NCBI GenBank assembly: GCA_031459875.1
Contig: JAVKHQ010000002.1
Location: 41,965 to 105,964 of the forward strand
Reading direction: 5' to 3'
Length of the DNA stretch: 64,000 bases
DNA from: Candidatus Fervidifonticultor sextus
Lineage (GTDB): Bacteria > Sysuimicrobiota > Sysuimicrobiia > Sysuimicrobiales > Humicultoraceae
The position numbers were made by a program, and so were the translations under genes. The notes beneath the pieces were generated by a model. The model ran no database searches and was not told the DNA's origin. It was given only the letters and a program-made list of their open reading frames with translations. Of the stretch, positions 1-64,000 are shown piece by piece. Position 1 is the stretch's first letter. Each line of letters starts with the position of its first letter.

Positions 1-441
1 GCCGGTCCGCCGGTGTTTGACGTAGAACTCGTTGACCCGCCGCGCCCGGGCTTCGAGGACGCCGACCGCCACGTCCACCCCGGCCTCCCGCAGCCGCGCG
101 AGGCCCCGGCCGTTCACCCGGGGATCGGGATCGGCCATGGCCGCGACCACCCGGCGGACGCCGGCGTTGATCAGCGCTTCGGTGCACGGGCCGGTCCTGC
201 CGGCGTGGCAGCAGGGCTCGAGCGTGACGTAGAGGGTGGCACCGCGCGCCCGACCGCCGGCTTCGCGCAGCGCCACGACCTCGGCGTGCGCCGCCCCGGC
301 CCGGGCGTGGAAGCCACGCCCCACGACCTGCCCGTCGGCGACGACCAGGGCGCCGACCAGCGGGTTGGGGCTGGTCCGCCCCGCCGCGCGTTGGGCGAGC
401 GCGAGCGCTTCTTCCATCATCCTGGTGTCGTCTCCCGTCAT
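1..441 (-). CDS. ribD: Riboflavin biosynthesis deaminase/reductase RibD, 5' part (runs off the window edge; not in the ORF track)
   Basis: Manual translation from ATG 441: MTGDDTRMMEEALALAQRAAGRTSPNPLVGA...HAE...TLEPCCHAGRTGPC, the Zn-deaminase motifs; lies downstream of an FMN riboswitch. Confidence 0.95.
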   Translation of the reverse strand, partial: MTGDDTRMMEEALALAQRAAGRTSPNPLVGALVVADGQVVGRGFHARAGAAHAEVVALREAGGRARGATLYVTLEPCCHAGRTGPCTEALINAGVRRVVAAMADPDPRVNGRGLARLREAGVDVAVGVLEARARRVNEFYVKHRRTG

Positions 442-585
442 CCTGACCTGCGCTCAGCAAAACACGAACGCCCGGGATCCACAGACCTCCGGGCGCAACA
501 CACATCCGGAGCGGCATTCGGGCTGACCACCGCGGCACCCATAAAGCCACCGCGGCCCGGCCACCCAAACCCGGACTCCACGTCC

Positions 586-727
586 GACCTTCTCCCATCC
601 GGACTATACCGTCGGCCCCGGAGTTCCACCGGATCAGCCCCGCCGCACGCGCGCCGAGGGTCGCGGGCTATTACCGCCGATCGGGAATTGCCGGCACATC
701 CGGCCGGCTCACCCTGCCCCGAAGGTC
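586..727 (-). ncRNA. FMN riboswitch (RFN element) with an extra hairpin in L2
   Basis: Minus strand GACCTTCGGGGCAGGGTGA...ATTCCCGATCGGCGGT...AGCCCGCGA...GATCCGGTG...CCGGGGCCGACGGTATAGTCCGGATGGGAGAAGGTC matches the RFN consensus; upstream of ribD. Confidence 0.95.
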
Positions 728-748
728 TGCTATTCGGTTGACAGGTGT

Positions 749-777
749 AGTGTAGCATCAGAGGCAAAGAGCGGCAA
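749..777 (-). promoter_or_regulatory. Sigma70-type promoter for the FMN riboswitch/rib transcript
   Basis: TTGCCG-17 bp-TACACT with a TG extension, just upstream of the aptamer. Confidence 0.7.
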
Positions 778-870
778 GGCAGACGCGCCGGCCCCAACCC
801 CGTGATCCGGAGCGGCGGCCGCCACCAGACCGGCAGGCAACCGGCCCATCCCCTGCGAATGTCTGGCTGA

Positions 871-1551
871 GTGAGCCGATACCAGCCGCCGCCGCGCAGC
901 GCCTTTACACCCAGGGAACTCGCCATCATCGACGCCCACCGCACGCCCCGGCAGGTCCAGCACTTCCTCGACTACGGCCTCCGGTACAACCACCACCGCG
1001 TGGGGAAGTGCTTGCGCTCGTTCCGCCAGGTGCTGCGCGAGGGTGAGGTCATGTGCATGGAAGCCGCCCTGGTCGCGGCCGTGATCCTGGAGCAGCACGG
1101 CTATCCCCCCCTTGTCGTCAGCCTGGAGTCGCAGGACGACCTGGATCACGTCCTCTTCGTCTTCCAGCACCGCGGCCGGTGGGGCGCGGTGGCCCGCTCG
1201 CGGGATGCAGGCCTGCACGGGCGGAAGCCCGTGTTCCGGACCATCCGGGACATGGTCTGGAGCTACTACGATCCCTACGTGGACTTCACCGGACGGCTCA
1301 CCGGCTACGCGCTGGTCGACCTGCGCCAGGTGGGCGCCTACGACTGGCGGTTCAACGAGCGGAACATGTGGTGGCTCGAGCGCTACCTCATCGACTATCC
1401 CCACGTGCGCCTGCGCTCATCGGACCGGCGATACCGACGGCTCCGGCAGCGATACGTCGAATTCCGGCGGCAGCATCCGGACGCGCCGGTGGTCTACTAC
1501 CCCGGTCGGGAACGCTGGATGTCGGCCGGACCCACTCCGACCCGCGCCTAG
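871..1551 (+). CDS. Conserved hypothetical protein, possibly transglutaminase-like Cys/His fold
   Basis: Protein-like composition; motifs CMEAAL, DHVLFVF, WGAVARS, RKPVFRT. Confidence 0.7.
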   Translation: MSRYQPPPRSAFTPRELAIIDAHRTPRQVQHFLDYGLRYNHHRVGKCLRSFRQVLREGEVMCMEAALVAAVILEQHGYPPLVVSLESQDDLDHVLFVFQHRGRWGAVARSRDAGLHGRKPVFRTIRDMVWSYYDPYVDFTGRLTGYALVDLRQVGAYDWRFNERNMWWLERYLIDYPHVRLRSSDRRYRRLRQRYVEFRRQHPDAPVVYYPGRERWMSAGPTPTRA

Positions 1552-1577
1552 GCAGGGCCGAGCCGAGCCGCCCGCCG

Positions 1578-2852
1578 CTAGCCGTGGACCGGTGCCCGAA
1601 GCGGCCGGGCCGAGCGCACCTGCGAGAGTTCCTGGACGAGACCAACGACCAGCCTGGCCGCTTCCTCCAGATGGGCCGGCGTCACGTTGGCGGGCACGTC
1701 GGTCGGCTGATGGTAGTGGGGATCCACTCCCCGATGCAGGAAGACCGTACGGATGCCGTAGGACTCGAAACTCACGTGGTCGCTTCCGGCGGCCCGGAAC
1801 CGGGACACGGGGATCCCCAGACGCTGGGCGACCCGCTCGGCGGCGCTGACGATCGCGTCGTCGCGACCCGGGGAGGTGCCGACCATGAGCCGCTGGCCCC
1901 ACCCGACCATGTCGAGGTTGATCATGGCCACCACACCCTGCCGGCGCTCCTCGGCGAACGCCCGCGAGCCGTAGAGGCCCAATTCCTCGGCGGCGAACAG
2001 GACGAACTGGACCGTGCGCGCGGTCGGCACGCCGGCCAGGACCCGGGCAGCCTCCAGCGTGGCGGCGACGCCGGACGCGTTGTCGTTGGCGCCGGGGGCG
2101 GCGGGGACCGAATCGTAGTGGCCGCCGACGACGATGGTCTCGTCGGGCCGCACCTCTCCGCGCTTGGTGGCGACGACATTGACCGTGGAACGGCTCTCGA
2201 AGACGGTGTCGGCGACCACGCGCAGGCGCACGCGCCCCTGCTGCGCGGCCTCTGCCAGGCGCCAGCCCTCGTCTTGCGAGATGGAGACCGCCGGGATCTC
2301 CGACCGCTGTCCCAGAGTCCCGGAGAGGATCCCGGGCTGATTGTTGTAGATGACGACGGCGAGCGCCCCGCGCGCGGCGGCATTGGCCGCCTTCTCGCGG
2401 AAGGTGATGCTCCCGCGCTCAACGAGCGCCACCACGCCGCGCACCGGTTTTCCCTCGAAGTCGGCGGGCCGGCCCAGGCCGGCCACCACCACATCGGCTT
2501 CGATCCCGCCCGGCGGCGTTGATGCCGAGAAGAAGAGCGCCTGCGCGGCGATCGTCCGGGCCGAGGGGCCCAGCTGCACCACCTCGACGCGTCGGGCCTC
2601 GAAGAACGGGAACTGGAAGGTGTGGAACTCAACGGGATACCCGTATTGACGGAGTTGCGTGGCCAGATAGTCGGCGGCCTGCCGCTCCGATGGCGTCCCG
2701 GCCGCGCGCGGCCCGATGACGCCGGCCAGGTGCTGGACGTGCGCGAAGGCCGCATCGCCAGATGGCGCAGGCTGCGCCACCACCGCCGGCCCGAGCAGGG
2801 CCAGCGCGGCCATCACTGCCAGTGGAATTGACCCTGCCCGGCGCATTCGCAT
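1578..2852 (-). CDS. Secreted M28 family aminopeptidase with PA domain
   Basis: Signal peptide; GPRAAGT, PA domain (VERGSITFREK), GHYDS, GANDNASG, AEELGLYGS, NLDMVG, SDHVSF, YHQPTD. Confidence 0.9.
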   Translation of the reverse strand: MRMRRAGSIPLAVMAALALLGPAVVAQPAPSGDAAFAHVQHLAGVIGPRAAGTPSERQAADYLATQLRQYGYPVEFHTFQFPFFEARRVEVVQLGPSARTIAAQALFFSASTPPGGIEADVVVAGLGRPADFEGKPVRGVVALVERGSITFREKAANAAARGALAVVIYNNQPGILSGTLGQRSEIPAVSISQDEGWRLAEAAQQGRVRLRVVADTVFESRSTVNVVATKRGEVRPDETIVVGGHYDSVPAAPGANDNASGVAATLEAARVLAGVPTARTVQFVLFAAEELGLYGSRAFAEERRQGVVAMINLDMVGWGQRLMVGTSPGRDDAIVSAAERVAQRLGIPVSRFRAAGSDHVSFESYGIRTVFLHRGVDPHYHQPTDVPANVTPAHLEEAARLVVGLVQELSQVRSARPLRAPVHG

Positions 2853-2915
2853 GCCGCCACCCCCCGGAACGTGTACAGGATAACGACGCACCCGGCGCGT
2901 TTGTTTCCTGCCTGC

Positions 2916-3389
2916 CTACTGCGGCCGGGCCAGGTCGGCGCTTTGGCCTCCGGTCGCGCGGACCAGATCCTCCGGCGCAACGGCGAAGATCGCGGTCGGC
3001 GTGCCCGCCGCGGCGTAGACGACCTCGTACTGCAGGAGATCCTCGTCGATGAGCGTCTCCATCGGTGTCGCATGTCCCACCGGCGGGACCCCGCCGATGG
3101 CGAACCCGGTGGCCTCGCGCACGTAGTCGGCATCGGCGCGCTGGACGTGGACGGCCCCGAGGGCACGCGCCAGTTTCGTCGGATCGACCTGGTTCTTCCC
3201 CGAGGCCAGCACCAGGACCGGCCGGCCGTCGGCGATGAACACCAGCGACTTCACGATCTGCCCCAGGGTGGTTCCGATGGCCCTGGCCGCATCCTGCGCC
3301 GTGCGCGTCCCCTGGGGGAACTCGAGGATCTCGACGGACACCCCCGCGGCCTCCAGCGCCTGGCGCACGCGGTCGGTGGCCGACGGCAC
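2916..3389 (-). CDS. YbaK/EbsC family aminoacyl-tRNA deacylase
   Basis: TRTAQDAA, QIVKSLVF, TGFAIGGVPPVGH, AAAGTP. Confidence 0.9.
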   Translation of the reverse strand: MPSATDRVRQALEAAGVSVEILEFPQGTRTAQDAARAIGTTLGQIVKSLVFIADGRPVLVLASGKNQVDPTKLARALGAVHVQRADADYVREATGFAIGGVPPVGHATPMETLIDEDLLQYEVVYAAAGTPTAIFAVAPEDLVRATGGQSADLARPQ

Positions 3390-3395
3390 GGGCGC

Positions 3396-4190
3396 CTACG
3401 GCCGCCGGGCGGGAAACCGGCCGGCCAGCGCGGCCTGGACGATGGCCTTGACCTCTGGGTGGAAATCCTTCCGGAGGACCCACTGCAGGAAGCCGCGATC
3501 TCGCTCCGCGACCTCGCGCAGCCGCCGGCCGCGGATGCCCTCCGGTCCGAAGGCAAAGACGGCTTCTCCACCCTCCCAGAGGAACTTGCCTGTGGCATCC
3601 ACGGCGTCGGGATCGCGCGGCTTCGGGGTGAAAAACTCGGCCAGTTCCTGCGGGGTCCGCGGGAGGTCGGGGTAGGTGGCCAGCTGCGCGTCCAGGACCT
3701 CCAATGACGCCTCCACGTCGGCCCTGGCACTGTGGGGCTCGGCCAGATCCTTCCCGCAGTAATACCTGTAGGCGGCCGTCAGGTCACGGGGCACCTTGCG
3801 GTGGTAGATCACCTGGGCGTCTACGACCGCGCGGCCGGTCATGTCCAGGCGCAGCCCCGCCAGCGCCAGTTCGCGGTGGAGGATCGGCAGGTCGAACCGA
3901 TGGATGTTGAATCCGGCCAGGTCCGCATCGCCGATGAAGGCCAGCAGGTCGCGCGCGATCTCCGGAAACCGCGGCGCGTCCGCCACGTCGGCGTCGGTGA
4001 TCCCGTGGAAACGCGTGGATTCCGGCGGGATCGGCACCCCGGGGTGGACCCGGCGCGTCAGCGTGTCGCGGCGGCCGTCGGGATGGACCTTGATGAGCGA
4101 GATCTCCACCACGCGGTCACTCGCGGGGTTGACGCCGGTGGTCTCCACGTCGAGGAAGACGATGGGGCGCTGGAGCCGCAGGGTGCGCAC
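3396..4190 (-). CDS. DEDDh 3'-5' exonuclease (DnaQ/epsilon-like)
   Basis: FLDVETTG, HGITD, GFNIHRFDL, HSARAD. Confidence 0.9.
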   Translation of the reverse strand: MRTLRLQRPIVFLDVETTGVNPASDRVVEISLIKVHPDGRRDTLTRRVHPGVPIPPESTRFHGITDADVADAPRFPEIARDLLAFIGDADLAGFNIHRFDLPILHRELALAGLRLDMTGRAVVDAQVIYHRKVPRDLTAAYRYYCGKDLAEPHSARADVEASLEVLDAQLATYPDLPRTPQELAEFFTPKPRDPDAVDATGKFLWEGGEAVFAFGPEGIRGRRLREVAERDRGFLQWVLRKDFHPEVKAIVQAALAGRFPARRP

Positions 4191-4227
4191 AGCATGTGGG
4201 GTTCGCGTGGCGGAGGCCGGGCTCCTA

Positions 4228-5307
4228 CTAGAAGTGCGCGATGAGCCGGTGGAGGTAGCCCAACCCCGCGCTCTGGAGCAGCACGACGGCGCCGGCGACG
4301 GCGGCCAGCCGGAGCAGGCGCCGCGCGCGGATCGACTCCGCCCTCGCCTGCGATCCGGATCCAGCCCCTCCTGCGATGGCCGGGAGCCGGCGCGCCGCCA
4401 CCGTCAGACCGGTCAGGCACGTCAGCAACGCCAGGACGACCCCGTGCTTGGCAAACAGCAGCATGCCGTAGCCCGCCCCGAACGGGACGCGTCCGAACTG
4501 CGCCAGGCGGCGCTGCAGGCTGCCGGATCGCCAGTCCACCTCGACGGGCATGTTGTAGAGCGAGTTGTACACCCCCGTGGCCGCCAGTAGCGCCACCGCG
4601 ATCCAGGAGACGGCGACGAGCCGGCGCAGTGCGGAGGCGGCGGGAGGCTGTCCCGCGCCCCCCGTCGCGCGCAGCGCGGGCCACACGAACCCTGCGATCA
4701 GGAGCCCGCTCACCCACACCGCGCCGACCATCAGGTGCACCGTCAGCACCCCCAGGTTGACCCACTCGCGGCCGCCCAGGCGCACCCCGGCGGCCGTCGC
4801 GATGACCTGGAGCGTCTCGCGCCGGCCTGCGCCGGCCTGCCCGGTCACGTGCACCTCGAGGGTCTTGCGCACCGGGACGACGGGGCCGCTGACTTCAACG
4901 TCCAGCGTCCAGCGCGCCGGATGCAGGAATGTTACCGCGCCGGCATACAGTCCTGGGACGTACGGCGATTCCTCGAACGTCAGCGTGGGCAGGATCATCC
5001 GGTGGGGTTCGGCCATGCTCGGCGTCACCCGCACCGTGGCGTGGCGGATGGGCTCGCGGCTGTCCTGATCCAGGAGGCGCACGGACACCAACCAGGTGAT
5101 CTGTTCTGTCGGCTGCGTCAGGACGCGGACCTCAGGGACCGGCCGGCCGAAGCGGTGCGCCAGCGCGGGAGCGCCGGCGAGGAGGCCGCCTGCCAGCGCG
5201 ACCGCCAGGCCACCGGCCAGAGCCGCCAGCAGCCTTCCGGTCAGCCAGCGGTCGCGGCGGACGCCTACGGACTCCAGATGCGAGTCCCGGGCCGGTAGGA
5301 CGCCCAC
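4228..5307 (-). CDS. Membrane protein with N-terminal YtkA/FixH-like Ig domain and CopD-like domain (start uncertain)
   Basis: Signal peptide ending ALA-H; PSMAEPHRM...PGLYAG; HLMVGAVWVSG, TGVYN, YGMLLFAKH. Confidence 0.7.
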   Translation of the reverse strand: MGVLPARDSHLESVGVRRDRWLTGRLLAALAGGLAVALAGGLLAGAPALAHRFGRPVPEVRVLTQPTEQITWLVSVRLLDQDSREPIRHATVRVTPSMAEPHRMILPTLTFEESPYVPGLYAGAVTFLHPARWTLDVEVSGPVVPVRKTLEVHVTGQAGAGRRETLQVIATAAGVRLGGREWVNLGVLTVHLMVGAVWVSGLLIAGFVWPALRATGGAGQPPAASALRRLVAVSWIAVALLAATGVYNSLYNMPVEVDWRSGSLQRRLAQFGRVPFGAGYGMLLFAKHGVVLALLTCLTGLTVAARRLPAIAGGAGSGSQARAESIRARRLLRLAAVAGAVVLLQSAGLGYLHRLIAHF

Positions 5308-6401
5308 GAGAACCAGAAGTGGGTGCCGTGCACGATGGGTTGGAGCCGGCGGCCCGACAGCCGTCCGGCGGTCGCCTGACCCAGGATGTTCCAGGTGCTC
5401 TTCGTCTGGTCATCGGCGAACTGCACGCCGCGCGCTGTGAAGGTCAACGTCCTCCCCTCGATCACCGGCGAGAAGACGCCGGCGGCCCCGACGTCCCGTC
5501 CGGAGGCCAGGTCGGACGTGTCGAGGGCCGAGGCCGTCCCCTTCTGGAAGAAGACGACGATGGGCACCCCGCCGACGGTGTCGTGGACGATGCCCACCCG
5601 TTCCAGCCGGCTGAACGGATAGGCCACATCCTCACCCTTGATGGACACCGTCACCACGCGCTCCATCGGCCGCAGCCGGGGATCGCGCTCCCCGGTGTAG
5701 AGGAACGGTGACGAGTTGATGTTGTCGTACCCCACGTACGGGTTGCGGCCGTAGGGGCGGTTGTGCCCGGTCTCCCGTGAGAGCACCTTGCCGCCGGGCC
5801 GGGCCCCGCGAAACGCCGCCCACGAGACGATCTGCGAGGGGAGGAAGGTGAGGCGCTTCCCGGTCAGGTCCCCGACGATGGCCTCCCCCGAGACCTGCCA
5901 CCACCATGACTCCGTCTGCCGGTCGTACATCACCAGCGCGCTCCTGTAGAGCCGCCCGGTCGTGCCGAAGTCGTACTCCTGCCCCTCGAGCCGCCGGGCG
6001 AAGGTGATCGAGGTGTTGCACAGCGGGCAGAAGGTCACCGCAGCCGGCACCCCGCCGACGGTGTCGTTGACGATCTCGTGCCAGATGAGGATCTGGAGCG
6101 GGTACGCCCGGGCGTCGGTTCCCTGCTCGAAGAAGACGACCGGCTCAGCCGGTTTCAACCACCTGTCGCCCTCGGCCACGGTCTGGAACTTCGGCCGGTC
6201 GATGGCGGGGATGCCGTCCTTGGGCGGGCCGCCGGAGCGGATCTCGCCCGGGGGGACGCTGAACTTCTTGAAATTGGTCTTCCATTCGGTGGGATCGAAG
6301 ACCCCCTGCGCCCGTGCGATCCCGCCGGGCCCGGGCACGACGAGTCCGGCACCCAGCGCGATCACGCCGACAAGCACGACCCCCGATACGCGACCCCGCA
6401 T
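5265..6401 (-). CDS. DUF3179 family secreted protein
   Basis: SGGPPKDGIPAID, ARAYPLQILIWHEIVND, TFCPLCN, LVMYDRQTESWW, FWFSW. Confidence 0.88.
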   Translation of the reverse strand: MRGRVSGVVLVGVIALGAGLVVPGPGGIARAQGVFDPTEWKTNFKKFSVPPGEIRSGGPPKDGIPAIDRPKFQTVAEGDRWLKPAEPVVFFEQGTDARAYPLQILIWHEIVNDTVGGVPAAVTFCPLCNTSITFARRLEGQEYDFGTTGRLYRSALVMYDRQTESWWWQVSGEAIVGDLTGKRLTFLPSQIVSWAAFRGARPGGKVLSRETGHNRPYGRNPYVGYDNINSSPFLYTGERDPRLRPMERVVTVSIKGEDVAYPFSRLERVGIVHDTVGGVPIVVFFQKGTASALDTSDLASGRDVGAAGVFSPVIEGRTLTFTARGVQFADDQTKSTWNILGQATAGRLSGRRLQPIVHGTHFWFSWASYRPGTRIWSP

Positions 6402-6581
6402 GGCGTCGCCTCCCGCTGCGCAGATCATCCACCCGCAGGCCCTTTCGACTAGTGTCGGCGCCCGTCCCCCGGCCTTCTGTAGTCCCGCTCACATCTCCCT
6501 GTAAGCGGCATTACAGCACGGAGCGGCCGGGCGTCTATCGTTAGGTCTTGTAGCCACTCACCTCAAAAGGAGGGTCAGCCC

Positions 6582-7118
6582 ATGCACATGTCGCGCAGGA
6601 CTCTCGAGGGCCTCGCGGGAGTCGTCGTCCTGACCGTGCTTGCGTTTGCCGGGGGGTATCACGTCGCGGCTCAGGGTCGGCTGTCGGACACCTTTGCCGC
6701 CTCGTTTGGGCGTCAACTCGCCCAGCAGATGTCCTACAAGAGCCCGTTCGAAACCGATGCGCCCGACCACGTCTGGGCCCTGGGAGACGACCAGAGCGTC
6801 ACGTTCATCCACTTCGACAGGCCCTTCGCCGACGCCACCCGGGTCATCTACGTGGGGTTCGGGGTGAAGGGCCGCTGGTGTGCCGAAGACCAGGCGGCGC
6901 TTGAGAAGATCGCCGGCAAGGGGTTCACACACTTCCACCGGACCGCCAAAGTGGCGACCTGGGACGCCGGCCACGGCGGCGCCAGGGCCGGCGAGCCCGG
7001 CTACTGGCTGAAGCACATGGCCGTGGGTCCGGGGTTCAAGATGCCGTGGGGCGAGGTCAGGCCCGGCGCGACCGACACGGCGTTCATGCCCACGACGGCG
7101 CCCAGGTGCGGGTCGTAG
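6582..7118 (+). CDS. Secreted His-rich hypothetical protein
   Basis: Strong RBS (AAGGAGG); N-terminal hydrophobic segment; FIHFD, FTHFH, GHGG, YWLKH. Confidence 0.7.
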   Translation: MHMSRRTLEGLAGVVVLTVLAFAGGYHVAAQGRLSDTFAASFGRQLAQQMSYKSPFETDAPDHVWALGDDQSVTFIHFDRPFADATRVIYVGFGVKGRWCAEDQAALEKIAGKGFTHFHRTAKVATWDAGHGGARAGEPGYWLKHMAVGPGFKMPWGEVRPGATDTAFMPTTAPRCGS

Positions 7119-7123
7119 GGAGT

Positions 7124-7576
7124 TTGCCGTACCAGCGCGCGCGGGGGGCGGCGGAGCGGGCTGCCCCCCTGGTGGCCCTGGTGCTGGCCGTCCTCCTGGC
7201 CGCCGTCGGCTGCAGCCGCGGGTCCGGCCCGGGCCCGCAGGCTGGCACCCCCCAGGTGCGCGGCGACCCAGAGCGCGGCGAGCAGTTGTTTGGCGAGAAG
7301 GGGTGTATCGGCTGTCATACCGTCGGTGGCGTCGGAGGCCAGGTCGGCCCCAACCTGACCGAGGTCGGGCGCCGCGACCTGGCGCGCGAGCGGCCCGGCC
7401 GGACCTGGCCGGACGTCTCCGCCTACATCCGGGAGTCCATCAAAGATCCCCAGGCCTACATCGTGCCGGGGTTTCCCAACCCCTCGCCGATGCCGAGCGC
7501 CGAGGTGTTCTTCCTCTCGGAGCGAGACATTGACGACCTCGTCGCCTATCTGGTCAGCGTCTCGAGGACGAAGTAG
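7124..7576 (+). CDS. Monoheme c-type cytochrome lipoprotein
   Basis: Lipobox LAAVGC; CIGCH; GPNL; YIRESIKDP...MP (axial Met); TTG start inferred. Confidence 0.85.
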   Translation: MPYQRARGAAERAAPLVALVLAVLLAAVGCSRGSGPGPQAGTPQVRGDPERGEQLFGEKGCIGCHTVGGVGGQVGPNLTEVGRRDLARERPGRTWPDVSAYIRESIKDPQAYIVPGFPNPSPMPSAEVFFLSERDIDDLVAYLVSVSRTK

Positions 7577-7641
7577 CCGTCTGGGGGCTCGACAGGGCGC
7601 AGCACGGGGGATGGCGGCGCCCCGCACGGTCGGTGCGTTGG

Positions 7642-8328
7642 CTACTCCGCCCGGACCCGCAGCCGATCCAGGTCCAAGACGACGATGTGCCGGTCTTCGA
7701 CCGCAATCAGCCCCTCGTCACGGAACCGGGCGAGGACATTGGTCACGGTCTCGCGCGTCGCCCCGATCATGCTGGCCAGGTCCTGATGGGTCACGCGCAG
7801 CGCCAGCCGGCGGCCCTGCCCGTGGGATTCGCCGTAGGCCTCCGCGAGTCGGACCAGCAGTGTCGCCAGGCGCTCGGGCACATCGCGGAAGGACAGGTTC
7901 TCGATCGCCTCCTCGGCCCTGCGCAGCCGTTCGGCCAGCACCTTCATCACCCGCAACGCCAGCTCGGGCTTGGAGCGGACCAGGTCTTCGAAGTCCTGCC
8001 GGCGCAGGACGCAGAGCAGCGTGTCCTCGAAGGCCTCGCAGTGGACCTCGGCCTGCGCGCCCACCAGCGCCCGCTCGCCAAAGATGTCACCCCGCTCGGG
8101 AGGGTCATCCGGGCGGGCGATGACCTTGCCGCGCTCGTAGCGGCGCATCTGCGTGCGCTGGGCGAGCCGGCGCATGTCCGCCTCGGTCAAATCGGCGAAG
8201 ATGTTGATGTGCTGCAGGTACCAGAGTTTCTCGTTCTCGGTGGGAAGCGCGCGGGCGGCTTCGGCCGAACCGCCGGCACGAGGACCAGTCCGGCGGCGCC
8301 AGCGTTCCCCCAGCCAGGAAGCAGGCAT
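7642..8328 (-). CDS. Crp/Fnr family regulator with apparent in-frame internal deletion
   Basis: IFADL, GDIFGE, C-terminal HTH THQDLASMIGATRETVT; the beta-roll segment between PDDPPER and GDIFGE is missing. Confidence 0.8.
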   Translation of the reverse strand: MPASWLGERWRRRTGPRAGGSAEAARALPTENEKLWYLQHINIFADLTEADMRRLAQRTQMRRYERGKVIARPDDPPERGDIFGERALVGAQAEVHCEAFEDTLLCVLRRQDFEDLVRSKPELALRVMKVLAERLRRAEEAIENLSFRDVPERLATLLVRLAEAYGESHGQGRRLALRVTHQDLASMIGATRETVTNVLARFRDEGLIAVEDRHIVVLDLDRLRVRAE

Positions 8329-8409
8329 CGAGGGCACCTCTTGCACCAGCGGGTCTGCCCGAAGCATACCACACCGGCAGGGAGGGGCAACACAATCACG
8401 CATGGCCTC

Positions 8410-8860
8410 AGCGGAAATCTTTTCCTGGGAGGATCCGTTCTTCGGTCTCCATAATGGCTTCATTGGTCAAGAATCCGGCTTCCTTGAGCCCGGGAATACT
8501 GGGAATCACAGGGGCGACGCCGGAAGCCACGATCACCTTGTTTGCTTCGACTTCACGGCCTCCCACTTCCAGCCGATTTGGCCCAAGAAAGCGCGCCCGG
8601 CCTCTGATCAGGTCGATTCGGGGATTCCGCTGCAAACTCCGCTCAACGCCTGAGAAGACAGTGGAGATGACCGCATCCTTGCGGGCCCGAATGCGGGGCC
8701 AGTCCACCGCGATCCCCAACGCGCGGAACCCGAACTCCCCGCCCCGAAGCGCGGTGTGGATCGCCTTACCTGGGCGCCCGTGTCGGCGGCCCGGTTCGCG
8801 GCGCCGAGCCCGCCCATGCCTGCCCCGATAACGGCAAGGGCCGACTGCGCCAGGCGCATC
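8410..8860 (-). pseudogene. Fragmented pyridine nucleotide-disulfide oxidoreductase (MerA/Lpd-like)
   Basis: VIGAGMGG in one frame; VDWPRIRARKD...GRARF...IVASG...PSIPGLKEAGFLTNE in another; CxxxxC region and C-terminal half absent. Confidence 0.8.
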
Positions 8861-8893
8861 CCTCCACATTCTCGCCAGCGTTCGAAAGCCTCT

Positions 8894-10306
8894 TTAGTTT
8901 ACGCAGCAGCTCATCCGTGAAATATCGCGGCGGAAGGCCTGCGCGGCGAGCTTGATCCCCTCGCTCAGCGTGGGAAAGACATGCACCGTGTCGATGAGAT
9001 CATCAACTGTCAGCCCAAACTTGACAGCCAGCGTCGCTTCGTGGATGAGGTCGGCCGCCATGGGCGCGACGACGTGGACCCCCAGGACCTGTGCAGTCTC
9101 CGGGTGGATCACCATCTTGATGAGCCCACGGATCTCCTTGATGACCTTGGCCTTTGAGATCTGGTCGATGCGCACCGTCCGACAGGCGCAGGCGTTGAAG
9201 CGCTTCATCGCTTGCTCCTCGGTGAGGCCGACGCCGGCGACCTGCGGGTTGGTGAACACCGCGTGGGGCACATGTTCGTAGTTAATGGATTTCTGAGATC
9301 CGGTGAGGGCGTTCTCGGCAGCCAGATAGCCTTCCTTGGCGGCTACGGTCTCGAGCTGCATCTTCCCCACGACGTCGCCGGCCGCGTAGATGGTCGGTAC
9401 CGTGGTCTGCAGCCAGTCGGTGACCTTAATGAAGCCGCCCCGGGTGACCGCAATGCCCGCCTTGTCGAGGCCGAGCCCGTCGGTATTGGGCGCCACGCCA
9501 GCCGCAAGCAGCAGGTGGGTTCCCCTGAACGTGCGGCGGCCCTGCTCCAACTTCACCTCGGCCACCTTGGTCCCATCGGCCTCCTGATGCACCCGCTCGA
9601 TCACCGCGGAGGTGTAAATCGCGATGCCCTCCTCCTCGAGCGATCGCTGCAGTTCTGCGGCGACCTCGGGCTCCTCGCGCGGCAGGACCTGCGGCATCAG
9701 CTCCAACACCGTCACCTCGGTGCCGAAGTGGGCGAAGAGTTGGGCGAATTCGAGACCAAGCGGCCCGGCCCCGACGACGATCAACGACCGGGGCAGTTCC
9801 AGCATGGTGAGCGCCGTCTGGTTGTCCAGCCACTCCACGCTGTCCAGACCCGGGATCGGCAGGCGCTTCGTCTGGGAACCGGTCGCCAGCACAATGCGGT
9901 TGCCCTGCAGGACTTCGCCGTTGACCTCCACCTCAGTGGGAGACCGCAGGCTGGCACGGCCTTCGATGTACTGGACTCCACTGAGCCCCTCGAGGACGTT
10001 GACGTAGTTGCTCTGGCGGTGGGCCGCAACCAGTTTGTCCTTCTCAAGGACCGCCGTCCGGAAGTCCACGCGTGGTCGGTGTGCGCCCGCGAGGGCCTCA
10101 AAGCGCGGGAACTGGGGATAGTAGTACTCGTCCCCGACTGTCAGGAGGAACTTGCTCGGCACGCAGCCGACGTTGACGCAGGTTCCTCCTATAGGAAGGC
10201 CCGCGTTGATCATCACCGCTGGGGCGCCGAGTTCGGACGCGCGCGTCGCCGCTGAGAAGGCTGCCGCCCCGCCGCCAACGATAATCAGATCGAAGCGCTC
10301 CATCAT
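8894..10306 (-). CDS. merA: Mercuric reductase without NmerA domain
   Basis: [29 protein letters not shown]-terminal MSCCVN. Confidence 0.92.
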
Positions 10307-10704
10307 GACCTCCTCCGTCGCCTGAGAGGCCTCCGTGCGAGCCGCCCTCGGTCAATAATCGTGCAGCTCTGGATCCGCTCGCAGTTATCTGCGACCAGCT
10401 CTTTGGCGATGGCCAGCAGCTTTCCCACCCGGCGGTCGCCGACACGGTAGAAGACCTGGCGCCCCTCCTGCCGCGTGGCCACATACCCGCACCACCGCAG
10501 GCAGGCCAGATGGCTGGACACACGACCCTGAGGAGCGCCGGTCAGCTCGACAAGGGCCGTGACGTTCTTCTCACTGTCCATGACGGCTTCCAGAATCCGA
10601 AGCCGGGTCGGATCTCCCAACGCCCGGAAGAACTTCGCGAGCAGCAGGTCTTCCGACAGCGCAGGGAGCACAAACGGGGCGGTCATCTGCTCACTCACTG
10701 CCAT
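10303..10704 (-). CDS. ArsR/SmtB metalloregulator, probable Hg sensor
   Basis: [27 protein letters not shown]-terminal CERIQSC; overlaps the merA start. Confidence 0.88.
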
Positions 10705-10728
10705 GGTGACACCCTCCTTCGTTGCGGC

Positions 10729-11454
10729 CTAAGAGCCGAGTCCCGGCAGAATGCGGCTCGTTGTGAACTGGTAGTAGATGAGATAAGCCCCGGCGGCGAC
10801 CATGCCGAAGCCCCCTGCCCATCGGACGCAGGGCACCAGAGCGCGCAGGGACTGTGCCAGCAGCCCGCGTCCAATTCCTGCGGCAGTCGATAACGCCAGG
10901 AGCACCAGGCCCATCCCCAGCCCGTAGGTCAGGAACACGACCAGACCCGGCACGAATCCCCCGGCTGCCAGCGCCTGCGTCGTCACGATGAGGAAGACCG
11001 GCAACGTGCATCCTAGGGACGCTAGGCCGTAGCCAGCCCCGAACAGATAGAACGCTCGGTACCCTCTTGCGCGCATGACCGAGGACCGGCGCTCGGCGGG
11101 ATTCGGCACGGCCAGGCCGATTTGCCACCGCGGCCGGACCAGCATGGCAGCACCGGCGCCCACCACGACCGCTCCAATGACCAGCCCCAGCCAGGGGATG
11201 TAGCGCGTCATCGCCACGCCGGCTGCAGAGATCAGCGCGCCGGTCAGCAGAAAGACCGTCAGCACACCCGTGGTCATCCCGAGACCGACCCCCACCCCGC
11301 GGAGAACATCGCCCGGCACGTTGGAGTCATTGCCCGTCCGGCCCACGAAGTACGTGAGGTAGGCAGGCAACATGGCGAATCCACACGGGTTGAGCGTGGC
11401 CACCATCCCCGCTGAGAACGCCCATGGAACCAGCGAGAAGAGATTCTCCATCAC
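10729..11454 (-). CDS. CcdA/DsbD-like membrane protein in the mer cluster
   Basis: AGMVATLNPCGFAMLPAY, ASLGCTLPVF, YGLGMG. Confidence 0.85.
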   Translation of the reverse strand: MMENLFSLVPWAFSAGMVATLNPCGFAMLPAYLTYFVGRTGNDSNVPGDVLRGVGVGLGMTTGVLTVFLLTGALISAAGVAMTRYIPWLGLVIGAVVVGAGAAMLVRPRWQIGLAVPNPAERRSSVMRARGYRAFYLFGAGYGLASLGCTLPVFLIVTTQALAAGGFVPGLVVFLTYGLGMGLVLLALSTAAGIGRGLLAQSLRALVPCVRWAGGFGMVAAGAYLIYYQFTTSRILPGLGS

Positions 11455-12038
11455 AGGATCTGCGCGATCAGGCGCCGCAGGGTCTCCTGGTCCAGGAACC
11501 CCTGCCAGCGCGCGCGCACGACGCCCTGCCGATCGACGAAGAGGGTCGTCGGCATACTGCGGAGGTGCAGGATCTTCACCACAGTGTGGCCGCTGGGATC
11601 GTAGACCGTGGGATACGTGATGCGCAGCTTGTCCACCATCCAGCGCAGCGAGTCCTCAGAATCCAGGACGCCGATCCCGAGGACTTGAAGCCCCTGCGCC
11701 TTATGGTCCTGAAAGGCGCGCTGTATGCGCGGGATCTCCGCCCAGCAAGACGCGCACCACGACGCAAAGAAGTTGACCACCGCGGGTTTCCCCTTCAGAT
11801 CGGCGGCAGAGAACGTCCCGCCCCCCAGGGCGGGAAGGCTGAAGGCGGGCAGCAGATCGGCCGTTGCCGCGGCGGACCCCGTTGCAGCAATGGGAAGGGG
11901 TGATTGCGCGATCGATTGTGGGCGCCCTGCCGACCGGGTAAAGAGGACAACCCCAACGGCCGCCACGATACCCGCAGCCACCAGGATCCCGAGCGCCTTC
12001 GTCATCCGTAAACCCACTTGACGACCCCGGTCCTTCAT
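11451..12038 (-). CDS. TlpA/ResA-like membrane-anchored thioredoxin
   Basis: N-terminal TM; VVNFFASWCASC; MPTTLFVDRQG. Confidence 0.88.
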   Translation of the reverse strand: MKDRGRQVGLRMTKALGILVAAGIVAAVGVVLFTRSAGRPQSIAQSPLPIAATGSAAATADLLPAFSLPALGGGTFSAADLKGKPAVVNFFASWCASCWAEIPRIQRAFQDHKAQGLQVLGIGVLDSEDSLRWMVDKLRITYPTVYDPSGHTVVKILHLRSMPTTLFVDRQGVVRARWQGFLDQETLRRLIAQIL

Positions 12039-12082
12039 GGCACCCCTCCTGACCGTAGCACTGCTATGCGCTGATCGTCTGT

Positions 12083-12271
12083 CTACAGCATGCGCTTGCG
12101 CCGGGCGACCCTGTAGGCGGCATAGGCAATACCTCCGAGGCCGACTGCGATCAGCGCGATCTCTCCAAGGAGAAGCCCGGCCCCGATGCTGACGCCCGAA
12201 ATGAGGAGGATGGGCAGCGCGCAGCAAAACCCCAGAAATGCGGCAGTGAGCATCGCTTCTCTGGCATTCAC
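12083..12271 (-). CDS. Small two-TM Cys-Cys protein, MerT/MerF/MerE-like transporter
   Basis: FCCALPILL in TM1, second TM, basic tail; within the mer cluster. Confidence 0.7.
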   Translation of the reverse strand: MNAREAMLTAAFLGFCCALPILLISGVSIGAGLLLGEIALIAVGLGGIAYAAYRVARRKRML

Positions 12272-13206
12272 CGCGGATTCCCCCCTCCAGGCAGTGCGGC
12301 TGACCGATCCGTTCGAGCGAACCAGATGCGATCGGGCGTGCTGGAGTTCCGGTCAGCCGTCCCGACAGCGGCGAGCCACGGGCCGTCCAGTTGAAGCCCG
12401 AGCACGGTGCCGGGCATCGTGCCTCGCCAGCGAGCCCTGTCGGAGGGCGTACGGACAACCACATTCGGACCAATGGCGACCGCGATCTCCCCACGGGGCG
12501 ACCCGGCGACAAAGACCGGACCCTGAGCATCCGTCCAGCGTCCCTGCAGGGCGCCTGACAGGCTGACCACGGCCCCCACGCGGCCGCGGAAGTCGCTGAC
12601 AACGATCGATCCACCGGCGGCTTGCAAAATCGGCACCGCCGTCGGACCAAGCGATAGGGACCATCGGCGGCGTCCGGTGCGCGCGTCGATGCCCGTCAAT
12701 TGGAGGTCGCCGGCGGTGGTTTTCTGGGCTATCGCCAGCAGGCCCCCAGGGAAGAAGGCCAGATCCGCGTAGCGGGTTCCGGCGAGTGGTACCTGGCGAA
12801 GCAGCCGGCCGGTCCTGGCGTCGAAAATAGCCACCGCCTGAGAGCTCGCAGCGGCAGCGAGCCCGTCGGCGGAAAGGGCGACGGCCGTGACGTTGCGATG
12901 GGGCGCCCGCCACTGGACGCCATCGGCCTGCACCGCCACGACCTCGTGCTCTAACGAACCAGGGCGGACCCGCACCACGCCCGCGAGGAACTGCTCCCCG
13001 GCCGCCACCGCATCAAGGGTGACCCCATCGAGCTCCACGCGCTTCGACGTGCCTCCGCTCAGCGAGATCAGCAGCAGTTCGTCGCCGCTGGCAAAGACCT
13101 GGCGGCCCCTGAGGAGAAAGCCGACCGCCGGAGTCCCACAGCAGTTGCTGTTGCGATACTCTGCGGACCAGATCTCCCGTGCCGATCGTACATGGAAGCG
13201 GTCTCC
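12268..13206 (-). pseudogene. Beta-propeller (PQQ-like repeat) protein, 5'-truncated
   Basis: Repeats AVALSADG, FDARTGRLL, IDARTGRRRW; the frame is open upstream of GTG 13038 to a TAG at 13207-13209 and includes NCCGTP. Confidence 0.6.
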
Positions 13207-13268
13207 CTACCACAGTCGCGCGTGCTCTTCCGACCGGAAGAAGTTGTTCTAACCTCAGCCTCCGTCCC
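13207..13268 (-). pseudogene. C-terminal remnant of a MerB-like alkylmercury lyase with TGA at the catalytic Cys position
   Basis: DGG-TGA-G-TAG-NNFFRSEEHARLW-TAG resembles the MerB Cxx(V/M)xFFxS region; hairpin TCTTCC-GGTC-GGAAGA follows the TGA. Confidence 0.5.
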
Positions 13269-13730
13269 GGTAGAGATCCGGGATTTACCTGTGCCAAAGG
13301 AGCTCTTCGAGCGTCCAGGGGTGATCGGTGAGGCGCGCGGCCATGGTCGGGGTGCGGTGACGCCACCGGCGCTGCGATGCGCCGTCAGGCATCGCGATCC
13401 GGAGGGCCCCGTGGGGTCAGGCGAAGTTGTCGTAGGCATCGATGAAGTCCAGAGCTTGCTGCAAGGGCCGACGTTTCTTGGAAAAGCCGAGCGTCTTGCG
13501 GGCGATCCGGCGGACTTCCTGCCGCAGGGTCAAGTCTCCAGCAGCACCTCGGCATACGGCCGGAAGGCACCTAGGGTGAACAGGGGCAGGGTACCGTCCA
13601 GACAGCGACGGATCCGCTGGAACAGGCGCCGTGCGCTGTAGAGGTTGCGATTGCCGACGATCGACGCCAACCGCAGGCGGTAGTGGGGGGCCACAGCCCG
13701 CCGGATCCAAGTACTGCCTACGCTGCGCCC
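13269..13730 (-). mobile_element. Degenerate IS1-family element (right end plus transposase fragments)
   Basis: Fragments WIRRAVAPHYRLRLASIVGNR, LTLRQEVRRIARKTLGFSKK, RTPTMAARLTDHPWTLEELL; putative terminal IR GGTAGAGATCCGGG at 13269. Confidence 0.75.
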
Positions 13731-13785
13731 GCGGCCAGAGGAGACGGGTAACGGCGCTGCGGGCTTATCGCTCCAGGGGAATTTT

Positions 13786-14462
13786 GGCCTCACCACCACG
13801 CGGCCGGGGAGTCTGCTCAAGCCGCACATCCCCATCCGCTCCTTCGCCCAGTGGGATGAGCACCGCCCCGGTTTTATCGAAATGGATCTCGTGGGTCTTC
13901 ACCGCACTCACCACGATCCGCGACCAGCTCCCCTTCCCCCTGCTGGGCCTCGACGCCGACAACGACAACGCCTTCATCAACGCCCACCTGATCGCCTATT
14001 GCCGTGCCGAGCACCTCACCTTCACCCGAGCCCGTGAGTACCGGAAGAATGACCAGGCCTACGTCGAGGAACGGAACGGCGCGGTCATCCGCCGCGTCAT
14101 CGGCTATGATCGCTATGAGGGCGAGCCGGCGACCGCGGCCCTCAATGCCGTCTACGAGGTCCTCCGCCTCTGGATCAACTTCTTCCAACCGTCCATGCGA
14201 CTCATCGCCAGGCAGCGCGTCGGCACGAAAGTCCACAAGCGCTACGATCAGGCCAGGACCCCTTACCAGCGAGTCCTCGACTCGCCCACCGTCTTGGCAG
14301 CAGACAAGCAGGCGCTCCGAGACCTCTACCTCACCCTCAATCCCATCAGCATCCGGGACGAGCTCGACCACCGGCTGCAGAGGCTCTGGGCCCTCCGCTC
14401 AGAGTAAGATCTACGATGAGTCAACAGGTCCACGGAGAGTAAGGTTTTCAGATGAGTCAACA
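13786..14462 (+). mobile_element. Truncated DDE/integrase-core transposase with its right end
   Basis: TTRPGSLLKPHIPIR...PGFIEMDLV, then shifted frame LPFPLLGLDADND...FIN, YRKNDQAYVEERNG, NFFQPS, YDQARTPYQR. Confidence 0.8.
14401..14462 (+). repeat. Two tandem terminal repeats, probable transposase-binding sites
   Basis: AGAGTAAG-N6-GATGAGTCAACA (14401-14426) and AGAGTAAG-N7-GATGAGTCAACA (14436-14462). Confidence 0.8.
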
Positions 14463-14533
14463 CCAATCACCGCCTGACCTGCCTCAGCGGCGTGAGTGGG
14501 GTGGGCCGGGCTGACTGTGCGCCTGCAGACCCG

Positions 14534-15976
14534 TCAATACGCCCGGGCGTAGTAAACCGTCGCCGTCGCCGCCTGCCCGCAGGCCGGGCAGGACCCTACC
14601 GGCACATCATCCAGCGGGATGACCCGGGGCGAGGCGCCGGTGCGGTCGCGGACGGCATCTTCGCAGGCCTGCGCGCCGCACCAGCCGGTCCGTATGAACC
14701 CCCGCCGGTCCCGGATCGCGTCCTCAATCTGGTCCAGCGTCTCCGCCGCCACGATGTGCGCGTCGAGGAAGGCCCTGGCCCGCGCGAAGTAGGTGCGCTG
14801 CACGTCGTCCAGCGCCGCGGCCACGGCCCGCTCGATACCGTCTGCCGCCACCGTCTCTTTCCGGCCGTCGGGGCGTCGGACCAGCACGACCTGGCCTGCC
14901 GCCACATCCCGCGGCCCAACTTCCAGGCGGAGCGGGACCCCTCGCATCTCCCAGTCGTTGAACTTCCAGCCCGGCGTGTACTCGTCGCGGTCGTCCAGGC
15001 GCACGCGCGCCACGGACTTCAGCCGGCCGGCGAGATCGCGGGCGGCGGCCAGCACCCGCTCCGTGTCCTTCCCCAGGATCGGCACGATGACCACCTGGAT
15101 CGGCGCGATACGCGGCGGCAGGCTCAGGCCCCGGTCGTCGCCGTGGGCCATCACCAGCGAGCCGATCAGGCGGGTGGTCACGGCCCAGGAGGTGGTCCAG
15201 ACATACTTCTCGGTGTTGTCACGGTCGAGGAACTTCACCCCGAAGGCCCTGGCGAAGTTCTGCCCGAGGAAGTGGCTCGTGCCCGCCTGGATGGCCTGCC
15301 GGTCCGGCATGAGGGCTTCCAGGGTGTACGTCCAGTCGGCTCCGGCGAACTTCTCCGACGGCGGCTTGCGCCCCACTAGCACCGGGATCGCCAGGACTTC
15401 CTCCAGCAGCTCCCGGTAGATTTCCAGGATCAGCCGGCACTCCCGGTCGGCCTCTTCCAGGGTGGCGTGCGCGGTGTGACCCTCGTGCCAGAGGAACTCC
15501 GCAGTCCGCAGGAACAGTCGCGTCGCCTTCTCCCACCGCACCACGTTGTTCCACTGCAGCAGCAGGATGGGCAGGTCCCGGTAGGACTGGATCCACCTGG
15601 CGTACATGGGCATGATGATGGCTTCCGACGTCGGCCGCACCGCCAGCCGCTCGGCCAGTGCCTCCGCGCCGCCGTGGGTCACCCAGGCCACCTGCGGGGC
15701 GAAGCCCTCGACGTGCTCGGCCTCTTTCTTGAGCAGCGACTCGGGGACGAACAGCGGGAAGTAGGCGGTGACGTGGCCGGTGGCCTTGAAGCGCTCGTCC
15801 AGCCAGCGCTGGATGCCCTCCCACAGCGCGTATCCGTAGGGCCGGATGACCATGCACCCGCGCACCGGCGAGTAGTCGGCCAGTTCGGCCTTGAGGACGA
15901 CGGCGGTGTACCAATCCGAGAACTGCTCGGATTTGCTGGGGATCTCCCTGACGAACGCCTGGGTCTCAGAGGACAT
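14534..15976 (-). CDS. proS: Proline--tRNA ligase, archaeal/eukaryote-like type
   Basis: VRGCMVIRPYG, RPTSE, FLRTAEFLWHEGHT, QAGTSHFLGQNF, C-terminal ARAY. Confidence 0.96.
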   Translation of the reverse strand: MSSETQAFVREIPSKSEQFSDWYTAVVLKAELADYSPVRGCMVIRPYGYALWEGIQRWLDERFKATGHVTAYFPLFVPESLLKKEAEHVEGFAPQVAWVTHGGAEALAERLAVRPTSEAIIMPMYARWIQSYRDLPILLLQWNNVVRWEKATRLFLRTAEFLWHEGHTAHATLEEADRECRLILEIYRELLEEVLAIPVLVGRKPPSEKFAGADWTYTLEALMPDRQAIQAGTSHFLGQNFARAFGVKFLDRDNTEKYVWTTSWAVTTRLIGSLVMAHGDDRGLSLPPRIAPIQVVIVPILGKDTERVLAAARDLAGRLKSVARVRLDDRDEYTPGWKFNDWEMRGVPLRLEVGPRDVAAGQVVLVRRPDGRKETVAADGIERAVAAALDDVQRTYFARARAFLDAHIVAAETLDQIEDAIRDRRGFIRTGWCGAQACEDAVRDRTGASPRVIPLDDVPVGSCPACGQAATATVYYARAY

Positions 15977-16115
15977 GATCCGCTCCCGCCTGAGGGTTCG
16001 GGGATTATCCTAGCATACTCCCGCCGGACTTCACGGACGCGCGCGGTGGGCCGCTGAGGCCCCGGTGGGAGTGCTGCGCGAGAGGCGGGACCCACCCCGC
16101 GGAGAACCGTTCCCG

Positions 16116-17672
16116 CTATCGTCCCTCCAGCCATGTGTTCCAGAAGGCGTGACCCGGCTGGCCGGTGTAGCCCTTGAGCTCCTTCCGATGGAGGTGCAGC
16201 AGGAAGTAGTCGCCGTACTTGATGGCCGGGACCTCCTCCCAGAACAGTCGCTGGGCGCGCTGCCAGATCTCCATGCGCACCTTCGGGTCGGTGTGCCGCT
16301 GGAGCAGGGTCATCATGCCCTGCATGTCGCGGCTCTCGTACCAGCCCGGCCAGGTGGGGTTGAGGACGAGGACCTGCGTGGGATCGGGAAAGGTGAGTTG
16401 CGCGGTGTTGAGGGCATCCCACAGCTCAGGGCGCGTCCGGCGCGAGATGAGCGTCGCCCAATCCACGACCTGGAAGTCGAAGACGAACCCGGCGCGTTCC
16501 AGCATCGGCTTGGCGATCTGCGCGGAGATCCCGTAGGCCTGGTACTCCATGGTGGTCATCCACTTGATGGGCTCCCCGCGGTAGCCGGCCTCCGCCAGCA
16601 ACTGCCGCGCCCGCTCGGGGTTGCGCTGGTGGTAGTGCTCGCGGCCCACGTCGGTCCACATGTAGTGCGGCTTCGGCAGCAGGGCCGGGTCGAGGCGCCA
16701 GAACCGCGGGTGGCCGAAGGTGCCCCGCATGATCGCCTCCATGTCGAGGGCGGCCAGCCAGGCCTGCCGCATCTTGGGGTTGACAAAGGGACCCGTCCGC
16801 TTGTTGAAGACCGTCGTCAGCCACAGCGGCACGGGCGGGACGAACGGCACCAGGTTCGGGTCGGCCTGGAGGCGCGGGAACTCGTCCTGGGGCACGCTGT
16901 CGGCGAAGTGGTAGTCACCCCGAATCACCCCCGCGATGCGGACGGCGACGTCGGGCACCGGCACGAAGATGAGCGTGTCGAGGTAGGCCACCTTCCGTCC
17001 GGTGAACCCGTCGGGCGCCTCGCTGCGCGCGCTGTAGCCGTCGAAGCGGTCCAGCCGGACGTGCCGGTCGGGGAGGTGTTCCACAAACCTGTACGGTCCG
17101 GTGCCGATATACCGGCGGATGGGGCCGGCTCCCGCTTCCTCGATCACCTCCTTCGGGTAGATGACCGCCCCCTGGAGGGAGAACCCCAGGTCGACCAGGA
17201 TCGGACCATAGGGTTCCTTGAGGGTGAGAACCACAGTGTGCGGATCCGGCGCGCCGAGCGAGCGGACCACCGAGAACAGGGCGCGGCCGCGCGTTGCGAG
17301 CCGTCCCCAGCGGGTCAGCGAGGCCACCACATCGTCACTGGTCAGGTCGCGGCCGTGGTGGAAGCGGACGCCGCGGCGCAAGGTGAAGGTGTAGGTCAGT
17401 CGATCCGGGCTCGCTTTCCAGGTATCGACCAGCATGGGACGGGGTTCGAACGTGCTGGTGAGCGCGAACAGGCCTTCATAGACGTGGAGCATGATGTCCC
17501 CGACGATCACGGCGGTCGTCAGGTGCAGGTCAAGGGTCGGGGGTTCCCCGATGTGGGCCATGCGGAAGACCCCGCCGCGTCGGGGCTGGGCCTCCCCTGA
17601 GGTCATCGGAACCGCCGCCAGGATCATGGCGAGCAGGCCCGCGCAAAGGTAGCGCGCTGCGCGTCCCATCAC
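16116..17672 (-). CDS. ABC transporter substrate-binding protein, family 5 (peptide/nickel)
   Basis: EPPTLD, YTFTLRRGVRFHHG, IGTGPYRF; no cognate permease adjacent. Confidence 0.9.
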   Translation of the reverse strand: MMGRAARYLCAGLLAMILAAVPMTSGEAQPRRGGVFRMAHIGEPPTLDLHLTTAVIVGDIMLHVYEGLFALTSTFEPRPMLVDTWKASPDRLTYTFTLRRGVRFHHGRDLTSDDVVASLTRWGRLATRGRALFSVVRSLGAPDPHTVVLTLKEPYGPILVDLGFSLQGAVIYPKEVIEEAGAGPIRRYIGTGPYRFVEHLPDRHVRLDRFDGYSARSEAPDGFTGRKVAYLDTLIFVPVPDVAVRIAGVIRGDYHFADSVPQDEFPRLQADPNLVPFVPPVPLWLTTVFNKRTGPFVNPKMRQAWLAALDMEAIMRGTFGHPRFWRLDPALLPKPHYMWTDVGREHYHQRNPERARQLLAEAGYRGEPIKWMTTMEYQAYGISAQIAKPMLERAGFVFDFQVVDWATLISRRTRPELWDALNTAQLTFPDPTQVLVLNPTWPGWYESRDMQGMMTLLQRHTDPKVRMEIWQRAQRLFWEEVPAIKYGDYFLLHLHRKELKGYTGQPGHAFWNTWLEGR

Positions 17673-17704
17673 GATCTCCTTTCAGTCCCTCTGGATTCGC
17701 CCCG

Positions 17705-18142
17705 TCACGCCGGCATGCGGTCGAAGGCGGGCCCCTGCCCGTTCAGGCCGGCCTGGGCCGCCAGGCGCTCCGCCGTGGCCGTTCCGTGGTTGATGGCGCG
17801 GACCCGGCCGTCGGGGCCGATCACCACCGTGCTGGGCACGGTCAGGATCCCGAAGCGCTCGACGAGGGCCTCGTACTCCAGCGCATCCACGTCCCGCACC
17901 ACGACGCGCCCGGGGTACTGCCGGGCCAGGGCGTCGAGGGCGGGGCGCTGGATCATCTTGCAGGGCGCACAGTCGGGAGCCGAGAAGGACAGGACCAGCG
18001 CGCCGGCCTGCGCCGCGCCGAAGGTCTCCACCACGTCGTGGGCGCGGGCGCCCATGACCCGCCGCCGCCGCCACGCAAGCCACAGCCACACCGCCCCCAC
18101 CGCGGCCAGCACGATCACGAGGGCTGCAACCGGCGCGCTCAT
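17705..18142 (-). CDS. Membrane-anchored thioredoxin (ThiX-like)
   Basis: N-terminal TM; FSAPDCAPC; ILTVPSTVV. Confidence 0.85.
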   Translation of the reverse strand: MSAPVAALVIVLAAVGAVWLWLAWRRRRVMGARAHDVVETFGAAQAGALVLSFSAPDCAPCKMIQRPALDALARQYPGRVVVRDVDALEYEALVERFGILTVPSTVVIGPDGRVRAINHGTATAERLAAQAGLNGQGPAFDRMPA

Positions 18143-18151
18143 GGCGGTCCC

Positions 18152-18598
18152 CTACGCGCCCTCGGGACGGCGGGGCAGCCACCCGCGCCGGGAGAGCTGG
18201 TAGTACACGAAGCACCCCGCGCAGAACCCGACCGTGACGTTGAGAAGCGCGAGGGCCGCCACCAGGCCGGCCAGCACCCAGCCCAGCGTGGACACGCCGG
18301 CGAAGAGCGCCAGGGTGGATGCCGCCAGGACCGCCGCGCCGACCCCCTGCGCGAAGCGGTGGGGCGCCGGGTCGTCGGGGATGATGCGTGGCCGGGCCAG
18401 GCGCAACGGCACCGCCACGCGATGATAGAGTAGCCGAAACAGGCTCCTCGTCGGCGACGCCGCACTGGTGGCCAGCGCCGCGGTCAGGAACGCGATCAGC
18501 CAGGGCGCCTGCAGCGCGCCGGCGACCACGACCCAGACCGCGATGACGAGCTGGGCGAACTTGATGGCTGTCTGATCGACCGTCAATCCCTGCGCCAT
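18152..18598 (-). CDS. DUF4395 family membrane protein
   Basis: DPAPHRFAQGVG, LNVTVGFCAGCFVY. Confidence 0.88.
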   Translation of the reverse strand: MAQGLTVDQTAIKFAQLVIAVWVVVAGALQAPWLIAFLTAALATSAASPTRSLFRLLYHRVAVPLRLARPRIIPDDPAPHRFAQGVGAAVLAASTLALFAGVSTLGWVLAGLVAALALLNVTVGFCAGCFVYYQLSRRGWLPRRPEGA

Positions 18599-18716
18599 GA
18601 TGCACTCTCCTCCGTCCTCTCGGCCAGACTGCGCAGAGCCGGTGCGGAGGCTCGTGCCGGGCGCCTGCGATCAGGGTGCGATGTAGGGCGGAGCTACCAG
18701 CGGGCGGGGTGGACGA

Positions 18717-18812
18717 TCAGGCGAAGGCGCCAGGCTGCCTCCGCCGTGGACAGATGCACTGTCGCGGGGTGTAGGGGCTGTGGGCCCGTCGAGTCCACAG
18801 GATGATCTTCAT
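18717..18812 (-). CDS. Putative Cys-containing leader peptide MKIILWTRRAHSPYTPRQCICPRRRQPGAFA
   Basis: 31-aa ORF with GAGG RBS directly after a TTGACA-17-CATAGT promoter, upstream of DUF4395-thioredoxin. Confidence 0.6.
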   Translation of the reverse strand: MKIILWTRRAHSPYTPRQCICPRRRQPGAFA

Positions 18813-18826
18813 CGTCCTCGTCAAGA

Positions 18827-18855
18827 ACTATGGCAGACCGCCCCGGAGGTGTCAA
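18827..18855 (-). promoter_or_regulatory. Sigma70 promoter for the leader-DUF4395-thioredoxin operon
   Basis: TTGACA-17 bp-CATAGT. Confidence 0.75.
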
Positions 18856-18914
18856 GGCGTCCTGCCCGATCCCGCCGATCCGCAGAGGCCCTCGAGGGCG
18901 CACGGCTGCGTGCG

Positions 18915-18943
18915 TTGACGGCCGTTGCCGAGTCCTGTAGTCT
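18915..18943 (+). promoter_or_regulatory. Sigma70 promoter for the ArsB/NhaD permease
   Basis: TTGACG-17 bp-TAGTCT. Confidence 0.6.
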
Positions 18944-19023
18944 GACAGCGTGCCAGCGTACGGTCGCACCGCTACCCCGCCGGTCGGTCGTCCCGCGCCC
19001 TCCGGGATCACGCCGCTTCGGTC

Positions 19024-20277
19024 ATGAGTCTCACGCAACTCCTGACGCTGGGCATCTTCGTCGTCACCTATGCGCTTGCCGTCAGCCGGGTCGTCAAGAT
19101 TGCGTACGTCTCGCTGGCCGCCGCGGCGCTGCTGGTGGTCACCCGTATCCTGACCCCCCACGAGATCGTCACCCAGGCCCTCAAGTGGGACGTGCTGGGC
19201 ATCTACTGGGGGTTCATGATGGTGTCCATCGCCTTCATGGACAGCGGGGTCCCCAAGCTGCTGGCCGAGCGCATCCTCTACCATGCCCACACCGAAAAGC
19301 ATGCCGTCCTCTACCTGGCGACCGCCACGGCCGGCCTCTCCATCTGGATGGAAAATGTGGGGGTCGTGTTGATGATGGCGCCCATCGCGCTGGAGATCAG
19401 CCGGCGGCTGAACTCTTCCCTCTTCCCCTACATGGTCACCGTGGGCATCGCTTCCAACGTCGTGACGACCGTGACCATGGTCGCAGACCCGCCAACGATC
19501 ATCCTGGCCATCGAGACCGGCATGAAGTTCAAAGACTTCTACTGGTTCCTGGGGCGTCCGGGACTGGGGACCCTGACGGTCGTCGCCGTCATCGCCGCGC
19601 TGCTGACCCTGCTCCTCCAGTTCAGAGGGATGTCCCAGCGCATTGATCTGCCCGAGGACCGTGCGCCGGTGACCTGGGGCGCGACGGTCCTCTTCGTGGT
19701 GGCGGTGACGGCGCTCGCCTTCGGCCACGAGCGGGGGCTGCCGCCGGGGATCGTGGGGGTGGCGGCCGGCGCCATCGCCCTGTGGCTGAACCGGGGGCGG
19801 TTCCGCGCCATGTTCGTGGAGTTCGATTGGAATTCGTTTGCCTTCATCATCGGGATCTTCGTCGTGGTGCACTCGCTGCGTTCGACGGGGTTGCTGACGG
19901 AGTTCGCCCGCCTGCTCCACGGCATCGGCCTCCAGAGCCCGGCAGTAGCCATGGCCGGCCTGATCTGGATCGCCGTGGCGGCGTCGTCGTTTGTCGACAA
20001 CGTCCCGTTCACCGTCCTGATGATCCCGGTCGCCCAGGACCTGGCCCGGCTCCTGGGGATCAGCCCCTGGCCCTTGCTCTACGGCATGCTGGTCGGCACC
20101 GGCAGCGGCGGCAACATCACCCCCGTGGGGGCCACCGCCAACGTCTTCGCCTGCGGCTTCCTGGAGAAGCACGGCTACAGGATCCACCTGGGCCAGTACA
20201 TGAAGATCAGCGTGCCCTTCACGGTGGTGGCGGTCGGCGTCGCGCACATCCTGCTGGCCGTCTTCTGGCTGCGGTAG
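19024..20277 (+). CDS. ArsB/NhaD/SLC13-type anion permease
   Basis: MENVGVVL, ADPPTII, SSFVDNVPF, GGNITPVGATANV; multi-TM. Confidence 0.88.
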   Translation: MSLTQLLTLGIFVVTYALAVSRVVKIAYVSLAAAALLVVTRILTPHEIVTQALKWDVLGIYWGFMMVSIAFMDSGVPKLLAERILYHAHTEKHAVLYLATATAGLSIWMENVGVVLMMAPIALEISRRLNSSLFPYMVTVGIASNVVTTVTMVADPPTIILAIETGMKFKDFYWFLGRPGLGTLTVVAVIAALLTLLLQFRGMSQRIDLPEDRAPVTWGATVLFVVAVTALAFGHERGLPPGIVGVAAGAIALWLNRGRFRAMFVEFDWNSFAFIIGIFVVVHSLRSTGLLTEFARLLHGIGLQSPAVAMAGLIWIAVAASSFVDNVPFTVLMIPVAQDLARLLGISPWPLLYGMLVGTGSGGNITPVGATANVFACGFLEKHGYRIHLGQYMKISVPFTVVAVGVAHILLAVFWLR

Positions 20278-20332
20278 CCCACCCTCCCCACGGGCCCGCC
20301 GGGTCTTGACAGCGGGACTCGAGCATGTCCAT

Positions 20333-20351
20333 TATTTAGGAGTCCTAAGTA
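20333..20351. promoter_or_regulatory. Palindromic operator overlapping the RBS of the MarR gene
   Basis: TAtTTAGGA-G-TCCTAAgTA. Confidence 0.65.
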
Positions 20352-21004
20352 TGAAGTACCTGGGTTCCGATCCCTTTGACACCGCCGCGGACCCGCCCAC
20401 GCAGCGCATCGCCGCCGGTCTGGCCAAGGTGGGACTGGTCCTCAAGCACCAGGCCTGGCGCCGAGCCGGTGGGAGGGGGCTCTCGCCCACCCAGGCCCAG
20501 GTCCTGACAACCTTGCGGCACGCGCCGCGGGGGATGCGCCTCGGTGCAGTGGCCGACCGGCTGGCCGTCACCTCGGCCACCGCCAGCGAGGCGGTGGGCG
20601 CACTGGCGCGGAAGGGGCTGGTCCGCAAGGCGCGGGACGTCGCTGACTCCCGGGCAATCTCGATCCGGCTCACGCCGGCAGGCCGCCGGGCGGCCGGCCA
20701 CCTCGCCGGCTGGCCCGATGTCCTGCTCGACGCCGTGGACGCCCTCGGGCCGGACGAACAGGCTGTCTTCCTGCGAGGGCTGATCAAGATGATCGCCCTC
20801 CTGCAGGAACGGGGGCAGATCCCCGTCTCGCAGATGTGCGTCACATGTCGCTTCTTCCGGCCGCACGTGTACCGCAATCCAGACCGACCGCACCACTGCG
20901 CGTTTGTCGGCGCCCCCTTCGGCGACCGGCACCTGCGGCTGGACTGTCCGGATCACCAGCCAGCCGTCCCACAACACCTCGATGGGAGGAGGTCGGACGC
21001 ATGA
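20351..21004 (+). CDS. MarR-family regulator with C-terminal Cys/His metal-binding domain
   Basis: LSPTQAQVL...ATASEAVGALARKGLV...DSRAISIRLT; MCVTCRFF...HHCAFV...LRLDCPDH. Confidence 0.85.
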   Translation: MKYLGSDPFDTAADPPTQRIAAGLAKVGLVLKHQAWRRAGGRGLSPTQAQVLTTLRHAPRGMRLGAVADRLAVTSATASEAVGALARKGLVRKARDVADSRAISIRLTPAGRRAAGHLAGWPDVLLDAVDALGPDEQAVFLRGLIKMIALLQERGQIPVSQMCVTCRFFRPHVYRNPDRPHHCAFVGAPFGDRHLRLDCPDHQPAVPQHLDGRRSDA

Positions 21005-21591
21005 ACGAGCAGACCATCCCGGGCTACTGGTACGGCACCACCCAGGTGGCCCGTTCTCCGGTGACGCCAGACGATCTGGCACGCCTCAAACAGAGCGTCC
21101 TGTTTACCGACGACGACGAGCGCTACCTGCGTATGGCAGGAAAGGTGCTGGCCGACCAGGTGGAGGAGATCCTGGATGTGTGGTACGGGTTTGTCGGATC
21201 GCACCCTCACCTGGTCTACTACTTCACCGGCCCCGATGGTCACCCCGATGCCAGCTATCTCGCCGCGGTCCGCCGGCGCTTCGGCCAGTGGATTCTCGAC
21301 ACATGTCGGCGAACCTACGATCAGGACTGGCTGAACTATCAGCATGAGATCGGCCTGCGCCACCACCGGACCAAGAAGAACCAGACCGACGGCGTGCGCT
21401 CGGTACCCCATATCCACCTGCGATACCTGGTCGCTTTCGTCTACCCCATCACGGCCACCATCAAACCGTTCCTGGCCAAGGGAGGCCACAGCCCCGATGA
21501 GGTGGAGAAGATGCACCAGGCGTGGTTCAAGTCCGTGGTGCTCCAGGTCGCGCTGTGGAGCCGCGCCTACGTCGGCGGGGACGACTGGTAG
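21001..21591 (+). CDS. Protoglobin
   Basis: IPGYWYG...SPVT, WYGFVGSHPHL, RFGQWILDT, EIGLRHHRTKKNQTD, YLVAFVYPI. Confidence 0.92.
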   Translation: MNEQTIPGYWYGTTQVARSPVTPDDLARLKQSVLFTDDDERYLRMAGKVLADQVEEILDVWYGFVGSHPHLVYYFTGPDGHPDASYLAAVRRRFGQWILDTCRRTYDQDWLNYQHEIGLRHHRTKKNQTDGVRSVPHIHLRYLVAFVYPITATIKPFLAKGGHSPDEVEKMHQAWFKSVVLQVALWSRAYVGGDDW

Positions 21592-22258
21592 GCGTCCAGC
21601 CGGACTCGCCCGGCTCGGCGCCCTGCGCCCGGATCCAGGCCATGGCCTCGGCGATGGCGGCCTCCTGTGCGCCCCGGGACTCGGCCGGAGGGGGCAGCGC
21701 CGGGCCGATCCGCACGGCCACCCGGCCCGGTCGGGGCAGACGGGCGCCCAGCGGGAAGACCCGGCCGGTCCCGATCAGGGCGACCGGGGTGATCGGGACG
21801 CCGGCGCGGGCAGCCAGGAGGGCCGCCCCGCGGCGGGGCGCACGAGGCTGCGGGCTCACCCCGCCTTCGGGGAAGACCCCGACCTTGCGGCCGGCGGTCA
21901 ACGCCAGCAGCGCCTCGCGGACGGCATCGGTGTCCACCTCGCCCCGGCGCACCGGAATGCAGCCGTAGGTCCGCATCGCCCAGCCCACGGCCGGCAGGGC
22001 CAGGAACTCGCCGGCCGCCACGAACAGCACCCGGTCCGGCACCGCGGCGGCGATGAAGAGCGGGTCCAGGGCGCTGGGATGGTTGGCCACGAGCACGGCG
22101 GCGCCCGCAGGATACCGCTCGAGGCCTTCGGCGTGGAACCCGAAGAGCACGCGGAGCAGGGCGCCGACGACCGCGTGCGTGAGTCGGAACAGGAAGGTCT
22201 CCCGAGGCCACCGGGAGGGCCGGAGCCGGTGCGGGCGGCGGTGGTGGTCCTGATCCAT
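21527..22258 (-). CDS. 1-acyl-sn-glycerol-3-phosphate acyltransferase (PlsC family)
   Basis: NHPSALD, IPVRRG, FPEG, PITPVAL. Confidence 0.85.
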   Translation of the reverse strand: MDQDHHRRPHRLRPSRWPRETFLFRLTHAVVGALLRVLFGFHAEGLERYPAGAAVLVANHPSALDPLFIAAAVPDRVLFVAAGEFLALPAVGWAMRTYGCIPVRRGEVDTDAVREALLALTAGRKVGVFPEGGVSPQPRAPRRGAALLAARAGVPITPVALIGTGRVFPLGARLPRPGRVAVRIGPALPPPAESRGAQEAAIAEAMAWIRAQGAEPGESGWTPTSRPRRRRRGSTARPGAPRT

Positions 22259-22296
22259 GCGTCGGGAGCGGGAGCAGGGCGAGGACCCAAGAGGGC

Positions 22297-23109
22297 CTAC
22301 TCGGGGACGATCCTCGCGACCTTCACCGTGTTCTGGACCGCGGCCACCTCGGGCACCCGGCCGGCCACCTCGCTGGCGGCGAGGCACTCCTCCGCCGAGA
22401 ACACGAGTCCCCCGAGTGTAACGACTCCCCGGTGCGCGGTCACCTGAAGATCCGACCGCGCCAGCCGCGCATCCATCTTCAGGGCCTCGGCCACCCGGGC
22501 CGCCAGCGCCCGATCGCGCACCTCCTGGCGCGAAGCCTCGTCGGCCTGAAACTCCGGAGCGTCCAGCAGCCGCTCGATGAGGCCGCAGCCCTCCTCGACG
22601 GTGATCCGCTCGGTGTTGATGACGAGATCGTAGAGGTCGCTGTCCTCCCACTCCACGTCGAAGAACTGCCGCAGGCGGGCCCGCACCCCCGCATCGTACC
22701 GCTGGGCCAGCGCCCGGGCCTCGACGCGCGGGATGTGCAGGCGGTCTGCCAGCCGCCCGACCCGCACCTCCAGCGGCGCGCAGACGCGCACCCGCACCGC
22801 GTGGCGGACGCCCCGGAGCAGCATGGTGGACCAGCGGCCCAGGAGGACCACGTTGTCTTCCGCCGCGAACGCCAGGACCGCCGCGGCCACGTGGAGGTAG
22901 TTCCGGCGGCCCGGTTCGCTGAGCCGCTCCCACAATCCCGGAGGGGCCTCGACCGACTCCAGCAGCTGCTGCTCGCTGATCTCTCCGAACCGTGCCGCCT
23001 CGGCCAGGATCTCGCGCCGCACGTGGCGGTAGCCGCGGCGCTGGGCCAGGCGCTCTGCGATATAGGTACCCAGGCTGCCCAGTTCACGGGTCATCGCAAC
23101 GATCCCCAT
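22297..23109 (-). CDS. Cytidylate-kinase-like protein with C-terminal BON domain
   Basis: TRELGSLG, VLLGR, YDLVINT; BON: VTAHRGVVTLGG...VAAVQNTV. Confidence 0.85.
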   Translation of the reverse strand: MGIVAMTRELGSLGTYIAERLAQRRGYRHVRREILAEAARFGEISEQQLLESVEAPPGLWERLSEPGRRNYLHVAAAVLAFAAEDNVVLLGRWSTMLLRGVRHAVRVRVCAPLEVRVGRLADRLHIPRVEARALAQRYDAGVRARLRQFFDVEWEDSDLYDLVINTERITVEEGCGLIERLLDAPEFQADEASRQEVRDRALAARVAEALKMDARLARSDLQVTAHRGVVTLGGLVFSAEECLAASEVAGRVPEVAAVQNTVKVARIVPE

Positions 23110-23138
23110 CGGCCCTCCGCCTCCAGGAACACCCGTGC

Positions 23139-24668
23139 TCAGGTGCGATCCGCCGCACCGGCCGCTGCCTGACCGCCCGGGTTCTTCCCCCGGCGCAGGG
23201 CGCGATAGGCGGGCAGGAGGAAGAGCACGACACTGGCCAGGATGAAGAGCAGGGCGATCGGCCGGGTGAAGAAGATGGCGGGCGAGCCCTGCCCCATGAT
23301 GAGGCTCTGGCGCAGGGCCTGCTCGGTCATGTCGCCGAGGACCAGCGCGACGACCAGGGGGGCCAGGGGGTAGTCGAGTTTCTTGAACAGGTACCCCGCC
23401 ACGCCCGCCCCCAGCATGAGCCAGAGGTCGAGGATCTGGTTGTTGGTGGCATAGGCCCCGATGCTGGAGAAGATGACGATCAGCGGGGCCAGGATGCCGA
23501 ACGGGATCCGGTTGATGGCGGCGAAGACGGGGACCAGGGTCAGGACCAGCAGGACCCCGATGAGGTTGGCGGTGTACATGGACCCGATGAGGCCCCAGAC
23601 GAACTCCCGCTGTTCTTTGAACAGCAGGGCCCCGGGGTTGAGGCCCCAGATGAAGAAGCCCGCCAGCATGACGGCGGCGGTGGGCGAGCCAGGGATCCCC
23701 AGGGTGACCATGGGCAGCAGCGCGCCGATACCCGCCGCGTGGGCGGCGGTCTCCGGCGCCACCACGCCCTCGACCTCGCCCTTGCCGAACCGTTCGGGGT
23801 GCCTGCTGAACTGCCTGGCCATGCCGTAACTCATGAAGGAGGCCGGGGTGGCTCCGGTACCCGGGAGCACACCAATCCAGAACCCCAAAATCGTCGCGCG
23901 GACGAGCGTGGTCACGTACCGGGGAAACAGCCTCCAGGTCTCCCACACGTCACGGAATCCCAGGCGCGCGCGGATGCCTTCCAGCCGCAGCCCTTCCTCC
24001 ACGGTCAGGAGGATCTCGCCGAGGCCGAAGAGGCCGATGGCAATCACGACGAAGTTGATGCCGCCCTGGAGGGCCACGACACCGAAGTGCATCCGCGGCT
24101 GTCCCGTCACGATGTCGAAGCCCACGGTCGCCAGCAGCAGGCCCAGCAGGGTCATCAGGATCGTCTTCGCCGGATCCCCGCCGCCCAGCCCGGCGAACGT
24201 CGCAAAGGCCAGCAGGAACACGGCGAAGTTCTCCGGGGGCCCAAACCGGAGCGCCAGGTCGGCCAGCGGCGGGGCGAAGAACGTGAACAGGACGATGGAC
24301 ACCAGCGCCCCGATGAACGACGACGTGAACGCGGCGGTCAGCGCGATGCCCGGTTTGCCCTGCTTGGCCAGCGGATAGCCGTCGAAGGTCGTGGCCACCG
24401 ACCACGGCTCCCCCGGGATGTTGAACAGGATCGCGGTGATCGCGCCCCCGAAGATGGCGCCCCAGTACACCGACGCCAGCAGGATGATGGCTGAGGTCGG
24501 CTTGAGGGTAAAGGTGAGCGGCAGCAGCAGCGCGATGCCGTTGGTCCCCCCCAGGCCCGGGAGCACCCCGATGGCCGTGCCCAGGACCAAGCCGACCACT
24601 GCCACGCCCATGTTGACGGGGGTGAGCGCGACCCCCAGGCCGTAGAGCAGATCGCTGAAGACGGACAC
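23139..24668 (-). CDS. tctA: Tripartite tricarboxylate transporter large subunit
   Basis: GVLPGLG, AILFNIPG, TFDGYPLA, GVVAPETA, TLGIPGS. Confidence 0.92.
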   Translation of the reverse strand: MSVFSDLLYGLGVALTPVNMGVAVVGLVLGTAIGVLPGLGGTNGIALLLPLTFTLKPTSAIILLASVYWGAIFGGAITAILFNIPGEPWSVATTFDGYPLAKQGKPGIALTAAFTSSFIGALVSIVLFTFFAPPLADLALRFGPPENFAVFLLAFATFAGLGGGDPAKTILMTLLGLLLATVGFDIVTGQPRMHFGVVALQGGINFVVIAIGLFGLGEILLTVEEGLRLEGIRARLGFRDVWETWRLFPRYVTTLVRATILGFWIGVLPGTGATPASFMSYGMARQFSRHPERFGKGEVEGVVAPETAAHAAGIGALLPMVTLGIPGSPTAAVMLAGFFIWGLNPGALLFKEQREFVWGLIGSMYTANLIGVLLVLTLVPVFAAINRIPFGILAPLIVIFSSIGAYATNNQILDLWLMLGAGVAGYLFKKLDYPLAPLVVALVLGDMTEQALRQSLIMGQGSPAIFFTRPIALLFILASVVLFLLPAYRALRRGKNPGGQAAAGAADRT

Positions 24669-24671
24669 GCG

Positions 24672-25145
24672 CTATCTCCGGTAGAGGAGGTATTCCAGGA
24701 TGACACCCTTGGGCAGCAGGAGGAGGAACCACCGCTCGAAGATGAGGAAGAGCCCCAGCGGGATCAGCACGCTGACCAGCACGATGGTGACCGGGCGGTG
24801 GCGTCCCACGAACAGCGTGTAGCCTGCCAGGTACAGGGCCCCGCCCAGGTAGAGCCCCAGGTAGTCGATGAGGGCCACCACGGCCACCATGGGCAGGAAC
24901 GCAGCCACGAGGGGCTTCCAGGCGCCGGGTGGGAGGAAGGGCCGGTCGCCGCCCGGAGCCGCCTGCAGGCTCTTAAGCAGGATCAGGATCGCGTTGAATG
25001 CCAGCCCGATCGCCAGCACCGTCGGGAAGAACCCGGCTCCCGGGCCCGTCGGGGTCCAGGCGACCGGCAGGCGGACTGCTTCCCGCAAAAGCAGGATGGC
25101 GCTCGCGACGAGCGCGAGCGCCATCGCCTGCCCGGCCCTATGCAT
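24672..25145 (-). CDS. tctB: Tripartite tricarboxylate transporter small subunit
   Basis: GPGAGFFP; four TM; LLPKG. Confidence 0.85.
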   Translation of the reverse strand: MHRAGQAMALALVASAILLLREAVRLPVAWTPTGPGAGFFPTVLAIGLAFNAILILLKSLQAAPGGDRPFLPPGAWKPLVAAFLPMVAVVALIDYLGLYLGGALYLAGYTLFVGRHRPVTIVLVSVLIPLGLFLIFERWFLLLLPKGVILEYLLYRR

Positions 25146-25169
25146 GGGGCATCCGGTGACGGGGCGGGA

Positions 25170-26192
25170 TCACTCTTTGGGCACCAGCCCGCCCCTGACC
25201 ATGAGGGTGCGCACCTGGGCGTCCTTCTGGTCCAGCCACCGCACGAACTCGGCGCCGGTCAAAAACGCCTTCGTGTAGGCTCCGCGCTCGATGAAGTCGG
25301 CCATCTCCCGGGTGTCCAGCACCTTCCGAAACACGTCCTGGTAGAACACCACAGCCTCACCCGGCATCTCCGGCGGCCCGAAGATCCCGCGCAGCATCAT
25401 GTATTCCAGCGGGAACCCCAGTTCCTTCATCGTCGGGATCTCCCGCCACCTGGGGAAGGGCACGCGCTCACTGGCGAAGAACGCCAGCGGCCGCACCCGC
25501 CCCGCCTCCCAGTGCCCGACGGCCTCGATGGGGTTGTTCACCGTGAAGTCCACCTGCTTGCCGACCAGCGCGGCTGCCACGGCGCCTCCGCCTGGGAACG
25601 GGACATAGGTGAACTTCACGTCCCACGCCTGCTCGAGCATCACCATGATGATCTCGTCTTCCTGCTTGGATCCCGTGCCGGCCATCTTCAGGCTGCCGGG
25701 CGGCGCGGCCTTGGCCGCCCGCTGGAAGTCGGCGACGGTCCGCCAGGGCGAGTCGGCATGGACCCACAGGACGAAGTGGTCCAGCAGGAGTCGGGCGATC
25801 GGGGTCAGGTCCCGCCAGGAGAACCGGCCGCCGTCGCGCTTGCGGATGACCTGCGCGATGGGCGTGGCGAACAGGTTGTCCAGCGTGATGAGGATCGTGT
25901 GGGGATCCCCGGTCTTGTCGATCATCCACAGGAACGCCTGGGCCCCGGCGCCGGCCGGCCGGTTGACCGGGATCAGCGGCTGGGGCGAAAGGTGATACTG
26001 GGCCACCAGCGGCGCGATGAACCGCGCCTGCTGGTCGGCACCTCCCCCGGTGCCTGCGGGGACGGTCCACTCGACGGGGCGGCGGGGCGCCCAGGCCGGG
26101 CCGCCAGAGGCGGGCCCCACAAGAACCAGCGCCCCTACCAGTCCGAGGGCCAGTGCGAGACGAGCCGTGCGGAGTTCCAGCGTCATCTCCAT
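25170..26192 (-). CDS. tctC: Tripartite tricarboxylate transporter substrate-binding protein (Bug/TctC)
   Basis: PRRPVEWTVPAGTGGGAD, NRPAGAG, YVPFPGGG, PTMKELG. Confidence 0.9.
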   Translation of the reverse strand: MEMTLELRTARLALALGLVGALVLVGPASGGPAWAPRRPVEWTVPAGTGGGADQQARFIAPLVAQYHLSPQPLIPVNRPAGAGAQAFLWMIDKTGDPHTILITLDNLFATPIAQVIRKRDGGRFSWRDLTPIARLLLDHFVLWVHADSPWRTVADFQRAAKAAPPGSLKMAGTGSKQEDEIIMVMLEQAWDVKFTYVPFPGGGAVAAALVGKQVDFTVNNPIEAVGHWEAGRVRPLAFFASERVPFPRWREIPTMKELGFPLEYMMLRGIFGPPEMPGEAVVFYQDVFRKVLDTREMADFIERGAYTKAFLTGAEFVRWLDQKDAQVRTLMVRGGLVPKE

Positions 26193-26340
26193 CCCCTCCA
26201 CTCAAGGTATTGGTGACGAAGTCGGTCATGAAGAGGGCAGCTCCCCGATCCCGTCGGATGGGGAGCCGTGGTGTCTGTGAGATTGCCCGGCACGCGCGAG
26301 ATCACCCGAGGCCTCCGGCCAAGCCCCGGTGCGTTCCAAA

Positions 26341-27366
26341 TCAGGCCGGCGGCTTGTCCTTCCCGAGTTCGCTGGCAAACGGAATGACGCCGGGGATCAG
26401 CCATTTGTTCCACATCTCGTCGACCTTGGCCTGGAAGTAGTCGATGTCGTCGTCGGTGAAGTGGGCGAAGCGTCCCTGCCGGAGCAGGTAGTCGCGCACC
26501 GGCAGGCGCTTGGTCCGACCCTCGGCGATGCCCTTGGACCGCCCGTAAAGCCTGAGGGTGTGGTTCTCCACCTCGTAGAGCGGCCAGATGCCGCAGTTGA
26601 CGGCCAGTTCCCCCAGTTCGTGGGAGAGCATCGGGTCGTAGTCCCACCCCTTGGGGCAGGGGTCCAGGGAGTGGATGAAGGTGGGGCCGCCGATCGACAG
26701 CGCCTTGCGCACCCGGTTCATCATGTCCACGGCGTAGGAGGCGCAGACGGTGGCCACGTACCGGCACTCAGGGTGCCCCGCGGCCAGCATCCCCGCCACG
26801 TTCTTCTTCCACCGGGTGTGCAGGATGCGCTTCATCTTGCCCGGCGGGCTGAAGGTGGTGTGCGCGCCCCAGGGGGTGACCCCCGAGAGCTGGATGTCGG
26901 TGTTGGCGTAGGACTCGTTGTCGTAGAGCAGGATCAGGAAGTTGTAGTCGGTGTGGGTGAGCGCGGCCGAGATGGCCGACAGCCCCATGTCGGCACCGCC
27001 ACCGTCGCCGCAGAAGGCGATGACGTTGATGGGCTCGCTGGGGATCTTGCCCTTGCGCATCAGCACCCGCAGCGCCGCTGCGGTGCCCAACCCGGCCGAC
27101 CCGCTGCTGCCGAGCTGGGTGTGCATCCAGGGGACCACCCAGGAGGTGCTGTAGTACGTCGTGTTGGCGACGTACATGCACCCGGTGCTGCCCAGCACGA
27201 TGGTGCGCGGCCCGGCGGCCTTGACCATGAGCTTCATGACCAGGGCCGACTCACACCCCTGGCACGTCCGGTGGCCGGAAGTGAAGTACTCCTCCAGCGG
27301 CACCTTCTTGACCCCTTTGAAGGGGTCGAGGACCGGAGTCGGATACGTCTCGATCGCGTCCGCCAT
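26341..27366 (-). CDS. 2-oxoacid:ferredoxin oxidoreductase beta (TPP-binding), oxalate-oxidoreductase-like
   Basis: GHRTCQGC, TGCMYVANT, GDGG...DNESYANT, PCPKGW. Confidence 0.88.
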   Translation of the reverse strand: MADAIETYPTPVLDPFKGVKKVPLEEYFTSGHRTCQGCESALVMKLMVKAAGPRTIVLGSTGCMYVANTTYYSTSWVVPWMHTQLGSSGSAGLGTAAALRVLMRKGKIPSEPINVIAFCGDGGGADMGLSAISAALTHTDYNFLILLYDNESYANTDIQLSGVTPWGAHTTFSPPGKMKRILHTRWKKNVAGMLAAGHPECRYVATVCASYAVDMMNRVRKALSIGGPTFIHSLDPCPKGWDYDPMLSHELGELAVNCGIWPLYEVENHTLRLYGRSKGIAEGRTKRLPVRDYLLRQGRFAHFTDDDIDYFQAKVDEMWNKWLIPGVIPFASELGKDKPPA

Positions 27367-27380
27367 TGCTGCCACCCCCG

Positions 27381-28604
27381 CTATTCGCGCAGCCCAATCC
27401 AGTAGGTGTCGGCCAGCCGCTCGCCGTTGGCGGCCCGGTAGACCATGTCGGTCATCTCGTGCACGTTGGGCACGGTGACCTCGCGCCCGCCGAGGCCGCA
27501 GATGAACCCCACCACTGGCGGCCGCCGCTCGGCGCCGTAGAGGGCGGTGCGCACCTCGTTGGCGACGACGCCGCTGAAGTAGGGCGACCCGAACGAGTAG
27601 TCCCGGTCGATCACGCCGACCGCCGCGAAGCGCCCCAGGACCTCCTGCAGGAGCTCGGTGGGAAACGGCCTAAACCACCGCAGGCGCACGAAGCCCACCT
27701 TCCGGCCCTCCCTTCGCATCTTGCGGATGGCCACCTTGACCGGCATCGACAGCGTCCCCATGCCCAGCAGGACCACGTCGGCGTCGTCGGTCTCGTACTC
27801 CTCGAAGAACGGGTTGCCGTAGCGCCGGCCGAAGATGCGCTCGAAGTCGGCATAGGCCTCGCGGATGACCTGCGGAGCGCGCCGGGCGGCCGCGTCGTTC
27901 TGCTTGCGGATCTCCATGACCCAGTCCTCATTGGCCTGGGGGGCCACCGTGATGGGGTTGTCGGGGTGCAGGGTGAGGTCCCCGCGGTTGTAGCGCGGCA
28001 GGAACTCGTTGACCCACTCCTGCGGCGGGATCTTCACCAGCGACTGCGAGTGGGTCAGGAAGGCCCCGTCGCATCCGATGGCGCACGGCAGGAAGACGCG
28101 GCGGTCCTCGGCGATGCGCCAGGCCAGCAGGGCGGTGTCCAGGGCCTCCTGCGCCGTGTCCACCCAGACCAGCAACCACCCCAGGTCCCGCACCGCCAGG
28201 GCATCGTTGTGCTCGACGCCGAAGGCGCCGGGATCGTCCAGGGCCCGGTTGCCCACCATGGCCACCATGGGGATCCGCAACGCCGGGGTGACGGTAAGGG
28301 CCTCGAAGGCGTACATCCACCCCACGCCGCTGGAACCCACGAAGACCCGCGCGCCCACCGCCGAGGCGTGCTTGACGATCTCGAACTGCGAGTGCTCGCT
28401 CTCGGCGACGATGTACTCGCAGTCCAGTTCGCCGTTGGCCACGAGTTTGGCCACGTACTGCATCACGGTGTCATAGGGACGGATGGGGTAGGCGGTGATC
28501 ACATCCACGTCGGCCAGCTTGCAGGCGACCGCGATCGCCTCGCTGCCGCTGATCAGCGCCTCGGTTTCCCGCAGTGCGACTTCGGCTTCTCTGACCTGTG
28601 CCAT
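27381..28604 (-). CDS. 2-oxoacid:ferredoxin oxidoreductase alpha, oxalate-oxidoreductase-like
   Basis: AYPIRPY (Arg where PFOR has YPITP), ESEHS, NRALDDPGAFGVEHND, GLGGR. Confidence 0.88.
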   Translation of the reverse strand: MAQVREAEVALRETEALISGSEAIAVACKLADVDVITAYPIRPYDTVMQYVAKLVANGELDCEYIVAESEHSQFEIVKHASAVGARVFVGSSGVGWMYAFEALTVTPALRIPMVAMVGNRALDDPGAFGVEHNDALAVRDLGWLLVWVDTAQEALDTALLAWRIAEDRRVFLPCAIGCDGAFLTHSQSLVKIPPQEWVNEFLPRYNRGDLTLHPDNPITVAPQANEDWVMEIRKQNDAAARRAPQVIREAYADFERIFGRRYGNPFFEEYETDDADVVLLGMGTLSMPVKVAIRKMRREGRKVGFVRLRWFRPFPTELLQEVLGRFAAVGVIDRDYSFGSPYFSGVVANEVRTALYGAERRPPVVGFICGLGGREVTVPNVHEMTDMVYRAANGERLADTYWIGLRE

Positions 28605-28642
28605 CGTCACCCTCCTTGCACGCGCTGACTCGGACGCATCGG

Positions 28643-29869
28643 CTATCCTCCTGCGCTGGCCTCGGTGGTGTCCTCGCCGCCGACCTTCTCCTGACCGCCC
28701 TTCGCCATGCCCACCGCCGCCATGGCCTTGATCTGCTCCTGGTACTGCCCGCGATAGCGGAAGCCGTGCGACCGGTCGGGGCGGTGCTGAATCTTCTCGG
28801 CCACCCAGGCCTGGTATCCGGCCCGATCCGCCTTCCACATCTCCCACTGGCTGGCGTTGTCGGTGAACGCAGACTCGTTCACCATGGTGATGCAGTGATC
28901 GATGGGGCAGACCGCCTCACACACGCCGCAGCCGCAGCAGGCCTCCATGTTGGCGTCGTAGAGCCCGTCGGGTGTGACGTCGAAACAGGAGTCCGGGCAC
29001 TGCAGCCAGCACAGCGTGCACTTGATGCACTTGTCGAAGTCGACCACCGGCCGCATGGTGCGGGTGCTGAACTTCTTGAAGTAGGGGTTGCGCGCCGGCC
29101 GGTAGCCTCCGACCTGCCCGGTGACGGGGTCGGCGATCCCGTTGCCCATGGCAATGCTGCGGATCGTGACGCCCTCGGCCATCTCCTTCCATCCGGGCAG
29201 GACGAACGCGTAGGGGGTGTCGGTGACCCCGACCCCCGCTGGCACCTCGGTGACCTCCACCCGCTCATACGCCTTGCGGGATGAGAGCATCTTCAGTTCG
29301 TCGTTCCACTCCTCCAGGATGGCCTGCTCGACCGCCTTGAGCCCCACCATCTCGGGGACCAGCCTGGCGATGGTACCCAGCAGCCGCACATCGGTGTGGT
29401 CGTCCTTGTAGACCCACAGGCCGGAGAAGCTGGGGATCGCGCGCAGGACCGCCAGGTGGTAGGGGGCGTCCTTGGCGTGGATCATCTGGAGCAGGTCGTC
29501 GAACCCCAGCATGGAGGTCACGATCAGGTAGCCACCGGGATTGAGGAGCCGGTTGATGGGCTGCAGGCCGTACCAGGCCCACGACTCCACGCCCTTGCAC
29601 AGCGTGTCGTCCACCGCGATGGTGACGTCCACGTGCTTGGGCTCGTACTGGGCCATGCTCTCCTCGAGGGTCTCCTCGTCGGGGGCGATGATGGCGAAGT
29701 TCTTGGCCGGGATGCCGTTGCGCTCCGGCGAGTCGCCGTACCGCCCGAAGGAGATGCCGGTCTTGCCCTCCTTGGAGGCCGCCAGGACCAGTCCGCGGCT
29801 GATGTGCTTGGCCAGGGTCTTCTGGAAGATCCCGCGGTAGACGATTTCCACCGCGTAGCTGCGCCTCAT
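28643..29869 (-). CDS. Fused gamma plus ferredoxin (delta) subunit of 2-oxoacid oxidoreductase
   Basis: YGDSPERNG; RTMRPVVDFDKCIKCTLCWLQCPD; CCGCGVCEAVCP. Confidence 0.88.
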   Translation of the reverse strand: MRRSYAVEIVYRGIFQKTLAKHISRGLVLAASKEGKTGISFGRYGDSPERNGIPAKNFAIIAPDEETLEESMAQYEPKHVDVTIAVDDTLCKGVESWAWYGLQPINRLLNPGGYLIVTSMLGFDDLLQMIHAKDAPYHLAVLRAIPSFSGLWVYKDDHTDVRLLGTIARLVPEMVGLKAVEQAILEEWNDELKMLSSRKAYERVEVTEVPAGVGVTDTPYAFVLPGWKEMAEGVTIRSIAMGNGIADPVTGQVGGYRPARNPYFKKFSTRTMRPVVDFDKCIKCTLCWLQCPDSCFDVTPDGLYDANMEACCGCGVCEAVCPIDHCITMVNESAFTDNASQWEMWKADRAGYQAWVAEKIQHRPDRSHGFRYRGQYQEQIKAMAAVGMAKGGQEKVGGEDTTEASAGG

Positions 29870-29912
29870 CCTCGACTCCCCCTCACCCTCGTCCGCGTGC
29901 CGCACCGCCCGG

Positions 29913-30668
29913 TCACCGTCGCGGGGCCCCGGCGCCCACGGGCTGGCGCTCGGACAGCAACATCTCCTCGATCTGCTCCAGGTGGTTGAGCATGGCCTGC
30001 CCGGCGGCCTCGGCGTCGCGGCGGCGGATCGCTTCCAGGATCTGCCGGTGCCCGCGCAACGAGCGCTGCGGCCGGCCGCGCCCCTGCAGCGACCGCTCGC
30101 GGCCCTCGCGCAGCAGGTCCATCAGGACGTCGATGACCCGCAGGACCACCTGGTTGCGCGACGCCCGGGCGATCAGGTCATGGAAGGCGCTGTCCTCTTC
30201 GATGGCCAGGCCGCCGGCCTCGACCTTGGCCGCCTGCCGGGCCAGAATGGCCTCCAGCGCCTGGATCTCCTCGGGGGTGGCGTGGCGGGCAGCCTCGCGG
30301 GCAATCGCCGGCTCGATCATCTTGCGCACGGCGAGCAGGTCGGCGAGCAGGTCGCGCCGGGCCAGCAGGGCCGAGGCCAGCGGCGCCACCAGGTTGTCGG
30401 TGGAGAGTTCCCGGACCACGGTCCCCTCGCCCTGCCGCGGCTCGAGGAGCCCGGCGACCTCGAGGGTGCGGATGGCGTCCCGGACCGACGTGCGGCTGAC
30501 ACCCAGCGCCGCAGCCAGCTGGCGCTCGGGCGGCAGTTTGTCCCCGGGCTTGAGGCGGCCGTCGGCGATCAGGCGGCGGATGCGCGAGGCGACCTCCTCG
30601 TGGACCTTCGTCCGGCGGACGGGTTCCAGGGAATCCTTCAAGCGGTCAACCCGGGGTTCTTGACCCAT
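29913..30668 (-). CDS. FadR/GntR family regulator
   Basis: GDKLPPERQLAAALGVSRTSVRDA; FCD domain DSAFH, H..I..AI..RD, M..HL. Confidence 0.92.
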   Translation of the reverse strand: MGQEPRVDRLKDSLEPVRRTKVHEEVASRIRRLIADGRLKPGDKLPPERQLAAALGVSRTSVRDAIRTLEVAGLLEPRQGEGTVVRELSTDNLVAPLASALLARRDLLADLLAVRKMIEPAIAREAARHATPEEIQALEAILARQAAKVEAGGLAIEEDSAFHDLIARASRNQVVLRVIDVLMDLLREGRERSLQGRGRPQRSLRGHRQILEAIRRRDAEAAGQAMLNHLEQIEEMLLSERQPVGAGAPRR

Positions 30669-30677
30669 ACGCTGAAG

Positions 30678-30741
30678 ATTGGTCCAATGGTCCAACATCT
30701 GCCCGCAAGAGAAGTATGATGCCCGGGGGAGGGCGTGTCAA
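30678..30741 (-). promoter_or_regulatory. Promoter and FadR-type operator of the oxidoreductase operon
   Basis: TTGACA(30741-30736)-17 bp-CATACT(30718-30713); ATTGG-T-CCAAT palindrome and GGTCCAA repeat at 30678-30695. Confidence 0.75.
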
Positions 30742-30898
30742 GTGACCCCGGCGCTCACACGCCTTTAGGCAGAGGGGGCGGGTAACTGGAGAGGAATGCG
30801 CTGAGGTTGGATGCTCACGCTGGACGCCTTGCCGCTCAGGACCCGGTGAATGTTCTGCTGGATACTTCGGCGGCCTGCAACCGGTGAACGGTCGCCGA

Positions 30899-30946
30899 GG
30901 GGTCATATTACCCAGGCTGAGTTTCCCCAGCCTGGGGGGTCATATT
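30899..30946. repeat. Hairpin flanked by 11-bp direct repeats
   Basis: GGGGTCATATT at 30899 and 30936 around CCCAGGCTGAG-TTTC-CCCAGCCTGGG. Confidence 0.75.
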
Positions 30947-30966
30947 CAATACATTCGGTGGCGACC

Positions 30967-32247
30967 CTACCGCCCGACCATCCTCCCTCCCGACGGCCCC
31001 CGTGTTGCTGGCACGCGATCCCGCGGCAGACCGTAGGCACAGCAGGCGGCGACCAGGCCGCCGACGCCCAGCGCCCCAAACGCCCAGCCCCAGGTGGTCG
31101 CCACCACTCCCGGGGGATTCGTGGCGTCGAGGATGGCCCCGAAGACGAGCGGTGCCGCGGCGCCGGCACCGAAGCCCAGGATTGACCGCACCGCCAGCGC
31201 CGCGCCCAGGTAGGCGGGGCGCACCGCCTCGGTCAGCGCCACCGAGAGCACAGGCGAGTCACCCAGCGCCGCAAATCCGTACAGCGCGCCGACGAGGGCC
31301 AGGACGGCCAGCGGCGCGGCGACCAGCCACCCAAAGACCAGTGAGCAGCCGGCGCTGGCGGCGGCCAGCGCCAGCAGCACGGTGCGCCGTCCCAGGCGGT
31401 CGGAGAGGTGCCCCATCGACGACGAAGCCAGCAGGCCCATGACATGGAATGCCGACGCCAGATACGCGCCCACCTCGGCGGACCTGACGGCCGCCGCCCC
31501 TGCACGGGCCAGGCTGGCTGCGACAAACGCCGGCGCCCAGGCCCACATGCCCAGCAACTCCCACGAATGGAAGACGTAGCCGGCCGTCAGGCGGACGGCC
31601 TGCGGGTTGCGGAAGACCTCGGTCTGGACGCGCAACGTTGCATGCCGCGGGTGTACCACGTTGGGCGTCGAGCGCAGCGCCAGCCACGCGACCACCAGTC
31701 CCAGTACAGGCCCGGTGGCTGCTGCCATGAATGCGAGGGGGTAGCCCCCGCGGGGCAGCATGGCCCCGGTGAGGAGCAGCGACGCGGCGTGGCTCAGCGA
31801 GGAACTGGCGATCAACCAGCCCATGGCGCTGCCGCGGGTCTTGGGGGGAAAGCGGTCCGCGATAAGCATGATGGCTGTCGTGTACGTCCCGCCCTGGGCC
31901 ACTGCCGCCAGCGTCAGCAGCACGAGACCGGAGGCATAGGACCGCGCCAGGGACGCGAAGGCCAGTGCTGTGGCCGCGCTGGCCACCGCCGAGGACAGGT
32001 AGACGCGGCGAGCGCCGACCCGGTCGGCCAGCCACGAGAAGGCCAGCAGTGAAACGGCGTAGCCGACCTGAAACCCGGTGGAGACCGACCCCGCCTGCGT
32101 GCCGGACATATCCCACGCGACCCTGAGCACCGGCAGAGACGCTGCGTAGGTCATGAAGATCAGGGTCGTGAAGAAGCGCGCGCTGCACAGCCCCAGCAGC
32201 CACAGGTCAGGCCGGTCTTGGGAGTTCACGGCATGCGCCTGGGCCAT
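30967..32247 (-). CDS. MFS transporter
   Basis: WLADRVGARR, GHLSDRLGRR, HSWELLGMWAW, GDSPVLS. Confidence 0.9.
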   Translation of the reverse strand: MAQAHAVNSQDRPDLWLLGLCSARFFTTLIFMTYAASLPVLRVAWDMSGTQAGSVSTGFQVGYAVSLLAFSWLADRVGARRVYLSSAVASAATALAFASLARSYASGLVLLTLAAVAQGGTYTTAIMLIADRFPPKTRGSAMGWLIASSSLSHAASLLLTGAMLPRGGYPLAFMAAATGPVLGLVVAWLALRSTPNVVHPRHATLRVQTEVFRNPQAVRLTAGYVFHSWELLGMWAWAPAFVAASLARAGAAAVRSAEVGAYLASAFHVMGLLASSSMGHLSDRLGRRTVLLALAAASAGCSLVFGWLVAAPLAVLALVGALYGFAALGDSPVLSVALTEAVRPAYLGAALAVRSILGFGAGAAAPLVFGAILDATNPPGVVATTWGWAFGALGVGGLVAACCAYGLPRDRVPATRGPSGGRMVGR

Positions 32248-33582
32248 CCGCCGCACTCAACCGCACACACCTGCCACTCGCCTGGAACCCCCTTGAGGGC
32301 GTGCCGGCCTCGCTCTTGGAACAGGATCCCCGAACCGGCCACCAGATCCCTGACCGTGCTGGAGGCCAGGACCTCCCCCGCGCCCGCCAGCGCCGCGACC
32401 CGGGCGCCAATGTGCACGGCGATGCCACCGATGGTGGAGCCCATGACCTCCACTTCTCCGGTGTGCAGGCCCGCTCTGATCTCGATGCCGAGCCCGCGCG
32501 CCGCGTCGCGGATAGCGCAGGCGCATCGGATCGCTCTGGCCGGTCCGTCAAAGGAGGCAAGGAAGCTGTCGCCGGCCGTATCGATTTCCCGCCCCCGATA
32601 CCGCCGGAGTTCAGCGCGCACCACAGCCCGATAGCGTTCGAGGAGATCCCGCCAGCGGCGATCTCCCATCTCCGAGGCCCGCTCGGTGGATCCCACGATG
32701 TCGGTGAACAGGACGGTGGCCAGGATCCGGTCGGGCTCGGGAGCCGGTGTTGCCCAGGTGAGGAACTCCTCGATTTCGGTCAGGATGGCGTCCTGATCGC
32801 CGACAAACGGGAGGTGGTCCTCGCCGGGCACCTCCACGAGCCTGGCCCCGGGAACGCGCTGGGCCATGTACCGGCTCGCCTCGACGGGCAGTGTCACGTC
32901 GCCCGTCCGGTGGATCACCAGCGTCGGCACCCGGATGGTCGGGAGCACGTGCCTGATGTCGATCTGGTAGTTCATCCGCGTCAGCGCCACCACGGCACCC
33001 GGGCTCGCGCTCCGGGTCAGGTAGGTTGCCCACCACTGCCTGAAGCGCTGGTCGCCCGCCAGACTCGGCGCGCGGAGGTCAAGCAGGACCGGTTCTCCCC
33101 ATCGCTCGCGGATCTCCCGCACGAGGGCATCCAGGTGTTCCTGCGTGGCGCCCCACGGGTAGTCCGGTGCCCAGGCACGGCGCGCATACGACCCGTACAT
33201 GACCAGCGCCAGGGTTCTCTCGGGGTGCGTGGCCGCAAACAGCGCACACATCGGCCCCCCCCTCCGAGATGCCCAGCAAGGCAGCCCGCGGCGAGCCCAC
33301 AGCATCCATGACCGCCCGGACGTCGTCCATGCGCTGCTCGAGCGTAGGGAGTTGAGAGTCCGGAACCCGGTCCGAGAGCCCGGTCCCCCGTTTGTCAAAC
33401 AGAATGAGGCGAGAGAACGATGCCAGGCGGGAGAGGAACCGGGCGAAGGACGGCTCTTCCCAGTAGTAGTCCAGGTGGGACACCCAGCCCATCACAAAGA
33501 CGAGGTCGATCGGGCCGCGCCCGACCACCTGATAGGCGATGTTGACATCGCCGCTGCGAGCGTACCGAGTCTCCGGCTGCAT
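32226..33582 (-). pseudogene. Alpha/beta-hydrolase-adenylate/guanylate cyclase fusion (LipJ-like), frameshifted
   Basis: MQPETRYARSGDVNIAYQ...FDKRGTGLSDR...GISEG, then one extra base in a G8 run (33255-33262) before GPMCALFAAT...LFTDIVGST...GLHTGE. Confidence 0.85.
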
Positions 33583-33614
33583 GCGAACTGACCCCGTCGC
33601 CCTGCCGCCTGCGC

Positions 33615-34895
33615 CTAGCGGCGCCCGACCAGCAGCGGCAGGATCTCCATCCCCCGCAGGTGCCCGAGCGCCCCGCGAGCCGCGGCGGACTCCGTGAACC
33701 GGCCTGCGCCATCGGGCGCGGTCCCGGCGCCGCTGACCAGCAGCGGCACCGGGTCGGCCGAGTGGCCGCGCAGTTCGCAAGGCGTCGCATGGTCGGCGGT
33801 CACCGCCACGACCGCCTCGTCCAGGGCGAGCCCGGGCAGCAACGTGCCGAAGAAGTGTGCGTCGATCTCCTCGATCACGCGGCGCTTGGCGGGGCAGTCG
33901 CCGTCGTGGCCGGGCTCGTCCGGGCCCTTGAGGTGCAGGTATAGCCCGTCGAACTGTGGCAGGACCTCCAGGGCGCGGCGCGCCCAGGCCTGGTAGACCT
34001 CGCTGCGGCCCGCGGCGGCTCGGTGGGGCACTTCCACAATACCCATCCCCAGGTACCGCGCGATGCCGCGCTCGACCGGCATTTCGACGAAGCAGCCGAG
34101 CCGGACGCCGAAGCGTTCGCGCATCGGCGGGACCGAGGGGAGGTGGTCGCCGCCGTCGCGCACCAGGATCAGGTTCCCGGGCGGCTTGCCCTCGGCCCGG
34201 CGGCGGACGTTCACCGGATGGGCGTCCATGATGGCGCGGCTCTTCCAGGTGAACTCGTTGACCAGCGCCGCGGCGGTGCGCGCCTCTGCCGAATCGTCGA
34301 GGGGCACGCACTCGGCTACCTCGTCCTTGAAGGTCGCCAGCGCGACGCCCAGCCCCCCGACCCGTCCGTAGGCGGGGTCGGTGTTGGAGATCTTGGCGCT
34401 GAGGCGTCCTTCGAGGGGGTGGAAGACGACCGCGCAACGGTGCCCGATCGAGGCCGCCACGACCACCGTGGCCGGCGCGCTCTCCAGGCGGATCTGGGCG
34501 GTGACCGCCTCCGCCAGCGCATGGGCCTCTTCCGAGGTCAGGTTGCGGCCCACCCGGCGGTCCAGGATCCGCCTCCCCTCGCCGCCGGTCGCGAAGTTGC
34601 CGCGCAGGGCTAGGTCGCCGTCGCCGAAGGCGAGGTCGGCGCCCAGCGCCTCCAGCGGTCCCCTCCCGGCGTGGTAGACCATCGGGTCATACCCCAGGAT
34701 GGCCGTCACCGCCACGTCCGACTCGGGTGCGATCCCCTCGCCGACGGTCGTGACCAGCCCCTGCTGCCCGGCGGCCGCCAGGCGGTCCAGGTGGGGGGTC
34801 GCGGCCGCCTCCAGCGGCGTACGGCCGCCGAGGGCCGCGATCGGCCGGTCGCCGGCGCCATCCAGGATCACGTAGAGGATCTTGGTGCGACTCAC
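33615..34895 (-). CDS. apgM: 2,3-bisphosphoglycerate-independent phosphoglycerate mutase, archaeal type
   Basis: ILDGAGD...TPLEAAATP, PESD, GRGPLEA, HLKGPDEPGHDG, TADHATP...HSADPVP. Confidence 0.9.
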   Translation of the reverse strand: MSRTKILYVILDGAGDRPIAALGGRTPLEAAATPHLDRLAAAGQQGLVTTVGEGIAPESDVAVTAILGYDPMVYHAGRGPLEALGADLAFGDGDLALRGNFATGGEGRRILDRRVGRNLTSEEAHALAEAVTAQIRLESAPATVVVAASIGHRCAVVFHPLEGRLSAKISNTDPAYGRVGGLGVALATFKDEVAECVPLDDSAEARTAAALVNEFTWKSRAIMDAHPVNVRRRAEGKPPGNLILVRDGGDHLPSVPPMRERFGVRLGCFVEMPVERGIARYLGMGIVEVPHRAAAGRSEVYQAWARRALEVLPQFDGLYLHLKGPDEPGHDGDCPAKRRVIEEIDAHFFGTLLPGLALDEAVVAVTADHATPCELRGHSADPVPLLVSGAGTAPDGAGRFTESAAARGALGHLRGMEILPLLVGRR

Positions 34896-34935
34896 CTGGC
34901 CTCCCCACGAGCCGCCCGGATAGCAGGCGCGGGGC

Positions 34936-35811
34936 TCATCGCGCCAGCGCCGCCACCAGGTCCGGACTCAGTGTGCCCGCGTAGACCTCCTCGGCCGGCC
35001 CGGTCATCCGGATCCCCCAGTTCTCGGCCACCGCCAGCATCAGGTCTCCGCCCGGCGCCGAGACGGTCACCTGGCGGTCGGTGAGACCCTGGCGCACGGC
35101 GGCCGCCGCCACGGCGCTGGCGCTCGTCCCCGAGGCCATGGTCTCGCCGGCCCCGCGCTCCCAGATGAGGATCCGGACGCGGTCGCGGGAGACGACCTGC
35201 GCGAACTGCACGTTGGTCCTCCTGGGGAACAGGGGATGCGTCTCCAGCAGCGGCCCCAGCCGATGGAGGTCCACCAGCGCCAGGTCGGGCACGAAGGCCA
35301 CGCAGTGGGGGTTGCCCACCGACACCGCCGTGATGGCCAGGGGCCGGCCCGCCACGTCGATCACCTCGTCCACGACGTCGCGGGGCGGCCCGGCCACCGG
35401 GATGTCGGGACTCCAGAACGTCGCGCGGCCGATATCCACGGTCATCCGATCCACACGGCCGCCGGCGAGGTGCAGCGTGATGCCCGCCGGGCCGCCCGGA
35501 GTCTCCACGGTGAAGGTGGTCTGCGTGGCGTACCCGTGCTCATAGAGGAATTTCGCGAAGATGCGCAGCCCGTTCCCGCTCTTCTCCGCCTCGCTGCCGT
35601 CGGGATTGTAGATGCGCAGCCCGAAGTCGGCCCGGGCCGCCGGCGCCAGCGCCAGGATTCCGTCGGAGCCGACGCCCACGTGGCGGTCGCAGAGGCGGCG
35701 GATCGCCTGCGGGGTCAGGGCGAAGTCCAGCGCCGCCGGGTCCAGCACGATGTAGTCGTTGCCCAGCGCGTGGGACTTGACGAACCAGTTCCGGCCGGAG
35801 GGCGGGGTCAT
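34936..35811 (-). CDS. dapF: Diaminopimelate epimerase-like protein with Ser at both catalytic Cys positions
   Basis: KSHALGNDY, GVGSDG, NPDGSEAEKSGNG, VGNPHC, WERGAGETMASGTS. Confidence 0.85.
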   Translation of the reverse strand: MTPPSGRNWFVKSHALGNDYIVLDPAALDFALTPQAIRRLCDRHVGVGSDGILALAPAARADFGLRIYNPDGSEAEKSGNGLRIFAKFLYEHGYATQTTFTVETPGGPAGITLHLAGGRVDRMTVDIGRATFWSPDIPVAGPPRDVVDEVIDVAGRPLAITAVSVGNPHCVAFVPDLALVDLHRLGPLLETHPLFPRRTNVQFAQVVSRDRVRILIWERGAGETMASGTSASAVAAAAVRQGLTDRQVTVSAPGGDLMLAVAENWGIRMTGPAEEVYAGTLSPDLVAALAR

Positions 35812-36809
35812 CCTCCGCGGTGCTCCGGCAGGGCTGACGTGGCCCGCATCCTCCCCGGCATCCGGCCCGCCCGCCGCAGCGCACCCTCGATCAGGCGCTC
35901 GACGAGCGCCGGGAAGTCGATCCCTGCAGCGGCGGCCGCTTTGGGGAACAGGCTGCCCTCGGTCAGGCCCGGAATGGTGTTCACCTCCAGCACGACGACA
36001 TCGGTCTCCCGCACGAACAGGTCCACCCGCGCGAAATCCGCGCAGCCGAGGGCACGGTAGGCCCGCAGCGCCACCGACTGCGCCCGCCACACCGCCGCCT
36101 CGGGCAGCCGCGCCGGGCAGATCTCCTCTGCCGCGCCCGGAGTATACTTGGCCTCGTAGTCGAAAAACTCCCGCCTGGGGATGATCTCCACCAGCGGGAG
36201 CGCGACCGGCTCGTCCCGTTCGGGATCGTCGAGGACCGCGCAGGTGGCCTCGGTCCCGGTCAGGTACTCCTCCACGAGGACCGCATCGCCGCACCCGAAG
36301 GCCGCATCCAGCGCCGGGCCCAATCGCTCCGCCTGGCGGACGATGCTCACCCCGATGCTGCTGCCCAGCGCATTGGGCTTGACCACGCAGGGGAAGCCCA
36401 GGGTCTGCTGGACCTCGGCCGCGAGCCGCGCCTCGCGCGCGGGCCGCTCGGCGCGTCCGAGCGCCAGGTAGCCGGGGGTCGGGATGCCGTTGAAGCCCAA
36501 GAGCTGGCGCGACCGGCGCTTGTCCATGGCGAGCGCGCTGGCCAGCACGCCCGAGCCCGTGTAGGGGATCCCGGCGAACTCCAGCATCCCCTGCATCGTC
36601 CCGTCTTCGCCGTAGGGACCGTGGAGCGCGATGAACGCCACGTCGAGGTCCGCCGGCGGGAACCAGGGGCCGCGCGCGGGGATCTCCAGGGGCACCGGAT
36701 CGAACCGGCCGGGGTCCATTGCGGCCAGCACCCGCCGGCCCGACGCCAGGGAAACCTCGCGTTCCTGCGACGGGCCGCCCATGAGCACGCCCACCCGCAG
36801 CCGGCTCAT
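35808..36809 (-). CDS. ddl: D-alanine--D-alanine ligase family
   Basis: MGGPSQEREVSLASG, LHGPYGEDG, GSSIG, FFDYEAKY, RVD, EVNTIPG. Confidence 0.92.
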   Translation of the reverse strand: MSRLRVGVLMGGPSQEREVSLASGRRVLAAMDPGRFDPVPLEIPARGPWFPPADLDVAFIALHGPYGEDGTMQGMLEFAGIPYTGSGVLASALAMDKRRSRQLLGFNGIPTPGYLALGRAERPAREARLAAEVQQTLGFPCVVKPNALGSSIGVSIVRQAERLGPALDAAFGCGDAVLVEEYLTGTEATCAVLDDPERDEPVALPLVEIIPRREFFDYEAKYTPGAAEEICPARLPEAAVWRAQSVALRAYRALGCADFARVDLFVRETDVVVLEVNTIPGLTEGSLFPKAAAAAGIDFPALVERLIEGALRRAGRMPGRMRATSALPEHRGG

Positions 36810-37771
36810 GCCGGGACCTCCTTCACCGGAGCCTCCGTCGGGCCCCGTCGGAGCCGCCAGGCCGCGATGCGCTCGTGGAGCAGGGCTGCGGCGCCTTCGC
36901 TGAGCACGCTGGCAAAGGGGATGACCCGGCAGTCTTTCGGGATCAGGTCGCGGATGCGGTCCAGCACCCGCGGGGCAGCCAGCACGACGTCGGTCTCGCG
37001 GAGAATCCGGACTAGGCCATCGGGCTCCGCCAGGGTTGCCCTCTGCAGCCGCGGGGTCCGCAGCCCGACCGCCGCCAGCGACCGGGCCTTGCTGGTGACG
37101 CCCTCGCGCGTGGCGCAGACGAGGGCGACCCGGATGGTGCGGGGCAGACGCGCCACCTCATCCAGGGTGCGGAAATCAGGGAGCGCCATCAGGCCCACGA
37201 CCTCGGTGCTGCGGACGCGGCTGCGCACGTCCTCGACGTGGAAGAAGGTCGTCGCCACTAGGTCCACCTCGGCGAGACGGCGGGAGATGTCCTCCAGGAG
37301 CACCGGCACCACCGGCACCTCCACGGCCTCGCGCACCAGCCGGGAGAAGTAGGCCAGGTCGACGGGGTTGCACTCCACGAACCCGACGCGGGGGCGCGGT
37401 GCGGTGCGCCGCGCCCCCGCCCTCACGGTGATGGCGGCCAGCAGGTCGTCGAGGCGAACCCCGGCGGCGGTGGCCGCCGCCAGCAGCCGATCGATCTGCG
37501 TGGCCAGCAGGCGCGAGGCGTGCGGCGACGGCGGCCTCCAGACCACATGGGTGCCGCGACCGGGCGCGGCGTCCAGCACGCCTTCCGCCTCCAGGTCGGC
37601 GTAGGCACGGGCGACGGTATTCCGGTTGACCCGCAGGAAGCCGGCCAGGGTGCGCACGGGCGGAAGCCGGGTACCGGATGCGAGGTGCCCCGTCAGGATC
37701 TGGTGGCGGATCTGCGCCTTGAGCTGGTCGGTCAGCGGAATTGAGCCGCGGCGGTGGAGGGAGAGACGCAC
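36806..37771 (-). CDS. GntR (YtrA-like HTH) regulator with large C-terminal effector domain
   Basis: LPPVRTLAGFLRVNRNTVARAY...GRGT; FVECN, TTFFH. Confidence 0.88.
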   Translation of the reverse strand: MRLSLHRRGSIPLTDQLKAQIRHQILTGHLASGTRLPPVRTLAGFLRVNRNTVARAYADLEAEGVLDAAPGRGTHVVWRPPSPHASRLLATQIDRLLAAATAAGVRLDDLLAAITVRAGARRTAPRPRVGFVECNPVDLAYFSRLVREAVEVPVVPVLLEDISRRLAEVDLVATTFFHVEDVRSRVRSTEVVGLMALPDFRTLDEVARLPRTIRVALVCATREGVTSKARSLAAVGLRTPRLQRATLAEPDGLVRILRETDVVLAAPRVLDRIRDLIPKDCRVIPFASVLSEGAAALLHERIAAWRLRRGPTEAPVKEVPA

Positions 37772-37775
37772 GGAT

Positions 37776-37827
37776 CTTGTCCTAATATGATTAGGACAAG
37801 TATGCCCCGGCCCTGCCGTCCTGTCAA
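37776..37827 (-). promoter_or_regulatory. Perfect palindromic operator and promoter of the gntR-ddl-dapF operon
   Basis: CTTGTCCTAAT-ATG-ATTAGGACAAG (37776-37800); TTGACA-17 bp-CATACT (37827-37799). Confidence 0.85.
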
Positions 37828-37918
37828 CGGCGCCGGCTCATGCCACCCGAGAGGCCCCGCGCTTGGGGCACAGAATCGTTTCTTCGAGTCAGCGCCGTCA
37901 GGCGGGCGGAGGGGACCG

Positions 37919-39025
37919 ATGAGGATCGTAGAGATCGCGGTCTTCGGCTACGACCTGCACTACGTCCACGGCGACTACGTGATGTCCGGGGGACGCACCG
38001 TGCGCGCGCTGCCCTCCACCGTGACCAGGGTGACGACCGACGAGGGGGTCGTCGGGTGGGGGGAGACGTGTCCGCTGGGGCAGACCTACCTGCCGGCCTT
38101 CGCCGGGGGCGCCCGGGCGGCCCTGCGCGAACTGGCGCCGGCGCTGGTGGGCGCCGACCCCTGCAACCTGGCCGAGGTGCACCGGCGGCTCGACGGCGCC
38201 CTGGCTGGCTTCGGCTACGCGAAGAGCCCGCTGGAGATCGCCTGCTGGGACATCTTCGGCCGGGCGAGCGGCCAGCCGCTCTACACGCTGCTGGGCGGGC
38301 AGCGGCAGGCGCGCTACCCGCTCTACGTGGCGGTGCCTCTGGGCAGCGCCGAGGCGATGGTGGCGTACGTGCGCGCGCGGCAGGCCGAGGGCATCCACCG
38401 CTTCCAGTTGAAGGTCGGCGCCGATCCGCGCGACGATGCCGAGCGCGTCCGACGGGTGGTGGAGGCCACGGGCGACGACGACCTCGTCATCGCGGACGCC
38501 AACGGCGGATGGCGCCTGCAGGATGCGGTGGTCGCCGCACGCCTGCTGGAGCCGCTGCCCCGCGTGTTCCTGGAGCAGCCGTGTCCGACGCTGGAGGAGT
38601 GCGCTGCGGTCAGGAGGGTGACGACGCTGCCGATGGTCTACGACGAGGTCGTCACCGACGTCCCCTCGCTGCTGGCCGCCGTCCAGGTCGGCGGGGCCAG
38701 CGCGGTCAACCTCAAGATCAGCCGGGTCGGCGGGCTGAGCCGGGCCCGGGTGCTGTGCGACCTCGCTCAGGCGCTGGGCCTGTCGGTGACGATCGAGGAC
38801 ACCTGGGGCGGGGACGTCACCACGGCGGCGGTCAGCCACCTGGCGGCCACGGTGGCGCCCGAGGCCCTCTTCACCGTCTCCTTCATGAACGACTGGACGG
38901 CAGAGCACATCGCCGGCCACCAGCCGCGCTCCCACCAGGGCGTCGGCGGGCCGAACCCGGGGCCGGGGCTGGGCATCGAGGTGGACGTCGAGGCCCTCGG
39001 GCCGCCGCTGTTCACCTGTCGGTAG
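37919..39025 (+). CDS. Mandelate racemase/muconate lactonizing enzyme family (hydroxyproline-betaine epimerase/dehydratase-like)
   Basis: GWGETCPLG, FQLKVG, DANGG, EQP, YDE, NLKISRVGG, EDTWG. Confidence 0.88.
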   Translation: MRIVEIAVFGYDLHYVHGDYVMSGGRTVRALPSTVTRVTTDEGVVGWGETCPLGQTYLPAFAGGARAALRELAPALVGADPCNLAEVHRRLDGALAGFGYAKSPLEIACWDIFGRASGQPLYTLLGGQRQARYPLYVAVPLGSAEAMVAYVRARQAEGIHRFQLKVGADPRDDAERVRRVVEATGDDDLVIADANGGWRLQDAVVAARLLEPLPRVFLEQPCPTLEECAAVRRVTTLPMVYDEVVTDVPSLLAAVQVGGASAVNLKISRVGGLSRARVLCDLAQALGLSVTIEDTWGGDVTTAAVSHLAATVAPEALFTVSFMNDWTAEHIAGHQPRSHQGVGGPNPGPGLGIEVDVEALGPPLFTCR

Positions 39026-39079
39026 GGGAAGAGGGAGCCGGTCCGGTGCCAGCGAATCCGGCGTCTCGAGGAGTCAGGG

Positions 39080-39892
39080 ATGCATCCTCCTGCCTACTGG
39101 CGGGGCGAGATCAGAGCGGGCCGCTGGCGAAATCCGACCGCCGGGCTGGCGCCCGGCTACCTCCAGGCCAATCTGGTGGTCGTCCCGCAGGCTGCGGCGG
39201 CGGCGTTCCGTCTGTTCTGTGCACGCAACCCCAAACCGTGCCCGCTGCTGGAGGTCACCGCGCCCGGTGACCCGGAGCCGCGCGCCACCGCCCCCGGTGC
39301 CGACCTGCGCACCGACGTCCCCCGCTATCGGATCTACTGCGACGGAGAGTTGGTCGAGGAGCGCGACGACCTCACTGACCTCTGGCGGCCGGACCTCGTC
39401 GCGTTCCTGCTGGGCTGCTCGTTCACCTTCGAGGACGCGCTGCAGCGCGCGGGCCTGCCGATCCGTCACCTCGAGTGCGGCTGCAACGTGCCGATGTACG
39501 TCACCAACCGACCGTGCCATCCGGTCGGGCCGTTTGCCGGACCGCTGGTGGTCAGCATGCGGCCGTTTGCCGCCGAGGACGTCCCACGGGTGGTGGAGAT
39601 CACTGGCCGCTATCCGCTCGCGCACGGGGCCCCGGTGCACGTCGGCGACCCCGGGGCGCTGGGCATCGAGGACCTCAACAGCCCGGACTACGGGGATCCG
39701 GTGCCGGTGGCCCCCGGGGAGGTGCCGGTGTTCTGGGCGTGCGGCGTGACCCCCCAGGCGGTGGCCCGGGCGGCCCGGCTCCCGGTGATGCTCACCCACG
39801 CGCCGGGGCACATGTTCATCACCGATGTGGATGCCAAGGAGGCGCATGTCTTCGAGACCACCCCTGCCAGGGGATCGGGGAGGGAGCCATGA
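39080..39892 (+). CDS. DUF1445 putative hydro-lyase (D-glutamate cyclase-like)
   Basis: [54 protein letters not shown]. Confidence 0.92.
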
Positions 39893-41175
39893 TGACACGG
39901 ATCTCTCGACGCAGGTTCCTGCAATACTCGGGCGCCGGAGTGGGGGCGCTGGTCCTGGGAGACCGGCTGGCGGGAATGCTGGCGGCCCAGGAACCGACGG
40001 TGGCTGTCGGCGCGGTCTACCCGCTCACCGGCGCGCTGGCACGCATCGGCGCGGCGATTCGCAACGGCATCGAACTGGCGGCCGAGATCGTGAACACCCC
40101 GCACCCGGACCTGACGCTGCCGCTGGCGGCCGCCTCGGGACTGCCCAGGCTGGGCAACCGGAAGATCCGCCTCATCTGGGGCGACTCGCGCGGCGACCCG
40201 GCCACCGGGCGCGCCGAGGCCGAGCGGCTCATCGAGCGGGAGCGCGTGGTGGCGCTGATCGGCTCCTACCAGAGCGCGGTGACGGCCACCGCGAGCCTGG
40301 CGGCCGAGGCGAAGGGCATTCCCTTCCTCAACCCCGAATCGTCGTCGCCCCGGCTCACCGAGCGGGGCTTCAAGTGGTTCTTCCGCACGGGTCCCCACGA
40401 CACTACCTTCACCAAACTGTTCTTCGACCTGATGGAGGACTTGAAGCGGCGCGGGCACCGGATCACCCGGGTGGCCGTCCTGGCCGAGGATACCGAGTTC
40501 GGGGCCACCGCCGCCGGTGTGGCGGAGGGGTTTGCCCGGGTCTACCGGTACGACCTCGTCGGCAAGGAACTGTACACCTCGCCCCCGGCCAGCCTGACCG
40601 CCGAGTTCCTGCGGCTGCGCGCCCAGAACCCGGACGTGATCATCGGCGCCAACTATCTGGTGGACGCCATCCAGATCGTCCGGACGCTGAAGGAGATGCG
40701 CTGGTTCCCCCAGGGCTTCATGGTCCACGCCGGCTTCACCACCGTGCCCGACTTCCTCCAGGCCGCCGGCAGGGACGGGTGGTACTTCCTGGCCCGCGCG
40801 CCGTGGGCGCTGGGCATCGGGCGGCGCAAGCCGCTGGTGGCCCGCGTCAACGACCTCTACAGGCGGAAGTACGGCTCGGACATGGACGAGGTCGTCGCGC
40901 GTGCCTTCACCGGCATGCTGTGCCTGGCGGATGCCATCAACCGCGCCGGCGGGACCGCGCCGGCCGCGATCCAGAAGGCCCTCCAGGAAACCAGCATTCC
41001 GGGCGCGCAGCTCATCATGCCGTGGGAGGGCATCGAGTTCGACGGCCGGGGCCAGAACAAGCACGCCGCCGGGCTCATGGTCCAGATCCTGGACGGCGAC
41101 TACAAGGTGGTGTGGCCGTTCGAGATCGCCGAGGCTCCGATCGTCTGGCCGGCCCCCCCGTGGGACCGGCGCTAG
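39889..41175 (+). CDS. Branched-chain amino acid-type ABC substrate-binding protein, Tat-exported
   Basis: [26 protein letters not shown]. Confidence 0.9.
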
Positions 41176-41238
41176 ACCACCCCGGGGGGACCCGCCGGGC
41201 GGGTGCCCCCGGGCCCCGGGTCAGGTAGGGCCCATCCG

Positions 41239-42102
41239 GTGGACCTCTTCTTCCACGCGGCGGTCAATGGGGTGGTCCTGGGGCTCGTCTACGCCCTGGT
41301 GGCGCTGGGCCTGTCCTTCATCTGGGGCGTCATGGACGTGGTGAACTTGGCCCACGCCGAGTACCTGATGCTGGCGCTGTACGCCACCTACTGGCTGTGG
41401 GCGCTGGGCCGCGTGGATCCCGCCCTGGCGGTGCCGGTGGTGGTCCCGCTGTTCTTCCTCCTCGGGTGGCTCACCTACCGCCTGCTGGTCCGCCATCTCC
41501 TGCGGGCGCCGCTCGCCACGCAGATCTTCGCGACGTTCGGCCTCCTCTTCTTCCTCAGGTACTCGGCCTTTGCGGCGTTCGGCCCCAACGTGCGCGGGGC
41601 GCTGGAGGTCGCCGCGCCTGCCAGCCTCAGCCTGCTCGGCGTCCCGATCGCGGCGCCGAAACTGGTCGCCGCCGTCGTCTCGCTGGCCGCGTTTGGCGCC
41701 CTGGCGCTGTTCCTGCGCCGCACGAAGACCGGCCGGGCCCTGCAGGCGGTCGCCCAGAACCGCGACGTGGCCCTCGCGCTGGGCATCCCGGCGGACCGCA
41801 TGTACGCGCTGGCGTGGGGGATTGGCATCGCCAGCGTGGCGCTGGCCGGCGTGCTGCTCTTCCCCTTCTACCAGGTGTCGCCCACGATCGGCGATGCGTT
41901 CCTGCTCATCGCCTTTGCCAGCGTCGTGCTGGGTGGGTTCGGCCGGGTGGATGGAGCGCTGGTCGGCGGAATCTGCATCGGGCTGGTGGAGAATGTGCTG
42001 GGCACCCTCCTGCTGCCCACGTTCAAGCTGCTGTTCGTGTTCGCCGTCTTCGTGCTGATCCTGCTGGTCCGGCCCGAAGGCCTGGTGGGCGAGCCACAGT
42101 AA
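41239..42102 (+). CDS. ABC permease (LivH-like)
   Basis: YALVALGLSFIWGVMDVVNLAH, TKTGRALQA, VLGGFG, RPEGL. Confidence 0.9.
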   Translation: MDLFFHAAVNGVVLGLVYALVALGLSFIWGVMDVVNLAHAEYLMLALYATYWLWALGRVDPALAVPVVVPLFFLLGWLTYRLLVRHLLRAPLATQIFATFGLLFFLRYSAFAAFGPNVRGALEVAAPASLSLLGVPIAAPKLVAAVVSLAAFGALALFLRRTKTGRALQAVAQNRDVALALGIPADRMYALAWGIGIASVALAGVLLFPFYQVSPTIGDAFLLIAFASVVLGGFGRVDGALVGGICIGLVENVLGTLLLPTFKLLFVFAVFVLILLVRPEGLVGEPQ

Positions 42103-42151
42103 CCGGGCACTGACAGGGCGGCGGTGACGGACCGGCGGTGACGGACCGGCG

Positions 42152-43914
<1,763 letters not shown>

Positions 43915-43918
<4 letters not shown>

Positions 43919-44676
43919 GCGGTAACCCCACACCCACCACGTCGCCTGCCGGGCGTGCGGACGGCGTCCTGCTGGAACTCGCCGACGTCCACGCCGGCTA
44001 CGACCGCCGGGAGGTGATCCGCGGGGTCAGCCTGCACGTGCGCGCGGCGGAGATCGTCGCCATGATCGGCCCCAACGGCGCCGGCAAGTCCACGCTGCTC
44101 AAGACGGTCTTCGGCTTCCTCGTCCCATCGGCCGGCGAGATCCGCTTTGCCGGCGAGCCTATTGGGGGGCGCACGCCGCCCGAGGTGCTCCGTCGCGGCA
44201 TCTGCTACGTGATGCAGGGCTACAGCATCCTGCCCAACCTCACGGTGGAGGAGAACCTGGAGTTGGGCGCCTACATCCGCAGCGACCGCCGCGTGCGGGA
44301 GGACGTGGCGCGGGTGCTGGACCTCTTCCCGGTCCTCCGGGAGCGACGCCGGCAGCGGGCGCGCGTGCTCTCCGGCGGCGAGCGGCGGATGCTGGAGTTG
44401 GCCCGCGTCCTGCTGCTGGCCCCCCGGCTGGTGCTTCTCGATGAACCGACCATCGGCCTGGCGCCCCGGGTCATCGACGAGGTGTACGGGATCGTGCACG
44501 ACCTGCGCGCCCGCGGCATCGCGCTATTTATCGTCGAGCAGAACGCCCGAACCGCCCTGCGCCACGCCGACCGCGCCTACGTGCTGGAGCAGGGGCGCGT
44601 GCGGTTCGAGGGCAGCGGGGAGGAAATCCTGCACCACCCGGAGGTCCAGCAGGCCTACCTGGGCCTGCAGCGGTAG
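43915..44676 (+). CDS. ABC ATPase (LivF-like)
   Basis: GPNGAGKST, LSGGERR, LLDEPTIGLAP, VEQNA. Confidence 0.9.
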
Positions 44677-44741
44677 CCCGGGCGACGGCCCGCCGTCTGC
44701 CTCGGGCAACAGACGCGCGGGCCGAGCGAGCGGCGCATCCC

Positions 44742-45617
44742 TCAGCCGGCCACCTCGGCCAGCCCGTCCTGGATCACGGCCTTGCCCGCGGGATTGCGCG
44801 TCTCAAACCCGTAGACGCTGCGGCCCTCGTGCTCCCCGGCTGGCCAGAGGTAGGTGGTGATCGTCTGGCCCGGGAGTACCGGCCGGGCGAAGCGCACCGC
44901 GAGGCGCACCAGCCGGGAGGGGTCGTTCTGGCAGGCGTGTTCGATGAGGACGCGGCCGACGAACGCCATGGTGCACATGCCGTGGACGATGATGCCCGGC
45001 AGGCCCACCGACCGGGCGACGTCGGGGTCCAGGTGAATCGGGTTCCGGTCGCCGGACGCCTCGGCATACCGGTAGGTCTGGTCTCCATCGAGCGTCTGAG
45101 AAACAGCCACGATGCGCCCGGCGGCCTCCGCCTGGGCCTTGGCCTCGGGCGGTATCCGGTGATCGGGCGCCATCTCGCCGGCGGCCTGGCCCCTGAACCT
45201 GCGGCGGAAGACGAGCGTGACGTAGGTCTCGTTGAGCAGGTCGCCGTGGACATCGCGCGTCCGCGTCTTGATCACCACCGTCGTCCCGAAGACCCCGGGG
45301 TGGACGCCGACCGGCGCCGCCTGTGTGCGCAGCACCATCCCGGGCACAATGGGCCGGTAGATGCGCACGTCCTGACCGCCGTGGAGCCCCCACCGGCGGT
45401 CCTCCCGGGCAATCAGCCGATCCACAACCCGGTCGATGTGCTCGCCGATGGGCACGCCGGCGAACAGAGGCGGCGCCACCATTCCGGCCGCATGCAGGGG
45501 GTGGACATCGTTCGTAGCAGCCGCGTAGGCTCTGACGTGCTCCACCTCCACGGTGAAGGGGCGTTCTTCGGTCCACTCCCCCAACCGGTCCAGTTCAACG
45601 TGAAGCGTCTCCGTCAT
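44742..45617 (-). CDS. Double hot-dog MaoC-like (R)-enoyl-CoA hydratase
   Basis: YAAATND, APPLF, YAEASGDRNPIHLD, IVHGMCT, RFARPVLPG. Confidence 0.88.
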   Translation of the reverse strand: MTETLHVELDRLGEWTEERPFTVEVEHVRAYAAATNDVHPLHAAGMVAPPLFAGVPIGEHIDRVVDRLIAREDRRWGLHGGQDVRIYRPIVPGMVLRTQAAPVGVHPGVFGTTVVIKTRTRDVHGDLLNETYVTLVFRRRFRGQAAGEMAPDHRIPPEAKAQAEAAGRIVAVSQTLDGDQTYRYAEASGDRNPIHLDPDVARSVGLPGIIVHGMCTMAFVGRVLIEHACQNDPSRLVRLAVRFARPVLPGQTITTYLWPAGEHEGRSVYGFETRNPAGKAVIQDGLAEVAG

Positions 45618-45732
45618 TTCCTGACCCCTGCGCCGACAACTTCCGGGACGGCCGGATGCCTTCTCCTGGGTGCCCGGATTCCCGTCCGGAGGTCGCGCCC
45701 ACCCCTTTCGGGCCGTGTCGTATAATCCCTCC

Positions 45733-46467
45733 GTGGCCGCGCTTCCGCCGCTGCGAGGCGTCATCTTCGACCTCGGCGGGACGCTCATCTACCCGACCAC
45801 GACCGACGAGCACGGCATCCGCTCGCTCGCGGCCTGGCTGCGTGCGCAGGGGTGGCCGGCGGATGTGGAGGACGCCATCCGCCAGGCGCGGCGCTGGGTC
45901 CTGGCGATGACCGCGCAGACCGGCCGGCAACACACCATGGCGGAGGGGATCCGACAGGCGCTGGCTCGCTGCGGCCGGCCTGCGCCCGACGACGGGTTCG
46001 TCCACGAAGCAGAGCAGGTTTTCTTCGGACCCGAACTGGCCGGGTACCGCCCCTTCCCCCACGCCCACGAACTGCTGCGGCGCCTGCAGGCGGCAGGACT
46101 GCGGACGGGCTGCATCTCCAACGCCACGTCGCACTGGCTGGTCGAGCGCATCGTGGATCAGATGGGATTCCGCCCCTACCTGGACCCCGTGGTCTCCTCG
46201 GCGGCGTTCGGGCGGACGAAGCCCGATCCGCACATCTTCCGATCGGTCCTCGACCGGTGGGGCATCCCGCCGCAAGAGGCCGCCATGGTCGGCGACACGC
46301 TGGCCGCCGACATCGCCGGCGGCGCAGCGGCGGGCATGCGGACCCTCTACGTCACCATGCAGCCGCACCCCGGCAACGCCCGGTCCGCCGACGTCCGGGC
46401 CGACGCGGAGGCGGCGACGCTGGAGGAGGCGGAGCGAATCCTGCTGGAGTGGGCGGGGAGGGGCTAG
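45733..46467 (+). CDS. HAD family hydrolase, probably leaderless
   Basis: FDLGGTL, ISN, KPDPHIF, MVGDTLAADIAG; TATAAT at 45721-45726, 6 nt before the GTG. Confidence 0.88.
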   Translation: MAALPPLRGVIFDLGGTLIYPTTTDEHGIRSLAAWLRAQGWPADVEDAIRQARRWVLAMTAQTGRQHTMAEGIRQALARCGRPAPDDGFVHEAEQVFFGPELAGYRPFPHAHELLRRLQAAGLRTGCISNATSHWLVERIVDQMGFRPYLDPVVSSAAFGRTKPDPHIFRSVLDRWGIPPQEAAMVGDTLAADIAGGAAAGMRTLYVTMQPHPGNARSADVRADAEAATLEEAERILLEWAGRG

Positions 46468-46937
46468 CCGCCCCGGGCGACATCAATGAGACGCTGCAGC
46501 GCCGCCAGCGCGTCGTCCAGCCGGTCGGCGGGAACCAGCAGGTGGTCGTGGTGGAACGACGAGAGCACCCGTGCTTCAATGCCCGCCTCGGCCAGGGCGG
46601 CGGTGACGACCGTGAGGTAGGAGGCTGTGATCAGGTCCACCGTCGCCTCCAGGGTGACGAGCCGGTAGCCGCCCTCCTCCCGGGCCCCCCGGAACTTCGC
46701 GCGCACGCGCGCCCACTCGTCCTCGGCGAGGACAATGGTCTGCTCGTGGGGGAAGAACTGCACGAAGAAGGGGGCGTGCACCTCGGCCATGGCCTTGCGC
46801 ATGCTGACCTCGTAGAACGGGGAGACCCCGACGACCACAAACCCCCGGGGATCGATCCGCAGCGCCGTCGCGGCCAGCAGCCGGGCGATCTCGGGATCTG
46901 TCGGCACGGGATCCGTCTGATGGGGATCCATCGCCAA
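46464..46937 (-). CDS. ACT-domain protein (DUF2241/CASTOR-like)
   Basis: ALAEAGI...SSFHHDHLLVP...ALAAL. Confidence 0.75.
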   Translation of the reverse strand: MAMDPHQTDPVPTDPEIARLLAATALRIDPRGFVVVGVSPFYEVSMRKAMAEVHAPFFVQFFPHEQTIVLAEDEWARVRAKFRGAREEGGYRLVTLEATVDLITASYLTVVTAALAEAGIEARVLSSFHHDHLLVPADRLDDALAALQRLIDVARGG

Positions 46938-46944
46938 AGGGCGG

Positions 46945-48123
46945 TCAGGCGACGGCCCGCAGCGCCTGATCGAAGTCGGCGATCAGGTCGTCGGCGTCTT
47001 CCAGGCCCACCGACACGCGGATCAGGCCCTCGGTGATCCCCACCTGTTCCTGCTCGGCCCTGGGGATCCCGATGCTGGTGGTGGACGCGGGATGCGTGAC
47101 CAGCGTCTCGACCCCGCCCAGGCTGACGGCCAGCAGGCAGAGGCGCAGGGACTCCACGCAGCGCACGCCGGCTGCGAAACCGCCGCGCACCTCGAAGGAC
47201 AGCATGCCGCCGAAGCCGCGCATCTGACGCGAGGCGACGGCGTGGTGAGGGTGGGTGGGGAGCCCCGGATAGTGCACCGCCGCGACCCGGGGGTGGCCGG
47301 CCAGGAACTCCGCCAGCCGCCGGGCGTTCTGGTTGTGCCGCTCGACCCGCAGTCCCAGCGTCTTGAGGCCGCGCAGGAGCAACCAGGCGGCGAACGGATC
47401 GAGCACCGGCCCCAGGATGCGCAGTGTCCGGACGCACCGGCGGATCAGGTCGTGCCGGCCGACGATCACGCCGGCGGTGACGTCCGCATGCCCGCCCAGG
47501 TACTTGGTCGCGCTGTGCACGACCAGGTCGACGCCCAGCGCCAGCGGCGTCTGGTTGAAGGGCGAGGCGAAGGTGTTGTCCGCGATGGTCACCGCGCCGA
47601 CCCGCCGCGCGAGGGCCACCACAGCGGCGATGTCGGTCACCTGGATCAGCGGATTGTTGGGCGTCTCGATGTAGAGCAGCCGCGTGGTCGGCCGCAGCGC
47701 CCGCTCGTACGCGGCGGCGTCCACCGAGTCGATCAGCGTGACCTCCACCCCCCGCCCGGGGAGGATCTCCGTGAACAACTCGTAGGTCGCCTGATACACG
47801 GCGCGCGGAGAGACCACGTGGGTGCCCGGTTCGGTGACCGCAAGCACCGCGGTGGAGATCGCGCCCATCCCGGAGGCGGCCGCCAGGGCGTCCTCCCCGC
47901 CCTCCAGCAGCGCCATCCGTTCTTCGAACAGGCGCGTGGTGGGGTTGCCCCACCGCGTGTAGTACCACCCCTCGCCCCGGTCGGCGCCCAGGGCGGCGCC
48001 CTGCGCCATGGTGTCGAACCGGAATGTAGAGGTCTGGTAGATGGGGAGACTGACCGACTTCAAGGGATCTCGCACCGTCCCGCCGTGGATGGCACGGGTC
48101 TGAAAGCCCTGGAACTCGCCCAT
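46945..48123 (-). CDS. PLP-dependent transsulfuration enzyme (methionine gamma-lyase/cystathionine gamma-synthase family)
   Basis: PIYQTSTF, YTRWGNPT, SGMGAI, ETPNNP, DNTFASP, HSATKYLGGH, AVSLGGVETL. Confidence 0.92.
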   Translation of the reverse strand: MGEFQGFQTRAIHGGTVRDPLKSVSLPIYQTSTFRFDTMAQGAALGADRGEGWYYTRWGNPTTRLFEERMALLEGGEDALAAASGMGAISTAVLAVTEPGTHVVSPRAVYQATYELFTEILPGRGVEVTLIDSVDAAAYERALRPTTRLLYIETPNNPLIQVTDIAAVVALARRVGAVTIADNTFASPFNQTPLALGVDLVVHSATKYLGGHADVTAGVIVGRHDLIRRCVRTLRILGPVLDPFAAWLLLRGLKTLGLRVERHNQNARRLAEFLAGHPRVAAVHYPGLPTHPHHAVASRQMRGFGGMLSFEVRGGFAAGVRCVESLRLCLLAVSLGGVETLVTHPASTTSIGIPRAEQEQVGITEGLIRVSVGLEDADDLIADFDQALRAVA

Positions 48124-48252
48124 GGTCCTGCCTCCGAGGGAGTGCAACATGGCCCCATCGTGGTTCAGTCCTGCGGCGCGATTCCCTGCCGGAGGCACCG
48201 GACCCCGCAGAGCACGGAGGGGCATCCGTCGGCGCCTCCGAAGCATGGGGTG

Positions 48253-48885
48253 GTGACCCGCATCCTCCTCGTCCGGCACGGCCAGACCGAATGGAACCGC
48301 CAGGAGATCTTCCGCGGGCGGGCAGACGTACCCCCAAGTGAACTCGGGGTCAGGCAGGCGATGGCCGTGGCGGCGCGCCTCGCCAGCGAGGAGATCTCGG
48401 GTGTCTACTCCAGCCCGCTCCGCCGGGCGATGGTCACGGCACACCATGTGGCCGCCGCCGCGGGCCTTGCGCCTCGGGCCGTCGAGGACCTGACGGACAT
48501 GAGCTACGGGGCCTGGGAGGGGCAGCCCCACGACCGGGTCAGAGCGCGATACCCCGACCTCTACGCCCGCTGGCTCTCCGAGCCTCATCGGGTGCGGCCG
48601 CCGGAAGGCGAGACGCTCGCCGAAGTCCGCCGGCGGGCGACCGACGCGGTGCACCGCATCGCCGCCGACCATCCGAACGCCACCGTCGCCGTGGTGTCGC
48701 ATCGCGTGGTCAACAAGGTGCTGCTCTGCGCGACCCTCGGTCTTGGGGACGATGCCTTCTGGCGGATCCGGCAGGAGACCGGCTGTCTGAACGTCCTGGA
48801 GTGGACCGGGGATCCTCCCAGGGTCCTGCTGGTCAACGACGTCTGCCACCTGCGGGGGCTGGAGCGGGACCGATCCGACTTTTGA
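48253..48885 (+). CDS. Histidine phosphatase (phosphoglycerate mutase family)
   Basis: LVRHGQTEWN, SSPLRRA, GET, VSH. Confidence 0.9.
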   Translation: MTRILLVRHGQTEWNRQEIFRGRADVPPSELGVRQAMAVAARLASEEISGVYSSPLRRAMVTAHHVAAAAGLAPRAVEDLTDMSYGAWEGQPHDRVRARYPDLYARWLSEPHRVRPPEGETLAEVRRRATDAVHRIAADHPNATVAVVSHRVVNKVLLCATLGLGDDAFWRIRQETGCLNVLEWTGDPPRVLLVNDVCHLRGLERDRSDF

Positions 48886-48904
48886 GGAACGACGGCCTCT
48901 CGCA

Positions 48905-48933
48905 TTGACAGGGCGGCGTGGCCTGGGTACCAT
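48905..48933 (+). promoter_or_regulatory. Sigma70 promoter for fluoride riboswitch 1
   Basis: TTGACA-17 bp-TACCAT. Confidence 0.8.
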
Positions 48934-48950
48934 GAGCACGAACTGCATGA

Positions 48951-48998
48951 GGCGATGAGGCTCGCCCCAACTGCCGTCACCGGCTGATAGCCTCTACC
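48951..48998 (+). ncRNA. Fluoride riboswitch (crcB motif) 1
   Basis: GGCGATGAGGCTCGCC-CCAACTGCC-GTCACC-GGCTGATAGCCTCTAC: P1, pseudoknot GAGGC/GCCTC and GCTGAT core. Confidence 0.9.
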
Positions 48999-49023
48999 CG
49001 AGCGGGTAGGGGCGATTTCTTTT
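48990..49023 (+). terminator. Intrinsic terminator overlapping the aptamer 3' end
   Basis: GCCTCTACCC-GAGC-GGGTAGGGGC followed by GATTTCTTTT. Confidence 0.8.
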
Positions 49024-49066
49024 CCGCCGACCGCCCAACCGGATTCCAACAATCACGGGGGATCCC

Positions 49067-49954
49067 ATGACCGACACCTGGACCGCGATGCTGATGGGGA
49101 TGCTCATCTTCGCGGCGGCGCTCGTCTCCGTCGAGGTCGGGATCTCGGTGGCGCTCATCGAGATCATGGTGGGCGTGCTCGCCGGCAACATCCTGGGGCT
49201 GCACACGACTCCCTGGATCGACTTCCTGGCCGGCCTCGGCGGCATCGTCCTGACCTTCCTGGCCGGGGCTGAGGTCGATACCGACATGCTGCGGGAGCAG
49301 TTCACAGCCAGCCTCTGGGTCGGCGGGCTCTCGTTCCTGCTGCCGTTCCTGGCGGCCTGGGGGTTCGCCCTGTGGGTGCTGGACTGGACGCCGTCGGCCT
49401 CCAGACTCGCCGGGGTCGCGCTCTCGACGACCTCGCTGGCGGTGGTCTATGCCGTGCTGGTCGAGACCGGCCTGACCCAGACGCCGCTGGGCAAACTGAT
49501 CATGGCCAGCACCTTCATCACCGACTTCGGTACGGCCGCGGCGTTGAGCATCCTGTTCGCCCGGCCGACGCCGTGGATCCTGGCATTCCTGGCAGTCTCG
49601 GCGGTCATCATCGCGGCCATGCCGCGGCTGCAGCCCTGGTTCTTCCGGCGGTACGGCAACCGGATCATCGAACCCGAAATCAAGGGGGCGTTCGCCGCCC
49701 TGCTGGTGTTGTACACCACCCTCCTGATGAGCACCGGTCTGACCTTCGGGACGATCTCGTCCCTCTACGGCCTTCACGCGGGGATCATCGACCGGACGCA
49801 GTTCTCGCTGTTGGTGACCGCGGTCATCCTGAGCGCGGTGGTGCCGACGGTCATCGCCCAGCGCGTCTGCGATCCGCGGCGAGCAGGCCTCCGGCCGCAG
49901 CCTGCGCCCGCTGTAAGGTTCGCACCGTCAATGGAAGGCGGGGAGGACTCATGA
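49067..49954 (+). CDS. CPA2 cation:proton antiporter, apparently internally deleted
   Basis: LTFLAGAE, LSTTSLAVVY, LLMSTGLTFGTISS; only 295 aa. Confidence 0.8.
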   Translation: MTDTWTAMLMGMLIFAAALVSVEVGISVALIEIMVGVLAGNILGLHTTPWIDFLAGLGGIVLTFLAGAEVDTDMLREQFTASLWVGGLSFLLPFLAAWGFALWVLDWTPSASRLAGVALSTTSLAVVYAVLVETGLTQTPLGKLIMASTFITDFGTAAALSILFARPTPWILAFLAVSAVIIAAMPRLQPWFFRRYGNRIIEPEIKGAFAALLVLYTTLLMSTGLTFGTISSLYGLHAGIIDRTQFSLLVTAVILSAVVPTVIAQRVCDPRRAGLRPQPAPAVRFAPSMEGGEDS

Positions 49955-50391
49955 TCAGGCACATCCTTGTGGCGCACGACGGCTCCGAGGAAGCCCGGCG
50001 GGCCGTCGAGGTAGGGGTGGACCTGGCCCTGCGCTACGGCGCCAGGGCGACGCTGCTCACGGTCATCCAGCACCCGGCCTACGCGGCGACGGTCGGAGAG
50101 GTCCAGGAGGCCGACACCGAGAAGCGGACCTTCGCGGAGCGCCTCCAGCGGGAGGCGATCGAGGCGGCCCGGCTGCGCGGTCTGGACATGGCGGCAGCGG
50201 TCGTGCCGGGGCACCCGGCGGAGGCCATCGTGGACTACGCCCAGAGCCACGACGTGGACCTCATCGTGATGGGACACCGCGGCATGTCGAACCTGCGCCG
50301 CATTCTGGTCGGCAGCGTCGCGGACCGGGTTGTCGACCACGCCCCGTGCATGATCCTGGTCGTCCCGCGCGGGAGGCACCGTCGAGGGTAG
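49951..50391 (+). CDS. Universal stress protein
   Basis: ILVAHDGS, GHPAEAI, DLIVMGHRG...GSVADRV. Confidence 0.92.
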   Translation: MIRHILVAHDGSEEARRAVEVGVDLALRYGARATLLTVIQHPAYAATVGEVQEADTEKRTFAERLQREAIEAARLRGLDMAAAVVPGHPAEAIVDYAQSHDVDLIVMGHRGMSNLRRILVGSVADRVVDHAPCMILVVPRGRHRRG

Positions 50392-50396
50392 AAGAC

Positions 50397-51587
50397 GTGG
50401 CTGCACCCTCAAGCCCGGCTCCGCGCGCAGGTCTCCCAAGGGACACCGCCCTGAGGTTTGTCGTCCTGCTGGGAGCCGTCAGCCTGTGTGCCGACGCGAC
50501 CTACGAGGGAGCCCGGAGCATCACGGGACCCTTTCTCGCGATCCTCGGTGCTAGCGGCGCGGCCGTCGGCCTGGTGGCGGGGCTGGGGGAGTTGGTCGGC
50601 TACGCGCTCCGCCTGGTCTCCGGCTACTGGAGCGACCGCACGGGACGGTACTGGGCGATCACGCTGTGGGGCTACGCGCTCAACCTGGTGGCCGTCCCCC
50701 TCCTGGCCCTCGCAGGCCAGTGGCCGGTGGCCGCGGCGCTCATGATCGCCGAGCGAACCGGCAAGGCACTGCGCACGCCCGCCCGCGATGCCATGCTGTC
50801 CCATGCCACCAGGAGCATCGGGCGCGGATGGGGTTTCGGCCTGCACGAAGCCCTGGATCAGATCGGAGCGGTGCTCGGCCCCCTGGTCGTGGCGGCGGCC
50901 CTCCACGTCCACGGCAGTTACCGGCTGGGCTTCGCCGTGCTGCTGATCCCTGCGCTCCTGGCATTGGGTATCCTGGCGGCCGCGCGCCTGCTCTACCCTC
51001 GTCCCAGAGACCTCGAGGTGGGTCCCCCGGCGCTGGACGCCTCCGGATTCCCGCGCGCCTTCTGGCTCTACCTCGCCGCGGTGGCGCTGGTGGCGGCCGG
51101 GTACGTGGATTTCCCGCTCATCGCCTACCACTTCGAGAAGCGGGCGGTCGCCCCGGCAGGCTGGATTCCCATCTTCTACGCCGTCGCCATGGGGGTGGAC
51201 GCGCTCGCCGCGCTGCTCTTCGGCCGGATCTTTGACCGGATCGGGATCGGGGTTCTGGCGGTCGTGTCTCTGGTCTCCTCGCTGTTCGCGCCCCTGGTCT
51301 TCTTGGGGGGATTCCACTTTGCGCTCGCCGGCATGGCGCTCTGGGGGGTGGGCATCGGCGCGCAGGAGTCGATCATGCGGGCCGCCGTGGCCGGCATGGC
51401 GCCCGCACACCGGCGCGGATCCGCCTACGGCCTCTTCAACGCGGGGTATGGCGTGTTCTGGTTCCTGGGCAGTGCGCTGATGGGGCTGCTCTACGATGTG
51501 TCGATCAGGTCACTGATCGTCTTCTCGGTGGCGACGCAACTGGCCTCCATCCCCCTGATCCTCGCGACGAGACGGGCCGTCCAGTGA
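50397..51587 (+). CDS. MFS transporter
   Basis: DATYEGARSI, ERTGKALRTPARD, GFGLHEALDQIGA, QESIMRA. Confidence 0.9.
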   Translation: MAAPSSPAPRAGLPRDTALRFVVLLGAVSLCADATYEGARSITGPFLAILGASGAAVGLVAGLGELVGYALRLVSGYWSDRTGRYWAITLWGYALNLVAVPLLALAGQWPVAAALMIAERTGKALRTPARDAMLSHATRSIGRGWGFGLHEALDQIGAVLGPLVVAAALHVHGSYRLGFAVLLIPALLALGILAAARLLYPRPRDLEVGPPALDASGFPRAFWLYLAAVALVAAGYVDFPLIAYHFEKRAVAPAGWIPIFYAVAMGVDALAALLFGRIFDRIGIGVLAVVSLVSSLFAPLVFLGGFHFALAGMALWGVGIGAQESIMRAAVAGMAPAHRRGSAYGLFNAGYGVFWFLGSALMGLLYDVSIRSLIVFSVATQLASIPLILATRRAVQ

Positions 51588-51611
51588 CTCACCGCCGGAG
51601 GGAAGGTCAGC

Positions 51612-52343
51612 CTACCCCCGCCACACCATCCCGGGCGCGCCGCTGACCTTGTGCAGGACGCGGCGCCAGGCCGTGCGCTCGCCGTCGCTCATCGGTTCCT
51701 CCCGGAACCGATAGTCGTGCTTGCGCCAGAACTCCTCAAGGTCGCGCACCAGGCGCTCCATCAGCCCGCGCTCGGTTTCCAGCAACCACCGTAGCGACGC
51801 CTCTCTGCCCACATGGCGCATGACGGCCACGAGGTGCCGGAGGCAGAGCCCCAGGCTTCCTTCGTAGCGGGTGCGGAAGTCCTGGTCGGGCAGGGCCTGC
51901 GCGGTGGCCCACGCGTACCGGTCCTCGCCGTCCCACTGGTCGCTGCAGGCAGGACAGGGCCGCCGCGGTTGTAGCCAGGCGCCGACGGCCCGGGCCAGCG
52001 ACCCGCGCCGCGCCCGGCTCCGGGGCAGCGCCCGCCGTCCGGCGGCGACCAGCGCGGGTGCTCGGGCCAGGTCGACGAAGGCTCGGTGAAACTCGTCCAG
52101 CAGATGCCGGTAGACGATCGCGATGCCGGTGGCGCAGTCGAAGATGGTGGACAGTTGCCAGGCGTGGGCCGGGCAGAAGCCGCGCGCGTCGATAAACGCC
52201 GTGCGCGACCACGGGTCATTCACCCGTTCGTAGAGAAAGCCGTCGAGGAAGCGCCGGGTTCCGGTCACGCAGAGGTGGCAGATGGCGCAGTGCTGCGCAT
52301 CAAGCGTCTCATAGACGGCATGGAACAACTGATCTCGCTGCAT
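51612..52343 (-). CDS. DUF6062-like Cys/His-rich protein
   Basis: Duplicated module CAIC...YERVND...GFCPAH and CPAC...GLCLRH; RKHDYRF near the C-terminus. Confidence 0.8.
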   Translation of the reverse strand: MQRDQLFHAVYETLDAQHCAICHLCVTGTRRFLDGFLYERVNDPWSRTAFIDARGFCPAHAWQLSTIFDCATGIAIVYRHLLDEFHRAFVDLARAPALVAAGRRALPRSRARRGSLARAVGAWLQPRRPCPACSDQWDGEDRYAWATAQALPDQDFRTRYEGSLGLCLRHLVAVMRHVGREASLRWLLETERGLMERLVRDLEEFWRKHDYRFREEPMSDGERTAWRRVLHKVSGAPGMVWRG

Positions 52344-52359
52344 GCCTCAGGTGCGCCCC

Positions 52360-52791
52360 CTAAGGTCCCTCTTCGCCCGCGGGCCGGTCAGACGGCGCGT
52401 CCGCGCCTCCCGTTCCCCCTTCACGGTCGGTCAGGGCCTGCCGCAGACGATCCCGCCGCGCGCGCTGCTGGCGGATCGAGACCTCAAACTGGCGGTTGGA
52501 GCGCTCGAGTCCGGTGAGATTCAACCTCAGCGTGCGGATGGCCTCGTCGGCGATGTAGGCGCGCTGGCGCAGGACCGCCATCTCGGCGCGGGCAGCCATC
52601 CACTCGTTCTGGATCTGCTCGATGGTCAGCGACGGCGCCAGCATGGCGTCAGCGCCGTAGGCCAGCAGGATCTTGACGGCCTCCTGGGGGGTCCAGCCCT
52701 TCATAGCGATGAAGGCGTCGAGGCGGGCCCGCAGACGGTCGGGGAGGCGCACTGCGATCCGCTCAAGGGATGGGAAGATCACCTCACCCAT
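52360..52791 (-). CDS. Hypothetical protein: RHH-like N-terminus plus coiled coil
   Basis: IAVRLPDRLRARLDAFIAMKGWTPQEAVKILLAYG then a heptad-rich helix; start overlaps the upstream stop; good RBS. Confidence 0.7.
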   Translation of the reverse strand: MGEVIFPSLERIAVRLPDRLRARLDAFIAMKGWTPQEAVKILLAYGADAMLAPSLTIEQIQNEWMAARAEMAVLRQRAYIADEAIRTLRLNLTGLERSNRQFEVSIRQQRARRDRLRQALTDREGGTGGADAPSDRPAGEEGP

Positions 52792-53284
52792 GGAATCCCT
52801 TCCCTCCCCTGGCGGGCAACAGGCTGCGAAACCAGTCTCGGAAGGCACCCCTGCGGCCACGTGGAGGGTCGGCACCGGCGGTCTTTCCGTCGGCCTCCTG
52901 CAGGCGAGTCATCAGCGAAGTGCTCTCATCCCGCAGCGAGCGCATGGTTCGCCGGTTCTGCTGCAGTGCGGCGCCCAGGGCGCGGACGGTCTCGCCCAGT
53001 TCGTGGACGATTTTCTCCGCGGCAATCGTCCGGGCACGCATCGAGACCAACAGTGCCTGGGTCTCGCGCCGCTTCAGTTCCTGCCGCTCGACCTCCGCCT
53101 CCTGACCCGGGTGGCCTTCCAGCGCCTTCCATGCCGCCTCGTCCCGGAGAAACCGGTCGAGGCCCTGCTCGAGCAACCACGGCAGCCCATCATCGGGCTC
53201 TCGCCCGGCGGCATCCAGGGCCCGCCGGATCGTCGCCCAATCCTCTGCCAACAACTCGACCTCAATACTCCCGGGCACCCCCAC
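52784..53284 (-). CDS. Hypothetical protein: RHH-like N-terminus plus coiled coil (start approximate)
   Basis: IEVELLAEDWATIRRALDAAGREPDDGLPWLLEQG then a long coiled coil; first ORF after the riboswitch terminator. Confidence 0.7.
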   Translation of the reverse strand: MGVPGSIEVELLAEDWATIRRALDAAGREPDDGLPWLLEQGLDRFLRDEAAWKALEGHPGQEAEVERQELKRRETQALLVSMRARTIAAEKIVHELGETVRALGAALQQNRRTMRSLRDESTSLMTRLQEADGKTAGADPPRGRRGAFRDWFRSLLPARGGKGFHG

Positions 53285-53330
53285 GCTGCCACCGTCCTGC
53301 GTGCCGACGCTGCAGACCGTGCGCCGAAGC

Positions 53331-53366
53331 AAAAAGCCCCTACCGACTCTGCCAGTCAGTAGGAGC
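53331..53366 (-). terminator. Intrinsic terminator of fluoride riboswitch 2
   Basis: GCTCCTACTGACT-GGCAG-AGTCGGTAGGGGC-TTTTT. Confidence 0.85.
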
Positions 53367-53408
53367 TATCAGCCTCGCGTCACAAGGCGATCGGCGAGCT
53401 CCATCGCC
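53359..53408 (-). ncRNA. Fluoride riboswitch (crcB motif) 2
   Basis: GGCGATGGAGCTCGCC-GATCGCC-TTGTGACGCGA-GGCTGATAGCTCCTAC; pseudoknot GGAGC/GCTCC covaries relative to copy 1. Confidence 0.9.
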
Positions 53409-53428
53409 TATGTACTTGTCGTACATTT

Positions 53429-53457
53429 ATCCTAAATCGCATCGGGCGGCTTGTCAA
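53429..53457 (-). promoter_or_regulatory. Sigma70 promoter for fluoride riboswitch 2
   Basis: TTGACA-17 bp-TAGGAT. Confidence 0.8.
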
Positions 53458-53517
53458 ACGCAGACTCGGGAGAGCCTGCCTCGTCGGCGAGTCCTGTGCG
53501 GCCATCCCTCGGGCCCG

Positions 53518-54423
53518 CTACGCCTCCCGGCCCACCTCCGCCACTACGATCCCGACCAGAATCAACAAGGCACCAAACGCCTGCCGGCCGCTCAGGACTT
53601 CTCCCAGCAGGAGATACGCGGCCACTGCGGCGGCCACGGGCTCAAAGGTGAACATCAACCCCGTGTGTGAGGGGCTCGTGAACCGCTGCGCCCAGGTCTG
53701 GATCACGAGCGCACCCACGGTGGCGGTGGTCGCCATGAAGAGGATCATCCCCCAAATGCCCGGCGGCGCAGCGACCAGCGCGCGCAGGGGGCGCTCCACG
53801 GACGCCGCCAGCGTACTGAGCGCCGCCACCGAGACCACTTGGGCCGCCGCGAAGGCCAGGGGGTCCAGTGCCGGGCCCAGGCGCCCCACCAGCACAATGT
53901 GCAGGGCGAAGCAGAAAGCGCACCCCAGCACCAGCAGGTCCCCCAGATTGGCGCCGATCGGGTCGTCAAGCGTGAGCAGCGCGAGTCCGGCGCTCGCAGT
54001 GGCGATGCCGGCCCAGACCCGGCCCCGGGGGCGGCGCCGCAGCCACACCGACGCGATCACCGGCACCAGGACGACCGAGAGCCCGGTGATGAACGCGGCC
54101 TTCGAGGCCGTGGTCAGCCGCAATCCGACGGTCTGCAGCCCATACCCGAGGAAGAAGACCACGCCGACCGCGGCGGCCTGTATCCACGGGCGCGCGGGCA
54201 GCGCGGCCCGCCGCGCGGGCGCCACGGCGATCATGAGGACGGCCCCGATGGTGAAACGCGCCGCCAGGTAGGCGAACGGCGGAAGCGCCGCCAGCACCAT
54301 CTTCCCCAGCGGGAAGGTCAGGCCCCAGACGGCAGCCACGGCGAGCAGCGAGAGGTCAGCGGCCAGACGGAGCCGCACCGATCCGCCTGGCCGCAGCGAT
54401 ACGGCCGACATGATGCTCCCCAT
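53518..54423 (-). CDS. DMT/EamA family transporter
   Basis: VWGLTF, LQTVGL..TTASKAAFIT, GDLLVLGCA, FEPV. Confidence 0.9.
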   Translation of the reverse strand: MGSIMSAVSLRPGGSVRLRLAADLSLLAVAAVWGLTFPLGKMVLAALPPFAYLAARFTIGAVLMIAVAPARRAALPARPWIQAAAVGVVFFLGYGLQTVGLRLTTASKAAFITGLSVVLVPVIASVWLRRRPRGRVWAGIATASAGLALLTLDDPIGANLGDLLVLGCAFCFALHIVLVGRLGPALDPLAFAAAQVVSVAALSTLAASVERPLRALVAAPPGIWGMILFMATTATVGALVIQTWAQRFTSPSHTGLMFTFEPVAAAVAAYLLLGEVLSGRQAFGALLILVGIVVAEVGREA

Positions 54424-54505
54424 GATATGGATCGCCCGCGCCGGGCGTCAACGCCACCATGCAGGCTCCGCGCCTGCGGTGGCGGAAATCAGTCCTGCCA
54501 AGACC

Positions 54506-56299
54506 ATGAGCGCCGAGGGTTGGATCGCGACCGGGATCCTGGCCGCCACGCTGGCGGCGTTCGCCTGGGGGCACCTGCGGCCTGAGATCGTGGCCATGGC
54601 CGCGGTCCTGGCCCTGGGACTCTCCGGCGTGGCCGCGCCGGCCCAGGCCTTCGCCGGCTTCGGGGACCCGGTGGTCATCACCATCGCATGCCTCTTTGTG
54701 GTGAGTGCCGGACTGGAGCGCACCGGCATGGCCGTGCGCGCGGCCCGTTCCCTGATCGGGGTCCTGGGATCCCCTTCCGAGGTCACCCTCACCGCGGCCC
54801 TGATGGTCCTCGCCGGTCTGCTGTCCGGAATCATGAACGTCATCGGCGCCATGGCCATGCTCCTGCCTGTGGCGCTGGCGGTCTGCCGGGAGACCGGGAT
54901 CAGCCCCACACGGCTGCTCATGCCGCTCGCGATCGGCAGCCGGCTGGGCGGCGCGCTGACCCTGATCGGCAAGCCGTCGAACCTGATCGCCAACGCCTTC
55001 CTGGTGGACGCAGGCTTTCCCTCGCTGTCGTTCTTCTCGTTCCTGCCCGTCGGCGTCGCGCTGCTGGCCGTGGGCGCGGCCTTCATGGCCACGGCCGGGC
55101 GGCGGCTGCTGCCCGCGCAGGCCGATGGGCCTCCCCCTGCCGGCAGGCCGCCCCGCGCCCTCCCGGAGGTCTACCAGATCCGCGAACGGCTCTTCCGCAT
55201 CCGCGTGGACGAGACCGCGCCGCTGGCCGGCAAGACCCTGACCGAAGCGTCGCTGGGTGAATCCTTCGGCATCACGGTCCTGCGCATCACACGGGGACGT
55301 CGCCGCCTGGATGCGCCGGTGCCTGATGAGCGCCTGCAGCCCGGCGACGTGCTCCTGGTGGCGGCGCGGGCCGAGGAGGTGGAGCGGCTGCGCGCCCTGG
55401 GACCGCTGGAAGCCGAACCCGACGTCGGCCCGCGCACGGTGCTCGAGACCGACGAGGTCGGCCTCGCCGAGGTCATGGTCGCGCCGCGCTCCGACTTGGC
55501 CGGCAAGAGCCTCCGGGAACTCGAGTTCCGGCGGCGGTACGGGCTGACCGTCGTCGCGATCTGGCACGCCGGCCGGCCGCGCCGAACCTGGCTGGCGGAC
55601 CTGCCGCTGGAGTACGGGGACGCTCTGCTGCTGCAGGGACCGCGCGAGCGCATCGAGGTCCTCAGGGAGGACCCCAACTTCATCTCGCTGGACGTTCCCC
55701 CGCCCCTGAGGATCGGACGGGCGCCGTTTGCCCTTCTGGCGGCAGCCGCGCTGGTCGTGTTGGGCGCGGCGGGGGTGGCTCCCATCAGCCTGGTCGCGCT
55801 GCTGGCTGCCGGCCTCGTCGTGGCGGGGGGTGGGGTGACGGTGGAAGAGGCCTTCCAGTCGATAGACTGGCGGACGGTGGTCGTCACCGGCGGGCTGCTG
55901 CCGCTGGGACTCGCGCTGCACGCCACCGGGGCGGCGGCGGTGCTGGCCGAGGGCATTCTGGCGGTGGGAGGACACTCGGGGGCCGGCACGCTGGCCGCGG
56001 TCCTGGCGGCGGCGGTGGTCGTCGGTCACTTCGTACCCAGCGTGCCCGCAACGATCCTCATGGCACCGATCGCGCTCTCTGCGGCCGTCGCCGTGGGCGC
56101 GTCACCGGTGCCGTTCATGATCACCGTCGCCTCGGCGACGTCCGTGACGCTGCTCACGCCGATCAGCCATCCCGCAAGCCTGATGGTGATGGGGCCGGGC
56201 GGGTACCGATTCACCGACTACACGCGCGTCGGCGCGCCCCTGGCCCTGCTGCTCGCCCTCACGCTGCTCGCGGTCGTGGCGCTGGTCTGGGGGGTGTGA
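54506..56299 (+). CDS. SLC13 family permease with two TrkA-C (RCK_C) domains
   Basis: AFAGFGDP, LLMPL, LTLIGKPSNL, two RCK_C repeats, TPISHP..LMVMGPGGYRFTDY. Confidence 0.9.
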   Translation: MSAEGWIATGILAATLAAFAWGHLRPEIVAMAAVLALGLSGVAAPAQAFAGFGDPVVITIACLFVVSAGLERTGMAVRAARSLIGVLGSPSEVTLTAALMVLAGLLSGIMNVIGAMAMLLPVALAVCRETGISPTRLLMPLAIGSRLGGALTLIGKPSNLIANAFLVDAGFPSLSFFSFLPVGVALLAVGAAFMATAGRRLLPAQADGPPPAGRPPRALPEVYQIRERLFRIRVDETAPLAGKTLTEASLGESFGITVLRITRGRRRLDAPVPDERLQPGDVLLVAARAEEVERLRALGPLEAEPDVGPRTVLETDEVGLAEVMVAPRSDLAGKSLRELEFRRRYGLTVVAIWHAGRPRRTWLADLPLEYGDALLLQGPRERIEVLREDPNFISLDVPPPLRIGRAPFALLAAAALVVLGAAGVAPISLVALLAAGLVVAGGGVTVEEAFQSIDWRTVVVTGGLLPLGLALHATGAAAVLAEGILAVGGHSGAGTLAAVLAAAVVVGHFVPSVPATILMAPIALSAAVAVGASPVPFMITVASATSVTLLTPISHPASLMVMGPGGYRFTDYTRVGAPLALLLALTLLAVVALVWGV

Positions 56300-56373
56300 A
56301 GTCCGGCGAGGCGATCCCCGTGGCCGCCGTTTGGGGCAGGGCAATCGCGGCGCGCCAGAGAACTCCGTGGGGC

Positions 56374-57291
56374 ATGCGGTTCGGTGCCCACGTCTCCGTC
56401 CGCGACTCCCTCGATCTGGCCGTCGACCGGGCCGTCGCCATCGGCTGCGAGTGCCTGCAGATCTTCTACGGCTCGCCCCGGCAGTGGCGCCAGATTCGCT
56501 ACCCCGACGACGTGCTCGACCGCTTCGTCCAGAAGCGCCGGCGGGCCCGCCTTGACCCCCTGGTGGCCCACGCGGCCTACCTGCTGAACCTGGCCGCGCC
56601 GGAGGCCGGCCTGCGCCGCAGGTCCGTCGATTCGCTTGCAGCCACCCTCCGCGGGGTGGAGCGCCTGGAGGGCCTGGGCGCGGTGACGCACCTGGGCAGC
56701 CGGATGGAGGCGCCGCGCCGCGCGGCCCTGAGGCGCGTGGCGGCCTCGGTGCGCGCCGCCCTCGACGCCACCGCCCGCGCGATGGTCCTCCTGGAGAACA
56801 GCGCGGGTGCCGGCGGTTCGCTGGGGGCGGCGTTCGAGGACCTGGCCGAGGTCTTGGACCTGCTCGGGGGCCACCCCCGGGTCGCGGTCTGCCTGGACAC
56901 CGCGCACCTCTTCGCGGCCGGATGGGATCTGCGCACGCCGGCCGGGGTGGATGCGATGGTGGAGGCGGCCGACCGCCTCATCGGCTGGTCCCGCGTCCGG
57001 CTGTTCCACCTCAACGACTCCGCGGGCGCGCTCGGATCAGGCGTCGACCGCCACGCCAACATCGGCGAGGGCTGGATCGGGCTGGACGGGTTCCGGGCGA
57101 CCGTGACCCATCCGCGGATCCGGCCGCTTCCCGGCATCATCGAGACGCCGGGCTTCGACCGGACGGGGCCAGACCGGATGAGCCTGGCACGCCTGCGGCG
57201 CCTGGCCGGAGGCGGCCGCCGCGCGGCCCGGACGGCGCCCGCGCGCGGCCGAATTGATGTGCCATCCCACGCACAAGGGGATCGCCCGTGA
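56374..57291 (+). CDS. nfo: Endonuclease IV
   Basis: GAHVS, HAAYLLNLA, LLENSAG, CLDTAHLFAAG, HLNDS, DRHANIGEG, ETP. Confidence 0.93.
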   Translation: MRFGAHVSVRDSLDLAVDRAVAIGCECLQIFYGSPRQWRQIRYPDDVLDRFVQKRRRARLDPLVAHAAYLLNLAAPEAGLRRRSVDSLAATLRGVERLEGLGAVTHLGSRMEAPRRAALRRVAASVRAALDATARAMVLLENSAGAGGSLGAAFEDLAEVLDLLGGHPRVAVCLDTAHLFAAGWDLRTPAGVDAMVEAADRLIGWSRVRLFHLNDSAGALGSGVDRHANIGEGWIGLDGFRATVTHPRIRPLPGIIETPGFDRTGPDRMSLARLRRLAGGGRRAARTAPARGRIDVPSHAQGDRP

Positions 57292-58148
57292 ACGCCGACC
57301 GTTACGTGGAGGTCCTGGGCGCCCGCATCCGCTACCGCGTCGAGGGGCGCGGCCCCGCCGTCGTCCTGATCCACGGTCTGGGGGCGTCGCTGGAATCCTG
57401 GCGGTGGACCATTCCGGCGCTGCGCGACCGCTACACGGTCGTCGCGCTCGACTTCCCGGGGTTCGGACGGTCGGAACCCATCCCCACAGCCTACGTGCCC
57501 GACGGCGCAGCGATGCTGACGCTGGCGTTCATGGACGCCATTCGGGTGCCCGATGCGGCCCTCATCGGCGCATCGCTGGGCGGCTCCATCGCCGTCATGA
57601 CGGCAGGGGCCTCTCCAGCACGCTGCGCCGCGCTGGTGCTGGTCGCGCCGGTCGGGTTCGACCGGGCGGTGGGCCTGGGACCGCGGCTGGCGACCCTGCC
57701 GGTGGTCGGTGAGGCGATGATCAGGGCGATCGGCCTGTATCCCCCGCTGGGCGCGCCCCATGCCTTCGTGGACCGCCGCCGCTTCCCCAAAGAACTGATC
57801 GACGCGGCGCGGCGCGACTTCACCGAAGGAACGGCCGGACCGACCTGCCTGCGGGTTGTGCGCAACCTGGCGGGCTTCTGGGGGGTCCGGCCGGAGGTCG
57901 TCGCCAGGGTGCGCGAGGCGGCCTCGCGCATCACGGCCCCGACCCTCATCCTCTGGGGGTCGCGGGACCGCGTGCTGGCACCCCGGCAGGCGACGGCTGC
58001 CGCCCGCGCCATCCCCCGGGCGCGGCTGTACATGATGGACGGCGCCGGGCACGTGCCGTTCATCGAGGAGGCCGGTGACTTCAACACCGCGGTGACCGCG
58101 TTTTTGGCCTCGGTGGACCGGCGCCTCGGCGCCGGCGCGCGGCGGTGA
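57288..58148 (+). CDS. Alpha/beta fold hydrolase
   Basis: LIHGLG, DFPGFGRS, GASLGG, WGSRD, GHVP. Confidence 0.9.
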   Translation: MNADRYVEVLGARIRYRVEGRGPAVVLIHGLGASLESWRWTIPALRDRYTVVALDFPGFGRSEPIPTAYVPDGAAMLTLAFMDAIRVPDAALIGASLGGSIAVMTAGASPARCAALVLVAPVGFDRAVGLGPRLATLPVVGEAMIRAIGLYPPLGAPHAFVDRRRFPKELIDAARRDFTEGTAGPTCLRVVRNLAGFWGVRPEVVARVREAASRITAPTLILWGSRDRVLAPRQATAAARAIPRARLYMMDGAGHVPFIEEAGDFNTAVTAFLASVDRRLGAGARR

Positions 58149-58182
58149 GCGCGGCGGCGCTGAGGCGGTCCGCCAAACGCCG

Positions 58183-58425
58183 GTGAGCGCCGTCACCTGC
58201 GCCCACCATCCCGACCGTACGGCGCTGTCATACTGCGCCGGGTGCGGCAAGGCGCTGTGCGCGGACTGCGTGGTCCGCCTGAGTGTGGGGAACTACTGCG
58301 AGTCGTGCGCCGAGACACCGGATCACCGCCCTCGGGCGGCGCGGCGGAGGGCCTCGCGCCTCTGGCTGTGGGCCGTGCTGGCGGCGCTGGCGATGGCGAT
58401 CTACCTGGTGGTGCGCGCCCTGTAG
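58183..58425 (+). CDS. B-box zinc finger membrane protein
   Basis: CAHHP...CAGCGKALCADC...CESC followed by a C-terminal TM. Confidence 0.8.
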   Translation: MSAVTCAHHPDRTALSYCAGCGKALCADCVVRLSVGNYCESCAETPDHRPRAARRRASRLWLWAVLAALAMAIYLVVRAL

Positions 58426-58438
58426 GGGAGGTCAGGCC

Positions 58439-60352
58439 ATGAGTCGGGCGTTGGAGCGGTTCAAGCGACTCCCACGGCGGTCCGACGATCGGTGGCAGGG
58501 AGGGCTCGTGCGGCTGCCGACGTGGATCGACGGCGGCCCTGACGGCAAGCCGTACCGCCCGTGGGCGGGCGTCTGGGTCAGCCTGCAGAGCGGGTTCGCC
58601 CACCTCAAGCTCGAGTCCGAGCCGGGGGCGCACGACTGGACCCTGGCCCTGGATGCGCTCGTCGAGTTCGGGCTGAAGCGGGAGCTGACCGGCTACCGGC
58701 CGGGAGCGCTCGAGGTCGCAGACGGCGATCTGGGGGCCTGCCTGCTGGAGGCCATCGGGGACAGGGATCTCGCAATTGCGGTCGTGGGCGATCTCCCCGC
58801 CGTGAGACGGGTCCTCGCCGAGATGGCCGTGCAGATGGCGGGCACGCCCCTGCCGCCCGACGCCCTCGATGCCCCCGGCGTGACCGTAGACCGCATGCGC
58901 GCCTTCGCCGAAGCGGCCAAGCGGTTCTACGAGGCCGCGCCCTGGCGCCACCTCACGGATGAGGACCTGATCCATGTGGAGGCCCCAGCAGTTGAGCGCG
59001 GCCTCAGGTACCTCACCGTCCTCGGCGCTGCTGGCCAGACCTTCGGCCTGGGGTTCTTCGATTCCGAAGCCGACTATGTCGAACTGGCGGAAGGGTCGGT
59101 GAGGGAGCCCCTCATGGAGCGGCCGCGGTGGTCGCTCTTCTACGATCCCCTCTATCAGATGCCGTTCGGCGACGCCGAGCTGTGGGAGGAGCACGGCCTG
59201 CCGATCGCCGGAGATGACGCGTATCCTGTGGCGGTCCGGTTCAGCCCGGACGGGACACTGCGCCGGCCGGATGCCGGTGTCCTCTCCTACCTTGAGGGCC
59301 TGCTCCGGGCCCTCGCAGAGACGACCGAAGACGAGATGGATCAGGGACGCTGGGTGCATCACGTGGAGACCTTCGACGGACCGGCGGCCTACCGGCTTTC
59401 CATCCCTCACCTGCTGGAGCCCCTCGACGCCCCCCGGGCCGTGCCGGGCGCCGGCCTCCCGGACCGGCGGGCGATGGAGCGCGTCACGCTGGAAATGGAG
59501 CGCCTCATCGCCCGGTCGGAGTTTGACGACATCGAGCAGGCGCACGAGGCCCTCCGGCGGCACTTCAGCGGTCCCATGCACAGGATCCCGTCGACCGCGT
59601 TGACGCCCCTGGAGAAAGCACAAGAGATCGCCTTCCGGGCGTTCGAGGCCCGCGGTCGACGCCGGATCCAGCTGGCCCGGAGGGCGCTCGAACTGTCCCC
59701 TGACTGCGCCGACGCCTATGTGATCCTGGCCGAGCAGACAGGGGACCTCGCTCGGGCACGCGACCTCTACGCACAGGGGGTCGCCGCCGGCGAGCGCGCG
59801 CTCGGGCCCCGCATCTTCGCCGAGAAGGCCGGCCGCTTCTGGGGCCTGATCGCCACCCGGCCCTACATGCGCGCCCGCTTCGGGCTGGCACGGTGCCTGG
59901 AGGCGCTCGGCCAGGCGGACGAAGCCATCGGTCACTACCGGGAGCTCCTTCGGCTGAACCCGAACGACAACCAGGGTGCCCGCTACAGTCTTCTGTCGGC
60001 CCTGCTCGCCAGGGGCCGCGACGACGAGACGGGGGTGCTCCTCCAACAGTTCAGGGGCGAGGCATCCGCATTGTGGCGGTACGGGGCGGCCCTCTGGACG
60101 TTCCGCCGGGAGGGCGACAGCCGGGCCGCGCGCGAACGCCTGCGGCGGGCGCACAGCACCAACCGCTACGTCCCGAAGTATCTGAGCGGCCTGGAGGCCC
60201 TACCGGATACAGACCCACCTTCGTACACGCTGGGCAGCGAGGAGGAAGCCATCATCTGCGCCCGGGAACTGGCGGAGGCGTGGCAGGCCACGCCGGGTGC
60301 CGAGGAGTGGTTGCGCTCGAGGATGCGTGCGAAGAAGTCGCGGAGGCCATAG
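58439..60352 (+). CDS. TPR-containing protein with uncharacterised N-terminal domains
   Basis: FYEAAPW; ALELSPDCADAY; FWGLIATRPYMRA; LRLNPNDNQGARY. Confidence 0.8.
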   Translation: MSRALERFKRLPRRSDDRWQGGLVRLPTWIDGGPDGKPYRPWAGVWVSLQSGFAHLKLESEPGAHDWTLALDALVEFGLKRELTGYRPGALEVADGDLGACLLEAIGDRDLAIAVVGDLPAVRRVLAEMAVQMAGTPLPPDALDAPGVTVDRMRAFAEAAKRFYEAAPWRHLTDEDLIHVEAPAVERGLRYLTVLGAAGQTFGLGFFDSEADYVELAEGSVREPLMERPRWSLFYDPLYQMPFGDAELWEEHGLPIAGDDAYPVAVRFSPDGTLRRPDAGVLSYLEGLLRALAETTEDEMDQGRWVHHVETFDGPAAYRLSIPHLLEPLDAPRAVPGAGLPDRRAMERVTLEMERLIARSEFDDIEQAHEALRRHFSGPMHRIPSTALTPLEKAQEIAFRAFEARGRRRIQLARRALELSPDCADAYVILAEQTGDLARARDLYAQGVAAGERALGPRIFAEKAGRFWGLIATRPYMRARFGLARCLEALGQADEAIGHYRELLRLNPNDNQGARYSLLSALLARGRDDETGVLLQQFRGEASALWRYGAALWTFRREGDSRAARERLRRAHSTNRYVPKYLSGLEALPDTDPPSYTLGSEEEAIICARELAEAWQATPGAEEWLRSRMRAKKSRRP

Positions 60353-60843
60353 AACTGGCCGGCCTCAGCGTGCCGAGGGATCGATCACCTTGAGCCTGGC
60401 AACGTATCGCCGGCATCGGTGGACGTGCGAAGTTTGAATTGAACGGTCCATAGACCCGATCCACCGGATGCCCGCCGGGGCCTTCTGCACCCTGGCTGGC
60501 GAACCGACCGGTTGCAGCAGGCCCTGCGGGTCGCCAATCCGATCCGCCAGCGAGCCGGCTTTGGCCACCAGGAGCGCCTTCGCCGGGCCGACGGCCTCGA
60601 CACCCTGCTGGATCAGCCAGCGGCAGGTGTGCCGGACGAGCACCACCTGGTCCAGGTCGCCCAGCCACCGCCTGCGGGCTGCACGCCGGGTGGGCTTCCG
60701 GGATCGGATCTCCCACCCGTGGGCGCGTGGCAGTGCTCGCAGGTCTCCGAACCTTCTGCATCGCTGTCCGGCGCCACGGCCAGCCTCTCTTCGAGGGGGC
60801 GCAGCGGCAGGACGTGGCGCCAATCGAAGATGGTGTGCCATGG

Positions 60844-61161
60844 CTACACCGCCACCCCCTCGCGGACCGCCTCGGCGACCGTGGAAATCTCCGCGGACTT
60901 CCGGGCGAACTCCGTGGGCGTGTAGCAGAGGGGCTGGAGGTCCACATCCAGATCCCACAGATCCAACACCGCGCGGAACCGGTCGGGCCAGGCGATGCCC
61001 TCAAAAGCCGACGAGACCAGGATGAGGTCGTAATCGCTGTCGAGCAACTCATCGCCCCGCGCGCGCGAGCCGAAGAGGATCGCCCGTTCCAGCGGAAAGC
61101 GTGCGCCCACCGCCTGAAGGAACCTGCTCAACCCCGACCGGTCAATGCCGCGGTGACCCAT
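60844..61161 (-). CDS. Minimal nucleotidyltransferase (MNT antitoxin)
   Basis: ILFGSRARGD...SDYDLIL; YTPTEF. Confidence 0.88.
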   Translation of the reverse strand: MGHRGIDRSGLSRFLQAVGARFPLERAILFGSRARGDELLDSDYDLILVSSAFEGIAWPDRFRAVLDLWDLDVDLQPLCYTPTEFARKSAEISTVAEAVREGVAV

Positions 61162-61517
61162 TGATGGACGCGCTCCGCCGCTTCCAGGAGCGTGGACGCC
61201 CTCCGCTCATCATAGTTCTCAGCCGGCACGCCATTGGCCGCGTCCGGGTACCGGGAGGTCGCGTATTCGGGGTTGAGGAGACGAAGATCGCTCAGCACCT
61301 CCTCGGGCACCTCAAGCAGCCGCCCCAATTCCACCAGGTTATGGGTCTTCGGAGGCATGCTCCGCCGGAGTTCGATGATGGCACCCTTCAGCCACTTCTC
61401 CGCCGCCTGGTGGCAGGCGAACGCCGCTGCGAAATGGAATCCGGCGCTGGTACTGGCCCTGGCATGGGCCAGATCGGCATCGGCCTGGACAATCCACCGC
61501 CGCGCTTCCTCTCGCAT
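61128..61517 (-). CDS. HEPN domain protein (putative toxin)
   Basis: W..QA..DL..A, FACHQAAEK.LK, KTHNL, SRYPD. Confidence 0.88.
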   Translation of the reverse strand: MREEARRWIVQADADLAHARASTSAGFHFAAAFACHQAAEKWLKGAIIELRRSMPPKTHNLVELGRLLEVPEEVLSDLRLLNPEYATSRYPDAANGVPAENYDERRASTLLEAAERVHQWVTAALTGRG

Positions 61518-61740
61518 GGACCTGACCTCCCAACAACATATTCGCGGCTTTGCGGGGAAACACTCCCTCGAGGGTAACGGCGCGAAGCATCGCGGTCGAC
61601 CCAAGGGAAGGGTCAGCGTATTCACTTCGAGAAGAGTTGAGAAAGGTGAGTATTTCATGGCCTGCCCGCCGCCGGCATCGGTTCGGACTCTGCTGGAAGG
61701 ATAGCCCCGGATGCCGCAGCGTCGCCCCGGGCCACCGCGG

Positions 61741-63183
61741 ATGCACCCGCGTCGCGCCGAGCCGTTTTTGGACCTCGATCCCGCCGACCTCGACCGGGTC
61801 CGGACCGCCCTGCGCGCCGCCGATCCGGACGGCCATCTGGCGCCCATCGGGCTGCGGCACCTCGTCATCGGAGGCGACGCGCTGCCCCGGCTGTCCGACG
61901 TGGTGGCCGCCGTGGCTCGCAGTCCCCGGGTCGTGCTCGTGCAGGACGCCACGCCGATGCGGCGGGGGACGGGCGACCTCAAGCCCGACGTGGCCCGCCT
62001 GCTCGCCGCCCGCTTCGCCCTCGAGGTCGCGGTGATCGGTCGCGGACGTGCCGAGATCCACGGAGACGAACAGGACCTGGCGCAGGCCACAGCCGCCGTC
62101 GAGGGGGCCGGGTGCGCGGTGGCCCTGGGATCGGGGACCATCACGGATCTCTGCAAGGAAGCGACGCGCCTGGCCGGTGGCGTGCCCCTGGTCGTCGTGC
62201 AGACTGCGGCCTCGGTGAACGCGTTCGCCGACGACCTGGCCGTCCTGGTCAGGGCGGGGACGAAGCGCACCACGCCCTCACGGTGGGCTGATGCGCTGCT
62301 GATCGATCTCCAGGTCCTGGCCGATGCGCCGCCGGCCATGACGCTGGCCGGCTTCGGCGACCTGATGGCGGTCTGGACCGCGCCCGCCGACTGGTCTCTG
62401 GCCAGCCGGCTGGGGATGGACGACGCCTACCATCCGGCGCCGGTCGCCATGCTGGTGGAGCCTGCCAGGGCGATGCTCGCGGCCGCGCCCGGGCTGGCTG
62501 CGCGCCGGCCGGAGGCACTGGACCGCCTCGCGCGGCTCCTCACCCTCAGCGGGATGGCGATGGGGGTGGCCCGCACGACGGCGCCGCTGTCGGGGACCGA
62601 GCACCTGATCAGCCACCTGATCGACATGGCGGCCATCGGAGCCGGCCGTCCGACCGCACTGCACGGCGCGCAGGTGGGGGTCTGCGCCGTCGTCGCGGCC
62701 GCGGCGTGGCAGGTCTTTCTCGACGAATTCGATCCGGCGCAGGCCGACCTGGAGCGCGCGTTCCCGGACGAGGCCACCATGGAGCCCGTCGTCCGGGGGG
62801 CGTTTGCGTCAACAGACGCGGACGGCCGGGCGGGGGACGAGTGCTGGAACGACGTCCGCCGAAAGCTGCGACGCTGGCAGGCGGCCCGGCCGTGCCTCAA
62901 GGCCTTCCTGAGCGCCTGGCCCAGGCACCGGGCCGCCCTGGCGGCGATGACGCTGCCCCCAGAACGCCTCGCAGACGCGCTGCGATCCGCGGGCGCGCCC
63001 GTCCGCTTCTCCGACCTGGCGCCTCCGGTGCCGGCGGAAGTGGCGCGGTGGGCGCTTGGCTGCGGCCACCTGATGCGCAACCGCTTCACGCTGCTCGACC
63101 TGCTGGCCGTGCTGGGACGGTGGGATGAGCGCGGGGTTGCCCGCGTGCTGGACCGCGCCCGCGCCGCGGGAGGAGGACTGTGA
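61741..63183 (+). CDS. sn-glycerol-1-phosphate dehydrogenase/AraM-like (DHQS-like fold)
   Basis: GSGTITDLCK, TAASVNAF, AGFGD, SGTEHLISH, LHGAQVG. Confidence 0.82.
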   Translation: MHPRRAEPFLDLDPADLDRVRTALRAADPDGHLAPIGLRHLVIGGDALPRLSDVVAAVARSPRVVLVQDATPMRRGTGDLKPDVARLLAARFALEVAVIGRGRAEIHGDEQDLAQATAAVEGAGCAVALGSGTITDLCKEATRLAGGVPLVVVQTAASVNAFADDLAVLVRAGTKRTTPSRWADALLIDLQVLADAPPAMTLAGFGDLMAVWTAPADWSLASRLGMDDAYHPAPVAMLVEPARAMLAAAPGLAARRPEALDRLARLLTLSGMAMGVARTTAPLSGTEHLISHLIDMAAIGAGRPTALHGAQVGVCAVVAAAAWQVFLDEFDPAQADLERAFPDEATMEPVVRGAFASTDADGRAGDECWNDVRRKLRRWQAARPCLKAFLSAWPRHRAALAAMTLPPERLADALRSAGAPVRFSDLAPPVPAEVARWALGCGHLMRNRFTLLDLLAVLGRWDERGVARVLDRARAAGGGL

Positions 63184-63214
63184 CCGTGCCGGAGTGCCCC
63201 GCCGGAGGGGGCTC

Positions 63215-63919
63215 GTGAGCACCCCGGAGTTCATCCTCATGCTGACGCGCGACGATGTGACGGTACCCGACGCGGTGGAGGTCTATGCCGAAGTCCGCGG
63301 CGCCGCGCTCCGCTATGTGGGCTTCAAGGACGTGGGGCTCCCGTTCGACCGCCTGCGCGCGCTGGCCGAGGCGGTCCGTGGCGACGGCCGTCAGGTGGTG
63401 CTCGAGGTCGTCAGCGAGCGCCGCGACGAGGAACTGCGCTCCGCGCGGGCCGGGCTGGCCCTCGGCGTCGACTACCTGATGGGCGGCACACACGCCGGCG
63501 ACGTCACGCGGATCCTGGCGGGATCGCCGGTGCGCTACTGTCCGTTTCCGGGCACGGTGGTCGGGCACCCCAGCCGGCTACGCGGCACGATCGAGGAGAT
63601 CGCCGACAGCGCGCGGCGACTGGCCGCCACCGACGGCGTCTTCGGCCTCGACCTCCTCGCGTACCGGTACGACGGGGACGTCGAGACGCTGGTCCGCTCC
63701 GTGGTCGCCGCTGCCGGCGTGCCGGTCATCGCTGCGGGCAGCATCAGCGCGCCGGCGCAGATCCGCCATCTGGCGGCGCTCGGTGTGTGGGGCTTCACCG
63801 TGGGGACGGCGATCTTCGAGCGACGGTTTGCCGCCGGCGACCCCTCGCTGCGGGCACAGGTGGATGCGGTGCTGGAGATCTGCCGGCGCCTGCCGCAGGC
63901 TCTTGACGCAAGTCGGTAG
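63215..63919 (+). CDS. TIM-barrel protein of unknown function (phosphate-binding barrel)
   Basis: MLTRDDVTV, VGFKDVG, LEVVS, YCPFPG...GHPS, GLDLLAYR, AAGSI, FTVGTAIF. Confidence 0.75.
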   Translation: MSTPEFILMLTRDDVTVPDAVEVYAEVRGAALRYVGFKDVGLPFDRLRALAEAVRGDGRQVVLEVVSERRDEELRSARAGLALGVDYLMGGTHAGDVTRILAGSPVRYCPFPGTVVGHPSRLRGTIEEIADSARRLAATDGVFGLDLLAYRYDGDVETLVRSVVAAAGVPVIAAGSISAPAQIRHLAALGVWGFTVGTAIFERRFAAGDPSLRAQVDAVLEICRRLPQALDASR

Positions 63920-64000
63920 CCGGATGAACGGGCAGGCCCTGGGGTCGCGTCCGCTACACGCGTTGTCCTTCCGCCGGGGTGACCGCCTCGACGAGATCGG

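Follow-up and report, generated by a model that had tools for sequence, protein, structure and literature searches.

Known fluoride riboswitch operons

RNAs of the crcB motif (RF01734) act as transcriptional ON switches and, according to the accessible part of the source (PMC11139923), precede genes for CrcB/Fluc, CLC-F, Na/H antiporters, enolase, pyrophosphatase, universal stress proteins (USP) and MFS proteins. A multi-gene example is the FRM operon of Enterobacter cloacae, in which fluoride-resistance genes occur together with a fluoride riboswitch; enolase, pyrophosphatase and USP are mentioned in the accessible part of that paper (PMC5533749). As far as this part describes the FRM operon, the locus analyzed here is likewise a multi-gene unit linked to a fluoride riboswitch. 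The same part gives no sign of the two protein families encoded here, RCC, which is a label coined in this study for the uncatalogued family of ORF1 and ORF2, and DUF6062, the latter because a full-text search for 'DUF6062' in the searched library gave no paper. A literature search joining 'fluoride riboswitch' with 'ribbon-helix-helix' led to a general review only, and the main text of the paper on the phylum (PMC11604079), in which enrichment cultures of its members are reported, mentions neither fluoride nor a riboswitch.

The unit is part of the window, i.e. the whole stretch of 64,000 nucleotides that was analyzed, and consists of the following features:

53429..53457, minus strand: sigma-70-type promoter, TTGACA (53457-53452), 17-base spacer, TAGGAT (53434-53429)
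53353..53417, minus strand: fluoride riboswitch aptamer, crcB motif (Rfam RF01734)
53330..53367, minus strand: intrinsic terminator (expression platform), stem 53367-53335 followed by the T-run 53334-53330
52784..53284, minus strand: ORF1, RCC paralog A, 166 aa (ORF list; mechanical ORF 52784-53332 with a TTG start at 53332)
52360..52791, minus strand: ORF2, RCC paralog B, 143 aa (ORF list, alignment A4, AF2 model)
51612..52343, minus strand: ORF3, DUF6062 protein, 243 aa (PF19538 match)

The leader and the operon

An earlier note on this DNA had described a TTGACA-17-TAGGAT promoter, a crcB-type aptamer at 53359-53408 and an overlapping terminator with a U-tract, and all three elements were recovered. 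The consensus scan placed the promoter at 53457-53429(-) with 10 of 12 consensus matches; three promoter-like sites occurred in the 6.1 kb scanned, where shuffles gave an expectation of 0.5, and TTGAC is found at the same position in 24 of 27 orthologous leaders (counted by eye). The proposed aptamer lies inside an RF01734 match at 53353-53417(-), which covers model positions 1-64/64 and scores above the threshold (41.2 bits, gathering score 34, E 5.6e-8); our own covariance model R1 gave 63.4 bits for it. This is one of only two RF01734 matches in the genome (3.05 Mb). Both pseudoknot strands are present in the window (5' loop GGAGC, 3' strand GCUCC), and the GGAGC/GCUCC helix is the exact consensus choice of RNAalifold for 36 aptamers.

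The terminator stem comprises 14 pairs, 7 of them G-C, and is followed by TTTTT (terminator scan). In both the terminator scan and the MFE fold, the 5' arm of this stem coincides with the aptamer's 3' strand, so that the terminator forms an expression platform in competition with the aptamer. The MFE fold of the leader has -76.6 kcal/mol (z -3.7 versus shuffles). Among the orthologous leaders that were aligned (24 of 27, three near-duplicates being excluded), the aptamer-terminator design and the stem are kept in 24/24, and compensatory changes on both sides occur in 3 of 12 pairs. Transcription from the sigma-70-type promoter would yield a leader that folds into the fluoride aptamer. In the absence of fluoride, the aptamer would lose its 3' strand to the intrinsic terminator and transcription would end some 45 bases ahead of ORF1; when fluoride is present, the aptamer would keep this strand and RNA polymerase would proceed into ORF1-ORF2-ORF3. 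Such fluoride-dependent switching is predicted from sequence models and conservation.

The coordinates confirm a complete minus-strand unit with three tightly spaced ORFs. The start of ORF2 and the stop of ORF1 share 8 bases, a gap of 16 bases separates ORF2 from ORF3, and the terminator scan found no terminator-like sites between the three ORFs. ORF1 and ORF2 are translationally coupled. Because of the ortholog alignment of ORF1 (A3), the real start of ORF1 is most likely the GTG at 53284. No transporter or enzyme family in Pfam or NCBIfam matched ORF1, ORF2 or ORF3, which agrees with the previous view that none of them is an exporter or a recognizable enzyme.

The RCC paralogs and their predicted heterodimer

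According to hhalign (probability 93%, E 3.5e-7, 144 columns), ORF2 is a paralog of ORF1. Both show the layout of the RCC family, in which a ribbon-helix-helix (RHH)-like head is followed by a long coiled coil and then by a basic tail. The AF2 model of ORF2 (pLDDT 83) is extended at residues 1-17, has helices at 18-31 and 35-54 and continues as one long helix at 57-129. The paralogy and this model agree with the description of the two proteins as RHH-like coiled-coil paralogs. The C-terminal tail of ORF1 is basic and amphipathic (hydrophobic moment 0.61-0.86); a basic-hydrophobic tail motif was found in just 15 of 48 distant RCC members. Matches of the ORF2 profile to DARPins were set aside as chance, as they covered one short motif, and the matches to coiled-coil Pfam families (DUF3450, SlyX, tropomyosin and others) stayed below cut-off throughout and were ascribed to composition.

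When ORF1 and ORF2 were submitted together to complex prediction, the only pair that was covered, an ipSAE of 0.78 was obtained in 3/3 runs, whereas the best of three controls reached 0.00. Contact agreement between runs was at least 92%, and the pLDDT of the partners was at least 84. Of 157 solved complexes 116 attain the mark applied, as against 2 of 215 mismatched pairs; these counts hold only roughly here because our own alignments were used as input. Residues 5-16 of ORF1 are predicted to contact residues 6-17 of ORF2, strand to strand. The model suggests a parallel heterodimer, in which an intertwined acidic RHH-like head is joined to a coiled-coil stalk some 70 residues long and ORF1 contributes a basic amphipathic tail. 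The score may stem from a resemblance to solved RHH dimers.

Repressors that bind DNA are typical bearers of the RHH fold. ORF1-ORF2 might be a fluoride-induced RHH transcription factor, whose dimer binds operators as a second tier of the response or as feedback on its own cluster, with DUF6062 as cofactor or target. The predicted strand-helix-helix head and the pairing of the two N-terminal strands in the dimer would suit such a function, and so would the top list of Foldseek for the ORF2 model, which consists almost wholly of RHH DNA binders (NikR, ParG, Arc, PutA, AmrZ and antitoxins; rmsd 1.3-2.5 A over 40-48 residues). The best E value of these matches was 0.65, however, and nothing was found at E <= 0.001. 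In the profile searches, 6 of 63 RCC members matched RHH_5 (best E 4.1e-5), 4 of 63 matched RelB, and the ORF2 profile has a weak RelB match (E 0.025), but ORF1 itself reaches the cut-off of no family in Pfam or NCBIfam, and no RHH family is matched by ORF1 or ORF2. The strand of ORF2 is basic with arginines facing outward and is accompanied by an invariant Gly-Trp-Thr turn (alignment A4), as a DNA-binding strand might be, whereas the head of ORF1 has a net charge of -6 to -12 in 9/9 orthologs, with Glu or Asp at the outward strand positions (alignment A3), and the head is also net negative in 46 of 48 distant single-copy members. Finally, a palindrome, ATGTAC-N5-GTACAT, is located between the -10 box and the aptamer. 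It is the only one close to the promoter, but as none of the 26 other orthologous leaders conserves it, it was discarded as an operator.

Classical DNA binding by RCC appears doubtful because the RHH-like head is acidic, and we consider the transcription factor unlikely. Of the heteromeric DNA-binding or scaffold complex proposed in the earlier note, an ORF1-ORF2 heteromer is supported by the prediction with its controls, while DNA binding by this complex is questionable.

DUF6062

ORF3, which had been called DUF6062-like, proved to be a full-length member of Pfam PF19538 (60 bits, cut-off 27, profile positions 17-238/243). It contains two homologous CxxC...CxxH modules, formed by C19, C22, C57 and H60 and by C130, C133, C167 and H170. 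Among 69 sequences C19, C22 and C167 are invariant, and C57, H60, C130, C133 and H170 are kept in at least 90%. A comparison of the N-terminal with the C-terminal half (hhalign 97.6%, E 4.2e-12) points to an internal duplication. The AF2 model is all-helical with a pLDDT of 92.8. Its fold had no PDB match in Foldseek (best E 0.42), and none of 48,161 chains reached Z >= 5 in VIA-align (best Z 4.8). A zinc anti-sigma domain, which was also considered for DUF6062, was not among the 50 best matches listed. DUF6062 is a duplicated helical Cys3His protein that probably holds two structural metal ions, and from the motifs this metal would be zinc.

Eight nearly invariant Cys and His residues in two modules could also hold clusters. 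DUF6062 would then be a redox or iron-sulfur protein, which repairs or replaces a fluoride-poisoned metalloenzyme with RCC as its assembly or targeting partner. The tight adjacency to RCC is compatible with this, as are frequent neighbor genes for extra copies of fluoride-sensitive enolase, pyrophosphatase and metallophosphoesterase. However, the spacing of CxxC and CxxH in DUF6062, located where helices begin and with a single His in each site, seems more like structural zinc. Furthermore, neither a solved fold or enzyme (Foldseek, VIA-align) nor a cofactor family in Pfam was matched by ORF3. An iron-sulfur function is therefore regarded as improbable, and structural zinc remains the preferred reading for DUF6062.

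Association with the riboswitch in other genomes

The earlier note had suggested surveying homologous operons for the riboswitch, and this survey was positive for both families. A same-strand upstream RF01734 match at the gathering score was detected at 28 of 77 DUF6062 loci (species representatives), 17 of them within 250 bases, and these switch-linked loci span about 11 phyla according to the record labels. The 49 loci without an aptamer at this score belong mostly to Chloroflexota, and 6 of them have less than 600 upstream bases.

ORF2 is present in 26 of 94 genomes of the phylum. Apart from the locus of the window, an RF01734 match is located just upstream of ORF1 at 24 of 25 ORF1-ORF2 loci, 12 with at least 34 bits and 12 with 23-33.9 bits, i.e. 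half of them below the Rfam cut-off. R1, whose source aptamers came from the lineages examined here and whose calibration is only rough, matched 20 of 20 widened ORF1-ORF2 loci. As a control, R1 recovered the two known aptamers alone in the window, the next match having 17.3 bits.

The wider RCC family, for which the metagenome scan used the 15-row alignment A9, comprises 96 representatives among 1.84 billion proteins. A same-strand upstream R1 match occurs at 52 of 80 distant RCC metagenome loci (37 within 200 bases), 19 have no aptamer and a further 9 have upstream DNA too short to judge; these counts overstate independence because many contigs are near-duplicates from one series. DUF6062 was found at 37 of the 80 loci, mostly adjacent to RCC. 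Genes for enolase, pyrophosphatase, Na/H exchanger, USP, MFS, MutS_V, NUDIX and CrcB, all classic fluoride-regulon genes, are neighbors in the clusters of relatives. In Sumerlaeota (L043) and Ignavibacteriales (L062), the stretch from the riboswitch to DUF6062 was also searched for RCC-like genes, but its ORFs turned out to be unrelated. One of the ORFs checked there encodes an H+-pyrophosphatase-like membrane protein.

As judged from these comparisons, RCC and DUF6062 are a conserved gene pair in the putative fluoride regulon of many lineages. An incidental link, with a lineage-specific stress or toxin-antitoxin-like cassette placed behind the riboswitch by chance, could be proposed in view of the weak similarity of the ORF2 head to RelB antitoxins and of the three genes having no assigned function. 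Yet the association recurs in unrelated lineages with differing gene orders. Within genera, ORF2 and the riboswitch share the same pattern of presence and absence (RF01734 occurs in 25 of 26 ORF2-bearing genomes, and switch-free genomes also lack ORF2). Moreover, the neighbors of RCC are its paralog and DUF6062, the third gene of the unit, and no toxin family was found in the 20 widened loci. This explanation is strongly disfavored and has hardly any probability left.

The facing operon and the proposed role

A companion operon (49067..51587, plus strand) faces ORF3 and is preceded by the second aptamer of the window:

48905-48933, plus strand: companion promoter TTGACA-17-TACCAT (promoter scan)
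48942-49003, plus strand: second fluoride aptamer (RF01734, 42.8 bits)
48990-49013, plus strand: companion terminator with T-rich tail (terminator scan), whole leader unit 48905..49023
49067-49954, plus strand: CPA2-like Na_H_Exchanger (PF00999, E 1.1e-22)
49972-50391, plus strand: universal stress protein (PF00582, E 5.5e-33)
50346-51587, plus strand: MFS transporter, mechanical ORF (PF07690, E 8e-31)

In relatives, the antiporter, USP and MFS genes share one operon with ORF1-ORF2 or DUF6062. Neither CrcB (PF02537) nor CLC (PF00654) was found in the whole genome, a draft that is 96% complete, and both are missing from 20 of the 26 ORF2-bearing genomes, which are likewise drafts.

The RCC/DUF6062 unit and the facing riboswitch operon with its CPA2-like antiporter, USP and MFS protein would together constitute the fluoride response of this organism. 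The whole explanation, a fluoride-switched RCC and DUF6062 unit as part of this response, is given a probability of about 0.6. Regarding the role itself, our best guess is that RCC and DUF6062 act near the membrane as a non-DNA-binding adaptor or scaffold, rather than as a transcription factor, and aid fluoride-induced transporters or shield a fluoride-sensitive target; we would grant this role roughly one chance in three. A bolder version, which we hold to be somewhat more doubtful, is that RCC and DUF6062 form an exporter-independent arm of fluoride tolerance, in which a membrane-proximal complex cooperates with the MFS and CPA2-like transporters linked to the riboswitch and replaces the missing Fluc/CLC-F in lineages such as this hot-spring phylum.

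Today, microbial fluoride toxicity and resistance are explained mainly by two exporter families, together with additional copies of the enzymes that fluoride inhibits. In the present case, fluoride sensors of a validated class point, across many phyla, to two protein families without known function, of which RCC was uncatalogued, and both exporters are missing from most of their carriers. The genes behind a riboswitch have reliably hinted at function in the past, as the crcB motif led to Fluc, and RCC and DUF6062 are therefore concrete candidates for new fluoride biology that can be tested cheaply. This is relevant to geothermal ecology and to the engineering of microbes that tolerate fluoride from organofluorines.

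Comparison with known systems

With RHH proteins that carry extensions (ParG, MatP, NikR and RelB-type antitoxins), RCC would have in common the predicted strand-helix-helix head of about 45 residues as well as a predicted strand-to-strand dimer with a dimerizing helical extension. Unlike them, it has an acidic head, no family-level sequence match and a predicted single parallel coiled-coil stalk of 70 residues with a basic tail. Furthermore, RCC occurs here as an obligate pair of paralogs but elsewhere as a single copy, and no toxin or operator is evident.

ORF3 is, with both CxxC...CxxH modules, a full-length member of the Pfam family PF19538, whose entry records no function. To this entry the present analysis adds the recurrent riboswitch link, the internal duplication, tandem and fused copies, and the pairing with RCC.

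The locus resembles known fluoride riboswitch operons in its above-cut-off aptamer and in a terminator that overlaps the 3' strand of the aptamer, and the facing operon has the classic antiporter-USP-MFS cargo. It differs from them in that RCC has no Pfam entry and that the genome lacks Fluc and CLC. RCC and DUF6062 are not listed as cargo in the accessible part of PMC11139923; the gene table of Baker et al. 2012 may bear on this novelty. What is new here is the association of the RCC family itself with the switch, the predicted RCC dimer and the pairing of RCC with DUF6062.

A fluoride switch ahead of three genes

A complete transcription unit was found on the minus strand of the window, from 53457 to 51612. 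It comprises the first six features listed here; the seventh is a second fluoride aptamer.

Features of the two fluoride switches (window positions)
53457-53429, minus strand: promoter TTGACA-17-TAGGAT, from a scan for promoter-like sites
53353-53417, minus strand: fluoride riboswitch aptamer, Rfam RF01734 over the whole model, 41.2 bits (gathering score 34), E 5.6e-8
53367-53335, minus strand: terminator stem of 14 pairs, then five T, from the terminator scan
52784-53284, minus strand: ORF1, GTG start chosen by alignment with ortholog starts
52360-52791, minus strand: ORF2, ATG overlapping the ORF1 stop by 8 bases
51612-52343, minus strand: ORF3, 16 bases past ORF2
48942-49003, plus strand: second fluoride aptamer, RF01734, 42.8 bits, with its own promoter and terminator

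The crcB-type aptamer, the promoter, the overlapping terminator with its U-tract and the three tightly spaced ORFs described in the earlier note were all recovered, and the terminator scan found no terminator-like site within the three-gene unit. Over the 6.1 kb scanned, three promoter-like sites (0.5 expected) and seven terminator-like sites (1.6 expected) were obtained. The 3' strand of the aptamer is also the 5' arm of the terminator, and the same strand pairs with the GGAGC loop as a pseudoknot; aptamer and terminator are therefore mutually exclusive. The window holds three Rfam matches in all, this aptamer among them, and an RF01734 scan of the whole 3.05 Mb draft genome detected two fluoride aptamers. 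Models and conservation point to a fluoride-dependent anti-termination switch ahead of the three-gene operon.

Other elements of the window were also recorded. A perfect 6-base inverted repeat (ATGTAC-5 bases-GTACAT, 53410-53426, minus strand) sits between -10 box and aptamer, where it folds as a hairpin at the 5' end of the leader, and is not conserved in orthologous leaders. An EamA-family transporter gene (53518-54423, minus strand) lies outside the unit, with a promoter-like site of its own (54451-54422) and its end some 60 bases upstream of the promoter for the riboswitch. An FMN riboswitch (RF00050) matches its full model at 583-730 (minus strand; 92.5 bits, gathering score 66.2).

Conservation within the phylum

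ORF2 is encoded by 26 of the 94 phylum genomes. RF01734 matches the same strand just upstream of ORF1 in 24 of 25 loci (the window's own left out), with 12 leaders at 34 bits or more and 12 at 23-33.9 bits (E 0.05 or better). R1, a covariance model made from 36 aptamers collected in this analysis, detects the aptamer in all 20 loci widened to about 12 kb, including the locus missed by Rfam, and the order switch, ORF1, ORF2 is kept in every one of them. DUF6062, the family of ORF3, lies downstream on the same strand in nine widened loci, faces the pair in three and is absent from the examined stretch in eight. ORF1-ORF2 (DUF6062) is usually followed by an MFS transporter, and a second aptamer stands ahead of a CPA2-like, USP, MutS_V unit. 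The aptamer-terminator design is conserved in all 24 aligned leaders (of 27, three near-duplicates being omitted), and 3 of the 12 predicted pairs show changes on both sides. RF01734 occurs in 42 of 94 phylum genomes (41 of 93 without the unpublished genome G024, which has one RF01734 and one CrcB match) and in 25 of the 26 with ORF2; within genera, members without the switch also lack ORF2.

Nine loci of family f5 (L107, L109-L116) carry two tandem aptamers on the same strand, of which the first precedes ORF1-ORF2(-DUF6062-MFS) and the second CPA2-like-USP-MutS_V. Rfam scores of the first aptamers are lower, at 28-35 bits compared to 54-58 bits. At L117 and L118 (genomes G038 and G039), the aptamer before ORF1 directly follows two tRNA genes and the 70 bases upstream contain no TTGAC box, and transcription may enter from the tRNA unit.

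DUF6062 loci in other lineages

Pattern scanning, with each species represented by one genome, yielded 77 DUF6062 loci, all of which were scanned at the Rfam gathering score. A fluoride aptamer was found upstream on the same strand, within up to 4 kb examined, in 28 of them: within 250 bases of DUF6062 in 17 loci, at 366 in one, at about 900-1100 bases in seven and at 1.6-3.2 kb in three. One further locus (L008) has an aptamer scoring 31.9 bits. With one or two aptamers per few-Mb genome, chance alone would be expected to account for an aptamer within a given 4 kb at far fewer than 1% of loci. The check named in the earlier note, whether homologous operons carry the riboswitch, comes out positive at 24 of 25 ORF1-ORF2 loci and at these 28. 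They are labelled Sysuimicrobiota (filed as Armatimonadota), Omnitrophota, UBP3, Thermodesulfobacteriota, Aerophobetes, Ignavibacteriales, Sumerlaeota, Clostridia, Acidobacteriota, Eisenbacteria and Spirochaetota; the 49 loci without an aptamer are mostly Chloroflexota, and six of them have fewer than 600 upstream bases.

Neighbouring ORFs, called mechanically and clustered, with representatives scanned against Pfam, include MFS (10 loci), USP (9), enolase (9), a zinc-ribbon-HEAT protein (8), metallophosphoesterase (7), a CPA2-like exchanger (6), a MutS_V protein (5) and pyrophosphatase (4). RCC genes, our label for the ORF1/ORF2 family (RHH-like head, long coiled coil, basic tail), are present in 10 of the 77 loci. 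DUF6062 is in tandem in eight loci and a fused double in three (L025, L027, L035; 511-546 aa, four CxxC...CxxH modules), and in L027 and L035 the fused form stands directly behind a fluoride aptamer, ahead of a zinc-ribbon-HEAT protein. In seven loci from Chloroflexota and Nitrospirota (L012, L013, L015, L021, L033, L066, L067), DUF6062 lies beside enolase, pyrophosphatase, MutS_V, USP or MFS, with no fluoride aptamer at gathering score; these may be fluoride-type clusters under another control.

The wider RCC family

An exhaustive search of 1.84 billion representative proteins with an RCC profile gave 96 matches at E <=0.001 and 28 at <=1e-10. The weaker matches form a broader family of the same build, with an acidic head and often a basic tail: among 48 distant members, 46 have a net negative head, 41 a net positive charge over the last 25 residues and 15 a hydrophobic-basic tail motif. 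They belong to no Pfam family, and their sub-threshold Pfam matches are coiled-coil noise.

A metagenome scan with 15 RCC proteins provided 80 loci. An R1 match (E <=0.01) lies upstream on the same strand in 52 (37 within 200 bases of the estimated start, five at 201-1000 bases, ten beyond 1 kb), 19 have none and nine offer fewer than 250 upstream bases, counts which overstate independence because many contigs are near-identical (one sample series) and R1 was trained on related aptamers. As a control, R1 found only the two known aptamers (63.4 and 61.2 bits) across all 64 kb of the window; the next-best match, at 4157-4234 on the plus strand (17.3 bits, E 0.021), where Rfam reports nothing, is probably due to chance. 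Each of the 80 loci has a single RCC gene on the matched strand, and DUF6062 is present in 37, mostly immediately adjacent. Other neighbours include a pyrophosphatase-like protein, NUDIX, enolase, a phosphoglycerate-mutase-type phosphatase, a Na/H exchanger with USP, and MFS. Taken together, models and conservation show that the RCC and DUF6062 families follow the fluoride switch across lineages and travel together.

One metagenome contig (L201:113-2868), the one RCC metagenome locus with CrcB, carries in succession a fluoride aptamer, a HEAT-repeat protein, an RCC gene, CrcB and a DUF190-CBS protein; RCC here shares an operon with the canonical fluoride channel. On four freshwater-sediment contigs (L136, L131, L154, L159), RCC is followed by a prenyltransferase-like alpha-alpha-toroid protein and a pyrophosphatase-domain protein of about 500 aa; we know of neither as fluoride-switch cargo.

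The encoded proteins

ORF3, called DUF6062-like in the earlier note, is a full-length Pfam DUF6062 member (60 bits, cut-off 27); its nearest named record is from Ca. Fervidifonticultor octavus (Candidatus Sysuimicrobiota; 91% identity). Eight Cys/His residues are conserved in a 69-member alignment (C19, C22, C57, H60 and C130, C133, C167, H170). The N and C halves are homologous (hhalign 97.6%, E 4.2e-12, 82 columns), and ORF3 is therefore a tandem of one CxxC...CxxH module. The AlphaFold2 model from this alignment is confident and all-helical (pLDDT 92.8, pTM 0.86), with every CxxC or CxxH at a helix start. No convincing solved relative was found by Foldseek (best E 0.42) or by a structural search against all representatives (best Z 4.8); a protein atlas places the fold also at the C-terminus of dynamin-like GTPases. 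Judged by the residue pattern, the Cys/His sites probably hold two structural metal ions per protein, putatively zinc.

ORF1 and ORF2 match no Pfam or NCBIfam family above cut-off. Their ortholog alignments (A3 and A4) match each other as profiles (93% probability, E 3.5e-7, 144 columns), and the two are therefore paralogs, as the earlier note had proposed. In the ORF2 model (pLDDT 83), an extended N-terminus is followed by two short helices and then by one helix from 57 to 129. Foldseek gave nothing at E 0.001 or better, though the top list consists almost entirely of RHH proteins (1.3-2.5 A over 40-48 residues); among PDB sequences, a profile search recovered the RelB RHH domain at E 0.025, and 6 of 63 family members match Pfam RHH_5.

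Complex prediction for the ORF1 and ORF2 pair gave ipSAE 0.78 in three of three runs (best of three controls 0.00), with contact agreement for at least 92% of pairs and partner pLDDT of at least 84. Of 157 solved complexes 116 reached this mark, as did 2 of 215 mismatched pairs, a rough calibration since the analysis's own alignments were used, and solved RHH dimers may have contributed to the pass. In the models the N-terminal strands are paired, the head helices packed and a parallel coiled coil lies below, which supports, short of proof, a predicted heterodimer built of an RHH-like head on a coiled-coil stalk.

The RHH resemblance would also suit the main rival, that RCC is a second-tier RHH transcription factor. 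The ORF1 head carries a net charge of -6 to -12 in nine of nine orthologs, with acidic residues at outward strand positions, and the C-terminal end is a basic amphipathic stretch whose hydrophobic moment (0.61-0.86) ranks with the highest windows in each protein and which we take to resemble the membrane-targeting tails of some peripheral membrane proteins. Head and tail together disfavour a classical DNA-binding repressor, and we consider the rival unlikely. Of the heteromeric DNA-binding or scaffold complex suggested earlier, the heteromeric part is thus upheld by prediction and the DNA-binding form is disfavoured.

Exporters and proposed function

The second aptamer precedes genes for a CPA2-like exchanger, a USP and an MFS transporter, which converge on ORF3. 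The exchanger (49067-49954, plus strand) has just 295 aa, compared to 405-420 aa in relatives; by tblastn both halves are in one frame and about 100 residues are missing. It looks like an in-frame shortened copy and may be non-functional. Neither CrcB (Fluc) nor CLC, the known fluoride exporter families, was found in the genome (draft, 96% complete). In the phylum, CrcB occurs in 6 of 94 genomes (5 of 93 without G024) and CLC in 14 of 94; neither was found in 20 of the 26 genomes with ORF2, which as drafts cannot prove absence. The DNA of the window is present in hot-spring metagenomes, and geothermal waters are often fluoride-rich.

In the proposed mechanism, the switch would control the three genes, ORF1 and ORF2 would pair through head and stalk, DUF6062 would bind its two metal ions, and the complex would act near the membrane with the co-regulated transporters, or shield a fluoride-sensitive target, rather than bind DNA. 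The core reading of a fluoride-switched RCC-DUF6062 operon, taken whole, is assigned a probability of about 0.6; the membrane-proximal or target-shielding scaffold role specifically is a tentative proposal.

Comparison with known fluoride-switch cargo

The cargo named in the parts of a review considered here comprises exporters, antiporters, pyrophosphatase, enolase, haloacid-dehalogenase-type enzymes, formate hydrogen lyase and chorismate mutase (PMC11139923). In the literature searched by full text DUF6062 is not named, and 'fluoride riboswitch' with 'ribbon-helix-helix' returned a general review only. The riboswitch class is well known and the RCC-DUF6062 cargo is not; Baker et al. 2012 with its supplements, outside this comparison, may list unnamed hypothetical proteins. 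New compared to the known systems are the definition of the RCC family and its near-constant link to the switch, its predicted dimer and its pairing with DUF6062, and the finding that most carriers show none of the known exporters.
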